DNA of 64,000 nucleotides from Mobula hypostoma (lineage: Eukaryota): positions 117,988,001-118,052,000 of the forward strand of contig NC_086097.1 of the NCBI RefSeq assembly GCF_963921235.1, read 5' to 3'. The notes under the pieces were generated by a model. It worked only from the letters and a program-made list of their open reading frames with translations. It was not told where the DNA came from and made no database searches. Positions 1 to 64,000 of the stretch are shown in pieces. Numbering within the stretch: the first letter of the stretch is position 1; each line of letters begins with the position of its first letter. The translations under genes were made by a program, and so were the position numbers.

Positions 1-375
1 CTGCACAATGTTGTCTGCAGACAAGAAACAATTCATCCTGATGCATTTCAAACTATAGTCAGTGACTTTAACCAGGCCCATTTGAAGAAAACCCTGCCCT
101 ATTATCACCAGCACATAACCTGTTGCACCAAAGATCTCAACACACAAGACCACTATCACAGTACGAAGAAGAGTTCCTATCATTCTTTTCTGTATTTTGG
201 CAAGTCGGATCAATTGGCTGCACGCCTACTACTTGCTTACAGACAGCACCTAAAGAGCAAGGCTCCAGAGATCAGGACAATTAAGAGATGGTTGCAGGAG
301 GCAGAGGAATGGTTACAGGATTGCCTTGGGTCAGTGGACTGGGCCGTGTTCAAGGACCCAAGTGAGGACCAGAAT
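1..375 (+). mobile_element. Rex1/Babar-type LINE remnant (AP-endonuclease region)
   Basis: Translates to HPDAFQTIVSDFNQAHLKKTLPYYHQHITCCTK...FGKSDQ...LQDCLGSVDWAVFK, the typical Rex1/Babar endonuclease C-terminal part. Same family as 58320-58910. Confidence 0.75.
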
Positions 376-992
376 GATTCTATTTCTTCTCTAATCCTCT
401 TACTGGAATCCAAGGATTCATAGAGCACCTGCTTATTTCTTGACTGTCAAACTGGCAATGTCTTCCTTCTATTAGATGCCTACTTTTTATTTTATTTCAA
501 AGTTCTTTGTGTTCCCTTTTGCCTTCCTTTTATTTAAGATCTAAGTACTTGTTATTTGTCTTTTCTTTAGTTTCTGTTTTCCTCACTTACCTGATTCTGG
601 CTTTGACAGGACTATATCCCTCTTCAGTTCTATTGATTACAAATTGTAGATTCTCCATTGTTTTCTCTCTTCATTGGTTTGGTCAGCTCTTTTCTGAAGT
701 TGGCCATTATTCATTCTTTTCTACTTCCTCACACTTTGCATTTTACCCATTTTATTTTCTTAGTCTGGTACCTCCATCCATCAATTTCAGTTCCAACTAT
801 TAACTTTGACTGAGGTGCTTTCCTCACATCTCCTTGTTTTGCTTTATTACCCATAAAGTGATAAATTAACAGTTTTAATTATTCTCATTGTTATTCATTT
901 CTTTTTGTTTTCAATATGAGTGATGTACAGTAGATGGGCTAAATGCAAACAAGTGTTTTTTAATAAGATTGGGTGAGACAAGAACTAGAGAT

Positions 993-1920
993 CATAAGAA
1001 CATAAGAAGTAGGAGCAGGAGTTGGCCATCGGGTCCGTTGAGCCTGCTCTGCCATTGAATAAGATCATGCCTGATCTGACCATGGATTCACCTCCACCTA
1101 CCTGCCTTTTCCACATAACCCTTAATTCCCCTACTATGCAAAAATCTATCCAATATTGTCTTAAATATATTTACTGAGGTAGCCTCCACTGCTTCAATGG
1201 GCAGAGAGCTCTACAGATTCACCACTCTCTGGGAAAAACAGTTCCTCCTCATCTCCATCCTAACTCTACTCTCCCGAATCTTGAGGCTATGTCCCCTAGT
1301 TCTAGTCTCACCTACCAGTAGAAACAACTTTCCCGCCTCTATCTTTCTATGCCTTTCATAATTTTATATTTTCTACAGTATTTCCACTCCTTCTTCTGAA
1401 TTCCAGTGAGTGCAGTCGCAGGCGACTCAATCTGTCCTCATTGTCTAACCCCCTCATCTCTGGAATCAACTTGGTGGACCTCCTCTGCACTGCCTCCATA
1501 GCCAGTATATCCTTCCTCAAGTAAGGAGACCAGAACTGCACACAGTACTCCAGATGCAGCCTCACCAGTACCCTGTACAGTTGCAGAATTACATTCCTGT
1601 TCTTAAATTCAATCCCTCTAGCAATGAAGGCCAACATTCTAGTTGCCCTCTTGACAGCCTGCTGCACCTGCGAACCTACCTTTTGTGATTCATGCACAAG
1701 CACTCCCAAGTCTCTCTGAACAGCAGCATGCTGCAATTTTTCACCATTTAAATAATCTGCTCTTTCATTTTTTCTTCCAAAGTGGATGACCTCACATTTA
1801 CCAACATTGTACTTCATCTGCCAGACCCTTGCCCACTCACTTATCCTATCTATATCTCCCTGCAGACTCTTTATATCTTCTACACAATTTGCTTTTCCAC
1901 TCAATTGAACATCATCAGCA
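993..1920 (-). mobile_element. CR1-clade LINE, 5'-truncated (RT C-terminus + 3'UTR)
   Basis: ORF 1356..1904 has LQGDIDRISEWARVWQMKYNVGKCEVIHFG and LVRLHLEYCVQFWSP. The 3' tail reads cataagaacataagaa on +. Confidence 0.9.
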
Positions 1921-1921
1921 A

Positions 1922-2195
1922 ACTAGGTCACCAATTAAAGGTGAAAGGTGAAATGTTTAATGGGAATAGGAGAGATATGTTCCTCACACAGAATGAGTTA
2001 CCAGTAGAAGTGTAGTGGATGCAGGCTCAATTTCAACATTTAAGAGAAGTTTGGGTAGATACATGGGTGGGAGGAGTATGGAGATGATGGTCCAGATGCA
2101 GGTCAATGAGACGAGGCAAAATGATATTTTGGCACAGACTAGAGGGGTGAAAGGGCCTTTTCTGTGCTGTAGTATTCTACGTTTCTATGACTCTA
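1922..2195 (+). mobile_element. Old CR1 3'-end fragment
   Basis: CR1-like 3'UTR ending gggcctttctgtgctgtagtattctacgtttctatgactcta. Confidence 0.65.
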
Positions 2196-2394
2196 ATAGA
2201 TGCTTCACTGTAGTGATTCTAATCAATTATCGGCTAGTTTTATTATCCTTTAGCTTGACCTCCCCTTTATTTTCCTGATTCTTAATTGCTGAGTTTATGT
2301 AATTTCTAGTAGCTTCCTTCTCTGTTAAAATTAATGTAAACTTTTACATCCAACCTGTGATATAACGCCTACTGGGATGTTAGCCCAAAAACTA

Positions 2395-2880
2395 AGCTTA
2401 AAGTTATGCCCTCTCATATTAGTCATTTCTGCCCTGGGAAAAAAGTCTCCGACTATCTATTCAGGCTAAAGCTCTTATCTTTTTATACATCTCTATCAAG
2501 TCACCTTTAATCTTTCTTCATCCATAAAGAAAAGCCCCAGCTTGCTCAACCTATCCTCATAAGACATGCTCTCTAATCCAGGCAGCAGCTTGGTAAATCT
2601 CCTCTGCACCTTCTCTCAAGCTTCCACATCCTTCTTATAATCTAATGGCCAGAACTGAACACAATATTCCAAGTGTGGTCTTACGAGGGTTTTATAGAGC
2701 TGCAACTTGAACTCATGGCTATTGAACTCAGTCTCCTGACTAATGAAGGCCAACACACCATAGGCCTTCTTAACACCCTATCAGCTTATGCAGCAACTTT
2801 GAGGGATCAATGGACATGAACCCCAAGATGCCTCTGTTCTTCCACACTGATAAGAATCCTGCCATTAACCCCATGTTCTT
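2395..2880 (-). mobile_element. Degenerate CR1 RT fragment
   Basis: ccagaactgaacacaatattccaagtgtggtct is the reverse complement of the RPHLEYCVQFW motif. Confidence 0.7.
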
Positions 2881-2922
2881 CAAAAATTCATAATTAAGAA
2901 TAATTGCACTTACATAGTACCA

Positions 2923-3479
2923 TATACACTCTGCAGCTAATTAACTGGCCACTGAGTGTACGGTAGAGGTCTTCTGCTGTTGTAGACCATCCAGTCCAAG
3001 GTTCAAGATGTTTTGCATTCAGAGATACTCTGCTGCACACCACCATTGTAACACATGCTTATTTGAATTGTTGTTGCCTTCCTGTCAGCTTGAACCAGTC
3101 TGGCCATTCTCCTTTGACCTCTCTCATTAACAAAATATTTCCCCCACAAAACTGCCATTCCTTGGATGTCTTTTTTGCACTATTCTCTGTAAATTCTAGA
3201 GAATATTACGTGTGAAAATCCCAGGAGCTCAGCAGTGTCTAAGATTCTCAATCCAATCTGTCTGGCACCAACAGTTATTTTACGGGCAAAGTCATTCCGT
3301 CCAATTCTGAATTTTGGTCTGAACGACTACTGAACTTCTTGAGTACGTCTGCATACCTTTATGCATTGAGTTGCTGCCATACTGTATGACTGACTGATTA
3401 GATTAATGCAAGTGATTAACACACATGCTTTTACAAGCAGGTGTACAAGTCTAGCTAATAAAGTGGCCTCTGAATGTAT
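2923..3479 (-). mobile_element. Non-autonomous Tc1-like element, copy 1 of 5
   Basis: Ends ggccactgagtgta and aataaagtggcctctgaatgta. Body homologous to 4746-5308, 22072-22620, 42850-43372 and 53400-54760. Confidence 0.75.
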
Positions 3480-4745
3480 GTCCTAAACGATTTCATTGCC
3501 AATGAAACACTTTGTGGAAACTAACCATTGTTGAAATGTTGTAAGTTTCAACTGTACATGTTCCTACAATCAGCAATGAGATAAATGGACTGACGTTCTC
3601 CTTAAGTGATACCTGTGTTAATTAGGGCTGCTGGAGGACCTTCCCTGACATGAGATTATGACATTTGAGAAAGCAGTTGGGAGAGGATTAACATCTCCTA
3701 ATCTTTTTTATAAGCATTCTGACTCGGGTAACAAGGCTATCATCCATGCATACTCTTTCTCTCTCCCCCCCTCATATGTGCACGTGCGCGCGCACACACA
3801 CGCATTTACTGGCGCACCAGATTTGCCAGTGCCAACTATATTGTTTCGTGTTGTCTTGTCTCAGCAGGAGCTCTAATAACTGAAGTGGCACAACACAAGG
3901 TGAGCCTGTACTGCTTAAAAGCGCTCTGTACTTTTAACAGGGAGGAATATTGTTCATTCTAGAACCGGCTCAATTCTTTGGAGTCAGAAGACAATCTTAA
4001 GGAAGATTCTAGGGCAAATGGCACTCCACAGAAAAGAACATGTACCAAGCCATTTCAATGCTGCACGCAAAATCTTTGGAGGCAGGACCAGGTCCACATA
4101 CAGAAGGCAGGAAGTGCTCCCATTAAACTCCCCAAGTAGCAACAAACCAAAAAGACTTGAATATAATGCCACAAAAGTTGAGTGACCTCTCAAGCATGGC
4201 CATTGTCAAGATTAGTGAGTGTGCATTAAAATGACTTGTCTTATCTACCATACAACCACTTCAACTTTGTGTATTTCCCAGCCTGTTCATTATTCAGTAC
4301 CAAAATCTCTAACAATAAGCATTCTTATCTAATACACATCAGTTCACCTCACCTTGTATACGTGGCACTGCTGAAAGCCTCATTTGCATATTTGAAATCT
4401 TGCACACATTATAACTATTCAACATGACATGACATGCACAGAGCACCTATTGAGAAATGTCCTCTTCTCCTGGAGGACATGATTGGCTGTCATCAGAAGC
4501 AGCAGCCACTAAGAGGTATGGTCTTATTTAAATGATGAGATAGGGCTACTGACTGTTGCTGAGGTTAAAGCCAATGGCAATAATGAAGCCCTGCCCAATG
4601 CTCTCACATTAAATGTTGCTTCATAGGTCTTACTTTCCACTCATTTCACTAACTCTTTCCATTTACAACATGCACACATGCATCGAAAGCTACTCTGGAG
4701 CTACTGACAGAACCTCAGGATACCGGCAATGGGGTAAATTTTCCA

Positions 4746-5308
4746 GCTCAGTGTCCACTTTATTAGGTACACCTGTACACCTGCTCATTCATGCAAATAT
4801 CGAATCAGCCAATCATGTGACTGCAACTCAATGCACAAAAGCAGGAAGGTCAGAGGTTCAGTTGTTCAGACCAAACATCAGAATGGAGAAGAAATAAGAT
4901 CTAAGTGACGTTGACTATGGAATGATGGTTGGAGGCAGATGGGGTGATCCGAGTATCTCAGAAGCTGCTGACTTCCTCGGATTTTCACATGCAATAGTCT
5001 CTAGATCTTACAGAGAATGGTGCAAGAAAACAAACTATATCCGGTGTGTGGTGGCTCTGTGGGTGAAAACACCTTGTTAATGAGAGAGGTCGAAGGAGAA
5101 TGGCCAGACTGCTTCAAGCTGACAGGAAGGTGACATTAACACTCAAATAGCCACATATTACAACAGTGGTGTGCAGAAGAGCATCTCTGAACACACAACA
5201 CATCAAATCTTGAAGTGGATGGGCTACAACAGCACAATACCACAACATAAGCTCAGTGGCCACTTTATTAAGTACAGGAGGTACCCAATAAAGTGGCTAC
5301 TGTGTGTA
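4746..5308 (+). mobile_element. Non-autonomous Tc1-like element, copy 2
   Basis: TIR ctcagtgtccactttattaggtac...gtacccaataaagtggctactgtgtgta. Decayed transposase N-terminus (DLSDVDYGMMVGG...SISEAADFLGFSH). Confidence 0.8.
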
Positions 5309-6044
5309 CTTGTGAGAGTAATGCAAAGACATAAGAGGCTTCTGCAGGGATGTTTACCAAGAGTGGATTTGATGAGTTAGGGGCTATGTTGAGTTAAAAG
5401 ACTCATGTATAAATAACTTTTCTTTAAAGTGACAAATCAAGCTAAGTAATAGCAAGCAGTAATGTTTTGCAATTGTGGTAACGGGGAGCTGTTGATTGCC
5501 ACTGTGTTCCATGGCAACAGACAAGCAAGAAATGTCAGCAGCTAGAAGTGCTTTGTTTAAAGTTAATGGCTGGGAATCCTAAATTCAAACACTGTAATGT
5601 ATGATGGAAAAGGGCAGCTTCCTGGACAATCTGCAATAATGCCTTTACATTAAGCACCGTATTACCGGTCAGTGGAGAGGGACTGGAGCACCTGACTATT
5701 ATTTAGGAAACTATAAGAACCTCGATGATAGCTGTGGAGGAGTATCTGCCTTTAAATTTCTCTTGTTGGCACAACACCGTGAAACAGGAGCCGTACAAAT
5801 TGGTGAATAAAGAGGAAAGTAGAAGTAAAAATGAATTAGAGGATAGATGACTTGATCAGCGGCCATGAATTCTTGAAAATGTTATGTGTCGAAGTTAAGA
5901 ACATTTCTTAAGGCCGGAGAGAAATCGAAAGAAGGGCAAAAAAAATCCAGTTGTCATTATTCATGAACACAGTATCACTGTCACCTGAACGTTTATGTGT
6001 AGTTAATATTCATATTCAAAAGCAGAGCAAGAAGGAAAGAAAGA

Positions 6045-6265
6045 AAGACAGATTAGCTTTATTTTTCACATGCACAGTGAAATCTGTTGTTTGCCCTCAA
6101 ATCAGGTCAGCAAAGACTGTGTCACACTTCTGGTGCGATCATATCTTGCCCACAACTCCCTAACCCTAACCTTAACCATACGTCTTTGGAGTGCGGAAGA
6201 AAACTGGAATTCCCAGAGGAAACCCATGTGATCACGGCAGGAACGTGCAAACTCCTTACAAAGGA
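6045..6265 (-). mobile_element. V-SINE/HE1-like SINE remnant
   Basis: gaggaaacccatgtgatcacggcaggaacgtgcaaactcc is the reverse complement of the V-domain core. Confidence 0.65.
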
Positions 6266-6299
6266 GCCGTTAGGGAAGAACGATCATCATATGATAGTC

Positions 6300-7150
6300 A
6301 AGAAAAAATCGCAGATGCTGGAAATCCAAGCAACACACACAAAATGCTGAAGGAACTCAGAAGGCCAGGCAGCATCTACGGAGAAGATCACAGTCCACAT
6401 TTTGGGCCGAGACCCTTCAGAAGGACTGGAGATAAAAGATGAGGGGTAGATTTAAAAGGTGGGGGAGGGGAGGGAGAAAAACAGGGTGATAGGTGAAACC
6501 GGGAGAGGGAGGGGTGAGGTAAAGAGCTAGGAAGTTGATTGGTGAAAGACATACAGGGCTGGAGAAGGGAAAACCCATCTTTCCCTCCCCCACCCCCTTT
6601 ACGCTTTCTGAAGGGATCGCTCCCTACGCAGCTCCCTTGCCCTTTTGTCCCTCCTGTCACTTAATCCTTGCAAGTGGAACAAGTGCTACACCTGCCCCTA
6701 TACCTCCTCCCTCACTACCATTCAGGGCCCTAAATTGTCCTTCCAGATAAGATGACACTTCACCTGCGAATCTTTGGGGACATTTACTGTGTCTGGTGCT
6801 CCCGGTGTAGCCTCCTGTATACCTTTGAGACCCAACCTAGATTGGGAGACTATTTTGTCGAACACCTACTCTCTATCTACCAGAAGAAACAAGATCTCCC
6901 AGTGGCCACCCATTTTAATTCCTCTTCTCATTCCCATTCCAATATGTCAATCCAGGCATCTTCTACTTTAGCGATCAGGCTACAATCAGGTTGGAGGAAC
7001 AACACCTTATATTCTGCCTGGTAGCTTCCAACCTGATGGCATGAACATTGATTCCTCGAACTTCTGGTAATGTCTCCCCCAATATTCCTTCTCTGCTACC
7101 TGTCCCACACCCTTCCCGTGTTGCTCAGCCCTCACCATTTCCGACATCTT
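6300..7150 (+). mobile_element. Penelope-like element: GIY-YIG remnant preceded by an inverted terminal repeat
   Basis: ORF 6752..7024 IYCVWCSRCSLLYTFETQPRLGDYFVEHL...PVATHFNSSSHS is a Penelope GIY-YIG endonuclease. 6300-6565 is the element's 3' terminal repeat in reverse orientation. Confidence 0.85.
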
Positions 7151-7550
7151 TTGTAGTGAAGAAGTCCAAAATATCAAGAAGGAAAGGAAGAGCAGCATTC
7201 AAGAAACATGAAAAATGGCCTACTGTATAAAAAACTAACATTGATGTGTAAACGGAGAAAATGTTCACAAAAGTAAATGCAGGATCCTTACAGACTGAGA
7301 CATGCAAAATTATATGGCTGAATAAGGAAATTCAAAAAAGCAATTCAAGAAATATGTAATGTCTCTCTTCCTGAAAGAAATGCAGGAAATCTCTCGAAAA
7401 TTTTTCAGGGTAGTAATTCTTAAGTGAAAGAGAAATTGATAAAAATGTAGTAATACTGAAATATATTATTCAAGAAACTAATGAGGCACAAAGCCCAAGA
7501 CCTAGTGATCTGCACCTTAAGCCATATCTACTGCAAGAGTACACTTAATT

Positions 7551-7659
7551 CAGAGTAAATCAATATTAAAGAAGCCAGGGTAGCTATACTGTAAAGGCAG
7601 GGTAGCTATACAGAGTAAATTAATATTAAAGAAGCCAGGTAGCTATACTGTAAAGGCAG
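7551..7659. repeat. ~50-bp tandem duplication with a 10-bp junction insert
   Basis: cagagtaaat(c/t)aatattaaagaagccagg(g)tagctatactgtaaaggcag occurs twice, separated by ggtagctata. Confidence 0.9.
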
Positions 7660-8099
7660 TTCAGCGCACTTCACACATAAAACTGGTGCAAGCTTAGTTT
7701 TCCAGCATCCCACAAGGAATCAGTGTTTGTTGCAATGAATTGTTAAAACAAGCTAATAAATGTGGATGAATAATGGAGGCACTATTGCAAAGTGAGCTTG
7801 AGAATTAAATATTACAGGCCACAGAACTTTTAGGAGAGAAGGCTATAGATCAAAAGGCAATGCAGGCACATCCAACATGATTATATTTCCTTTGGCTGAG
7901 GACTTTAAAATCAGGGGCCAAAGTCACAATTAAAGGGATTTGTTATTCAGAGATCAAGTGAGAGAGAAAAAAAATCTTCACTAAGAGATAGAGAATACTT
8001 GGAATTTATGTAAAGGATGTTGGGAATCTATTACACATACATGCTATTCAGAGATTGATAGTCTTAAATATTAAGGGAATTGTGGGCTATGGAATTAAA

Positions 8100-9200
8100 C
8101 CATAAAATATAAGGCCATAAAACATAGGAGCAGAATTAAACCATTCGGCCCATTGAGTCTACTCTGCCGTTCCATCATGGCTGATTTATAATCCCTCTCA
8201 ACCCCATTCTCCTGCCTTATCCCTGTAACCTTTGATGTCCTTACTAATCAAGAAACTATCAACCTCCACTTACAGTAAAATATCCCCAGTGACTTGGCCT
8301 GGGAATGACTTCCACACTTTCACTATCCTCCAGCTAAAAAAATTCCTCCTCATCTCATTTCTAAAGGGATGTTCTTCTATTCTGAAGCTGTGCCCTCTGG
8401 TCCTAGACTCCCCCATTATAGGAAGCATCCTCTCCACATCCACTCTACCGAGGCTTTACAATTTTTTTTTAGATTATGAGGACACGCAGTCCTCTTTTAT
8501 TGTCATTTAGTAATGCATGCATTAAGAAATGATACAATATTCCTCCGGTGTGATATCACAGAAACACAGGACAGAAAAAGACTGAAAAACTAACAAAAAC
8601 CACATAATTATAACATATAGTTACAACAGTGCAACAATATCATAACTTGATGAAGAACAGTCCATGGCACAGTAAAAAAGTTCAAAGTCTCTCGAATGTC
8701 CCACATCTCACACAGATGGGAGAAGGAAGAAAACTCTCCGTCATGCCCAACTACAGTCCGACTCTGAGTCGTCCAAAAACTTTGAGCCTCCGATCAGCCC
8801 TCTGACACCGAGTCCCGAGCACCATCTCTATCCGAGCGCTTCGACCTCAGCCTCGGTCGCCAGCAGCAGGCAAAGCCGGGGATTTTGGGGCCCTCCCTCC
8901 GGAAGATTCTCGATCGCACAGTAACAGCGGCAGTGAACCGGCATTTCAGAAATTTCTCCAGATCCTCAGTGCTTTCACATCTGTCTCCATCAAATCAGAA
9001 TTGTCCACGGCCCTTATCTAACAGATACGATATCATTTCACCGGAGAGCTGCGCGCGCTGCATTGCACTGCCATCTTCTCCTTCTGCCTGATGATAGGCT
9101 TCAATGAAATTCCACCCCCCCCCATTCCTCTATCTACAGCTAGTACAGGTCCAAAACCATTAAATGTTCCTCATACATTAACCCTGTCATTCCGAGATTA
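8100..9200 (-). mobile_element. CR1 3' remnant interrupted by a SINE-like element
   Basis: CR1 3'UTR (cataggagcagaattaaaccattcggccc) runs to ~8460 and resumes at ~9093 (ataggcttcaatga). Confidence 0.7.
8471..9090 (-). mobile_element. ~620-bp non-coding SINE-like retroposon, copy 1 of 3
   Basis: Highly similar to 36495-37079 and 38383-39060. Sense 5' end gagaagatggc; 3' end gacaataaaagaggactgcgtgtcctcataatc. Confidence 0.85.
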
Positions 9201-10057
9201 GCTCAGCAAAGGTGCACTGAAATAAAAGATCAACCATGATCTTACTGAATGGTAGAGTAGGTGTGACGATCGAAGTATTCTAAGACTACTTCTGTCCATT
9301 ATGATCTTATTTCTTACTATGAGATGAGCCCAAAAGAATAGTAATATGGTAGAGATAGTCTAAAGAAAAGAAATGAACTATCTATTCTAAAAGCAAAATC
9401 TGAAATCAGACTCCACATTTGAATATGACCACAAGGAAAAGGAACAGAATTAGATGATTTGACCCATTGAGTCTCCTTTGTCATTCAATCATGGCTGATT
9501 TATTATCCCTCTCTTCTGTAACCTTCAGACAGTTAACAAAATGTGGGGTCTGACTGTTACTCACATTTCATTTTGACCACTTAATGACCAGGCCATGCAA
9601 GCAAAAATATGAATGTAAGGTACAGAAAAATGTTAGCTATAAATACAAGATGCAATAAATATTTTGAAGTCCCTCATAATCAAGGACACCTGGAAGCAAT
9701 GTTTGAAAATGGAAAAGTTCTGTTGAGGAGATGATGGTCCCAAAGTTTTGGCAGAAAGCTAATGTTGTTTCCACAAATAAAAGTGAAGTTAGAGGAAAAT
9801 GCGGGATGAATAAATCAATTACCTTAAAAGAATTAATAAAGATACTGATATCTCTACAAAACAAAATGACATTTTAATGCAGAAATATTCAGCATTGATC
9901 CTAAAAGCTAAGGCACCCACAAGGAGCGCTGACACAAGAAATCAGCATCAGTCATCAAAGTCCTCCACCATCAAGGTTATGCTCTCTTCTTATAGCTGCC
10001 ATTGGAGAGTAAGTACAGGAGCCTTAGGTACCACACCACCAGATTCAGGAACAGTTA

Positions 10058-11631
10058 CAGTGCTTTGTAAAAGTCCTCACCTTCCAACCTTCTGTTCACA
10101 TAAATGAGTATTACAACCTTGAATTTTGGTCAATTCAGCTGAGAATATTTATTTGTGAATCACATGCCCAGTTTTCACAGTAGAGCACAAAAAAGGGAAA
10201 AATTATAAAGCACGAAAAACTACAATTTCAAAAACTGAAATGCCAGCAGTTCAAAAGTATTCCCCCCCCCCCCACTTTGCTCAATGCTTAGTTGAACCAC
10301 CTCTCTTAGCTATTACAGCCAGTAGTCTTTTGGAATAGTTCTCAATTAGCTTTGCACACTGTGATGGAGCAAGCTTTGCCCATTCCTCCTTGCAAAATTG
10401 CTCAAGCTGTGTGTCGTTAGTTGGAGAGCAGTGATGGACAGCAATCTTGAGGTGTTGCCAGAGGTGTTTGATTGAGTTAAGGTCTGGATTTTGACTGTGT
10501 CAGTCAAGGATATCAATTTTCTTAATTTAAAGCCAATCCACAGTTGCTCTGGCAGTGTGCTTTGGGTCATTACATGAACTTTCTCCCCAGTTTAAGCTTT
10601 CTGGCAGAGGCTAGCAGGTTTTTATCCAGGATCTCTCTGTACTTAACAGCATTCAGCTTCCCAACAATCCTGAATAGATTTCCAGTCTCTTGCTGCTGCA
10701 AAGCATCCCATAGCATGATACTACCTCCACCGTGCTTTACAGTAGGGATGGTGTTACCTGCTGATACAAAGTGTTAGGTTTATGCAATGTACAGCTTATT
10801 GTTGAGGCCAACAATATCCACTTTAGTCTTATCCAACCATAAGACTTTCCACATCTTTACAGTATCTTCCAATGGATACTTTGCAATGTCTTTATGGGCA
10901 ATGATATGCTTTTTTTCCCCCTTCCTTGCCACTCTTCCATAAATATCCTTTTTGTGCAAGGACATAGAGATTGTGAAACCACAAACTTCTCCAGTTGCAG
11001 CCACTGAATTCTGCACCTTACTCTGAGTGGTTGTTGCTGTCAAGTAGCCTCTCTTACAAGTGCCATTCTTCTCTGGCCACTAAGTTTAGAGGGATGGCCT
11101 AACCTAAGCAGTGTAGTTGTAGCTTTATATTCTTCCCACTTTTTTACAATGGACTGCACTGAGCTCTAAGGGATGTTCAATGCCTTTGAGATGCTCTTGT
11201 ACCCTTCCCCAGATTTGTGCTTCTCTCTTATCATTTTCCCTTCTTGCCTTCAATGCGCTGTTGTCTTTATTTTGGTTGGGTCTGTTGAAAATCTACCACA
11301 CTGTCGGACCTTACAGAGAGAGGGGCTATTTATTCAACTGATCCTCCAATTTTCTACATCAATAAATTGGGTAAGTTGGTAAGAAAACATAGAGTATTGC
11401 ATCTGAGGAAAGTCACTGTAGTAATTATAAAGGGGGTGAATACTATTTTAGCCTCACAATTTCAATTTTCAATTTTCAGGATATTGTTGTCAGGTTTTGG
11501 AATTTTTCTTTTGATGCACAATATTTTGTAGATTAGCTTTAAAATCCTACTTCAATATATTTTAAAATTAGAAAATGAGACCATAAAACGGGAAAGTAGT
11601 TGTGAGGGGCTGAGTATTTTTCAAGGCACTT
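10058..11631 (-). mobile_element. Near full-length degenerate Tc1-family transposon (IR/DR-type ends)
   Basis: TA|cagtgctttgtaaaagt ... agtatttttcaaggcactt|TA, with inner repeats at ~10250 and ~11430. Transposase remnants include YGRVARK, WKVLWLDKTK and KHGGGSIMLW. Confidence 0.85.
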
Positions 11632-11764
11632 TATTATCTTCTTACCATCAGGCTCCTGAATTAACATGGATAACCTCCCTCACCTCAACTCTAAACTGAT
11701 TCCACAACCTATGGACTCAATAACTCATGTTCTCAGTATTGTTAGTTTATTTATTTATTTATTA

Positions 11765-14252
11765 TTCTGCTCATAAGTCCGTGCCTTACGAGCCTGATTG
11801 AATTTTTTGAGGATGTGACCAAACACATTGATGAAGGAAGAGCAGCAGATGTAGCGTATATGGATTTCAGCAAGATATTTGATAAGGTACCCCATGCAAG
11901 GCTTATTGAGAAAATAAGGAGGCATGGGATCCAGGGAGACATTGCTTTGTGGATCCAGAACAGGCTTGCCCACAGAAGGCAAAGAGTGGTTGTAGACAGG
12001 TCATATTCTGCAGAGCTGTTCCTCAGTGATCTCTTCCAGGACCCCTACTTTTCACAATTTTTATATATGACCTGGATCAGGAAGTGGAGGGATGGGTCAG
12101 TAAATTTTCTGATGACACAAAGGTTGGGGGTGTTGTGGATAGTGTGGAGGGCTGTCAGAGGTTACAGCAGGACATCGATAGGATGCAAAAATGGGCTGAG
12201 AAGTGGCAGATGGAGCTCAACCCAGGTAAGTGTGAGGTGGTACATTTTGGTAGGTCAAATATGATGGCAGAATATAGCATTAATGGTAAGACTCTTGGCA
12301 GTGTGGAGGATCAGAGGGATCTTGGGCTCTGAGTCCACAGGACACTCAAAGCTGCTAAGCAGGTTGACTCTGTGGTTAAGAAGTCATACGGTGCATTGGT
12401 CTTCATCAATCGTGGCATTGAGTTTACGAGCTGAGAGATAATGCTGCAGCTATATAGGACCCTGGTCAGACCCCACTTGGAGTACTGTGCTCAGGTCTGG
12501 TCACCTCACTACAAGAAGGATGTGGAAACTATAGAAAGGGTGCAGAGGAGATTTACAAGGATGTTGCCTGGATTGGGGAGCATGCCTTATGAGAATAGGT
12601 TGAGTAAACTCGCCCTTTTCTCTTTGGAGTGACGGAGGATGAGAGGTGACCTGACAGAGGTGTACAAGATGATGAGAGGCATTGATATATGGGTCTGCAC
12701 AACATCAAGGGCCGAGGGGCCTGTACTGTGCTGTAGTATTCTAGTGTCTAGTGTCTAGTGTGGCTAATCAGAGGCTTTTTTCCCAGGGCTGAAATGGCTA
12801 GCACGAGAGTGCACAGTTCTATGGTGCTTGGAAGTATATACAGAGAAGATATCAGGGGTAAGTATTTTCATAGTCATAGTCATATTCATAGTCATAGTCA
12901 TACTTTATTGATCCCGGGGGAAATTAGTTTTCATTACAGTTGCCCATAAATAATAAATAGTAATAGAACCATAAATAGTTAAATAGTAATATGTAAATTA
13001 TGCCAGTAAATTGTGAAATAAGTCCAGGACCAGCCTATTGGCTCAGGTTGTCTGACCCTCCAAGGGAGGAGTTGTAAAGTTTGATGGCCACAGGCAGGAA
13101 TGACTTCCTATGACGCTCTGTGTTGCATCTCGGTGGAATGAGTCTCTGGCTGAATGTACTCCTGTGCCCACCCGGTACATTATGTAGTGGATGGGAGACA
13201 TTGACCAAGATGGCATGCAACTTAGATAGCATCCTCTTTTCAGATACCACTGTGAGAGAGTCTAGTTCCATCCCCAAAACATCACTGGCCTTACGAATGA
13301 GTTTGTTGATTCTGTTGGTGTCTGCTACCCTCAGTCTGCTGCCCCAGCACACAACAGCAAACATGATAGCACTGGCCACCACAGACTCGTAGAATATCTT
13401 CAGCATCGTCCGGCAGATGTTGAAGGACTTCAGTCTCCTCAGGAAATAGAGACAGCTCCGACCCTTCTTGTAGACAGCCTCAGTGTTCTTTGACGAGTCC
13501 AGTTTATTGTCAATTCATATCCCCAGGTATTTGTAATCCTCCACCATGTCCACACAGACCCCCTGGATGGAAACAGGGGTCACAGGTACCTTAGCTCTCC
13601 TCAGGTCTACCACCAACTCCTTAGTCTTTTTCACATTAAGCTGCAGATAATTCTGCTCACACCATGTGACAAAGTTTCCTACCGTAGCCCTGTACTCAGC
13701 CTCATCTCCCTTGTTGATGTATCCAACTATGGCAGAGTCATCAGAAAACTTCTGAAGATGACAAGACTCTGTGCAGTAGTTGGAGTCTGAGATGTAAATG
13801 GTGAAGAGAAAGGGAGACAAGACAGTCCCCTGTGGAGCCCCAGTGCTGCTGATCACTCTGTCGGATACACAGTGTTGCAAGCACAGGTACTGTGGTCTGC
13901 CAGTCCTGTCAGCTTCTCCCCCAGCAGATCAGGGTGGATGGTGTTGAATGCACTGGAGAAGTCAGAAAACATGACCCCTACAGTGCTCGCTGGCTTGTCC
14001 AGGTGGGCGTAGACACAGTTTATCAGGTAGACGATTTTACGCAGAGAGTGATGAGTTTGTGGAATGGGCTGCCATCGACGGTGGTGGAGGTGGATACAAT
14101 AGGGTCTTTTAAGAGTCTCCTGGCAGGTACATAGAGCTCAGGAAAATAGAAGGCTATGGGTAACTCTAGCTAATTTCTAAGGTTAGGACATGTTTGGTAC
14201 AGCTTTGTGGGCCGAAGGGCTTGTATTATGCTGTAGGTTTTCTATGTTTCTA
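11765..14252 (+). mobile_element. CR1 LINE, 5'-truncated, hosting two insertions
   Basis: ORF fragments MDFSKIFDKVPH, SKFSDDTKVGG and LVRPHLEYCAQVWSP. Tail ttctatgtttcta at ~14250. Confidence 0.9.
12868..14032 (-). mobile_element. Rex1/Babar LINE, 5'-truncated, inserted in CR1
   Basis: ORFs STGAPQGTVLSPFLFTIY...QKFSDDSAIVG...LNVKKTKELVVD and FYESVVASAIMFAVVCWG...SFLPVAIKLYN. Microsatellite tail (catagt)n on +. Confidence 0.9.
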
Positions 14253-15699
14253 TTATTATTATTAAACTTTTTTGTATTTGCAGAATTCGTCTTGCAGATT
14301 GGCCTATTATCAGTCTTTATTGTGTGCAGTTTTTCATTGATTATATTTTATTTCTTTGTTCAACTGTAAATGCCTACAATAAAATGGATCTCAGGGTCAT
14401 ATATGGTGCATATGCATACTTCGATTAAAAGATTACTTTGCTCTTTGAACTTTAAAATTTTGAGAAAGAATAGACATGAGTAATGAAGTTTATGTTTTCT
14501 ACTTGCAACTTCAAAGTGCCTTTTATGAAGTATCATATAAGAGAAGAGATCCAGGTTAAAGAATAGTCATTCAAAAGAAAAGATGTTAGAAGGTGATGCT
14601 CCACTGGCATCAGTATTAGGATCATTATTATATCTAATCCCCTTAAACAATTTAATTATAAAACAACAATATCAAAACATTGATGATACAAAATTACGTG
14701 GAACCAATCTCAGTTCTACACCCAAGTACTGATTTTATGCTGGATCACTGACTCTATGCCCTACTAATGTCTTACATTGCAATCCCGTCCTTTATCTTCA
14801 GTCTATTGATTACCCTGACCTTTCTGACCATTGATCATCCAGTTCCCCCCCTTACACATCTAAGCCTATACTGCCCACAACCAACTGGCCTGGTCCAAGA
14901 TCTAACTGATTGTCATTGGGCACTCTGACAAGGAAAGGTTTGAATACAAGCAGCAGATACAGTGGCTCATGACACCCAGGACTAGCATACTGCTGAATTT
15001 CTCACAGGTGGCCCACAAATAAAATGTCTGTTGGACTGCCATGAACCAAATTCTTCTTTATGTGATCTTGAACCGGCCACACATCACTTAACGGGTATAT
15101 CTTTGGTAGTCATACTAGAAGCAGCCCATAGTATCATCAATAAAAATCAGAACTGAATTACTAGAAGATACTGCAGCTTTTCTGAAGACAAGAAAAATAA
15201 TTCAGACTGACCTGACATGTTTTGAATCTTGACATACTGGTCCAGTCAAGTGCTGAGAGAATTTCTTTGCTTCTATGAAAATCTAAAACTAAGAACCAAT
15301 AACAGAAGAAAAGAGCCTAGGTCCATGCTCCTCCTATATTGTTTACTCTTGTACATTAATGATTACAGAATGCTACTTCTTATTCTCATCATAACTAGAA
15401 GGTTTCATCATCTTTGCTGCCAATTTTTACCTGGTTCTCATCTTTCCTTGATATAGTTTTGACTTTTCCTTCCCTTTCTAGGGAGAGCTCAGTGACTGGT
15501 GTCTACCACATGTCCATGAACTTCCACAAAAGCCTAGATACAATTGTAAGGGCTCTGTTTCATTTTCCTGGTTTCCTGTGACTTCTCTATCTGTTCCATG
15601 AAATTGCATGAAAATCCTCCTTTTTCTTCAATAATAGATTTATTAATTTTTTATTGAAATGTTCCACAACTGTGTAAACTCCATTTTTGACAGTTCTAC

Positions 15700-18577
15700 T
15701 CTCTAAAATAGGAATCGCTAACCCGAATTGATTAAGATCAAAAAATTTTCTGAATTGAAACCAAATGCGCAAAGCATATTTAACTATCGGGTTAGAGACC
15801 TGCTTAAGACGTTTCGAATCAAAAGGGAGAGAGGAGCCTAAAATAGAACCAAGTGTATAACCCTGAACCGATTTTAATTCCAATGCTACCCATTTAGGAA
15901 TAGATAGTATATCCTGGTCAAGTAACCAAAATTTCATATGTCGAATATTAATAGCCCAATAATAGAATCTAAAGTTAGGTAATGCTAAACCTCCATCTCT
16001 CTTAGCTTTCTGTAAATGTATTTTACCCAGTCTCGGATTCTTATTCTGCCAAATAAATGAAGAAATTTTAGAGTCAACTTTATCAAAAAAAGATTTTGGA
16101 ACGAAAATTGGTAATGCCTGAAACACATATAAAAATTTTGGCAAAAAAAACATCTTAACCGCATTAATACGACCAATCAAAGTTAAATATAAAGGAAACC
16201 ATTTAGATGAAAGTTGAGTAATATGGTCTATTAATGGTAAAAAGTTAGTCTTAAATAAATCTTTGTATTTACAAGTAATTTTAATCCCAAGATATGAAAA
16301 GTAATTATTAATCAATTTAAATGGAAATTTATAATATAAGGGAAGATGTTTATTAATCGGAAAAAGTTCATTCTTACTAAGATTTAATTTATAACCTGAG
16401 AAAAGACCAAATTGTGCTAATAACTCTAAAACAGCAGGAATGGATCTCTCAGGATTAGAAATATATAAAAGTAAATCATCAGCATAGAGTGATAATTTAT
16501 GGGACTTTAATCCCCGAGTTATCCCAGTAATATTTGAAGATTCTCGAATAGCAATTGCAAGAGGTTCTAATGCAATATCAAATAATAGGGGACTGAGAGG
16601 ACAGCCTTGTCGAGTACCACGAAAGAGAGGAAAAAAAGGTGAGTTTAAAGAGTTAGTACGAACCGAGGCTACAGGGGAGTGATATAACAGTTTAATCCAG
16701 GATATAAATCTCAAGCTAAAATTAAACATTTCAAGCACCTTAAATAAATAAGGCCATTCTACTCTATCAAAAGCTTTCTCGGCATCTAAAGAAATAACAC
16801 ACTCAGGAACATTTTGTGAGGGAGTATAAACGATATTTAACAATGTACGAATATTATAAAAAGAGTAACGACCTTTAATAAAACCCGTTTGGTCCTCCGA
16901 AATAATAGAAGGAAGTACTTTTTCTAGTCTATTTGCTAATAACTTAGAAAAAACTTTAGAATCAACATTTAATAAAGATATTGGTCTATAAGATGCACAT
17001 TGAGCAGGGTCTTTATCCTTCTTTAGTATTAGAGAAATTGATGCTCTATTAAAAGATTCAGGAAGTTTACCAAGTTTCAAAGAAGCCTCAAAAACCCTAC
17101 CGAGCCAAGGAATCAATAAAGAAGCAAAACATTTATAAAATTCAACGGTAAACCCATCAGGGCCAGGAGCTTTCCCCAGATTCATAGAAAAAATAACATT
17201 CTTAATCTCATCCATTGTAATGGAAGTTTCTAATAAGGAAGACATATCCTGTGAAATCTGAGGGAAGTCTAACTTATCTAAAAAATCATTCATATATTTA
17301 GAATCTCGAGGAGACTCTGATTGATATAAAGAAGAATAAAAATCACAAAAGGTTTGATTAATCCCCACATGATCCAGTATCAATCGATCATTTTGGTTAT
17401 AAATCTGATTGATTTGAGATTTAACATAATTAGATTTCAATTGATTAGCCAGCAGCTTGCCAATTTTGTCACTGTGAACATAAAAGTCACTTCTTGTTTT
17501 CTTTAATTGGTTTACAATCGAGGACGAGAGTAGTAAACTGTGTTCCATTTGAAGTTCAGTTCTTTGTTTATATAACTCCTCAGAAGGAGCCATAACATAT
17601 TTCTTATCAATTTCTTTAATCTTGTCCACAATTACCATCTCCTCCTGCTTCTGTTTCTTCCTCAAAGCAACAGAATACGAAATAATCTGACCCCGAATAT
17701 AGGCTTTAAAAGTGTCCCAAAGAGTGTTAACCGAAATATCTTCTGTATGGTTAATTGTAAAAAAAAAGCTCAATCTGTTCATTCATAAAATTAACAAAGT
17801 CCGAGTCCTGAAGCAACAGCGAATTAAAACGCCATTGTCTATTATTCGGTATATTGGCCATAATTTTAATAGAAAGCTTAAGTGGAGCATGATCCGAAAT
17901 GGTTATAGAATCATAATCACATTTAATCACTGAAGAAATAAGACGAGAATCAATGAAAAAATAATCAATTCTTGAATAGGAATGATGAACATGTGAAAAG
18001 AAGGAAAAATCTTTTTCCTGAGGATGCAGAAAACGCCAAATGTCCGTCGACCCAGAATCAGAAAGGAAAAAATTAATCAGATTTGCAGATTTATTAGGTA
18101 AAGTCCGTAAAGGAGCCGAACGGTCCAAAGCTGGAGACAAACAGGTATTAAGATCTCCGCCCCAGATCAATGAAAACTCATTCAAATTCGGAAACTGATC
18201 GAACAATGATTTATAAAATTCCGGACAATCCATATTAGGAGCATAAACATTAACCAAAACTACTTTTTTATTAAATAGTAAACCACTAACCAATAAAAAT
18301 CTACCATTCGGATCAGAAATAATATCCTGTGTATAAAAGTAACTGAGGAATCTATAAAAATAGAGACGCCTCGAATCTTAGCATTGGAGTTCGAATGAAA
18401 TTGTTATCCCTTCCAGAATTTGAAAAAACGTAGTCTGTCCCCCCTCCGTACATGGGTCTCTTGTAAAAATAAAATTTGTGCTTTAAGTCTCCGGAACACT
18501 TTAAAAACTTTTTTCCTTTTAATAGGATGATTAAGACCATTAGTATTCCAGGAGACAAAATTAATAATAGACTCCAT
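15700..18577 (-). pseudogene. L1 ORF2 (AP endonuclease + reverse transcriptase), frameshifted and 3'-truncated
   Basis: Stitched from ORFs 18404..18631, 17751..18293 and 15587..17782. ATG at 18577 (MESIINFVSWN). L1 homology appears to stop after WFQFRKFF...GLAIPIL. Confidence 0.9.
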
Positions 18578-19298
18578 AAATCCTAAAGTCAACCCACAAC
18601 AAGGAGGATTGACGATAGGCGCGACCCACAAATCCGGAGAGGAAACAGAACATACAAAAGATACCGGGAAAAAGGACGCAACCAGTACTTCAATAATGTA
18701 TATAGCCCAAAGAGAAACAAACTAAAACGTGAAGCCCCTCCCACGACCCCCCACCCCAAGACCCCAAGGCAAAATCTAAAGCAGACCCGCCAGAAAGAAG
18801 CAAGCGCTAAAACTACCCCCGTGACTTCCGGTATACGCTCCCTAAAAAAAAAGGTATAAATATGAAAAAGGATCAGCTAATTGTAAAACAGTAAAAAAGT
18901 AAAAAAAAAGATAGCTCAATTAAAATACACACAGAACAGAACAAAAGCCGGAAAATATATATTAAAAAAAAAACACAATAAACCTCAAACCCATGAATAG
19001 ACACAGCAACAAGAAACAATAAGATTATTGACATAAAGTGGTTATAAAAAGCAAAACAGAATAAAATTTAAAAAAAACTACAAAATTTAAGGCCACACAG
19101 GAAATACGTAAGATGACAAAAGGGAAGTAACCACCCAGAATCCCCTGGGAAAAGAAAGAAATGACGCAGTTAAAAAGAAAGTTTAGCAACCATATTAAGA
19201 AATCAAAAGTAAACTTTTCTGCCCAAATAGGGCACGAAAAAGTTAAAACCAACCAATTCACAGCCTCTGATCAACGGAGATAATTAAAAAAAAGCAAT

Positions 19299-19655
19299 TA
19301 AGATGTTGAAGATGAAAGTTGATCCAGATAACTCTGGGCATCCGATGGAGAATCAAAAAAAAAGGCCTCAATCTACATGCGAATCCTTAGACATGCAGGG
19401 TACAGCAGCGCTGGTCTTAAATCCATCTTATAGAATTCCGACATCACGGATCTGTAACGAACCCGTTGGTCCCAGATTGGTTTACTGAAATCTTCCACGA
19501 ATCGGAACCTAAGATCCGAAAAATCAATGAAACCTTTAGATCGAGCGAATCGAAACAGTCTCTCCTTGTCTTGAAAATAATGAAAACGTAAAATAACATG
19601 CCTAGGTCTATCTGACCTAGACGAATATGATGGGATTCTGTGAACACGATCCAGT
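19299..19655 (-). pseudogene. L1 ORF1 C-terminal part
   Basis: LDRVHRIP...PRHVILRFHYFQDKERL...FVEDFS...PALLYPACLRI. Confidence 0.85.
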
Positions 19656-20381
19656 GAGACCTGGGTGTCATTGTACACCAGTCATTGAAAGTGGGCATGC
19701 AAGTACATCAGGCGGTGGAAAGAGGGGAATGGTATGCTGGCATTCATAACAAAAGGATTTGAGTACAGGAGCAGGGAGATACTACTGCAGTTGTACAAGG
19801 CCTTGGTGAGACCACACCTGGAGTATTGTGTGCAGTTTTGGTCCCCTAATCTGAGGAAAGACATTCTTGCATAGAGGAGGTACAAAGAAGGTTCACCAGA
19901 TTGATTCCTGGGATGGCAGGACTTTCATATGATGAAAGACTGGATCGACCAGGCTTATACTCTCTGGAATTTAGAAGATTGAGGGGGGATCTGATTGAAA
20001 CATATAAAATTCTAAAGGGATCGGACAGGCTAGATGCAGGAAGATTGTTCCCGATGTTGGGGAAGTCCAGAACGAGGGGTCATAGTTTGAGGATAAAGGG
20101 AAAGCCTTTTAGGACTGAGATGAGGAAAAACTACTTCACACAGAGAGTGGTGAATCTGTGGAATTCTCTGCCACAGGAAACAGTTGAGGCCAGTTCATTG
20201 GCTATATTTAAGAGGGAGTTAGATAAGGTCCTTGTGGCTAAAGGGATCAGGAGGTATGGAGAGAAGGCAGGTATAGGGTTCTGAGTTGGATGATCAGCCA
20301 TGATCGTACTGAATGGCGGTGCAGGCTCAAAGGGCTGAATGGCCTACTCCTGCACCTATTTTCTATGTTTCTATGTTTCTA
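19656..20381 (+). mobile_element. Young CR1 3' portion
   Basis: Near-identical to 47447-48192 and 41570-42310. Tail ttctatgtttctatgtttcta. Confidence 0.9.
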
Positions 20382-21200
20382 GGTACCAGCACCAGAAATA
20401 TTTTCCCACCTCTTCCCCCTTCAGCATTCTGGACATGCTGTTCCTTTGAGGTTGCTTTTGTTCAGCCTACTGTCTCCCATCTCCATTTTCCTTGTCAATT
20501 TCCCTGTGAACGTTAATTAAATTAGTGGAATAAGCAGCTAGAAATCTGGACCATGTGTTTTGAATCCTGCTCTCATACCTGGGGAATTTAAATCCAATTA
20601 ATTAAATTAATTTACAATTTACAAAGAAATCGGCATGAGGTCTCATCCTCAGCTTCCTTCACTGTGACCATCTTGCCCAATGTAAGCCCAGAGAACAGCA
20701 TTTCATCCTCCAGCTAAGGACATGACAACTTTTCAGTTGAACATTCTTTGGAATATCCTTATATCTAGCATTTCCAATTTTCAGTAGTTCTTCCACTTTC
20801 ATTTGGAAGTTTCAAATAGTGGTCCTGTGTTTACATATTCTTTAAACTTCTACTTTGTACTACTTGTTTACTTTATCCATCCTGTCACAGGCTTACTTTT
20901 GTTCCTTAATTCACTGTCTTTTTCTACATCTTAAAGCCTGCTTATCACTATTTCTTCACAATTTTGATGAAAGGTCATTGACATGTACGGTAAATACGTT
21001 TGTACATTTATCTTTTCCACTCTACCGAGGCTGCTTGGATTGATGACTCTTTCCAATCAGTTAGTCCTGACGAAGGGTCTCGGCCCGAAACGTCGACTGT
21101 AGCTCTTCCCATAGATGCTGCCTGGCCTGCTGCGTTCACCAGCAATTTTTATGTGTCTTACTTTCTCTTTATATTTCAGTTTTCCATCATCTTTTGCAAA
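20382..21200 (+). mobile_element. Old Penelope-like remnant with a younger Penelope terminal repeat nested at ~21046-21157
   Basis: Decayed similarity to 6570-7060. The young piece has the hammerhead core followed by gatgctgcctggcctgctg. Confidence 0.6.
21062..21099 (+). ncRNA. Minimal type I hammerhead ribozyme
   Basis: tagtc-CTGACGA-a-gggt ctcg gccc-GAAA-cgtc-gactg. Helix I tagtc/gactg, helix II gggt/gccc, palindromic ACGT helix III, predicted cleavage after GUC (21094). Confidence 0.8.
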
Positions 21201-21329
21201 AGATCCCTTCTAGAAAAGAACTGTACGGCTATTAAAACAAAACTTTCAAAAGTTGTTCTCCCAGGTAGTTGATCTGATCAACTTTTCTAGTTAGCCCCAC
21301 TCCACCCTTCTCTATCTATTACCATTGTC

Positions 21330-21590
21330 ATTGCACTGCATTGTAATCTCTTTAAAATATTTTTATAATACCGTGTACATTGTAAATACATGCTGATATT
21401 TACATGTTTATGAACATTTTATTCCATATCCAGACTTCTAATTTTATTCTATATAATACATTATTCTTTATAATTGTTGAATGTTGCTGTTTTTGTTGCA
21501 TGTCTTGCCCTGACCAACACACCATGGCAAATTCCTGGTACATGTAAATATAAATGGTGAATAAAGTTGCTCTATGGTCCTTGATCTTCA
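21330..21590 (+). mobile_element. Rex1-type 3'-tail repeat
   Basis: caacacaccatggcaaattcctggtacatgtaaatataaatggtgaataaagtt. A reverse copy lies at 63500-63900. Confidence 0.55.
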
Positions 21591-22071
21591 GTTTGTCTGT
21601 ATAATAAACAGTACATTTTGTACATATGAGATGCTCTAAAGGGGTGTTACTGTTTCCTATGCTTAATGTAGATCTATGTGTAACATGTAAAACATTAGTT
21701 ACTGTATATCGCAAGTCAAAAACACAACCCGGCTATCAGTGACTGTACTGAAAAGTGAACGGATATACTGCCTTGATTATGTACCTTGTCTAAAATGTAG
21801 CCTTAAAAGGGGCTTACATTTTTTGTGAGAAATAATAAAGGACTGAAAGGAAAGTACAACACATTCATGTCAATCAAGGAAAGTTAATGGATTTAATGGT
21901 CCATAAACATAATAGAAGACAAGTTATTTTAAAGAATTTCACACGAGCTTAGGTGACAGAAAAGCCATGGATTTGTATCAGTCCTATAAAAAGAGTGAAA
22001 AATCAAGTAGTAAATAAGAGAGGGACAGAAAGGTTAGCTCTTAATGCAGTGTCAGCACAAGGCAAAGGAAT

Positions 22072-22620
22072 GCACTCAGTGGCCACATTATTACCGCCGA
22101 GTAAAGTGGCCACTGGGTGTAAGTTCATGGTCTTCTGCTGCTGTAGTCCATCCACTTCAAGGTTCAACACGTTGTATGTTCAGAGATGCTTTTCTGAAAA
22201 CCACTGTTGTAACACATGGTTATTTGAGTTACTGATGCTTTCCTGTCATCTTGAATTAGTCTGGCCATTCTCCTCTGACCTCTCCCATTAACAAGGTCTT
22301 TTTTTGCTCACAGAACTGCTGCTCACCGGCTGTTTATACTTTTCATTTTTCACACTGCTTTCTTAAAATATAGAGACTGTTGTATGTGAAATTCCCAGGA
22401 AATTAGCAATTTCTGAGATTCCCAAACCACACCATCTGGCATCAACAAAGCCAAAGTCACTTAGATCACATTTCTTCCCCATTCTGATGTTTGGTCTGAA
22501 CAACAACTGAACCTCTTGACCATGTCTACATGCTTTTATCCATTGAGTTGCTGCCACATGATTTGCTGATATTTACTTCAATTGGCAGGAGTACAGGTGT
22601 ATCTTATAGAGTGTCCGCTG
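22072..22620 (-). mobile_element. Non-autonomous Tc1-like element, copy 3
   Basis: cactcagtggccacattatt...taaagtggccactgggtgta end. Minus-strand MGKKCDLSDF...GLGISEIANFLGISHTTVS. Confidence 0.8.
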
Positions 22621-25600
22621 TCTGGATGTTTTGAAATCAATAGGATAGAAACTGTTTTGTATATTGGACTGATTCCCTGTTCCTTCATGTTTCTGGAATG
22701 TAGCAAGATGAAATTTTATCTGATGAATTCTCTGGTCCCAGGAAGAGAAAGTCATCTAACAACACAAGTTCACGGTTCCTTCTCAGGCTGCTCAAATAAA
22801 AGACTTCCTTGTAAATATCAAGTCTCTTTCACAGACCAGCCCTGCTCAGATCATGGTCATTCCTGTGGAAAAGCATGAGGATATGGCTGAATTCTGATCA
22901 GCCCATTTGGCTGCAGAACATCCAGCATGGAGATGATGATTCCATTGAGGATTTTAGCTGAAGTGTTCAGACTAAGATTAGTAGGGGGTATTAAGGAGGG
23001 AAAATACAAGAAATACAAGATCAGGCATGCTGAGAGGTCATCAAGTACGATCTAGTGTAGAAACTATGCAATTAGCATCAAATACAGTATGGTTGATCAA
23101 AAAATATTCAATTGTATTGCTGTGTCAAGTAGGAGGGAAGCCTTAGGGCTTGCACACAGTAGAGAAGAGATTGCATAACTAGCCTTGTTCATGTATTTTA
23201 TTCTTCTTACACTCAGAATACATTTTAGCCAGTGATATGATGTTCTTTACAATGGTTTTCTTGAGAGCCCAACAAAGTACTTCATGGTTTTGACAAAGGA
23301 AAATGTGCAATTATACAGAGCCTCTCATAAAATCATGACATCACATAATACCTTAAAGTTAATGGAGGCAATTGTGATCAATTATGATGAGAATGTGAAG
23401 CAGAAAATTTGAAACGATTTACGTGAACAAAAAAATCTGCATGTTTGTACATTCATTTGAATGTGCGCAGCATGACAATAATTGACAGTAACCTGCCATG
23501 CATCACATTTGATTAATTCAGGAAATGGTGACCACTGAATTGATTTCACTTCCTAATGGTCCCTCCCTTCATTCTGCTCTTTTCATCAGGGATCTTAAGG
23601 CTGCAGCTTCCTCTGTTGCTGTCAAAAAAGTGTTGTGGTGTTGTGATGAGTTGACAGAGATGTATGAATATTCGAGCCAGCCAATTCATAACTCTTCTTC
23701 CCCCAAGGAACTCTGCTGCTTTTCTGAACAACTAGCAAGAGGAGTTGTTGTCCATATTCCTCTTTACCAGTTTGGACAACAACTCATTACAACCACTGTT
23801 GTCACAGACAGGCCTGCTTAATTCCACATGGGATATTTTAAACAGAAATAAAATGGAAAGTAAAGCAACCCAGGGGGACTCTTAAAATGCACCATTGACC
23901 TAATTAAAGAAACTCTAACACTGACAAATTAGTAACAGAATGCTATTACATGAAATTGCAATAGTAAAAGGTAAAAAATAAAATCCTAAACAGGCACACC
24001 AAAATGCAAACAAAAAAATGCCATGGAAGCAAAAAAGAAGGAAGTCCATTGGGAATAAGCAGCAATCTAAATGTCTCCAGAAGCAGGAATGATAGTTAAG
24101 AGAAAAAATGTACACCTTGGGAAACTCACATCCAATGACACAGTCAATCCTGAACTATTATAAATAGAAAGTTGATAGTCCCTCAGTACTGCTCAAGGAA
24201 ACAAATAAACAGCTAGCCCCCCAAAAAATTAACCTAACCAATTGCCAAAGGAAAGTGGAAAATGTATAATAGCTAACTTATTTTGTGCAATCTTCAATAT
24301 GACAAAACACTCTATGGTATTTATCAGGAGCCTTATTGAATCTGACATGAGATACTAATGAAAATGACAAAAACTGTTGTCAGAGGGTTAGACGTTGATC
24401 ACATAGCCCAGCAGAGCAATTTTTTCAGGTGGCTCTGAAAGAGACATCATAATCGAGCTAACAAACTTCTAGACCTAAGGTCCGTTGCCACAGAATGAGG
24501 TTCAGCCAACTCTATCAATTCTGAACATGGTTGACATTAAATGCTCTACTTTTAACAGACATACATTAAAGCACCAAACAGATCTCAAGGTTGTATAATT
24601 TATACATTCTTTGATAATAAATGTGCTCTAATTGATTGATTGATTGATTGAATTCCCTCCTTAAATGCATTCTATGTTTGGAGAAGCCTGCAAATGCTTA
24701 TGTCCAAATAGTCTGCTACGGAGTTGAAAGAAAGTTGCTGAAACCTTCTTTCCTGAAATGCAGAGTTTGTGTGATCTCCTGGTGCAGCACTGGACGGCAA
24801 ATTCCTGATCCAATATTCCGGTACCATGTTTTCATCCAAAATACTAAAAAATTTTTCCCACTTCACCCCCCACCCCCAAATGCTGCTCGGCCCACTGAGT
24901 TACTCCAGCATATTTTTGTGTCATATCATGAATTCAGTCATCGCAATCTGGAATGATCCCGAGCCAAGGGAATTGAGAGTTAACCTGACCTTGATCTACA
25001 TGGACAATGTGAGGAAATTATTCAGGAATTATGGAATTATGTGAATATATCAAAGTAGAACCAGTCTTCTGATCTCAAAGTAAACAGTAATGAATTTGAA
25101 GTTTAAAGTAGTGTCTGTGGAGCTCAGACTAGACAACAGCAGGGGACTGGCTGCTAAGAGATATGACTTGCAAAGTGTCGTGAGATTCTTATATGCATCA
25201 GGCAAACTTTAGACAAAGGGGTTATCAAACCAGAAAACTATAGGCTTAAGTAATGTGTACCATTGTAAACAAGTTCAAGGAAGCTTATAGACTCGACTGA
25301 TATCACTTCACACATCAAATAACTGATCTATAAACTGTTGGGAGATTTATGTACTTAGAAGCCAGCCCTTGCAACACTAATCTTAGGCATCTGGCTCTCT
25401 GTCCTTAGAAGCTTTTAGATTATCTGTGAATTAATTTGTCCTAGTAAAGGTATTTGAAATTTCAGATGTCTCTTATCAATTACAGTGTACTTCCATATAT
25501 GTGATTCAAAGAAACCATTTGTCAGACTCAAAATATTGAAGTAAATGATGTCATTATAACTATGGAAATTGCATTGAATCATCTTTGGTCTTATGGTTAT

Positions 25601-25899
25601 AAGACTATGATGTACTTCGAGTTTGAGGGACTCTATCCAGAGGGTCTCCAGAAGAATACCTGCTTGTCATGATGGATAAATATTTCCATATCACCAGATT
25701 CAGTGTTTCTCTGGTGACTTAGATCACAATCACAACAGATATCACAGTCAAAGTACAAACATGAGGCTGTATTTGAGATTGCAGGAAATCAGGTGATTTC
25801 AGTTTGTGTGAAAAATGTATTTACATGTTGGTTATTTAAAAAGTACAGTTTTAGGGAGATACAGTGAGTGAAACCTATTTTAATGAGTAAGTAAAATCT

Positions 25900-27400
25900 G
25901 CACTAAAAATTGTTCGCACAGTGCTATTGGAAAAATTATATTCATGTGAAGTGAACACTGGCTATCAAACTGAAGACAGGGTTGGAAGAAATTATTCTTT
26001 TTCAAAATGGAAGGCTGGAATGGGTGAAAGTGGAGTGCAATTTTCACAAATAATTTTAAAGAGCGAGCAAAGTGTAAGATATAAAAACTTGTTGATGGCA
26101 CTAAGATAGTTTGCAGGACACGGGACAATGCGGATCCGGGCTCTGCAGCAGGATACTGTTAGATTGACTAAAATGAAAGCTTGATGAATAGAGTTTGTGT
26201 GTACCTTGGAAAGAGGAATCAAAAGGCAAACTGTTATGTAAATGGAGAGAAACTGCATTGGAGTGGAGTAAAGAAGGATCTTTATGTCCTCCATCAAATA
26301 CAAAACATTAATTGGAAGCTAGGGCAAGCAATTAGGAAAGCAAATGGGATATTGGCCTTTATTGGAAAGGAGTTGCAATTTAGTAATAATCCATGATTGC
26401 TACAATTCCATAGGATATTGGTGATATTTATACTAGTATCTCAAAGGAGGCAACAGGATGTAAGGTATACAAGTTTGCCAATGATATTAAAATAGTGGGA
26501 GAGCAATAAGTACATCTTTGGTTCCCTTATTTAGGTAAAGACATTGGTGACGAGGTGAAGATATGTCACTACAGAGGAGGGGTAAGGCACTCCTTCCCTC
26601 CGGTAGCCTGCAGGTCTCCCTCGGGTAAGGTGTAGCACCTGCTTAGCCTCCCAATAAGGGTCATGTGAAGCACTGGGAGCAAGTGATGAATGGTCGTATG
26701 AGCAGCTGATGCATATCACAAGTCCTGGTTATGTGACCTCTGATGCCAGGCAGGCAATCACTGAAGAGTTTTGTTAATAGCTGGGATCACCCTTCTTGTA
26801 AAGACACTGCCCAGAAGAAGGCAATGGCAAACCACTATTGTAGAAAAAATTGTCAAGAACAATCATGGTCATGGAAAGACCACGATCATTCATGTCATAC
26901 GACACGGAACTTAACTAAGCATGGGAGGCATTCCAGGTGAGAATCAATTGGCTAGTTCTTGAGGGCAGAAGGTTGTGCTATCAGGATTGGCTAATGTGTT
27001 TTCTTTGGCGCAGAATAAGATGAATGGGAGGAGATCATACTGAAACAGATAAAATCCCACGAGATATGAAAGCATAGATATTGAGGTGTTTCTGCTCATT
27101 CAATGAGAAAGCATAGTTATAAAATGAGGGCTAGTCTTTTATAACTGAGGACCATAGGAATTTCTTCTCATACTGGATGGTGAACTTCTGGAATTCTCTA
27201 AGTGATAGGGTTGTAGAAGCTAGATTAATGGAGTATTTAGCAAAGAGGTAGATGTGTTTCTCAAAAATGGGAAAATTGTGCCGTGTACAGAATTAGCACT
27301 GTAAGGAGCTAAGCCTTTGAACAGACTAGTCTTGGTCAGATTACAGGGCAGGCAAGAGAGACAGCAGCCTCACTCCTGCTCCTATTTCTTTGTGTTCTTG
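25900..27400 (+). mobile_element. Highly decayed CR1 fragments
   Basis: QAIRKANGILAFI (ORF 26181..26396) and a CR1-like 3' end ctcctgctcctatttctttgtgttctt. Confidence 0.6.
26532..26915 (+). mobile_element. RTE/BovB-related non-autonomous (bipartite) element
   Basis: Contains agaagaaggcaatggcaaaccact, the RTE-BovB-type UTR motif. No ORF. Hairpin-rich 5' half. Confidence 0.6.
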
Positions 27401-27769
27401 AGTACTCTTCAAATGGTGCTTAATCTGGAGTAGAATCGTCTTGCGTTTCACTGGGATGCACTGCTTGTTGTGAAATCTACCTTCACATTTCTTTTGCTGT
27501 CTTTAGTAATCATTTTCTGTTATAATACACTCTCAGACATCTTAAACAGTAGCAAACCATACAAATTCTATCTGCAATAAGAGTTTGAACCAATAAAAAT
27601 GAAGGTTCTTACTTAACAATTAGGTTTTACTAATCTTACTCATTTACTCTTTACTGGTTTCTTGCAACTTTCCTCTCCCATCTATAAAATGTATATGTGC
27701 CACAAAATGTCATGTCATAAACACACTTAGAAATAGATCACTATACAGTATTAGTGATCTATATTACTA

Positions 27770-28035
27770 GAGGAGGTACAGAAGCCTGAAGGCACACACT
27801 CAGTGATTCTGAAACAGCTTCTTCCCCTCTGCCATCTGATTTCAAAATGGACATGGAACCATGAACTCTACCTCACTACTTTCTTTAAAAATTTCTAATC
27901 TTGCACTACTTATCTTAATTTATCTATTTAATATACATACATATACTCACAGTAATTCCATTTTTTCTATATTTTTCATTTATTGCATTGTTCTGCTGTC
28001 ACAAAGTTAACAAATTTCACAACATATGCTGGTGA
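27770..28035 (+). mobile_element. Rex1-type 3' remnant
   Basis: gaggaggtacagaagcctgaaggcacacactcagtgattctgaaacagcttcttcccctctgccatc...acaaatttcacaacatatgc. Confidence 0.65.
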
Positions 28036-28587
28036 CTGTTACTTATTCAACAATGTCTTGTATAACATCTAAGTTCAGTTCAGTCATATTCTATGTGATG
28101 CATAAATATAATTAATAATAATTGTTGCACTGATTTCAGTAGTGATTTCTAGTTGTGTGTGATAACTTTTCCTTTTTTCTAGTATTGTTGCAGTTAATGG
28201 TACACATGATGGGCTGTTAATGGCAGTTTAAGAAGCAAGCAAATCAAGTTCTGTTTTCAATGTTCATCAAAAGCATTGAACATATGTCAGTCTGCTGAAC
28301 TTGAATGCCTGTTTTCTGCCAAGTGATTTCTCACTACTAGCATTGGGCAGGAAGTGCAGCAGTCTTGGGTCCCACACCACCAGGTTCAGGAACAGTTATT
28401 AGCATTCAACCATCAGGCTCCCGAATCAGAGTGGATAACCTTATTCAGCATGAAAGTGAACTGATTACTGAACGCAACTTCACTCACCCCTACACTGAAC
28501 TGATACCACAACCTATGAACTCAATTTCAAGGATACTACAACTAATGTTCTCAGTATTATTTATTCACTTATTTATTATTATTATTG

Positions 28588-29116
28588 TTGTTGTATTTTT
28601 ATTTTCTCTCAGCTCCAGATGGTGAAACCTGAGGTACGGGCGTAGTCAAACATACTCATTTCTCAAATTCGAGGACGTTATGGACTATTCTGGTGATGTT
28701 TAGTTTTGTGGCTTTCTGGAGATTTACATAAATATTGCTGTGTAGACCTGCCTGCCTATTCAGCAGTGAATCAATAGCAGTTCACTTACTGTCACACCCA
28801 TCACTACCACCAGGCACACCCTAGTGAACCCCAGCCAGCGGCTGTATCAGTCATTTCAGTAGACATTTCTCCATTTCAAAAGTGAATGGGTATAGCTTTT
28901 TATACCAACAACCAGGTTTGATTACACCTGCCCCAGTATGGAAAACAGAGGCTGACCAGAGCACCACCCGATCTAGGTACGGAGATGCCTGGATTTGTTC
29001 CTGCTTTGGTCCGATGGGTGGTATTTTATTTCCCACCTGCCCTGCATATCTGCTGTGTTCTCCCCAATCCACCACCCAGGGACGCACCCGATGTGGGACT
29101 GAAAACCCCTCATGTA
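28588..29116 (-). mobile_element. Short non-autonomous R4/Dong-type element (5' leader fused to 3' end)
   Basis: 28588-28750 is homologous to the 3' end of the adjacent R4 element (29120-29282). The rest is a non-coding GC-richer leader. Confidence 0.6.
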
Positions 29117-29119
29117 TTA

Positions 29120-30580
29120 TTCTTGTTGTATTTTAATTTTTTCTTAGCGCAAGTTGGCAAAACCTAAGGTACAGGCATAGTGAAGCACAATCATTATATA
29201 TTGCTGGGACCTTTTGGACTTCTCGAGCGGTGTTTAGTATTGCAGCTTTCTGAAGATTTTTACAAATATAACTGTGTAGGCCTAATTGTTTAATACTATT
29301 TTGTAGTGTCTTTGGAATGATACCAGTTGTAGATATTACTATTGGGACAATGCATACCTGTACATATTCTATAGCTTTTAATTTCCTCTTTTAATTCAGC
29401 ATATTTTTGGTATTTTTCACTTATTGATTTCTGTATGCAATGTGTTTTCGTAATATCTATATCTATTAAGTAAGTTGTTCTGCTTGTTTATCCTGTATTA
29501 TCATATCCAGACAGTTATTATGGATTGTCCTATCTATAATAATGGATCGGTTGCAATATAATACGTAGGACTCAGACTCTAAATCTGGATGAGGCTTGTA
29601 TTTATGGTAAGGTATGGTGTCTTTTATGAGTTTGTATATTAAGGCAAGATTTTGGTGAAATGAAATTTGCTGCTAGATTGTGCCCATGTAAGTAATCAGA
29701 TTGAGTTAAACTGCTGCAGGATCCTGTAATGTGTCGAATTGTTTCTGGTTTCTCTTAGCATTTTCTGAATTTATCATCTTGAATTTGTTGGTTTATAATT
29801 ATTTTGAGTTAAACACCTGGTCCTGTATTCTGTTCCTGGAAAGAGGTCTCCAACTCTGAGCCAGGCATTCATTGCTTTGTTATCTACATCTAGTCTGCTG
29901 AAATTATTGAGGATGTCTGCCATGGAGTGTCATGCTCTTCCACTGGTTAACTTTATCTTCAAGAGTGATAATTTCATCGTTTTTCTGGGTTTTGTTCTCG
30001 TTTACGTTTAGTGGTGTGTACTTGTTATCAGAATTGCATAAGCTCACGAGGAATGTTGAATCCTGTTTTAATTGATGAAAATATATCCTTAGAAGTTTTA
30101 TCTGACCGTTGTGTAAATCTGTTGTGTATATTTTTCCTCTTTTTCTTTCTGTCCTAGTTAGTGATAATCTAAGTGTGTTTGAGTGTACATAGTACTTTCT
30201 CAATTTTTTCTTTTCACTTCTCATTTTTCTTGTAAATTTTCCAGATGGGTTTTGGACCACGATATTATGCCAAGGGAATATGTTAATATCAGTAAAGCAA
30301 AAGTGTTTATTGACTTGGTTATATTTTTACTATTGATCTCTGTTTAGCAGATTTTCTTAAGCCTCAAATTAAACTTTGTCAAAAGTTTTCCCTTTATCAC
30401 ACTATTATCTATTTTCTTTGTTTGTTGATATTTATATGCTTCATATTCATCCATCAGTTGTATTGTATCCTGCTGCTCTGTTTTGTATTCTACCAGCTCT
30501 GTTGCACCTTTCTTTATGTTTAATGTTCTGCACTTATCTAGTCCAACATTCATGTCTGTATCTTTAGAAAATAGTTCTAT
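29120..30580 (-). mobile_element. R4/Dong (Rex6-like) RLE-type non-LTR retrotransposon, 5'-truncated and decayed
   Basis: GLDKCRTLNI...YKY, NKYTPLN...WKSMTLHGRHP, CCHC remnant RKC*EKPETIRHITGSC, RLE remnant DRTIHNNCLDMIIQDK. Sits in the (TTA)n tract of a Rex1 3' remnant (28325-30810). Confidence 0.8.
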
Positions 30581-31459
30581 TATTAATATTATTTGTTTAT
30601 AATTATAATAATAACTCTTTTTGCTTTTTCTGTATTTGCAGTTTGTTTCATTTTACACATTGGTTCTTTGTCAGCCTTTGTGTGTAGTTTTCATTGATTC
30701 TATTGCATTTTCTTTATTCTACTGGATATGCCTGGAAGGAAATGAACTCAGGAAAGTATGTATGTCTGATATAAATGTACTTTAATAATGAATTTTCTTT
30801 GAACTTGAACATGGAACTTTGCACAGACAGTTGTGTTTTTTGTGTACAGTTTCATGAATTTTGGAAGATCCCTATATTGAGTTATGGTCCAGTGTTATTG
30901 CTGATTATATTGTTTGGGATCAATCCGGGTGGAATTTCCAATGAAAATGATGAGTCTTTCATCTGTTTTATCCTATTAACAGATTTGTGGAAACTACTAT
31001 TAAATTATATTCTAAATGTTAGTACTTTTATTGTAAGCTGTTGTCATAGGAAGCTAGCCATATAGTCTTTGTGCCACATTGATTACAGTTCTCGTGTTGC
31101 ATTGCATACATTACTCAATAGTAAATATTTTGTACCATGGAAGTAAAAGTAGAGATTGATCAAATTATTGTTGAATTAATCCAACTAGTGTATGGCAAAC
31201 GTACTGAATGTTATAAAGGAATACAACAGCAGTGCTCTGATTCTCACTTGCACCAAGTTTCATTCTGTTGATATATTTAAGATGATGATTCACACTTGAA
31301 TTTTCAAATTCTATTTGTGGTATGTATTATGCTGAATGTACAAGATGGAAATTAATTTGGTTGCAATATTTGCAAAGATAAGAGGACTCATCTTCTTTGT
31401 TGGCCGGGTTTTGATTTCCTTCAAGTATAAATGTGAAGACAATAACAACTTGTATCTCT

Positions 31460-31960
31460 TATTTATTTATCTAGAAATACAGCATGAAACAGACTCTTCC
31501 AGCCCAACGAGCGTGCTGCCCAGCAAGTCACCTATTTTATATTAGTCGAGTCACAGGACAACTTACAATGGTAAATGAACCTCATTACTAGTACGTTTTT
31601 GGACAGTGGGGGGAAACAGGAGCAGCTGGAGAGAACGCAGGTCATTCATGGAATGAGTGTGCAAACTCCTTACAGACTGTGCTAGATTTGAACTCCGGAC
31701 CCTGGAATGTCCCCGAGCTGTAATAGTGTCACACTAACTGCTACGCTGCTCTGGCACCCAATTCAGAGATACAGCATGGTAACAGACCCATTGGCCCTTT
31801 TAGCTACTGCTGCCCAATTGCATCCATGTAACCAATTAACCCAATACCTACACATCTTTAAAATGTGAGTGGAAACCCACGCAGTCAAATTCCTTACTGA
31901 CAGTGGTGGAATTAAACCTGGATCACTCTGTCAGTAAAGTCATTACACTACTGTGCCGCC
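31460..31960 (-). mobile_element. Two tandem V-SINE/HE1-like SINE remnants
   Basis: V-domain (ggaaacaggagcagctggagagaac...tgcaaactccttacagac) plus tRNA-like head in reverse. Confidence 0.65.
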
Positions 31961-32324
31961 TAATTCTTAATGGTTTTACAAAATGAAATGCCTGATGTAC
32001 TTCATCGTAGGATTACCAGACAAAATGACACCAAGACGAACTAGGCTTGGTGAAGGAGGTGGATTTTAAGGAGGAAGGAGACATGGGGAGGCTGTTAGAG
32101 TTAAGAATGGAATACCACAGGCTGAGGGTATGGCCATTAACAATCCTCAAAGTCAGAGATGTTGGAGAAGACGAAATTGGGAGAGCATAAATGTCCTGGA
32201 GATTTAGAGGAAGGATTTGAAAACAAATATAAAATAATTAGACTTTTAACTGTAACTTATAGTATTTTATGTATTATACTGTTCTGCCACCACGTAAAAC
32301 AACACATTTTATGACATATGTCTT

Positions 32325-32955
32325 TAAGACCATAAAATATAAGAGCAGAATTAGGCCATTCGGTCCATTGAGTCTGCTCCGCCATTCAGTCACGGCTGAT
32401 TTATTATTCCAATCAACCCATTCTCCTGCCTTCTCCCCGTAATGTTTAATGCCCTTAATCATCAAGAACCTATCAACCTCCACTTCAAATATATTCAATG
32501 ACTTGGCCTCCACAGGCATCTGTGGAACGGATTTCACAGATTCACCACCCACTGGTTGAAGAAATTCCAGCCCAACATCCTTCTATTTTGAGGCTGTACC
32601 CTCAGGTGCAAGACTCTCTCACATAGGAAGTGCCCTCTCCACATCCACTGTATCAATATTCGACAGTTTTCAATGAGATATCCCCCCCATTCATTCTTCT
32701 ACACACCCGCAAGTGCAGGCCCAGAGCTATTAAATGCTCTTCACGTTAACCCTTCCTTTCCTGGGATCTTTCTCATGATCCTCCTCTTGACCCTCTCCAA
32801 TGCCAATACATTCTTTCTTAGATGAGAGCTCAGTACTGTTCACAGTACTCCAAGTACTATCTGACAAATCCCTTACAAAACTTCAGCATTACATCTTGCT
32901 TACATGAATGCAAACATTGTATTTGCCTTCCTTAACAATGACTCAACCTGCAAGT
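32325..32955 (-). mobile_element. CR1 3' remnant
   Basis: aagaccataaaatataagagcagaattaggccattcgg 3'UTR plus RT-tail similarity. Confidence 0.75.
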
Positions 32956-33064
32956 CAGTGATATTAAACCAGAGACTGGTTCCGTCACGTTTTGAATCGA
33001 AACCCTACATCAGCACCTCCAACATCTGGGTGACAGCAACAGTAGTGGTGAGCCTTGTGGATTT

Positions 33065-33660
33065 TGAAGTTCAAAGTAAATTTATTATCAAAGTACGTAT
33101 ACATTATACAACCTTAAGATTTGTTGCCTTACAGGCAGCCACAAAACAGAGAAACCCAAAAGAATCCGTTTAAAAAAGACCACCAAACACCCAATGTGCA
33201 GAGAGAAAAAAGCCAATCATGCAAACAATAAAAGTAAGTAGGTAGCTTTCAGAATTGAAGTTTATGAAAGAGAGTCCGTCCACAGATATGAAGCCACAGT
33301 CTCAGTGCAGAGCTGAGTAAATGTCACCGAGCAGCAAGCTGAGCCAGCACATTCCTGCCTCTGATTCCGACACCCTGACGTTTTCAATTTGTCCCAGTGG
33401 TTAAATTGTCCAACCAGTGGGTCATTCCTCGCTCTTGGAGCCAGGCTTTGTCACTTCGATACACTCTGGGGCCTGGACTCCGACACTGCAGTTTGGCCCG
33501 TCCCCAACCTTTCCAATTCAACCCAGTGCTTACATCGATTGAACCTTGGGTCTTTCCTCACTTTCGGGATATGCCCAGACTCCACCTTGACTCTTCCTCG
33601 CCTGCTCTCACATTGAGTCTACCTCTGAGGTCTTTCATGTCTTCTTTGAGCTAAAGTAGG
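33065..33660 (-). mobile_element. SINE-like element with a Rex1-type tail
   Basis: Tail aagttcaaagtaaatttattatcaaagta...tacaaccttaagatt with a non-coding GC-richer head. Confidence 0.45.
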
Positions 33661-34864
33661 AAATTGAATCACTGGAGTTATGGAGAACAGGACTTCATTG
33701 AGTGAGGATCGGAGCACAGCAGAACTTTGAATGCCTTACAGTTCATAGAGGCTAAAATTAATGCAACTGTTCAGTGGTGTGTAAGAATGGCCACATCTAG
33801 AAATAGCAAAAATACATGTATTCATTTCTATCTCAGTATCTTCCTTATACACTTTCAAATACAATCAGAGTAATCAGGAATTTATTGGTATTGATTTATT
33901 GTCGTCATATATACCAAGATACTATGAAAAGTTTGTCTTGTATGCTATCTATATAGATTAAATCGTGACACAGTGCACTGAACTAGATAAGGTAATCCAA
34001 TTACAATGCAGAATAAAGTGTAAAACTTACCAAAAAAAAGTGCATTGCAGGTAAATGCTAAAGTGCAAGATCATGGAGAGGTAAATTATGAAGTCTAACG
34101 TCTCTCTTATCATACAATAAGTCCATTCAGGAGGGTCATAGAAGCAGAGTTAACAGGGGTAGAAGCTAACTCTGAGCTTATTGGTATGTGCTGTCAGGCT
34201 TTCGTATTCTCTGCCTAGTGGGAGAGGGGAGAAGGGAGAATGTCCGGGGTGGGTGGGGAGTTTGATTATGCTGATTGTTTTACTGAGACAGCAAAAAGCA
34301 CTTGCTATATCAAGTCTTTATGCATCCAGACAGGATGCTTCTGGATTCAAGACTCAAGATTATTTAATGTCATTTCCAGAACACAAATTTAAAGGAGAAC
34401 AAAATAATGGATCCAATGAAGCACTAAAAAAAACATTAATAAGGGAAAGAGCCCTATAAATTAAACAAAAAAAACAAAGAAAAATACCTAAGTTAGCTAA
34501 TTCCATGTGTGGTCTGCCCAAGATGTCATTAGCCTTTTGATCCTTGATGTTGGATGACCTGCTCTCATAAATTTGTATGATCCAGGGTGTTTGGGAGTGT
34601 TGAGTGACCATTTCCATCTGCCATGTCTGCCTGATCTGGATATCATTCACAGTGTGTATTCAGGGCTGAGCAGTGGCAAGTCTTTGCCACTCAGAGATGC
34701 CATATATGGAAATCTGAGTTTATGGATGATCATTGATGAATCATCACAATGATTTAAAGCAAAATCTGCTGCTATTAATTAAAGTCAGTTACTTTGGTTT
34801 CAGCTGATACAGTCAGTTATTGGCAGCTCAACTGCATCCTTTTGTATTTGACTGCTGGTTGCCA

Positions 34865-35395
34865 CTGGATTTCTTTGTAGTGTTTTTCCTTTGTCAGAGA
34901 TTTGTTTGTTGCTTTTAGATGTTTAGAAGTCAAGATGTTAGATGTTTAGAAGTCAAGATGTTGCAAATCTTGACATTGATAAATCTCACCCTGTTATACA
35001 AACGTATTTCTCCTTGAGCTCCAGCAAATAAGTGATTTCTTCCTCTGTCCATAATTCTTACCTTCCTGGGGTTTTTTTCCTCATCTATGACTTCTTCAGA
35101 TCTTTTAGCGTTTCTGAGTTCAGCAAGATAGTGCCTTCTATGTGACCCAGTCCACCCTTCATACTGAATGATTCTTTTTGGAGATGGTGCATGCATGTTC
35201 TTAACCGTCTCTTGCTCCTTGCCATAGTGGCAAGCAGTCAAGTGCAGTTCAAGTCCACTTTCAGCTCAAGTCTTGCCACACTTGTTGCAGGTTGCCTTAA
35301 TAGAGTGGATTGGGTGTTACCTTCTCATGTGTACATGAAAAGCTCCCAGATTTGTCCGGAAACCTTGACAGCCATCCATAGTGTTCTATTGTAAG
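34865..35395 (-). pseudogene. R2 A-clade-like N-terminal DNA-binding region (3 zinc fingers + Myb), decayed
   Basis: Stitched frames: GCQGFRTNLGAFHVHMRR*H / CNKCGKT*AESGLELHLTACHYGK / ACTISK-SFSMKGGLG-HRRH..ELRNAKR / LWTEEEITYLLELKE-RFINVKICNILTSKSNKQISDKGK. Confidence 0.75.
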
Positions 35396-36494
35396 TGTAT
35401 AGCAGCAGCCAATTCTAACAAACTAAATCTGCTGCTGCTGATGATGCACCCTTTGATCAATCCAATGATAATATTCTACAAAGTTGAAGGAATAGATTCA
35501 ATCTGTTATTAGCAAGTAGCAAAACATACAATATGGAAACGATGAAACTTAAGTGAGATTAACCGACGTTAAACACAAATTAAGCGTAACTAAGCGGCCA
35601 ACAAATGATATGACATCTATTGGTCCCCAGTTCCAAAATGCCCAGAACAAAGCATGAATACATAACTTATTCGCTTTGCTTTTCCACTCCCCCATTCACA
35701 AGACTAGTTACCATAATACACACAACAAACGTACAACACTGAATACAATGCAGATAGAAAACAGATACATTGCTCCTGCAAGTACTATCATCTATTTTCC
35801 CAACTCTTACCTGACATTTCCCAGGCTCTTTCTGGGATTTTATGCAAATAAATGCTTTCTATGATTGTTTCCTTTCCCACAATCTGCACTTGATCTCCCT
35901 ATCCATCCCTGTCCCAAGAGGAAATTGTAACTTTTGGGGGAGGCAACTACTTAACCCCATATGTGAAAAGGAAATTGTTCAATTTGATTTCACATTGTAT
36001 CATTATAACCTGAGAATAATAATCATTTTATCTCTGAAGAATGGGTCACTTTGAGTGCCCAGACATCTCTCAGATGCAAGTGTGGTCTGAGAACAGGCAC
36101 AACCTTGTGTTGTTTCTCTTCGAAGGCTTTATGCATTGCTCACTTCAGGTATTACATCATATCATCTTCACAACCACCAGAAATTATGCAGAGATGCTGC
36201 ATTCGATGGCTATAGGACCAAAGGGCACAGCCTCAGAATAGTCAGACATCCCTTTAGAACACAAATAAAGAGGAATATCTTTATCTGGAGGGTGGTAAAT
36301 CTGGGGAATTCTTGATTAGTTGGGGCACCAAAGGTTACAGAGAAGAGACTGGAGAATGAAGTTGAGAGGGATAATAAATCAGCCATGTTGAAATGGAAGA
36401 GCTAACTCGTTGGGCCAAATGGCCTGATTCTGCTCCTATGTCAATGGTCTTATATAATCTAATTGGTGACAAGATGAAAGACAGTCAACATTCG

Positions 36495-37079
36495 CAGCCC
36501 TCTGGTGAAAAAAAATGATATCGTATCTGTTAAATAGGGGCTGTGGACAATTCTGATTTGATGGAGAATGGACGTGAAAGCACAGAGGAACATCTGGAGA
36601 AATTTCTGAAACGTCCGTTTGCTGCTGTCGTTACTGTGCGGTCGGGAATCTTTCGGAGGGTAGGCCTCAAAATCCCTGGCCTTGCCTGCTTTTGGCGACC
36701 GAGAAGGAGGTCGAATCGTTCGGACAGAGGTGGTGCTCAGTACTTGGTGTCGGAGAGCTGAACAGAGCTCGAAGTTTTCCGATGACTCAGAGTCGGATTG
36801 TGGTCGGCATGGCAGAGAGAGTTTTTCTTCCTTCTCCCGTCTGCGAGAGATGTGGGACATTTGAGAAACTTTGAACTTTACTGTGCTCATGGACTTCTTC
36901 ATCAAGTTATGGTATTGTGCACTGTTTGTAACTATATGTTATAATTATGTGGTTTTGTCAGTTTTTCAGTCTTGGTCTGTCCTGTGTTTTGTGATATCAC
37001 ACCGGAGGAAATAATGTATCATTTCTTAATGCATGCATTACTAAATGACAATAAAAGACGACTACATGTCTTCATAATC
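36495..37079 (+). mobile_element. SINE-like retroposon, copy 2
   Basis: Homologous to 8471-9090. Ends gacaataaaagacgactacatgtcttcataatc. Confidence 0.85.
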
Positions 37080-38382
37080 GTTATGGATTAATTTTCATTA
37101 CCATCACTAAGGAAGGTGATTCTTAATCAAAATTGGACACAGTGGGAGGTCCTCTGCTCCAAGGGGTGAGTGAATAATGGGTAAGGTTCCAGCAGGCCAA
37201 CTTTTCTCTGCCTACTTCCTTATATTTACAGTTACTTACCCATCCCACCAAACTGTTATTGATCCCTATCCATTATGTAGAATGAATCAAATATTCATGT
37301 TAAGAGTTAACTTCCTGTAAACAGAACCACTTCCCATAGTTCTGAACCATTCACAGACTTGTGCATTATATGTGTACTATTTCAGTTCTTGATTAGTCAG
37401 GGTGTCAGATGTTGCAAGGAGAAAGCAGGAGGATGGGGTTGAGAGGGATAATGAATCAGCCATTATGGAATAGCAGAGCAGATTCAATGGGCCGAATCTT
37501 ATGGTGTTATTTGAAGTACAAATCCCACTACAACAAATAAAGATACGTCCTCCCATGTACAGGTAATCAAGTTGTGATTTACTTAATAAAACAATATCGA
37601 AGATGTTTTTTGCACGTTCGTTGTTTGTTACGCTTTATGTACAGCCTTTTTATAAATTCTATTGCATTTCTTAATTTTCCTGTAAATGTCTCTAGGCAAA
37701 TATATCTCAGGGTAGTATATGGTAACATATATGCATTTGATAATAAGTTTCACTTTGATTTTGACTTTTACATTGATAGATATCATCCAGACAAAGAGAG
37801 CTGGGCTTGAAGGACATGGCTGGTGCTTAATTCTCATTTGTTCATTACTGGGGATGGAAAGTGTGCAATTTCATGAATGATCAAAGGAAAGCTGGAATTA
37901 CAGTTGTTAATGCTTAGCACAGCTTCACTTTAAAAGTAAAACCTCTTAGCCACAAAGATATAGAGGGGGAGACTTGGTCAGTAAGCAGAAGTCGTGCTTC
38001 ATTATTTTGTCAGTTGATTGATTCTGAGGTTGGTTCATGAGGCTCAGTTCAGAGTATGGGCAATGGGGAAAGGGGGAGGTTTGTAGAGAATCGATCACAA
38101 TTGTAATCTGCTACATTAAAATGGTAATAATCTTTTAACTGAGGTTAAAGTAGATCAGTTGAGAGTAAGGAACTCCGGCCTCTTGTCTTGTATTAAATCC
38201 CCAGCTTAGACTCTTGCATAACTGGAGGAAGTTCAATCCCTAGCCAGTTGCAAACATTATAGACTGAGGAGAAACACCAGCCCTACAGTCGCAAACTGAG
38301 ATTCAGAAGTTTTTCTTAGAATTTTACATCATATTTTAATTAATTTTTAGAATATGATTTATTAAGTGAATTAGATTATCAG

Positions 38383-39060
38383 ATTGGATTATGAGGACAC
38401 GCGGTCTTCTTTTATTGTCATTTAGTAATACATGCATTAAGAAATTGTACAATATTCCTCCGGTGTGATATCACAGAAACACAGGACAGATCAAGACTGA
38501 AAAACTGACAAAAACCACGTAATTATAACATAAAGTTACAACAGTGCAAGCAATACCGTAACTTGATGAAGAACAGGCCAAGGGCACGGTAAAAAAAGTT
38601 CGAAGTCTCTCAAAAGTCCCACATCTCACGCAGACAGGAGAAGGAAGAAAACTCTCCCTGCCATGCTTCCAGCACTGCAAACTTGCCGATGTAGCATCCT
38701 GGAAGCACCCAACCACAGTCCGACTCTGAGTCATCCGAAAACTTCGAGCCTCTAACCAGCCCTCCGACACCAAGCACCGAGCACCATCTCTGCCGAGCGC
38801 TTCGACCCCAACTCCAGCCGCCAGCAGCAGGCAAAGCCGAAGATTTGGGGCCTTCCCTCTGGAGATTCTGGATCGCACAGTAACAGCAGCAGCAAACCGG
38901 GCATTTCAGAAGTTTCTCTAGCTGTTCCTCTGCACTTCTCACGGCTGTCTCCATCAAATCAGAATTGTGCACGGTACCCTATTTAACAAATACGATATCA
39001 TTTCACCTGAGAGGCTGCGCATGCTGCGTTGCGCCACCATCTTCTCCTCCTGCCATCTTC
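38383..39060 (-). mobile_element. SINE-like retroposon, copy 3 (extra internal hairpin)
   Basis: Homologous to copies 1 and 2, with an added tgcttccag...ctggaagca segment at ~38664-38707. Confidence 0.85.
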
Positions 39061-39136
39061 TCATCTATTTCCTCCTGAAATAACAATTTCAATGTTATCT
39101 GACCAGCAGTGACATTTAGAAACAGCTCAAAGGTCC

Positions 39137-39412
39137 TAGATAGATAGATAGACATACTTTATTGATCCCGAGGGAAATTGGGTTTCGTTACAGTTGCACC
39201 AACCAAGAACAGAGTACAAACATAGCAATACAAAACCACAAACAATCAATTAATAATATGTAAACCATGCCAGACGTAAATAAGTCCAGGACCAGCCCAT
39301 TGGCCCAGGGTGTCCAACCCTCCAAGAGAGGAGCTACAAAGTTTGATAGCCACGGGCAGGAATAACTTACCATGACGCTTAGTGCTGCATCCCGGTGGAA
39401 TGAGTCTCTAAC
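39137..39412 (-). mobile_element. Rex1/Babar 3' end
   Basis: catactttattgatcccgagggaaattg, homologous to 12899-13150. (taga)n tail. Confidence 0.8.
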
Positions 39413-39996
39413 TGGATGGCAACAAGCCGTCAAAAAAAGGCATCAGGCTGAGCTGGATCAGGATTGCAAGATCCAAGTATGATGGCTTAGTTGTAATTCA
39501 TTAACCACTCTGTCTCAAGGACAATTGGAAACGTAACTGCTAAAGACATGGGGAAAGCATGGTGTGAGTAGTTGTGGTAGTGAGGTCACTCGAGTCAAGT
39601 ATGATGTTCTATGTTGGTGGGTCCTCAGGTGGCTGTAGAGAGCAGTTCAGGATCCACATTTTCTGCTGCAGTGTGGGCAGAAGTATGTGGTGGCTATGGT
39701 GAAGATGATCTATCATTTGTTGAAATTAATTTGAGATGTGTTGGCCATCATGTCCACATAAATAATTGGAAAATGGTAAATCTTTCAGAAAAGGATAAGA
39801 TATAGCTAATTCTAATAACCTAAATGGCAAAATGTTCTTCTTTTTCTAAAGTGGATTGAAGAATAAACAGGGATAAAAATGATTGTTGCAATGACATTGA
39901 GCTTTGGCGAGGCAATTGCTTGACCAATGAGTAAAGCGACTGATTTGATTGAAGAATACATTTGCCTCCATAGAGATAGGGTGGAAACGGAGATTC

Positions 39997-40488
39997 TGTC
40001 ATAACGGGAGCGCGCTGGTAATGGACCCCAATGCAAGACACAGACACTGAAGTGCTAGGAACAGGGCTAGGAGTGTCAGGGAAGCAAGGGAAGTGGGGAA
40101 GAAATAACACTGGACAAGACACAGGCCCTGGACGAGGCTAGGATACAGGGCCTGGGCTAGAACTAGACTAGGAAAGCGGGACCTGGACGAGGAACTGGGA
40201 ACTCAGAACCTGGAGAAGGATTCCGAGCCAGATACCGGACAGGGACCCGGAACCTGGGTCTTGACTCGGGCTCAGACCCCGGACCTAGGTGAGGCTTCAG
40301 GCAAAGGTAGCAGACGAGGCTTCAGAAGGAAGGGGAAGGGGAGGAAACAGTCCAGCCACTGAAGCTGAACCCAGAAGCTATTTGTGTAGCCAGCCCAAAA
40401 TGGGAATCATGCGCCTCAATTAAGGCATACAACAGGAGAAGGGAAAACTGGAAAACCTGGAATAAGGAACATGGACCGGACCATGACA
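39997..40488 (-). mobile_element. Solo LTR (Gypsy-type)
   Basis: TGTCAT...ATGACA termini with a perfect 5-bp TSD GATTC (39992-39996 and 40489-40493). Internal short repeats. Confidence 0.85.
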
Positions 40489-40579
40489 GATTCATTTCAG
40501 ATGGCCAGACTTGATTTCATCAAGTGGTACTCTGATTTAGTTTAAATTCCTATTTTTTTTTTCTATTCTGTCAAATTGG

Positions 40580-41095
40580 ACTGCATAGTTGTGTCGTGGT
40601 TAGCATAATGCTCTTACAATGACAGCGATCTGGGTTAAATTCTGCCACTACCTGTAAAGAATTTGTGTTTTCTCCCCCGTGATGGTGTGGGTTTCCTCTA
40701 CATCCTCCAGTTTCCTCCCACGCTCCACCTGTAGATATTATGGATAGTGGTGAGGGATGTGCCCACGACGTATTGAGCAGAGTCCGCTACGCTCTACAAC
40801 CTCTTATGTTCCTATGCATTTGAATTGTCATTCCAGACCATGATACACACATTCAGGATATTTCCAACAATTGGAAACAATTCAAGCAACGGTAATTGGG
40901 CAGCACAGTAGCATAGCGGTCAGCATGACACATTACAGTGCCAATGGCACTCTGTCTGTGAGGAGTTTGTATGTTGTCCCTGCGATGGTGTGGGTTTACT
41001 CTGAGAGCTCCACTCTTCTCCCACATCAATTAGGTCTAGGAGCTCATTGGGGCAGAAAGGCTGTAACTATGCTGTATCTCTAAATAAAAATAATA
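40580..41095 (+). mobile_element. Two V-SINE/HE1-like SINE remnants
   Basis: ttctcccccgtgatggtgtgggtttcctc...tttcctcccac at ~40670 and ggagtttgtatgttgtccctgcgatggtgtggg at ~40960. Confidence 0.65.
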
Positions 41096-41569
41096 CAAAA
41101 ATCTCCCATTGGGTTGTTTACTGGGACATTGAAATCCACTATATCAGTTGTGATGTTCAGTTTCTGATCTAAGCAGTTATGTCAGACCACTCCGCATGTA
41201 CAATGTATGCAACGTAGATAATTATGTGTGTTTGTAATTATAGCTGGCATCAGTTATAAGCGGTAAATTACTTGGAGCACTCAGCTCAATATTTTAGTTG
41301 CATTTTATGTTTAAAGACCATTATTGCTAGATGGAACACGATCATGGCATTTTGCAGAATTGGTACATTATTACAAAGATAAAAACTTCTCTGTCCCTGT
41401 GACATATGCAGGCTGAAAATACTTCCAGGAAATGTAGCACTGAATACTTTTTTTCATCAATTCCAGAAAATGATAGTTAAATTCTGGGGCTTAAAGACCT
41501 CTACTGCACTAAATGGTCAGTGTTAACTTCACAGAAAAACAAAGAACTACACTTGCACATCCTACAAAT

Positions 41570-42703
41570 ATAGAAACATAGAAACATAGAAAATAGGTGC
41601 AGGAGTAGGCCATTCGGCCCTTCGAGCCTGCACCGCCATTCATTATGATCATGGCTGATCATCCAACTCAGAACCCAGCCTTCCCTCCATACCCCCTGAC
41701 CCCTGTAGCCACAAGGGCCATATCTAACTTCCTTTTAAACATAGCTAATGAACTGGCCTCAACAGTTTGCTGTGGCAGAGAATTCCACAGATTCACCACT
41801 CTCTGTGTGAAGAAGTTTTTCCTAATCTCGGTCCTAAAAGGCTTCCCCTCTATCCTCAAACTGTGACCCCTCGTTCTGGACCTCCCCAACATCGGGAACA
41901 ATCTTCCCGCATCTAGCCTGTCCAATCCCTTTAGGATCTTATACGTTTCAATCAGATCCCCCCTCAATCTTCTAAATTCCAATGAGTACAAGCCCAGTTC
42001 ATCCAGTCTTTCTTCATATGAAAGACCTGCCATCCCAGGAATCAATCTGGTGAACCTTCTTTGTACTCCCTCTATGGCAAAGATGTCTTTCCTCAGATTA
42101 GGGGACCAAAACTGCACACAATACTCCAGGTGTGGTCTCACCAAGGCCTTGTACAACTGCAGTAGTACCTCCCTGCTCCTGTACTCGAATCCTCTCGCTA
42201 TAAATGCCAGCATACCGTTCGCCTTTTTCACCGCCTGCTGTACCTGCATGCCCACTTTCAATGACTGGTGTATAATGACACCCAGGTCTCGTTGCACCTC
42301 CCCTTTTCCTAATCGGCCACCATTCAGATAATAATCTGTTTTCCTATTTTTGCCACCAAAGTGGATAACTTCACATTTATCCACATTAAATTGCATCTGC
42401 CATGAGTTTGCCCACTCACCCAACCTATCCAAGTCACCCTGCATCCTCTTAGCATCCTCCTCACTGCTAACACTGCCACCCAGCTTCGTGTCATCCGCAA
42501 ACTTGGAGATGCTGCATTTAATTCCCTCATCCAAGTCATTCATATATATTGTAAACAACTGGGGTCCCAGCACTGAGCCTTGCGGTACCCCACTAGTCAC
42601 CGCCTGCCATTCTGAAAAGGTCCCGTTTATTCCCACTCTTTGCTTCCTGTCTGCTAACCAATTCTCCACCCACAACAATACCTTACCCCCAATACCGTGT
42701 GCT
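41570..42703 (-). mobile_element. Young CR1 LINE, 5'-truncated, uninterrupted RT C-terminal ORF (41668..42678)
   Basis: 336-aa open frame with VTSGVPQGSVLGP, SKFADDTK and LVRPHLEYCVQFWSP. (tagaaaca)n tail. Confidence 0.95.
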
Positions 42704-42849
42704 ATAATAACAGATAATACCTAGAAATGGACTCATAAGTTCAGGAAAAATTTATTTTTCCAAAGATGCTGTCTGACCTGTTGACTGTTTCCATTGTTGA
42801 CTTCACCTCCCTCACTCTACAAAGGATTAATATCTTGATCATAATAGAA

Positions 42850-43372
42850 TCAGCGGCCACTTCATTTGTACGCCTGCTCATTAATGGAAATATCCAATCA
42901 GCAACCATATAGCAGCAACTCAATGCATAAAAGCATGCAGGCATGGTCAAGAGGTTCAGTTGTTATTCAAAGCAAACATCAGAATAGAAAAGGAATGTGA
43001 TCATAGAACGATTGTTGGTGCTAGATGGGGTGGTTTCAGTATCTCGGAAACTGTTGATCTCCTGGAATTTTCACACACAGTGTCTAGAGTTTACAGAGAA
43101 TGGTGTGTAAAAAAAATCTGGTGTGTTGCAGTCCTATGGGTGAAAAACTTTGTTAATGAGGAGGATGACCATAGTTCAAGGTGACAGGAAAGTGACAGGA
43201 ACTCAAATAAACATGTGTTACCACAGTGGGATGCAGAATAGCATCGCTGAAAGCACAACATGTCGAACCTCGAAATGGATGGGCTACAACAGAAGAAGAG
43301 ACCACGAACGTATAATTAGAGGCCACTTTATTAGGTACCTTATATACCTAATAGAGTAGCCATTGATTGTAT
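42850..43372 (+). mobile_element. Non-autonomous Tc1-like element, copy 4
   Basis: IVGARWGGFSISETVDLLEFSH remnant. End ggccactttattaggtac...tacctaatagagtagccattgattgta. Confidence 0.75.
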
Positions 43373-44279
43373 GTGCGATCAAAGAGTAATGAGTGATCTG
43401 AAATTAATCATTTTCATCACCGAATCTGGAATGCTGGTGTTGTTGCCTTGTGCTGGAGACAAGAACTGAAGGGAAAGATGTCTTTGAAGATGAAAGCATT
43501 TAAATGTTACTGAAGTGCAAAAAACCGAGAAAGGGTATTCTTTTGTCATGCTGCAGTCGAATCCACAAAGGAAGCAGTCAAAAGGGCATGGCAACAGGGG
43601 GCAAAGTTTATTCATGTGAGTGGTTCAGTTCAGATCTTGGCTACAGTGCTGATAAAGGTTGAATAATCATATCGAAAGAGATTGTTTTTAGCCTACACTT
43701 AGTACAGTATGGTGAGATTTAGCAGATTTTTCCCATTAAGTTATTTCGTATTCCTAATCATATAATGTGGGGACAATGCACTCCTTGCCCCTTTCAATGG
43801 GGTCTTTCTTTATCACACAGATCCAAGCAATACACTTGGACTTTGTAATCTGTTGCATATGATCTGCAGTTTGAGGCACTGATGCATTGTAGCACCACGT
43901 CCCCAATACATTGCATTCTCAACCTTTTTGTTAATGAGCATCATCCAAGATGTGAAGAGTCCAATATGCCTCTAGCTACCTGCCACTTTCTTCATCACGT
44001 GTAGGCACAGATGGCCAAATTCCCTCCGAACAACCCACCTGCATGCTCCAGGCATCTTCCATTGCAATCCTCTTGATGGTTACGTTAACCTTTGGGTGAA
44101 AGCAGATTTTTAGAAGTAAAATAACTGAATACAAAGAAATGGGCAAGGAAATAAAATACTAACGATATTTTGTTTCACCTTTTAAAGTAGGGAAATACCG
44201 ACATGCAAGAGAATTATATTCTTTTGAGGGAACTGAAACTTCAAACATGAGATCATATGTTGGTATGTACAATATAAGA

Positions 44280-45213
44280 GTTGAGAAGCACTCTCCAGGG
44301 TTCTGAAAAATGTAGCTGAAGAGATTGGTAATGATTAGTAGAGGTATTAATAGTGAACTTTCAAGAGAGACTGAATCCTAGATTGGTTCTGAAGGGCTCC
44401 GAAGGGAGGAAGGCAAAAGAAAGGAAATTATAAGCCAGCTAGCCTGAATTCAGTGGTTGCGAATATCCTGGAATTCATTATTAAGGATGAGTTTTCAGGT
44501 ACTTAGAGGTGCACGATAGAATAGGTCAAAGTCAGCATGTTTTCCTTAAGGGAAAATCATGCCTGACAGATCTGTTAGAATTCTTTGAGGAAATAACAGG
44601 TAGGATAGACAAATGAGAGTCAATGGATGTTGTTTACTTGGTTTTTCAGAAGGCTTTGGACAAACAGTTGCATGTGAGCTGCTTAACAAGATAAGAGCCC
44701 TTGGTGTTGCAGGGAAGATACCAGCATGGATAAAGGGTTAGCCGACTGGCAGGAGGCAAAGAACAGGAATAAGGAAGCTTCTTCTGGATTGGTTGTTATT
44801 GACAAGTGGTGCTCAACAGGACTTTGTGTTGGGACCACGTTTTTCATGTTATTTGTCAATGATTTGGATGATGGAATTGATGGCTTTGTGGCCAGGTTTG
44901 TGGAAGATGCAAAGATAGGAGGAAGGGCAGGTAATTTTGAGGAGGCAGGGAGTTTGCAGAAGGATTTAGACAGATTGAGAGAATGGGCAGTGAATTGTAA
45001 GAATAAATTGTAACATTCATTCATTCATTGTAATTGAAAAAATTCAAAAATCAGAGTGGAAAGGGACTTGAGAGTCCTACTGCAGGATTCTCTAAAGGTT
45101 AACTTGCAGGTTGAGGTCAATATTAAAGCAAGCAAATGCAATATTAGCGCTCATTTCAAGAGAACTACAATATGAGTGCAAGGATGTAATGCTGAAGCTT
45201 CATAAGGAATTGA
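44280..45213 (+). mobile_element. Older CR1 RT fragment
   Basis: FVNDLDDGIDGFVARFVEDAKIGG...LQKDLDRLREWA. Confidence 0.8.
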
Positions 45214-45439
45214 TGTCAGGTCTGTACAGGCAGGCATCTCTCAGCCTCCACCCAACTAACAGGAAGCATCGGTCATCTATTTCCAACCTATCACATGCAG
45301 CATATTTAATCCTGTTCTCTCTTGTTTTGTGGCCCCTCATGGCTAGTTATTTCCCAATTTAATATTAAAGTTATCGCTTACCACTAAATCATCTTTGTTG
45401 CTCTGCCTTTGGGTCATGCCTCCTCTACTTTTCCTGACA
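45214..45439 (+). mobile_element. Short LTR-like element
   Basis: TGTCAGG...CCTGACA 7-bp terminal inverted repeat, with attaaa and ctgcctttgggtc near the 3' end as in fish Gypsy LTRs. No TSD seen. Confidence 0.55.
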
Positions 45440-47034
45440 CAATAGGTGATTCATTAAACAGAGTTTGCTCATCTAAAGGAAGTCACCCACCAACATGAGG
45501 ACAAGATCTCGTAGCAGCGGGACACTATTGGCTATATGTTTGCTATTCTCAACCAACACTCCATCTTGTTACAGCAAAACTGAGGCAATCAACCTCTTCC
45601 TTGCACTCCCGGATTCCCAGCCGAATGGTGGAGGAGATTTCATTGCTAATCCGAACTGATTGGGATCTGTATATGAGGAGATCGAGGATCCAATTGCACA
45701 AGGAAGTTGTGCAGCTAGATCTGAAGCTTATTGATTAGTTTTGACAGAGTGGTAGTATTGAATGCCGAGCTGCAGTCGCTAAAGAGCATCTTGAGGTTTG
45801 AGGGTTGAGTGAAGAGCCAAAGAAATGGCATCGCCTGTGGACCTGTTACACCAGTAGAAACATTGGAGCGGATCAAAGTTGCTTCTCAGGCAGGAGCTTC
45901 ATCAACAACCTCTCAAAACACTTGGTGGTCACCTCAGATTGCCAAGGTGAGAGGGTAGAGATACTGGTGAACATACCAGACAGTTGGACGTGTGACAACA
46001 CTTGTGGGCTGCCCACAGCACATCCTCAGAATGAGTTGGTTATTGATGCAAAGGACAGATTTCCCTGTGTCTTCCGATGATTGCTGTCGATGTGACAAAT
46101 AAAGACAATCTCTTTACCTTCCAGTGCCTGCAGGAAATAACTGGGACATTATGCAGCAATAGGGCCAGGCATATCTTTCACGACACCAGGGACAGGCTGA
46201 CCCTCAGCACATAACAACATTTGTTTGCATGTACTGTGGTTGCAATCAAACATGAAGTTGGTTGGCACGATGAGAGCAACGTCAGGCATGCTCGTGCCAC
46301 TTTTATCCAAGAATTGTGCTTTGTAATTTTCTGACCCATTTCACTTTGGATCTCCAGTTGAGCTGGAAGATTGCTGCCAAGAAGGAGATATGGGGAATAG
46401 TGCAGCAGCATCAAGAGCACCTTGCATCTGAAGACCAGGTTCCTACCAGTTATTGAGAAGGAAGCACCACCAGCACAGTCCAAATATCTTTTAACCTTGT
46501 CTGCCCACTCCAGACAGTCAACTTTTGTTCATACATCTGTTGCTCCAAAACGTGTTCTGAGCAAGTTCAGACAGTCAGACTTGATTGTGAAGCAGGTGGA
46601 GGACTGGTCTGGGCAGCCTTGCCCTTCCTGTGGGTGAGTAATCCCTGACGCGAACTCAGGCTGGTTGCAGGTATTGATCAATCTGTAGATGAACCATTGA
46701 CTTGGCCAGAGTTTGTGATGTTGTCTATTTATAAAATCCATGATCTTAATGCCCTCACTTCATACAGTCAAAGAACGTCACAGCACGGAAACAGGCTCTA
46801 GCTCATCTAATCATTGCCAAACTGTTACTCTGCCTAGACCCACCGACCTGCTACCGGACCATAGCCCTCCATACCCCTCCTATACATGTACCTGTCCAAA
46901 CTTCTCTTGAATGTTGAGCAAACAATCCCATATCCATCTCTTCCACTGGCAGCTTGTTCCACACTTGCACAACCCTCTCAGTGAACAAGTTTCCTCTCAG
47001 GTTTCCCTTAAATATTTTACTTTGTACCTGTAAC

Positions 47035-47245
47035 TACAGTACCATGCAAAAGTCTTAAGTACATATACTGTGCTCTTGAAAAGTATTCACCCCCTTTGAA
47101 GTTTTCAAGTTTTATTATTTTATATCATTGAATCGCAGTGGATTTAATTTGGCTTATTTTTGACACTGGTCAACAGGAGAAGATTCTTTCATATCAAAGT
47201 GAAAACAGATCTCTACAAAGTGATCTAATTTACGTACTAAATTCA
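47035..47245 (+). mobile_element. Tc1-family terminal fragments
   Basis: tacagtaccatgcaaaagtctt and gtgctcttgaaaagtattcacccccttt resemble Tc1 TIRs. Confidence 0.55.
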
Positions 47246-47446
47246 TGTTCTTTTGAAAATGATAAAACTCTTAACACCTTCCCTGTAACTGAATTTATTC
47301 TATTATTTCATTATTTTCCTCTTTACATACAACCAAAGAGAGCATCGACCCCTCATTTTACGAAGACACCAGCAAAGTATACATTTAAAACCTTATTTAT
47401 ATACTGTACTTACCTATCATTCAAAGACCAAGGGTTATCTTCATCG

Positions 47447-48192
47447 TTTAGGAAAAGGGGAGGTGCAACGAGACCTGGGTGTCATTATACACCAGTCATT
47501 GAAAGTGGGCATGCAGGTACAGCAGGTGGTGAAAAAGGCGAATGGTATGCTGGCATTTATAGCGAGAGGATTCGAGTACAGGAGCAGGGAGGTACTACTG
47601 CAGTTGTACAAGGCCTTGGTGAGACCACACCTGGAGTATTGTGTGCAGTCTTGGTCCCCTAATCTGAGGAAAGACATCCTTGCCATAGAGGGAGTACAAA
47701 GAAGGTTCACCAGATTGATTCCTGGGATGGCAGGATTTTCATATGAAGAAAGACTGGATGAACTGGGCTTGTACTCATTGGAATTTAGAAGATTGAGGGG
47801 GGATCTGATTGAAATGTATAAAATCCTAAAGGGATTGGACAGGCTAGATGCAGGAAGATTGTTCCCGATGTTGGGGAAGACCAGAACAAGGGGTCACAGT
47901 TTGAGGATAAAGGGGAAGCCTTTTAGGACCAAGATTAGGAAAAACTTCTTCACACAGAGAGTGGTGAATCTGTGGAATTCTCTGCCACAGGAAACAGTTG
48001 AGGCCAGTTCATTGGCTATATTTAAGAGGGAGTTAGATATGGCCCTTGTGGCTACGGGGATCAGGGGGTATGGAGGGAAGGCTGGGGCAGGGTTCTGAGT
48101 TGCATGATCAGCCATGATCATAATAAATGGCGGTGTAGGCTCGAAGGGCCGAATGGCCTACTCCTGCACCTATTTTCTATGTTTCTATGTTT
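47447..48192 (+). mobile_element. Young CR1 3' portion
   Basis: ORF 47463..48098 is nearly identical to the C-terminal 211 aa of 41668..42678. Confidence 0.95.
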
Positions 48193-49019
48193 CCAGAGTC
48201 CTTCCACAGTTATACTCCTGTACTTTATCACCTTGGGATTTTCTTTGGATTTTCTTTGCCAGTATTTCATTCCTTTCCAAATAAAATTGCATTGTGTATC
48301 TGATAACAGTTTTCAATTACTTCCCAATTACCAATTGTTCACTGGTTTATCTCCATCCCCTTTTGTTTGAATTGTATTAAAACATCAGCAATCTCCTAGC
48401 CCTCCAACACAACATCAGTATTCAATGGGGATCTACAGATTCTGAACAACATTTCTATTTCTTCCTCCAACTACAGTGGAGAATATTTTCCATCCATTGC
48501 AAACAACTCACTATATTTTAGGAGGATGACATATCATTTCAACTGTTCTCAGCAATGAAAAAAAAGATTAAGCACCAGCCAAAATCTACTTAGTTCACCA
48601 TTTACATTCATGGTGGTTGTATGCTACCATAATAACGCGGGTGTCAACTAGTCACCATAATAAATCTCTAGAAAATGCTTCTCAAATATACTGGGAAAAA
48701 CAGTATAAACAGTCGTATTTATAGTATGGAAATGAGGGAAATATTGTCTATCACAATCTGTTACACTCTGTAAATAAGGAACACTTGCTGACTTTACCTT
48801 ATAGGTATATATTCCTCTCTATTTGGTTCTCTCCCTTGTTCTGGTTCATACATTCATGAGTACTGGGAGGAGAGCAATTGAGTTGCCTTGCTAAATATAT
48901 GGCAGCACCTGAAATCAGGATTTAACCTGGATCACTAGAGTTGTGAGGAAGCAGATCTACTAGCTCTGCCTCTGTTTTCATAATTCGATTAAAATTTGTT
49001 ATGAACTACCTACTTATAC

Positions 49020-51540
49020 TTGAATGTCACCGTATACAACCCTGAGATTCATTTTCTTGTGGGAATACTCAATAAGTCCATAACAAAGTTATAACAATGA
49101 TAGAATCAGTACAGGGCCACACCAGCTTCAGTGTTCAAAGAGTGTGCAAAAGTCAACCAACTGTGCAAATGCAAAAAGAAAAAAAATGTTAATAAATAAG
49201 CAAAAATATGAAATGAAGAGTCCTTTAAAGTGAGTCCATAGGTTGTGGGAACATTTCAGTGAAGGGACAAGTGAAGCTGTGTGAAGTTAGTCACTTTGGT
49301 TCCGGGGCCTGATGGTTGAGGGGCAATAACTCTTCCTGAACCTGGTGGTGTGAGTCCTGAGGCTGCTGTGTCTGTTTCCTGATGGCAGCAATGAGAAGAG
49401 AGCATGACCTGGGTGGTGGGGGTCCCTGATGACGATTCTGCTTTCCTGCAACAACACTGTGTACCAAGTTGTTGCTCTCCTAAAACCCAATAAAGACCCC
49501 AACATTCCTAAAAACTACAGACCGATTTCCTTGCTCTGCACCCTCTATAAACTCCACGAAAGACTCATACTGAAAAGAATATTCCCCTTAGTCGAAGATC
49601 TTCTAACACCAGAGCAAGCCAGGTTCAGGCCAGGCCGCTCTTGCTGCGGTCAAGTCCTGAACTTAACCCAGTATATTGAGGATGGCTTTGAAATGCGACA
49701 AATTACAGGAGCAGTATTTGTTGACTTAACAGCAGCATATGACACTGTGAATCACAGAGGCCTTCTACTGAAATTTTCTAAAATGTTAAACAATGAAACC
49801 ACAGCTAAAGTAATGAGAAGCCTCCTAGAAAATCGTAGATTTTATATAGAAGTGAATGGAATTAAGAGTAGGTGGCATCCACAAAAGAACGGACTACCAC
49901 AGGGATCAGTCCTGGCACCTCTACTATTTAATGTCTACGCAAACGACCAACCAACCTTTCCTAACACATGCAGGTTTATCTATGCAGATGACTTATGCAT
50001 AGCAACACAAGCTAACTCCATCCAAGAAGTTGAAGTATGATTTACAGCAGTCCTCAAAGCAGTATTATGAAAAATGGTCTCTGAACCCAGATCCATCAAA
50101 AACTCAAGTGTGTGCATTCCACCTGAGGAATCGAGAAGCAGCTCGGAAACTCAAGATCTTCTGGTGTGGGAAGGAGCTCAAACACCATCCGACTCCAATT
50201 TACCTGGGCGTGACACTGGATAGGGCGCTCTCATTTGCCACCCACATCCAAAAACTCCGAGGGAAAATTGGCTCTCGCAATTCTCTCTTGAAAAATTAGC
50301 AGGCTCAAAATGGGGAGCTAATGCTCACACACTTAGATCAACTGCCCTAGCGCTCTGCTATGCACCTGCAGAATACTGTGCACCTGTGTGGGGCAGATCA
50401 GCCCATGTGAAGAAAATAGACCCATTGCTTAATGAAACCTGCCGAATAATCACGGGCACACTGCGCCCCACATCCATTAACATCATTTACAGACTTGCAG
50501 GCATTGCTCCCCCAGAGATCCGAAGACACACTACAACAAAAATTGAAAAAGGTAAACAGAACTTGGATCCACGGCGCCAACTACATCATCATGTGCCAAT
50601 TTAAAATCGAGGAAAAGCTTTGCTACAGTGGAGGAACTAGCGCACAGAACATCCCCCCAAACATACAGGATTGACCTCTGGCACAAACAGAAGCCAGAAC
50701 CCCACCAAACAATACAGTGCAAGACCCCACAGAAATGTTGCCAGGCGGGGTACTGCTTGACAGACGGAAATGGTGCAGTCTCAACAGAGCGAGAGCGGGA
50801 GTTTGTAGGACGGGAGACGATATAGTGAAGTGGGGTTTAAAGACCAGTGAATCCTGTGAGTGTGGTGAAAGGGTGCAGAAAATTGAACATGTTCTGCGCA
50901 ACTGCCCACTCTCACCTGGTTTAGCTGACACTGACCTGCTCAACATCAACCAGACAACACTGGAGTGGCTGGCTGTCTGGTGTGACAAGCTATGATGATG
51001 ACTGTGTACATGTGCTCAATGTCTTTACCTGTGATGGACTTGGCCTTATCCAGTTCTTTATGTACGATATTCCATTCAAGGGTATTGGTGTTTCCTTGAC
51101 AGGCTCGGACACAGCCAATCTTCACAAACTGCTAAAGAAATAGAGGTGCTGTCATGCTTTCTTCATAATTGCATTTATGTGCTGGGCCCAGGAGAGATCC
51201 TCTGAAATGAAGTTAAAGTTGTTGTCCCACTCCATCGCTGTGGCTCCAACGTGGACTGACTCACGGACCTCTGGTTTCCTCTTCCTTGGTCTTACTGACA
51301 TGGAGTACAAAGTTGTTGCTGTGGCACCGCTCAGCCAGATTTTCCATCTCCCTCCTATATGATGATTCGTTACCATTTGGCCTATGTCAACAAACTTGAA
51401 TATGGCACTAGAGCTGTGCTTAGCCACATAGACAAGTAGAGCAGGGGGCTAAGCACCCAGTCTTGTGGTGCACCTGTGCTGTTGGAGTTTGTGGAGGAGA
51501 TGTTGCTGCCAACTCAAACTGACAGGGGTCTGCAAGTGCA
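49020..51540 (-). mobile_element. Decayed Rex1/Babar element hosting the Vingi insertion
   Basis: IRDPHHPGHALFSLLPSG, ISEDLSWAQHI and gcaccacaagactgggtgcttagccccctgctctac (GAPQ..VLSPLL). Confidence 0.75.
49465..51000 (+). mobile_element. Vingi (Ingi-related) LINE, 5'-truncated
   Basis: VLNLTQYIEDGFE...GAVFVDLTAAYDTVNH, QKNGLPQGSVLAP, FIYADD, and C-terminal CECG...EHVLRNCP. The ORF stop runs directly into a (TGA)n tail. 9-bp TSD actgtgtac. Confidence 0.85.
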
Positions 51541-52459
51541 GGAATTGAAATGTACAAATACAAAAAAAAAACAGAGAAGTGATGATAATAAGAGTAATAA
51601 TAAATTCTAAAAAATTAAAAGTGTTGCCATGCCTTCTTTATAATTGCACCTACACGCTGGACCCAGGACAGATCCTCTAAAATAATAATGATGAGGAATT
51701 GAAAGTTGCTGATTTTCTCCACCTCTGATCCCTTGATGAGGACCAGCTCATAGACCTCCAGTTTGGTCCTCCTATTACCTATAAACAGTTCTTTGATTTT
51801 GCTGACAGTGAATGAGAGGTTGGTCCTGTGTTTATTATTCTGAAACAAACACATACTCAGTGAACTCCAGTAATTGTGATACTGCACTTGCAAGTGAAAT
51901 CAACTACTTATCCAATGGAGCATCAGCTGAAACACTTGTACCGCTATTAGGGCTACAGAGACCCATTAAGAAAACTACTTAGAAGTCTTGTATTACACTA
52001 GATCCTCATTGTCTTTGCCAGTAGGATTACTTTCACTGCTTTGCTCTCTATTAACTGTCTTTGCCACGTCGTTCCCAGAGATGTCTTTTTTTATTCTCTG
52101 GACATAGGAATCATACTTTATAGAAATCCAGTTTGACACGCTTAGAATACTTATATTAGCTTGGGATCTGCACAACAAAATAGGATGACTATAGAAATCC
52201 ACATTTCAACCACCATGACAATTCCTGCTCAGAAATGCAGTTAATTTTCACTTACAAATAGTCTTGGATTTATCATGGCCTGTTTACAAGAATAGAAGTT
52301 CAAGCATGGGCTCAAATGTTTTCATTGCTTATGTTTGTATATCTGCCAATTGGTTGTCTATCATTTGATATTTTCATTATAATAAATCCTTTAAGACTAG
52401 CTTTAAACAAAATTATCTTTTTTTAATTTATAATTAGTGCGTCTGAATCAGTCAAATTT

Positions 52460-52730
52460 TATTTATTTATTGAGATACAGCACAGAATAGGTTCTTCCGG
52501 CCCTTTGATCCATGCTGCCCAGCAATTCCTGATTTAATCCTAGCCTGATCACGGGAAAATTTACAATGACCAGTTAACTTACCAACCGGTATATCTTTGA
52601 ACCGTGGGAGGAAACCAGAGCACCCGGAACAATCCCACATGGTCAAAAGAGAACGTGCAACCTCCTTAGAGGTAGTGACAGGAATTGAACCTGGGTTGTT
52701 GGTAAAGTGTAACCACTATGCTACTATAGG
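52460..52730 (-). mobile_element. V-SINE/HE1-like SINE
   Basis: gtgggaggaaaccagagcacccgga...gagaacgtgcaa V-domain in reverse. Confidence 0.7.
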
Positions 52731-53399
52731 GCTGACATAGTTTAGTGTTACACTTGGCTCTCATTTTGCAATTATATATGGCCTATGATAAAAGCACTTC
52801 CAGTTTTTTTTAATAAGTCTTTCAGTTTTAATTGCTTGTTTTGTTTTGTTTAGTCCACTTTATCAGCATGAGGTGATACAGTACATGTTGAGCTAATTTT
52901 CCATGAATGCCAGCAACTTTCTATATCATTTCATCCACTGTGTATCATACATTCTCTTTCCTGTATGCCTGACATAATAAGCCTGTGATTAAGTTGAAGA
53001 GCAGGTTATTTGGTTGAGTGTGGCCTGCAGATCAGTTTCATCAATGTGCAAGGGTCTCCCACGTGCACGGATAAAATCTGTGTGGCACAGGATCCACCAG
53101 CAGGAGAAACTGCGTCAACAATTCATCCTGTCACAACTATTCCCACCTTGTCTCTTATAAAGATGCCATCCCTTTCTCCCATTTTCTTCGTCTCTACTGC
53201 ATCTGTGCTCAAGATTAGTCCTTGCATTTTAGGACATCTGAAATGTCCTCCTAGTTCAAGAAACATCTTAGTCTAGTACAGCAATTCAAATGTACAGGAA
53301 CATAAGGAGCTGCAGACAGTAGTAGATTTATTGGGCACATCCCTTCCAACTACCATTAGAATCTACAGAAGATGCTGTCTCAAAAAGACAACATCCAGC

Positions 53400-54760
53400 A
53401 TTGATGTTCGACGCATTGTGCATTCAGAGATGTTATTCTGTCCACCACTATTGTCACTCATGGTTGCTTGAGTTATTGTTACCTTCCTGTCAGCTTGAGC
53501 CAGTTCTGACCATTCTCCATTGACCTCTTTCATTAACAACCTGTTTTCACCAACAGAACCAATGCTTACTGAATGTTCTTTGTTTTCATACCATTCTCTG
53601 TAAACTCTGGAGACTGTTTGTTGGCCATGGAGGAGTTAAAATATAGAAGAAAATATAAAACTCGAATGGTTCAAGGACAGTGGAAGCAGACATACGAATT
53701 GTCTTTGTTCTTGCCATGTGCTTGAAGGAATGGAGGCTGCCATTTTGTGAAACTGCTCTGTAACCTCCATCTTAAGAACTGCTTGAAAACTGATACTTGT
53801 TCTGGGATACTCTAATCAGAACAACTGAATGTGGACACAAGGGGTTTTTACTATGGACCTGCCAAACCCAAGGTCATTCTCAGATAAGCTGTGTATTGTG
53901 TACAAAGGCAGGTTTGTAGAAGTAATCTCATTATCTCAGCCCAGTGTATGAGTGACCATGTTTAACTGATTTGAACCAGAATTGAAGAGAACAAATCAAG
54001 TCACCTAAGGCATGAAATTGTGTAGCCCTTGGACTACATCCAATGGGAAAGTGTTATAGGTCAGTCAGGTGACTTAACAATAACACTAAAATGCAGTATT
54101 TGAACTGGTAAGGAATGAATATAAAAATAAAGGCTTCAAATGCAAAATAGCAATAACTCCAGAGACTAACCATCACAAGGAAGAACCTCCATGCCAGGTG
54201 TTATAAATTGGAAAAGTGGTCTGAGTGAGTATTGCTACAGAGGGAACAGTTGAATTCATGTTTTTAGTTGTTGGCCTGGGGTCAATATAGTTACATTGTC
54301 GTCTGAGCTTTGATTAATTAAGAGCTGCGTAGTGAATTTCCTAACCTAGCTCCGTTGATAAATGGTCACCAGCTGTTTGGGAGTTCAGCAGTTTCTGAGA
54401 TACACTAACTACCTCTTTTGGCACCAACTATCATTCCCTAATCAAAGTTAATTAGATCACATTTCTTCCTCATTCTGATGTTTGGTCTGAACAACAAATA
54501 AACCTCTTGAGTCCTACCAAAGAGTCTTGGCCTGAAATGTCAACTGTATTTTTTTCCACAGATACTGCCTGGCCTGCTGAGTTCCTCCAGCATATTGTGT
54601 GTATTGAATAGATTTCCAGCATTTGTAGATTTTCTCTTGCTTGTGAACATAGTCTGTATGCTTTTATGAATTGAGTTGCTGCCACATGATTGGCTGATTA
54701 AGTATTTTCATTAATGATCTGGTGTACAGGTTCACCTAATAAAGTGACCACTGAATTTGT
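53400..54760 (-). mobile_element. Non-autonomous Tc1-like element, copy 5, split by an LTR-like insert and a Penelope terminal repeat
   Basis: Body breaks at 53618 and resumes at ~54378. A second insert at ~54510-54645. End cctaataaagtgaccactgaa. Confidence 0.75.
53619..54371. mobile_element. Putative solo LTR (ERV-like)
   Basis: TGTTGGCCAT...ATGGTCACCA imperfect inverted termini (TG...CA). Flanks actgtt/gctgtt (6-bp TSD, 1 mismatch). Clean interruption of a known repeat. Confidence 0.6.
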
Positions 54761-55029
54761 TTTGCTCGTAATGCTGTTTATGTGATGCTATGTGTCCTTG
54801 ATGTTGCCAGAAATAATTGTTCATTGAATCTGTGCATTTGACAATAAACTTGACTTTGTCATCCTCCTTGACTAAGGAGGTGGTACCAGAGGAATGAAGG
54901 ACTACTAATATTGTATCATTGCTTAAGAAGAGAGGAATGGATAAACTGAGTCAGTTAATTTGATTTTGGTGCTCTGCAAATTCTTGCTATAAATTAATAA
55001 CACACATGAAATGCTGGAGGTGTTACAAA

Positions 55030-57268
55030 GCACAGCCAACCGCGCCAGCTTCTGGGGTTTAGAATCTGCTCTTGCCCTCCGGTATATGCCTAGCTGGTGT
55101 GGCCCCTTTAAAGACTCTGGCTTGCCCCACTAATCGGCAGCCGTTTTTTGGCACCAGGATTTTAATACTTAAAGAGCACCTGAACTGAGTTTCCGTGAAC
55201 GGCTAGAGTCGGATTGTGTTGAGACGAAGTGTGCTAGAGACTACGATTCTCAAGGTGCCTTGTAGATCCCTGCTGGGGACCGAGCAGCAAGACAGTTAAT
55301 GCCGCTAACGGAACTGTGGATTTGGAAAAGAGCATGGAGGCTGCAACTGCTGAATTGATGAAGAAAATATCCTGTAGGATGAACAGGTCGACGTGAAAGT
55401 GAGTTTGAGATGGAGGAATGGAGTGAAGAGAGTGAGGAAAGGAAACAGAGGTATGAGATGTCAAACTCTAAGGAGTCAGCGGATAAACAAAATAGGATAG
55501 CAAAACATCGGAAAGAAGATGACATTAAAGCAATTATAACACTGAACGAAGACCGAGAGTCTTTTTGTGAATGGAACCCGATTCATTTGATGAAGATAAT
55601 CAACTGACTTATAGGTGAAGTCAAAAGAGCAAAAATTTTACAAAATGGATTGCTACTAGTGATTTGACAGGATAGTGCTCAACGAGGCAAAGTGATAAGA
55701 TTAAACAAAATAGACGGCAAAAAAGTAGAATGCTCAATGCCCAACAATAGAAAGTGGACTAGAGGAGTTATTTCGGGGATATCAACAAAAGTTACTATGG
55801 ATGAGATTAAACAGAACATAAAAGGAGCAAAAATTATTGAGGCCAAATGTTTGCAAGTTAGAAGAAATGGGAAAAAGTGTGATAGTTTATCAGTTATGAT
55901 CAAATTTGATGAAGAGAGATGGCCGACTAAAGTTTATTTAGAGTATATGTGTTATGAGGGCAGAATATATATACCACCATCTTTAAGATGCTTTAAATGT
56001 CAGAAATTCGAGCATATTGCAGCATCTGCAGAGGGAAACAAAGATGTGGAAGATGTGCTGGAGAACATGAATATGGGAAATGTGATGCCGGAGCTAGGCT
56101 GAAATGTTGCAATTGTGGTGAGGAACACAGAGCAGCTTATCAAAGGTGCATTATTAGCAAGAAAGAAGCTGAGGTACAATATGTAAAAGTAACCCAAGGG
56201 ATCGGTTATGCAGAGGCAATGAAAGCATTTGCTGGAAAAAAGAAGGCTGTCAAGCAAACAAATACAGGGAATAATAAACCGATGAACTGTGAGGGTTGTA
56301 ATATGATAAATAAGGATACACTAATTATGAGTAAGAAGGATTTTGTACTGTTTATGGTAGATGCAATTAACTGTTCAGCGCAAACAGACAAAAGAACCAA
56401 AAAAATTAAAATTATAGTCAAGTCTGCAGAAAAAATATCTTGGTATGACAAGGCTCAGGTGGGAAGCTGTCAAACGTACACTAACTGGAGAACCAAACAG
56501 TTCACAGGCAGGAGAGGCAGGAAATTAATGGCTGTATATATATATAAAACAAGGGAATGCAAGGAGTCTTATCACAAATGATCAAGAATTTACAAAATAT
56601 GTACCAGAATTTAAGGAAAAAACCTCAGATTTTATGTTACAAGAAACATGGTTGAAACCCAGGGTAAATGTGCAGAACTCCATTAACAAATTAAGAACAA
56701 CTGTGAGTTGAAAAGAGTTTGGATGAAATGGTACTGTATTTAAAGGAGACGGTTTCTGAAAAAGATGCTTGTCAAAAATTCAGTGACATGGAAAACAGAT
56801 TAACAAGGAGGAACCTATTCCAAAGTTACAAAAGGAAAAAGGAATTTTTTGCAAAGTGAATTATCCACATTCGGATTATAAAATGAAAACATGGAAACAA
56901 CTGTGGAAGAATTTCAAGATCTCAATAAACAACTATAGGCTTTGATTCAAGAAAAGGAAAACTTGGAAATAGTAGATAGAATTGGAAAATAACAATTTTA
57001 AATGATAAGCATGCGATAATGAATATTCTCAAACAAGAAGCTTTTAGTTTTACAAATGATTCAAATGAAATTAATGTAATTTGAGGCAATGCAATTATTT
57101 GGGAACCACATGACAAAATTTGAGAAGGAAAACAATCTGCAGCATTGCTATTTAATGAGCACATACAGCATTTGCAAGTGGAATTATAATTAATTATACA
57201 TCCTGCGGAGGGCAGTAATACGCTTAGATGCGTCTAAACTGCCAGAAATAGGCGAAGAAGAAGAAGAA
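55030..57268 (+). mobile_element. Nimb/I-group non-LTR element, internally deleted
   Basis: ORF1 remnant, start of the ORF2 endonuclease (NARSL...LQETWLKP), 3' stem-loop ggcagt...actgcc and (GAA)n tail. Confidence 0.75.
55409..56520 (+). pseudogene. Gag-like ORF1 with three CCHC zinc knuckles
   Basis: NPIHLMKIIN*LIGEVKRAKILQNG, RGVISGI, YIPPSLRCFKCQKFEHIA-ICRGKQRCGRCAGEHEYGKC...KCCNCGEEHRAAYQRC. Contains stops and one frameshift. Confidence 0.85.
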
Positions 57269-57424
57269 CTGAGGTTCCATGAACAATATTCAGGTCTACT
57301 TTGGATTCTCATCTAGCCTCTAGATTAGATCAGATCCCTTGCCTTGTTTCAGTCTCATGTTGTGTCCATATCCGAGTCTCAGATACTCCAACACTTGGGT
57401 CCTAACCATCCTCTTGTCACATGT

Positions 57425-58050
57425 GGTACGCAGCAGGTCAGACAGATCTATGGAAGGAAGTAAACTGTCTACCTTTCAGACAGAAACCCTCTGTAGGGAC
57501 TAGAGGGAAGAAGCCAATATAAGAAGGTGGGGGAAAGGGAGAAGGAGTACAAAGCTGGAACAGGTTAGGAGAAACCAGGAGAGGGGGAAGTAGGTGGGAT
57601 GGTAGAGGAAATAATGACCATAAAAGCACAAGATGTAGGAGCAGTATTAGGCCATTCGGCCTATCAAGTTTGCTCTGCCATTTGATCATGGCTGACCCAT
57701 TTCCCTCTCAAACCCATTTTTCATTCTTCCCCACATAACCTTAGATGCTCTGGCTAACCAAGTCCTTAAATACACCCAGTGACCTGCTCTCCACAACTGC
57801 CTGGGGAAATGAGTTCTAAGATTCACCACCCTCCAGCTAAAGAAATTCCTCCTCATCTCATCATTCTATACTGAGATTATGCCCTCTGGTCCTAGAATTC
57901 CCGCACTATAGTCTCCACATCTGCTCTATCTAGGCCTTTCAACATTTGATAGGCTTCAATGGGATTCCCCCTCATTCTTCTAAATTCCAGAGTGTACAGG
58001 CCCAAAACCATCAATTGTTTCTCATATGATAAGCCTTTCGTTTCCAGAAC
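57425..58050 (-). mobile_element. Penelope terminal repeat remnant (57425-57615) abutting a CR1 3' remnant (57615-58050)
   Basis: cagcaggtcagacagatctatgg...gggactagagggaagaagcc, then cacaagatgtaggagcagtattaggccattcggcc and LGLYTLEFRRMRG. Confidence 0.65.
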
Positions 58051-58319
58051 CCTCAAATCGACCATAGAAGACATTGGGCTCATCAGGGAGCGAAGTTTTT
58101 TTGTCAACTATGTAGTTTAGTTTCACTTTGTAAGAGACAATAGCATTCAAGCCCTGCCACAGCTGTTGAACATAACTGAATGATTTAACTATGGTTCAGA
58201 ATTGCAACTTCATACAGGAGACAGCTTTCTGGAGATCGTACCTAGATCTCTTGTATCTTACTTGGTCACCAGACTTGAATCGCTCTGATCTGGACCTCAG
58301 CAGACTGCCAGTTGTATGG

Positions 58320-58910
58320 CTTATACAGGCCCTAGGCTGGGGAAGACACTGAATGATTTTGTGGGGGACACTCTTCCACAGCTGTTTTTATAAAGTTCCT
58401 GACAGTCATAGTATATTCATTCAGAATCTCCGATGAGTCCGTGAATGGAGCCCAGTCCACTGACACAGTTGCTCCTCTGCCTCCTGCAACCACCTCTTTA
58501 TTGTCCTTATCTCCAGAGCCTTGCTCTTTAGCCTCTGGCTGTATGCAGGTCGGAGGAGAACAACCAAGTGATCAGATTTCCCAAAATGTACTCTAACGGT
58601 AGGCAGCCCTAATCGTAGAATAGCAGCGGTCTAATGCGTTGGAACTCCTGGTGCTGCAGGTTAAATGCTGATGATTATTGGGCAGAGGTTTCTTCAAACA
58701 AGCCTGATTGAAATCTCCGATTATGATTTGAAATATGTTGGGGTGACTTGATTCTTCTTTAGTGATGGCAAAATTCAGCATCTTCAGTGCCTGGTTAATG
58801 TCGGCTTTTGGTGGTATATAAACTGTGGTCCAGCTCTCAGAGCAGAGCACCCTTAGTAAATAGAATAATTGGCACTTAATCATTGGATGTTCCAGGTCGG
58901 AGGAATGAGA
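58320..58910 (-). mobile_element. Rex1/Babar endonuclease remnant
   Basis: VYIPPKAD...IIGDFNQACLKK...TRSSNALDRCY. Confidence 0.8.
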
Positions 58911-58989
58911 GCCACGTTGGAGTACTCTGAGGGATTATCCTGAAACACAGACCCCCAGCTTTTGGCTTCTGTGTGAGAAGAGAATGTGT

Positions 58990-59150
58990 AAGACAGGAGC
59001 CAGAATGAAGAATGGAAAAAGAGAAGGGGGAAGAGGAAGTAATTACCAGAAGTTAGTGAATTTGATGTTCATGCTGTCAGGTTGGAGGCTACCCAAAAAG
59101 AATATGAGGTGTTGCTCCTCCAACCTGAGAGTGGCCTCATTTCTTCACTC
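58990..59150 (-). mobile_element. Penelope ORF-end remnant
   Basis: gatgttcatgctgtcaggttggaggctacc...gaggtgttgctcctccaacctgag, reverse homologue of 6985-7070. Confidence 0.7.
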
Positions 59151-59399
59151 TCTGCTATGTTCTCTCAGTTGGTGATAGGAATCTGTAAATCACTGCCTAA
59201 AAGCAGGTTAGAGATATAACATTTAAAAAGCACTTGCATGTGCATGTGAAGAACCCTAACAGTACAGATCTCTGCCTGAATCTGGATTTGGTTGGATAGG
59301 TCCTTTGCAGCCAACAGCCACACAATAGGTTGAATAGCTGGCTAAAGTATCACTGTATTCCTATGATTCTTTAAATCTATTCTGGCATTATTTGATTAA

Positions 59400-59745
59400 A
59401 GTCAAAATCAAAGTAAATTTATTATCCAAGTGTGTATATATCACCATATACTACCCTCAGATTCATTTTCTTGCAGAAAAATAACGTATAATTTATGGAA
59501 GATTGTACATGAACAGAGACTGACAAATAACCAACATGCAAAAGAAGACAAATTGTGCAAATAATAAATAAATAAACAAACAAACAAACAAATAAATAAA
59601 TACTGAGAACAGGAGTTGCAGAGTCCTTAAAAGTGAATTTGTAGGTTGTGGAATCAGTTCAGAGTTGAGGTAAGTGATGCTATCCATGCTGCTTCGGAGC
59701 CTGATGGTTGTAAGGTACTAACTATTCCTGAACTTGGTGTGGTGT
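59400..59745 (-). mobile_element. Rex1-type 3' remnant
   Basis: aaagtaaatttattatcc...(aaat)n actgagaac...ttcctgaacttggtgtggtg. Confidence 0.65.
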
Positions 59746-60242
59746 CAATGGTTGGGGGGGGGGGAAGAGGGGGAGGGGGAGTCCTCTCTGACTTGATTTA
59801 ATGTTTGATGAGGAGAGATAACAGGATCAAAGTAATGCAATAGATGTATTTCCAGAGGGATACATTAATTTGAATTGCAACAAAAAACAAGTGAAGATAA
59901 AGCATTTTTAATTCATTTATGGATTGTGGGCATTGCTGATAAGCTTAGCATGTGCTGCCAAATACTTCAATTAAGTTGTCACAGTCAATGATTACATTTA
60001 CAAATCTTACCAGCTGAACTACTGCTCTCATCCACTGCTTCATTCACTTCAGCTCACTATTCACCCACCATCAATTTCAGGCAATCCATGTGTATACCTA
60101 GCATTTATACACTCTTTCTTATCTCCAAAAACCACTGCAGAAAGCTTTGCATCCACGTCTTCGTGTTCACACATACAATGCCTGCTATTCGTCCATGGCT
60201 GAAGTATTACCCAAAGTGACAAACATTCACTGAAACTCTCAC

Positions 60243-60299
60243 CTCATTTTTATAGGAGGTGAATCAGCAAGCGGAATGTGAGCCTGTGTGTTATAATGC
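60243..60299 (-). other. Candidate 57-nt exon
   Basis: Acceptor tctttctttcatgcctcctctcag, donor GAG|gtgaga. One open frame (HYNTQAHIPLADSPPIKM). Lies in non-repetitive DNA. Confidence 0.3.
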
Positions 60300-61442
60300 C
60301 TGAGAGGAGGCATGAAAGAAAGACTAACATTGATTCCATGGTCACTAACACTCACTGATGATAAGGGTAGCTCGAGATCTAAACCATCTCATCCCATCCT
60401 ACTTCAGATTCAGTTTAGTTTATCACTTTTGTATTGAAACATACAGTGAAATGCATCATTTGCAGTAACAACCAACACAGCCAAGTCCGTGCTGGTGCAG
60501 TGTTCAAGTGTTGCCAACAGAGCATGCCCACAATGGTCATCAGAACAACACAACACTACACAACACAATAAGCAACAAAAAATCAGGAGCGAAACAAAAC
60601 CCTTTCCACCTTCCTACACTCCCTCCAATCCACTACATTCACTGGTAGTCCTTCAACTCCAGGACAGACCTCAGGTCGCCAGTCTCCAGGTATTGACCAT
60701 TGAGCATTGACTTCTGATCAACCTTTGGGCTTTGATCTTTGAGATTGAATGGGATTCCAGACTCCAGGCTCAACCTGACTCACTGGCCCTCATGCCACCT
60801 ATTCACAGGGTTTTCCAATCCCAGGTCCCATGGACATCCACAAATGCTCTCCTTCAGCTGCCCACATTGCTGGCCTTTGAGAAGAGCTATTCCTCAATCT
60901 CTTCTGAGTGGAGAGAGGGAGTGAAGTCACAGGAAACACCATCCCTCAGTTTCACAGTCTCAGCCACCAACATAGATAGTGACTTTTCAAGTAATATACA
61001 AAACCATTTATGAGAAGTGACTGTAGTGCACTTGATCCAAGGTGAAAGGAGAGAAAACCAAAATGATGCTTCTTATTTCTTTAACTACTTGTGTTGATCT
61101 ATGGGGCGCAGCTCATTCATTCATTCACCCTTTAACCCATACAAAAGCCTCATCAGCACAATTGGATTTGGAAGTACCTGACTATACACTAGCTTTTAAG
61201 TTAACAAAAATGTATCCCTTCAGCCAAACATGCCTATAGCAAGTCTCCATTCAGAGTTATAAAAATGAGAAGAGAGTAGTGAATTATAATAGGTTGGAAA
61301 CAGGAATAAGAATTGTAGATTAAAATATTAATAATCATATTATTGAAGAATTTTATATATTTATTGATTACTTTCTGGACAATAAACACAAGAAATTCTA
61401 CAGAAGCAGGAAATCCAGAGTAATATATACAAAATGCTAGAG

Positions 61443-61774
61443 CAGTGGTTCCCAACCTCTGGGCCGTGAAGAATGCAGGGGTGCAGCAGTAGCCAGAATG
61501 CACCCAGCACATCTTTAAGAAAAAAGCCGAAATAAACAAGCTAATTAATTAGGTGCCGCCCGACACGTAAATGTTGGTCCAGACCAGAGGCGATGTAATC
61601 AGCAATCGCCTCTCATCTGGGCGGACATTTACATGCCGGGCGGCACTTAATTAACTAACTTGTTTATTTTGGCTTTTTTCTTAAAGATGCGCTGAGTGTG
61701 TTCCAGCTACCGCTGCACCCCTGCATGCTTCGCGGCCCCGTATCAGTCCATGGCCCGAAGGTTGGGGACCAGTG
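61443..61774. mobile_element. hAT (Charlie-type) MITE, almost wholly palindromic
   Basis: TIRs cagtggttcccaacct / aggttggggaccagtg. 8-bp TSD tgctagag/tgatagag. Inserted in a Penelope terminal repeat (61385-61850). Confidence 0.9.
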
Positions 61775-63499
61775 TGATAGAGGAGCTCAGCCAGTCAGGC
61801 AGCATTTATAGAGAGTCATAAATGGCCAATGTCTTGAGCTGAGACCCTTACACATATAAAATACTAGAGGAATTCAACAGGTCAAACAATAAGTGATCAA
61901 AGTTTTGGGCCAAAAGTCTGTCTGACCTGCTGGGTTCCTCCAGTTTTTTTGTACGTGTTACTTTCTCGGTGAGATAGGTTGGTTATTGGTTACAAACAAT
62001 TATTGCTACTTTAAGGGAGTAGTCACTTAATTATTTATTTTAATTTATAAGTTTAGTGGACAACTTATATTCAAAAGCAACAATTTCATGGAAGCCTCTG
62101 GGAAGATTAAAGGCCTTTTTCAGAAAGTGAAAAGGAGAGTGAGGCAAACCTTTAACAACCTGCCATTCTCAACTAAAGAGGTACCCCTTTCTCAGCACAG
62201 GCTGCTGTCCAACTTAATCATGTTCACAGGCTTTTTTCATCAAGATCCAGATCATTATGTTTCCCATGTTGCTCTTAAAGTTCAATTAGTCAGAAGTGAA
62301 TAGACTCAGACTACATTAGTGAGCAAGAGTGTAGGGAAACAATTTTCAGAAAACTGTTTAAAATAAAATCAGAGTTGGTAAATGCAAATCATGGAGCATT
62401 AAATGTCATTTTTGTACTGGTCTCGAGGAAATTCAACTGTAATTCCATGTAAATTTATAATTAGTCCATTGCTCCTATCTGCAATATATGTTTAGGAACA
62501 ATGATATCATCCTACCTTCCCAATTTAAATATGATTGCAACATATAAAAACTGTTTATAGACTCATTATAATACAACAATGGCAGATCCAACCTGAGAAG
62601 TTAGTAATAAAAGCTTAATAATGCTCTAGCCTAACAATAAAATGTAATTTGACTATACCCAGTGGTATGTGAAATTATTAACAAAGTTGCTCTTACTGCA
62701 TCTGAATAACCAATTTAACAACATGCTGTCTACTGACTTTTTAATTGAGCCCCTGACATCTCCTTTTTTTCACTTTTAATCAACATACAGTAGTTAGATG
62801 TGAGAGTTGAACTTCTCAAAGGTACCTAAAAAAAACCATCAGCGTAAGCTAATTCACAAGTCTCTGAATATGAAACTGTATCCCCGTGATGGGAAGTAAG
62901 TTAATATGCAGTTCATGTGTTTTCAGTTAAAAATCTTATGAGCTCCAGTTTAGGGGTAGATGATGTTCTCAATTTTGTATGATAATAATTCTATTTGTTA
63001 AAAGCAAGAGTAGAAGAAAATTATTTCCTTTAGTCTGAAAAATAAAATTAAACTGTCCTGATTATGCAAATACGCAGAGCCTCATGAATTCCATATGCAT
63101 TTCCCGAATCAATTGAACATCGGTAAATGACCAATTCGTTTTTCACTAATGATGCACTTGACTCGAAATTTCTGAATAATAGAATGAATGAGAATGCATC
63201 AATGTGATGTAGTCAACCCCAGATAATGAATATTTGTCCCCAGACAGGAAATCCAGTCTATTCTTAACTGTCCAAGTCACAACTGAAAGAAGGCGGAAAA
63301 TCAGTACCAATCCATCAGCCTGCGATGCCTTGCAGAAGCTCACCATCTACTGAGGCAAGAAGAGACATCCGACAACTATTGTATTCCTACTCTTGAATAG
63401 ACATAAGTCATGTCCTTCTGTCATAATCAAACAGTCAAATAGGGATAGTTGATCGGTTGGAATACTAAATGATTCTTTAAATTGTTTTATATATTTCCA

Positions 63500-63900
63500 T
63501 GGATTAACTTTATTTGTCACTTTCATTTACGTATATTAGGAATTTGCTTTGGTGCGTTGGTCGGGGTTCAACATGCAATGAAAAACAACATTCAACAAAG
63601 ACAAAGAATAAAGAATTATTTTAAAATGAAGTTAGAGGCTAAAGTAGAGATATGGAATAAAATGTGTATAAATACTGTACACAAATACAAGCATGTGCTT
63701 AAAATAAAAACAACATTACGAAAATGGCTTTAAGGTGTTTGCAGTGATAACGATAACACAGAGAGGGGGCAGGGGGGCTTACTAGGATGATTAATCAGAT
63801 TATCTGCCTGGAGAAAGAAACTTCGAAGTTAGTACGAAGTTTTTCTTATAATAGCCTTCAGTGCTTTCCAGAGGGGAACTTTTGAGAAAGCCATTTAGAG
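63500..63900 (-). mobile_element. Rex1-type 3' remnant
   Basis: actttatttgtcactttcatttacgtatattaggaatttgctttggtgcgttgg, reverse homologue of 21330-21590. Confidence 0.55.
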
Positions 63901-64000
63901 TATGTTGAGTCGACAATATTCGCAATTCATTCATAAATGTTGAGTCAAGTGGAGAATTCAACACTTTTCTTTTTTAATCTACACCACCTTAAATTAAATA

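Follow-up and report, generated by a model that had tools for sequence, protein, structure and literature searches.

A decayed fragment with the DNA-binding architecture of lineage-A R2 retrotransposons at a non-rDNA site in Mobula hypostoma

The R2 retrotransposons of lineage A are defined by three zinc fingers in the order CCHH, CCHC, CCHH (PMC7650587), and R2 differs from Utopia in the R2-type Myb domain that follows ZnF1 (PMC13188248). A co-folded ZnF3:2 is a further trait of lineage A. Lineage-A R2 has already been published from cartilaginous fish, inserted in 28S. The same paper has 13 chondrichthyan R2 rows, several of them three-fingered, and those with both flanks sit in 28S (PMC13188248).

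The locus described here, called the fossil below, lies in a stretch of 64,000 nucleotides that was analysed as a whole (the window, 64 kb). By eye, among the R2 rows of Table S2 of PMC13188248, its closest described relative appears to be R2-1_HSa of Hypanus sabinus, the Atlantic stingray. The fossil resembles this element in the order and spacing CCHH-CCHC-CCHH-Myb, in an unusual C-x4-C ZnF3 with 'DGC' and in the residues 'VKN' before ZnF1; in the Myb domain 23/36 positions are identical by eye to R2-1_HSa and 19/36 to the R2 protein P0006. In contrast to R2-1_HSa, the fossil is found outside 28S, has no 5′ end, RT, RLE or 3′ UTR, carries stops and frameshifts, and is flanked by a 12-bp direct repeat. 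Its parts and borders are as follows.

34,774-35,419, minus strand: putative inserted segment, 646 bp, an internal lineage-A R2 ORF fragment truncated at both ends, with limits set from the flanking direct repeat
35,385-34,812, minus strand: recognisable R2 homology (tblastn, profile and frameshift-aware alignment)
35,314-35,385, minus strand: ZnF3 (CCHH) remnant that lacks the first Cys; like R2-1_HSa it has C-x4-C spacing and 'DGC' (by eye)
35,215-35,289, minus strand: ZnF2 (CCHC) remnant, CxxC...ACH, without the last Cys; it has a stop at 35,268 and ~5 extra codons compared with R2 proteins
35,127-35,191, minus strand: ZnF1 (CCHH) remnant over three frames, without the second Cys and the last His (by eye); LRNAKR comes next
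34,890-35,051, minus strand: R2-type Myb domain remnant (WTEEE ... IN ... KQISDK), frameshifted
34,915-34,962, unstranded: 23-bp tandem duplication within the Myb domain, 2.1 copies, 100% matches
34,762-34,773, plus strand: direct repeat, left copy, 12 bp; candidate target-site duplication, 15/17 identical when extended to 34,757, one mismatch in the related species (34,771)
35,425-35,436, plus strand: direct repeat, right copy, 12 bp; candidate target-site duplication
35,401-35,439, unstranded: inverted repeat, 14 bp, 86% complementary with an 11-nt loop, at the 5′ junction; possible snap-back scar
35,437-35,850, plus strand (strand presumed): right flank, an older dispersed repeat seen from contig depth
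34,462-34,761, plus strand: left flank, single-copy at 80% likeness

R2 homology of the fossil

The original prediction had stitched four zinc-finger and Myb motifs together from minus-strand frames and had assigned them to a fossil lineage-A R2. All four motifs are present, in three frames, as is the 23-bp tandem duplication that it had reported within the Myb helix. Judged by homology, the minus strand at 35,385-34,812 is the decayed ZnF3-ZnF2-ZnF1-Myb part of a lineage-A R2 retrotransposon. The original prediction depended on a significant match to R2 N-termini, and frameshift-aware alignment found one: P0006 gave the best score, 173 (69/169 identical), against 33±4.3 and a maximum of 46 for 200 shuffles. 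The tblastn and profile results agree with the assignment. P0006 matched the window at 35,370-35,068 (E 1.5e-8) and at 35,219-34,812 (E 5e-5), a profile built from 17 R2-like proteins matched the fossil at E 6.5e-10, and the Myb part matched R2 at E 5e-5 by tblastn and at E 1.4e-5 by the profile. The other 16 R2-like proteins scored 42-140, R2 proteins align with the fossil over 87-169 positions, and among the 64 tile-strands of the window the runner-up reached 44 versus 158 for the fossil. The three finger remnants are colinear with the fingers of R2 proteins in the order CCHH, CCHC, CCHH; compared by eye with R2-1_HSa, every finger is short of one or more metal ligands. Two R4-like proteins reach only 37-38 on the fossil when their N-termini are aligned to it with frameshifts allowed.

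A search of 1.84 billion proteins used the longest single-frame reading of the fossil, 145 codons in which X stands for a stop. Of its seven matches, one is a low-complexity repeat protein and five are repeat proteins with C2HC fingers; the seventh, P0006 (E 5e-4, query 6-106), is the sole RT-domain protein among them. Whole-protein E-values placed five of the other six (four C2HC, one low-complexity) above P0006, and to that extent the better host match that the original prediction had allowed for does exist. It did not survive realignment: the four higher-ranked C2HC proteins match only ~20-55 residues, and in frameshift-aware alignment the five C2HC proteins fall to 54-66 versus 173 for P0006 (a comparison that does not include the repeat protein, P0001). 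Frameshift-tolerant scoring thus settles the ranking for R2 over the C2HC proteins. P0006 itself can be assigned to lineage-A R2, with E 3e-107 against R2Tg, 5e-97 against the 9nl2 protein and 2e-38 against the 8gh6/8ibw protein, which we take to be R2Bm.

Several other searches returned little. Pfam at curated cut-offs gave nothing on five single-frame pieces, 0 of 74 candidates passed a word-seeded homologue search with the fossil, and a metagenome scan yielded four loci with no close relative of the fossil among them. Against the PDB, single frames found R2 at E 4.4 at best and missed it in two further searches, with host fingers or noise ranking higher. Outside the fingers and the Myb domain, in regions that evolve fast, seven downstream and two upstream tests for R2 homology all fell inside the shuffle range. 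Rfam gave no ribozyme match; the insert is coding sequence. In a tree of 16 rows, for which 2 of the 17 references were omitted as having no Myb motif and whose references include no named Utopia or lineage-D protein, the fossil forms a long branch in an unresolved fork.

The reference set itself showed two peculiarities. P0008 and P0009 are R2 proteins carried under host-gene names (a turtle phosphodiesterase and a cuckoo enolase-family member), apparently through annotation fusions. The locus L001 is an R2-like element on a 5.3-kb contig with Myb-coding sequence at both ends (48-266 and 4,924-5,293); the end copies, 160 bp, are 99% identical, which corresponds to a head-to-tail or circular unit of ~5.1 kb. 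The contig has no Rfam match and no 28S target motif, its longest ORF is without the Myb motif, and it is possibly a tandem R2-like array without rDNA, or else an assembly loop.

Copy number, decay and surroundings

Logan contigs from 4 of 16 listed runs were mapped to 34,000-36,300 at 80% likeness. One large run (X1, ~96% of it covered) is from the source species and is possibly the source of the window itself, hence not independent; the other (X5, covered whole) is from another study and from a relative that is 2.6% diverged. In X1 one contig covers 34,350-35,762 with 0 differences. Nine of the 12 bins over 34,462-35,385 have a depth of 11.6 and the remaining three do not exceed 15.7, while the repeats on either side of the fossil rise to 92,000 and 5,400. 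Over the same 12 bins the depth in X5 is 9.5-16.6; in both runs the profile is flat apart from short blips. The fossil thus stands at single-copy depth, with no second copy or living parent at ≥80% likeness in X1 or X5 among the matches listed. A sum of contig depths does not equal a copy number, however, rare variants are lost from contigs, and this comparison is blind to copies less than 80% alike. No second copy was found elsewhere in the 64-kb window. In X9, a small run from a third organism, and in X11, possibly an RNA run, no contig covered the fossil; the runs listed included none marked as RNA.

A single contig of X5 carries the orthologue, which differs at 37 of 1,419 letters. It has no 23-bp duplication, two bases are missing at 35,045, and the first stop codon, at 35,319-35,317 in ZnF3, is Lys; the other frameshifts are common to both species. 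The 23-bp duplication, being absent from the X5 species, is recent and private to the source species. Each species thus carries private lesions, and ~five frameshifts, stops and lost ligands are common to both. Differing sites number 18/621 inside the insert and 19/899 in the flanks (Fisher p 0.40), and the 14 codon-placed changes comprise 11 replacements (one of them a stop) and 3 silent ones; nine of the 37 X5 differences lie outside the rows used for these site and codon counts. The fossil decays neutrally in both species, which rules out domestication over this interval.

The fossil also lies away from rDNA, as the original prediction had stated. Rfam gave 0 rRNA matches at gathering score in the 64 kb and, below threshold, only five matches at 25-45 kb, all unrelated; two 17-nt 28S target motifs had 0 matches at ≤3 mismatches. 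The decayed 28S rDNA that would have made the fossil an ordinary orphon was not found in the flanks. The accompanying claim that no RT or RLE is recognisable stands for R2: no R2 RT or RLE was found in the window, where the best RT matches of R2 queries are other LINEs and a ZnK-RLE query scored at most 50. It does not stand for RLE in general. A decayed RLE 3′ fragment (RT end, zinc knuckle, RLE) lies on the fossil's strand at 30,634-29,211; three non-R2 RLE proteins score 852-896 on it versus 34-105 for six R2 proteins, and 216/475 positions are identical to P0025. This piece, 4 kb downstream, was considered as the fossil's own 3′ half and was rejected on these scores. It is a separate insertion and not R2, presumably R4/Dong-like.

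Other repeats in the window may be recorded here. A TTA/TAA-rich stretch adjoins the start of the RLE piece, and at ~28,560-28,750 there is another, shorter 3′ end, which closes with a (CAA)(TAA) run. The window holds LINE ORFs of several types, which we label, as a working assumption, L1-type, CR1/L2-type and other. An L1-type ORF2 at 15,587-18,377 (minus strand) is unusually intact here, with two long open frames of 208 and 731 codons, and zinc-knuckle-rich ORF1/gag-like frames at 55,668-56,581 (plus strand) belong to another non-LTR element. A 279-bp self-inverted element at 61,461-61,738 has arms 83% identical and is MITE-like. A 600-bp repeat occurs three times, 78-85% alike, at 8,469-9,088, 36,486-37,079 and 38,384-39,054, with one copy ~1 kb from the fossil.

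Boundaries and proposed origin

A 12-bp exact direct repeat stands within ~40 bp of each end of the homology, and 15/17 positions agree when it is extended. With spans of 60, 100 and 200 nt, a 12-nt exact match turned up in 5/5000, 6/5000 and 11/1500 random window pairs and in 7/5000, 10/5000 and 1/1500 shuffles. By these trials the chance of such a direct repeat is ~0.07-0.7%, figures that are optimistic since the repeat was noticed after the fact and contains a CTG run. We consider it probable that the fossil is a discrete insertion, made in one piece and with a target-site duplication of 12-17 bp. If the repeat is such a duplication, the insert would be ~650 bp long, starting just before ZnF3 and ending in the linker, and would be tailless; read from the sequence at this putative boundary, the 3′ end has no oligo(A) tail. 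Among 15 of 114 contig joints, none joined across the insert as an empty site would. Within 2 kb there are 51 inverted pairs, among them the 14-bp repeat that spans the 5′ junction; short repeats are found near the 3′ junction.

At the right junction the composition of the minus strand turns from A-rich to T-rich, and the right-flank repeat (35,437-35,850) has an uneven depth of 52 to 5,430 versus 11.6, is seen in all four runs, with listed copies ~80-88% alike, and has no other copy within the window. The left flank, like the fossil, is A-rich on the minus strand, to ~34,500, and could be unrecognised R2 linker; compared with seven R2 proteins it gave no significant match. One plus-strand frame stays open from the left flank across the direct repeat and on into the right; its Cys/His and hydrophobic motifs resemble those at the 3′ end of a Tx1/L1-type ORF2, so that the right-flank repeat is possibly the 3′ end of such a LINE. 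This in-frame reading across the repeat means that the left flank is possibly the other half of an interrupted repeat. Searches for the flanks as one Tx1/L1-type LINE gave no relevant Pfam hit in six frames, no usable atlas hit and 0 PDB hits.

That the fossil is of R2 origin, without rDNA, without a second copy at 80% likeness, common to two species and in neutral decay, we regard as very nearly secure. Our best guess for how it arose, to which we give a probability of roughly 45%, is that the machinery of another LINE copied an R2 RNA back into the genome in a single event. A solitary ORF fragment of ~650 bp (ZnF3-ZnF2-ZnF1-Myb and a little linker) would have been inserted once at a non-rDNA site, before the split of the source species and the X5 relative, the template being an R2 RNA that an unrelated LINE copied in trans. 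Priming may have been internal, at an A/T-rich stretch, and copying may have ended early on the 5′ side, as in tailless retropseudogenes; once inserted, the fragment would have decayed neutrally and without function. A duplication of 12-17 bp fits staggered-nick LINE insertion, and LINE ORFs of several types occur in the window. R2 TPRT requires sequences at the 3′ end of the element (PMC3414825; PMC11371274), and the lack of a recognised R2 3′ end thus favours copying by another LINE. Precedents are the copies, flanked by target-site duplications and truncated at both ends, that derive from LINEs and mRNAs among others (PMC5322556), and short tailed mRNA copies have been described (PMC2831318). 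Against this origin, the insertion site does not fit the therian L1 consensus, and the same source links relaxed trans-mobilisation with L1 of therians rather than with LINEs of fish (PMC5322556).

A same-sized insertion could also have come from repair of a double-strand break by end joining that captured R2 DNA or cDNA, the duplication reflecting a staggered break and the hairpin being a snap-back scar. The missing poly(A) tail and R2 3′ end, the inverted repeat at the 5′ junction, the short repeats near the 3′ junction and the single-copy state of the fossil are all consistent with such an event, which we nevertheless consider unlikely. A clean duplication of 12-17 bp is rather what LINE nicking typically leaves. 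R2 TPRT, too, can produce snap-back 5′ junctions (PMC11371274), so the hairpin does not discriminate.

Somewhat less likely is off-target TPRT by an R2 protein, which would have left a 5′-truncated copy that lost its RT-RLE part by internal deletion or template jump and kept a few 3′-end bases beside a TAGC-like primer site. With its sequence TTAA-TAGC the 3′ junction is loosely similar to the 28S target, but the resemblance is not significant (49, 116, 589 and 1034 of 4264 tiles equal it under four scoring schemes). For avian lineage-A proteins, ~0.1-1% of insertions are candidate off-target ones that share only primer-complementary bases (PMC11371274), and internal deletions and template jumps of R2 are known in vivo (PMC3414825). 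Against off-target TPRT, a 3′ UTR would have no more than ~40 bp of room, in which none could be recognised; what R2 SIDEs retain is the 5′ ribozyme together with the 3′ end, and the middle of the ORF is missing from them (PMC3414825).

The prospects are slightly poorer again for a remnant of a larger R2 copy displaced by recombination or as an rDNA orphon, the rest of which was deleted or decayed, with the direct repeat a coincidence. Incomplete R2 copies do occur outside rDNA in five Drosophila species (PMC2718515), the left flank has an R2-like A-rich minus strand to ~34,500, and no empty site was seen among the joints listed. On the other side stand the absence of any rRNA remnant, and of an R2 RT or RLE, from the 64 kb, although RT and RLE are better conserved than the fingers, and the chance of below 1% for the direct repeat.

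The chances are slim that the fossil descends from an extinct lineage-A R2 of rays that lived outside rDNA at dispersed sites, made long target-site duplications and has left other copies that are now less than 80% alike; if true, this would be a non-specific R2 in a vertebrate, of the very lineage whose precision is being put to use in gene insertion. The chances are slimmer still for the reading favoured in the original prediction, a dispersed non-autonomous family derived from R2 or a vertebrate lineage-A R2 without 28S specificity. The non-rDNA location is in its favour, copies less than 80% alike would escape the contig test, and non-specific R2 is known from flatworms (PMC5035012), a cockroach (PMC7650587) and sponges (PMC13188248). 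Against this reading stands the flat single-copy depth at 80% likeness in both large runs, X1 and X5, where the adjacent old repeat was readily detected at the same threshold. Furthermore, a non-autonomous element depends on its ends, whereas the fossil has kept the middle of the ORF, and R2-1_HSa, the closest published relative, has 28S on its flanks.

There is a negligible probability that the fossil is a host gene or pseudogene with zinc fingers and Myb, or a DNA-binding domain domesticated from R2: C2HC-finger proteins do stand above the R2 protein by whole-protein E-value, and the single-frame PDB searches favour host fingers or noise, but the C2HC matches span one finger and score far lower, and the ~five common frameshifts, stops and lost ligands, with a flank-like substitution rate and 11 replacement to 3 silent changes, refute this reading at the divergence level of the two species.

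Relation to known R2 sequences outside rDNA

By descent the fossil appears to be lineage-A R2 sequence, having both the finger order and the Myb domain. It is not a complete 28S-specific R2, lacking the 28S location and an RT and RLE in one ORF, and it is not part of a non-specific family, since several copies at unrelated sites are not seen at 80% likeness in X1 and X5. It records a lineage-A R2 related to R2-1_HSa in the ancestor of the two species, outside the rDNA array; turnover of the array would have erased it, and its location elsewhere has kept the record. If the duplication is real, the fossil would show that R2 sequence can, in nature, be copied to another place in the germ line of a vertebrate although the 3′ end of the element is missing. 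This is relevant to off-target questions of R2-based gene insertion, yet it is a single event, and the fossil shows neither relaxed specificity, nor a new family, nor domestication.

The known non-specific relatives of R2, namely R2NS-1_SMed and R2NS-1_CSi (PMC5035012), BLAG (PMC7650587) and the sponge R2 homologues (PMC13188248), are like the fossil in having R2-type domains at non-rDNA sites. They are autonomous-type families in invertebrates, however, whereas the fossil is one fragment of which no family is seen. The R2 SIDEs are, like the fossil, short R2-derived sequences, but they insert in 28S and consist of the two ends, with the 5′ ribozyme, whereas the fossil holds only the ORF middle (PMC3414825). 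In a search of mainly open-access papers, we found neither a non-specific vertebrate R2 nor an internal R2 fragment flanked by a target-site duplication.

Tailless retropseudogenes come close in form, being internal RNA-like fragments with no poly(A), an A/T-rich 3′ end and a flanking duplication, for which the fossil has a candidate. They are described for therian L1 at a TT/WAAAAWW site, whereas the fossil has a CTG-rich site, an R2 donor and a mobiliser that is only presumed (PMC5322556). The non-rDNA R2 copies of Drosophila are partial, dead and away from the 28S genes, as the fossil is; they are 1-2% from a live element, whereas the fossil is far older, is in a vertebrate and has no relative at 80% in the run of its own genome (PMC2718515). 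Incomplete R2 copies outside rDNA are thus already known from Drosophila, and the fossil is most likely the result of an ordinary kind of accident. What is new is an R2 homology bracketed by a 12-bp direct repeat, which suggests a discrete insertion.
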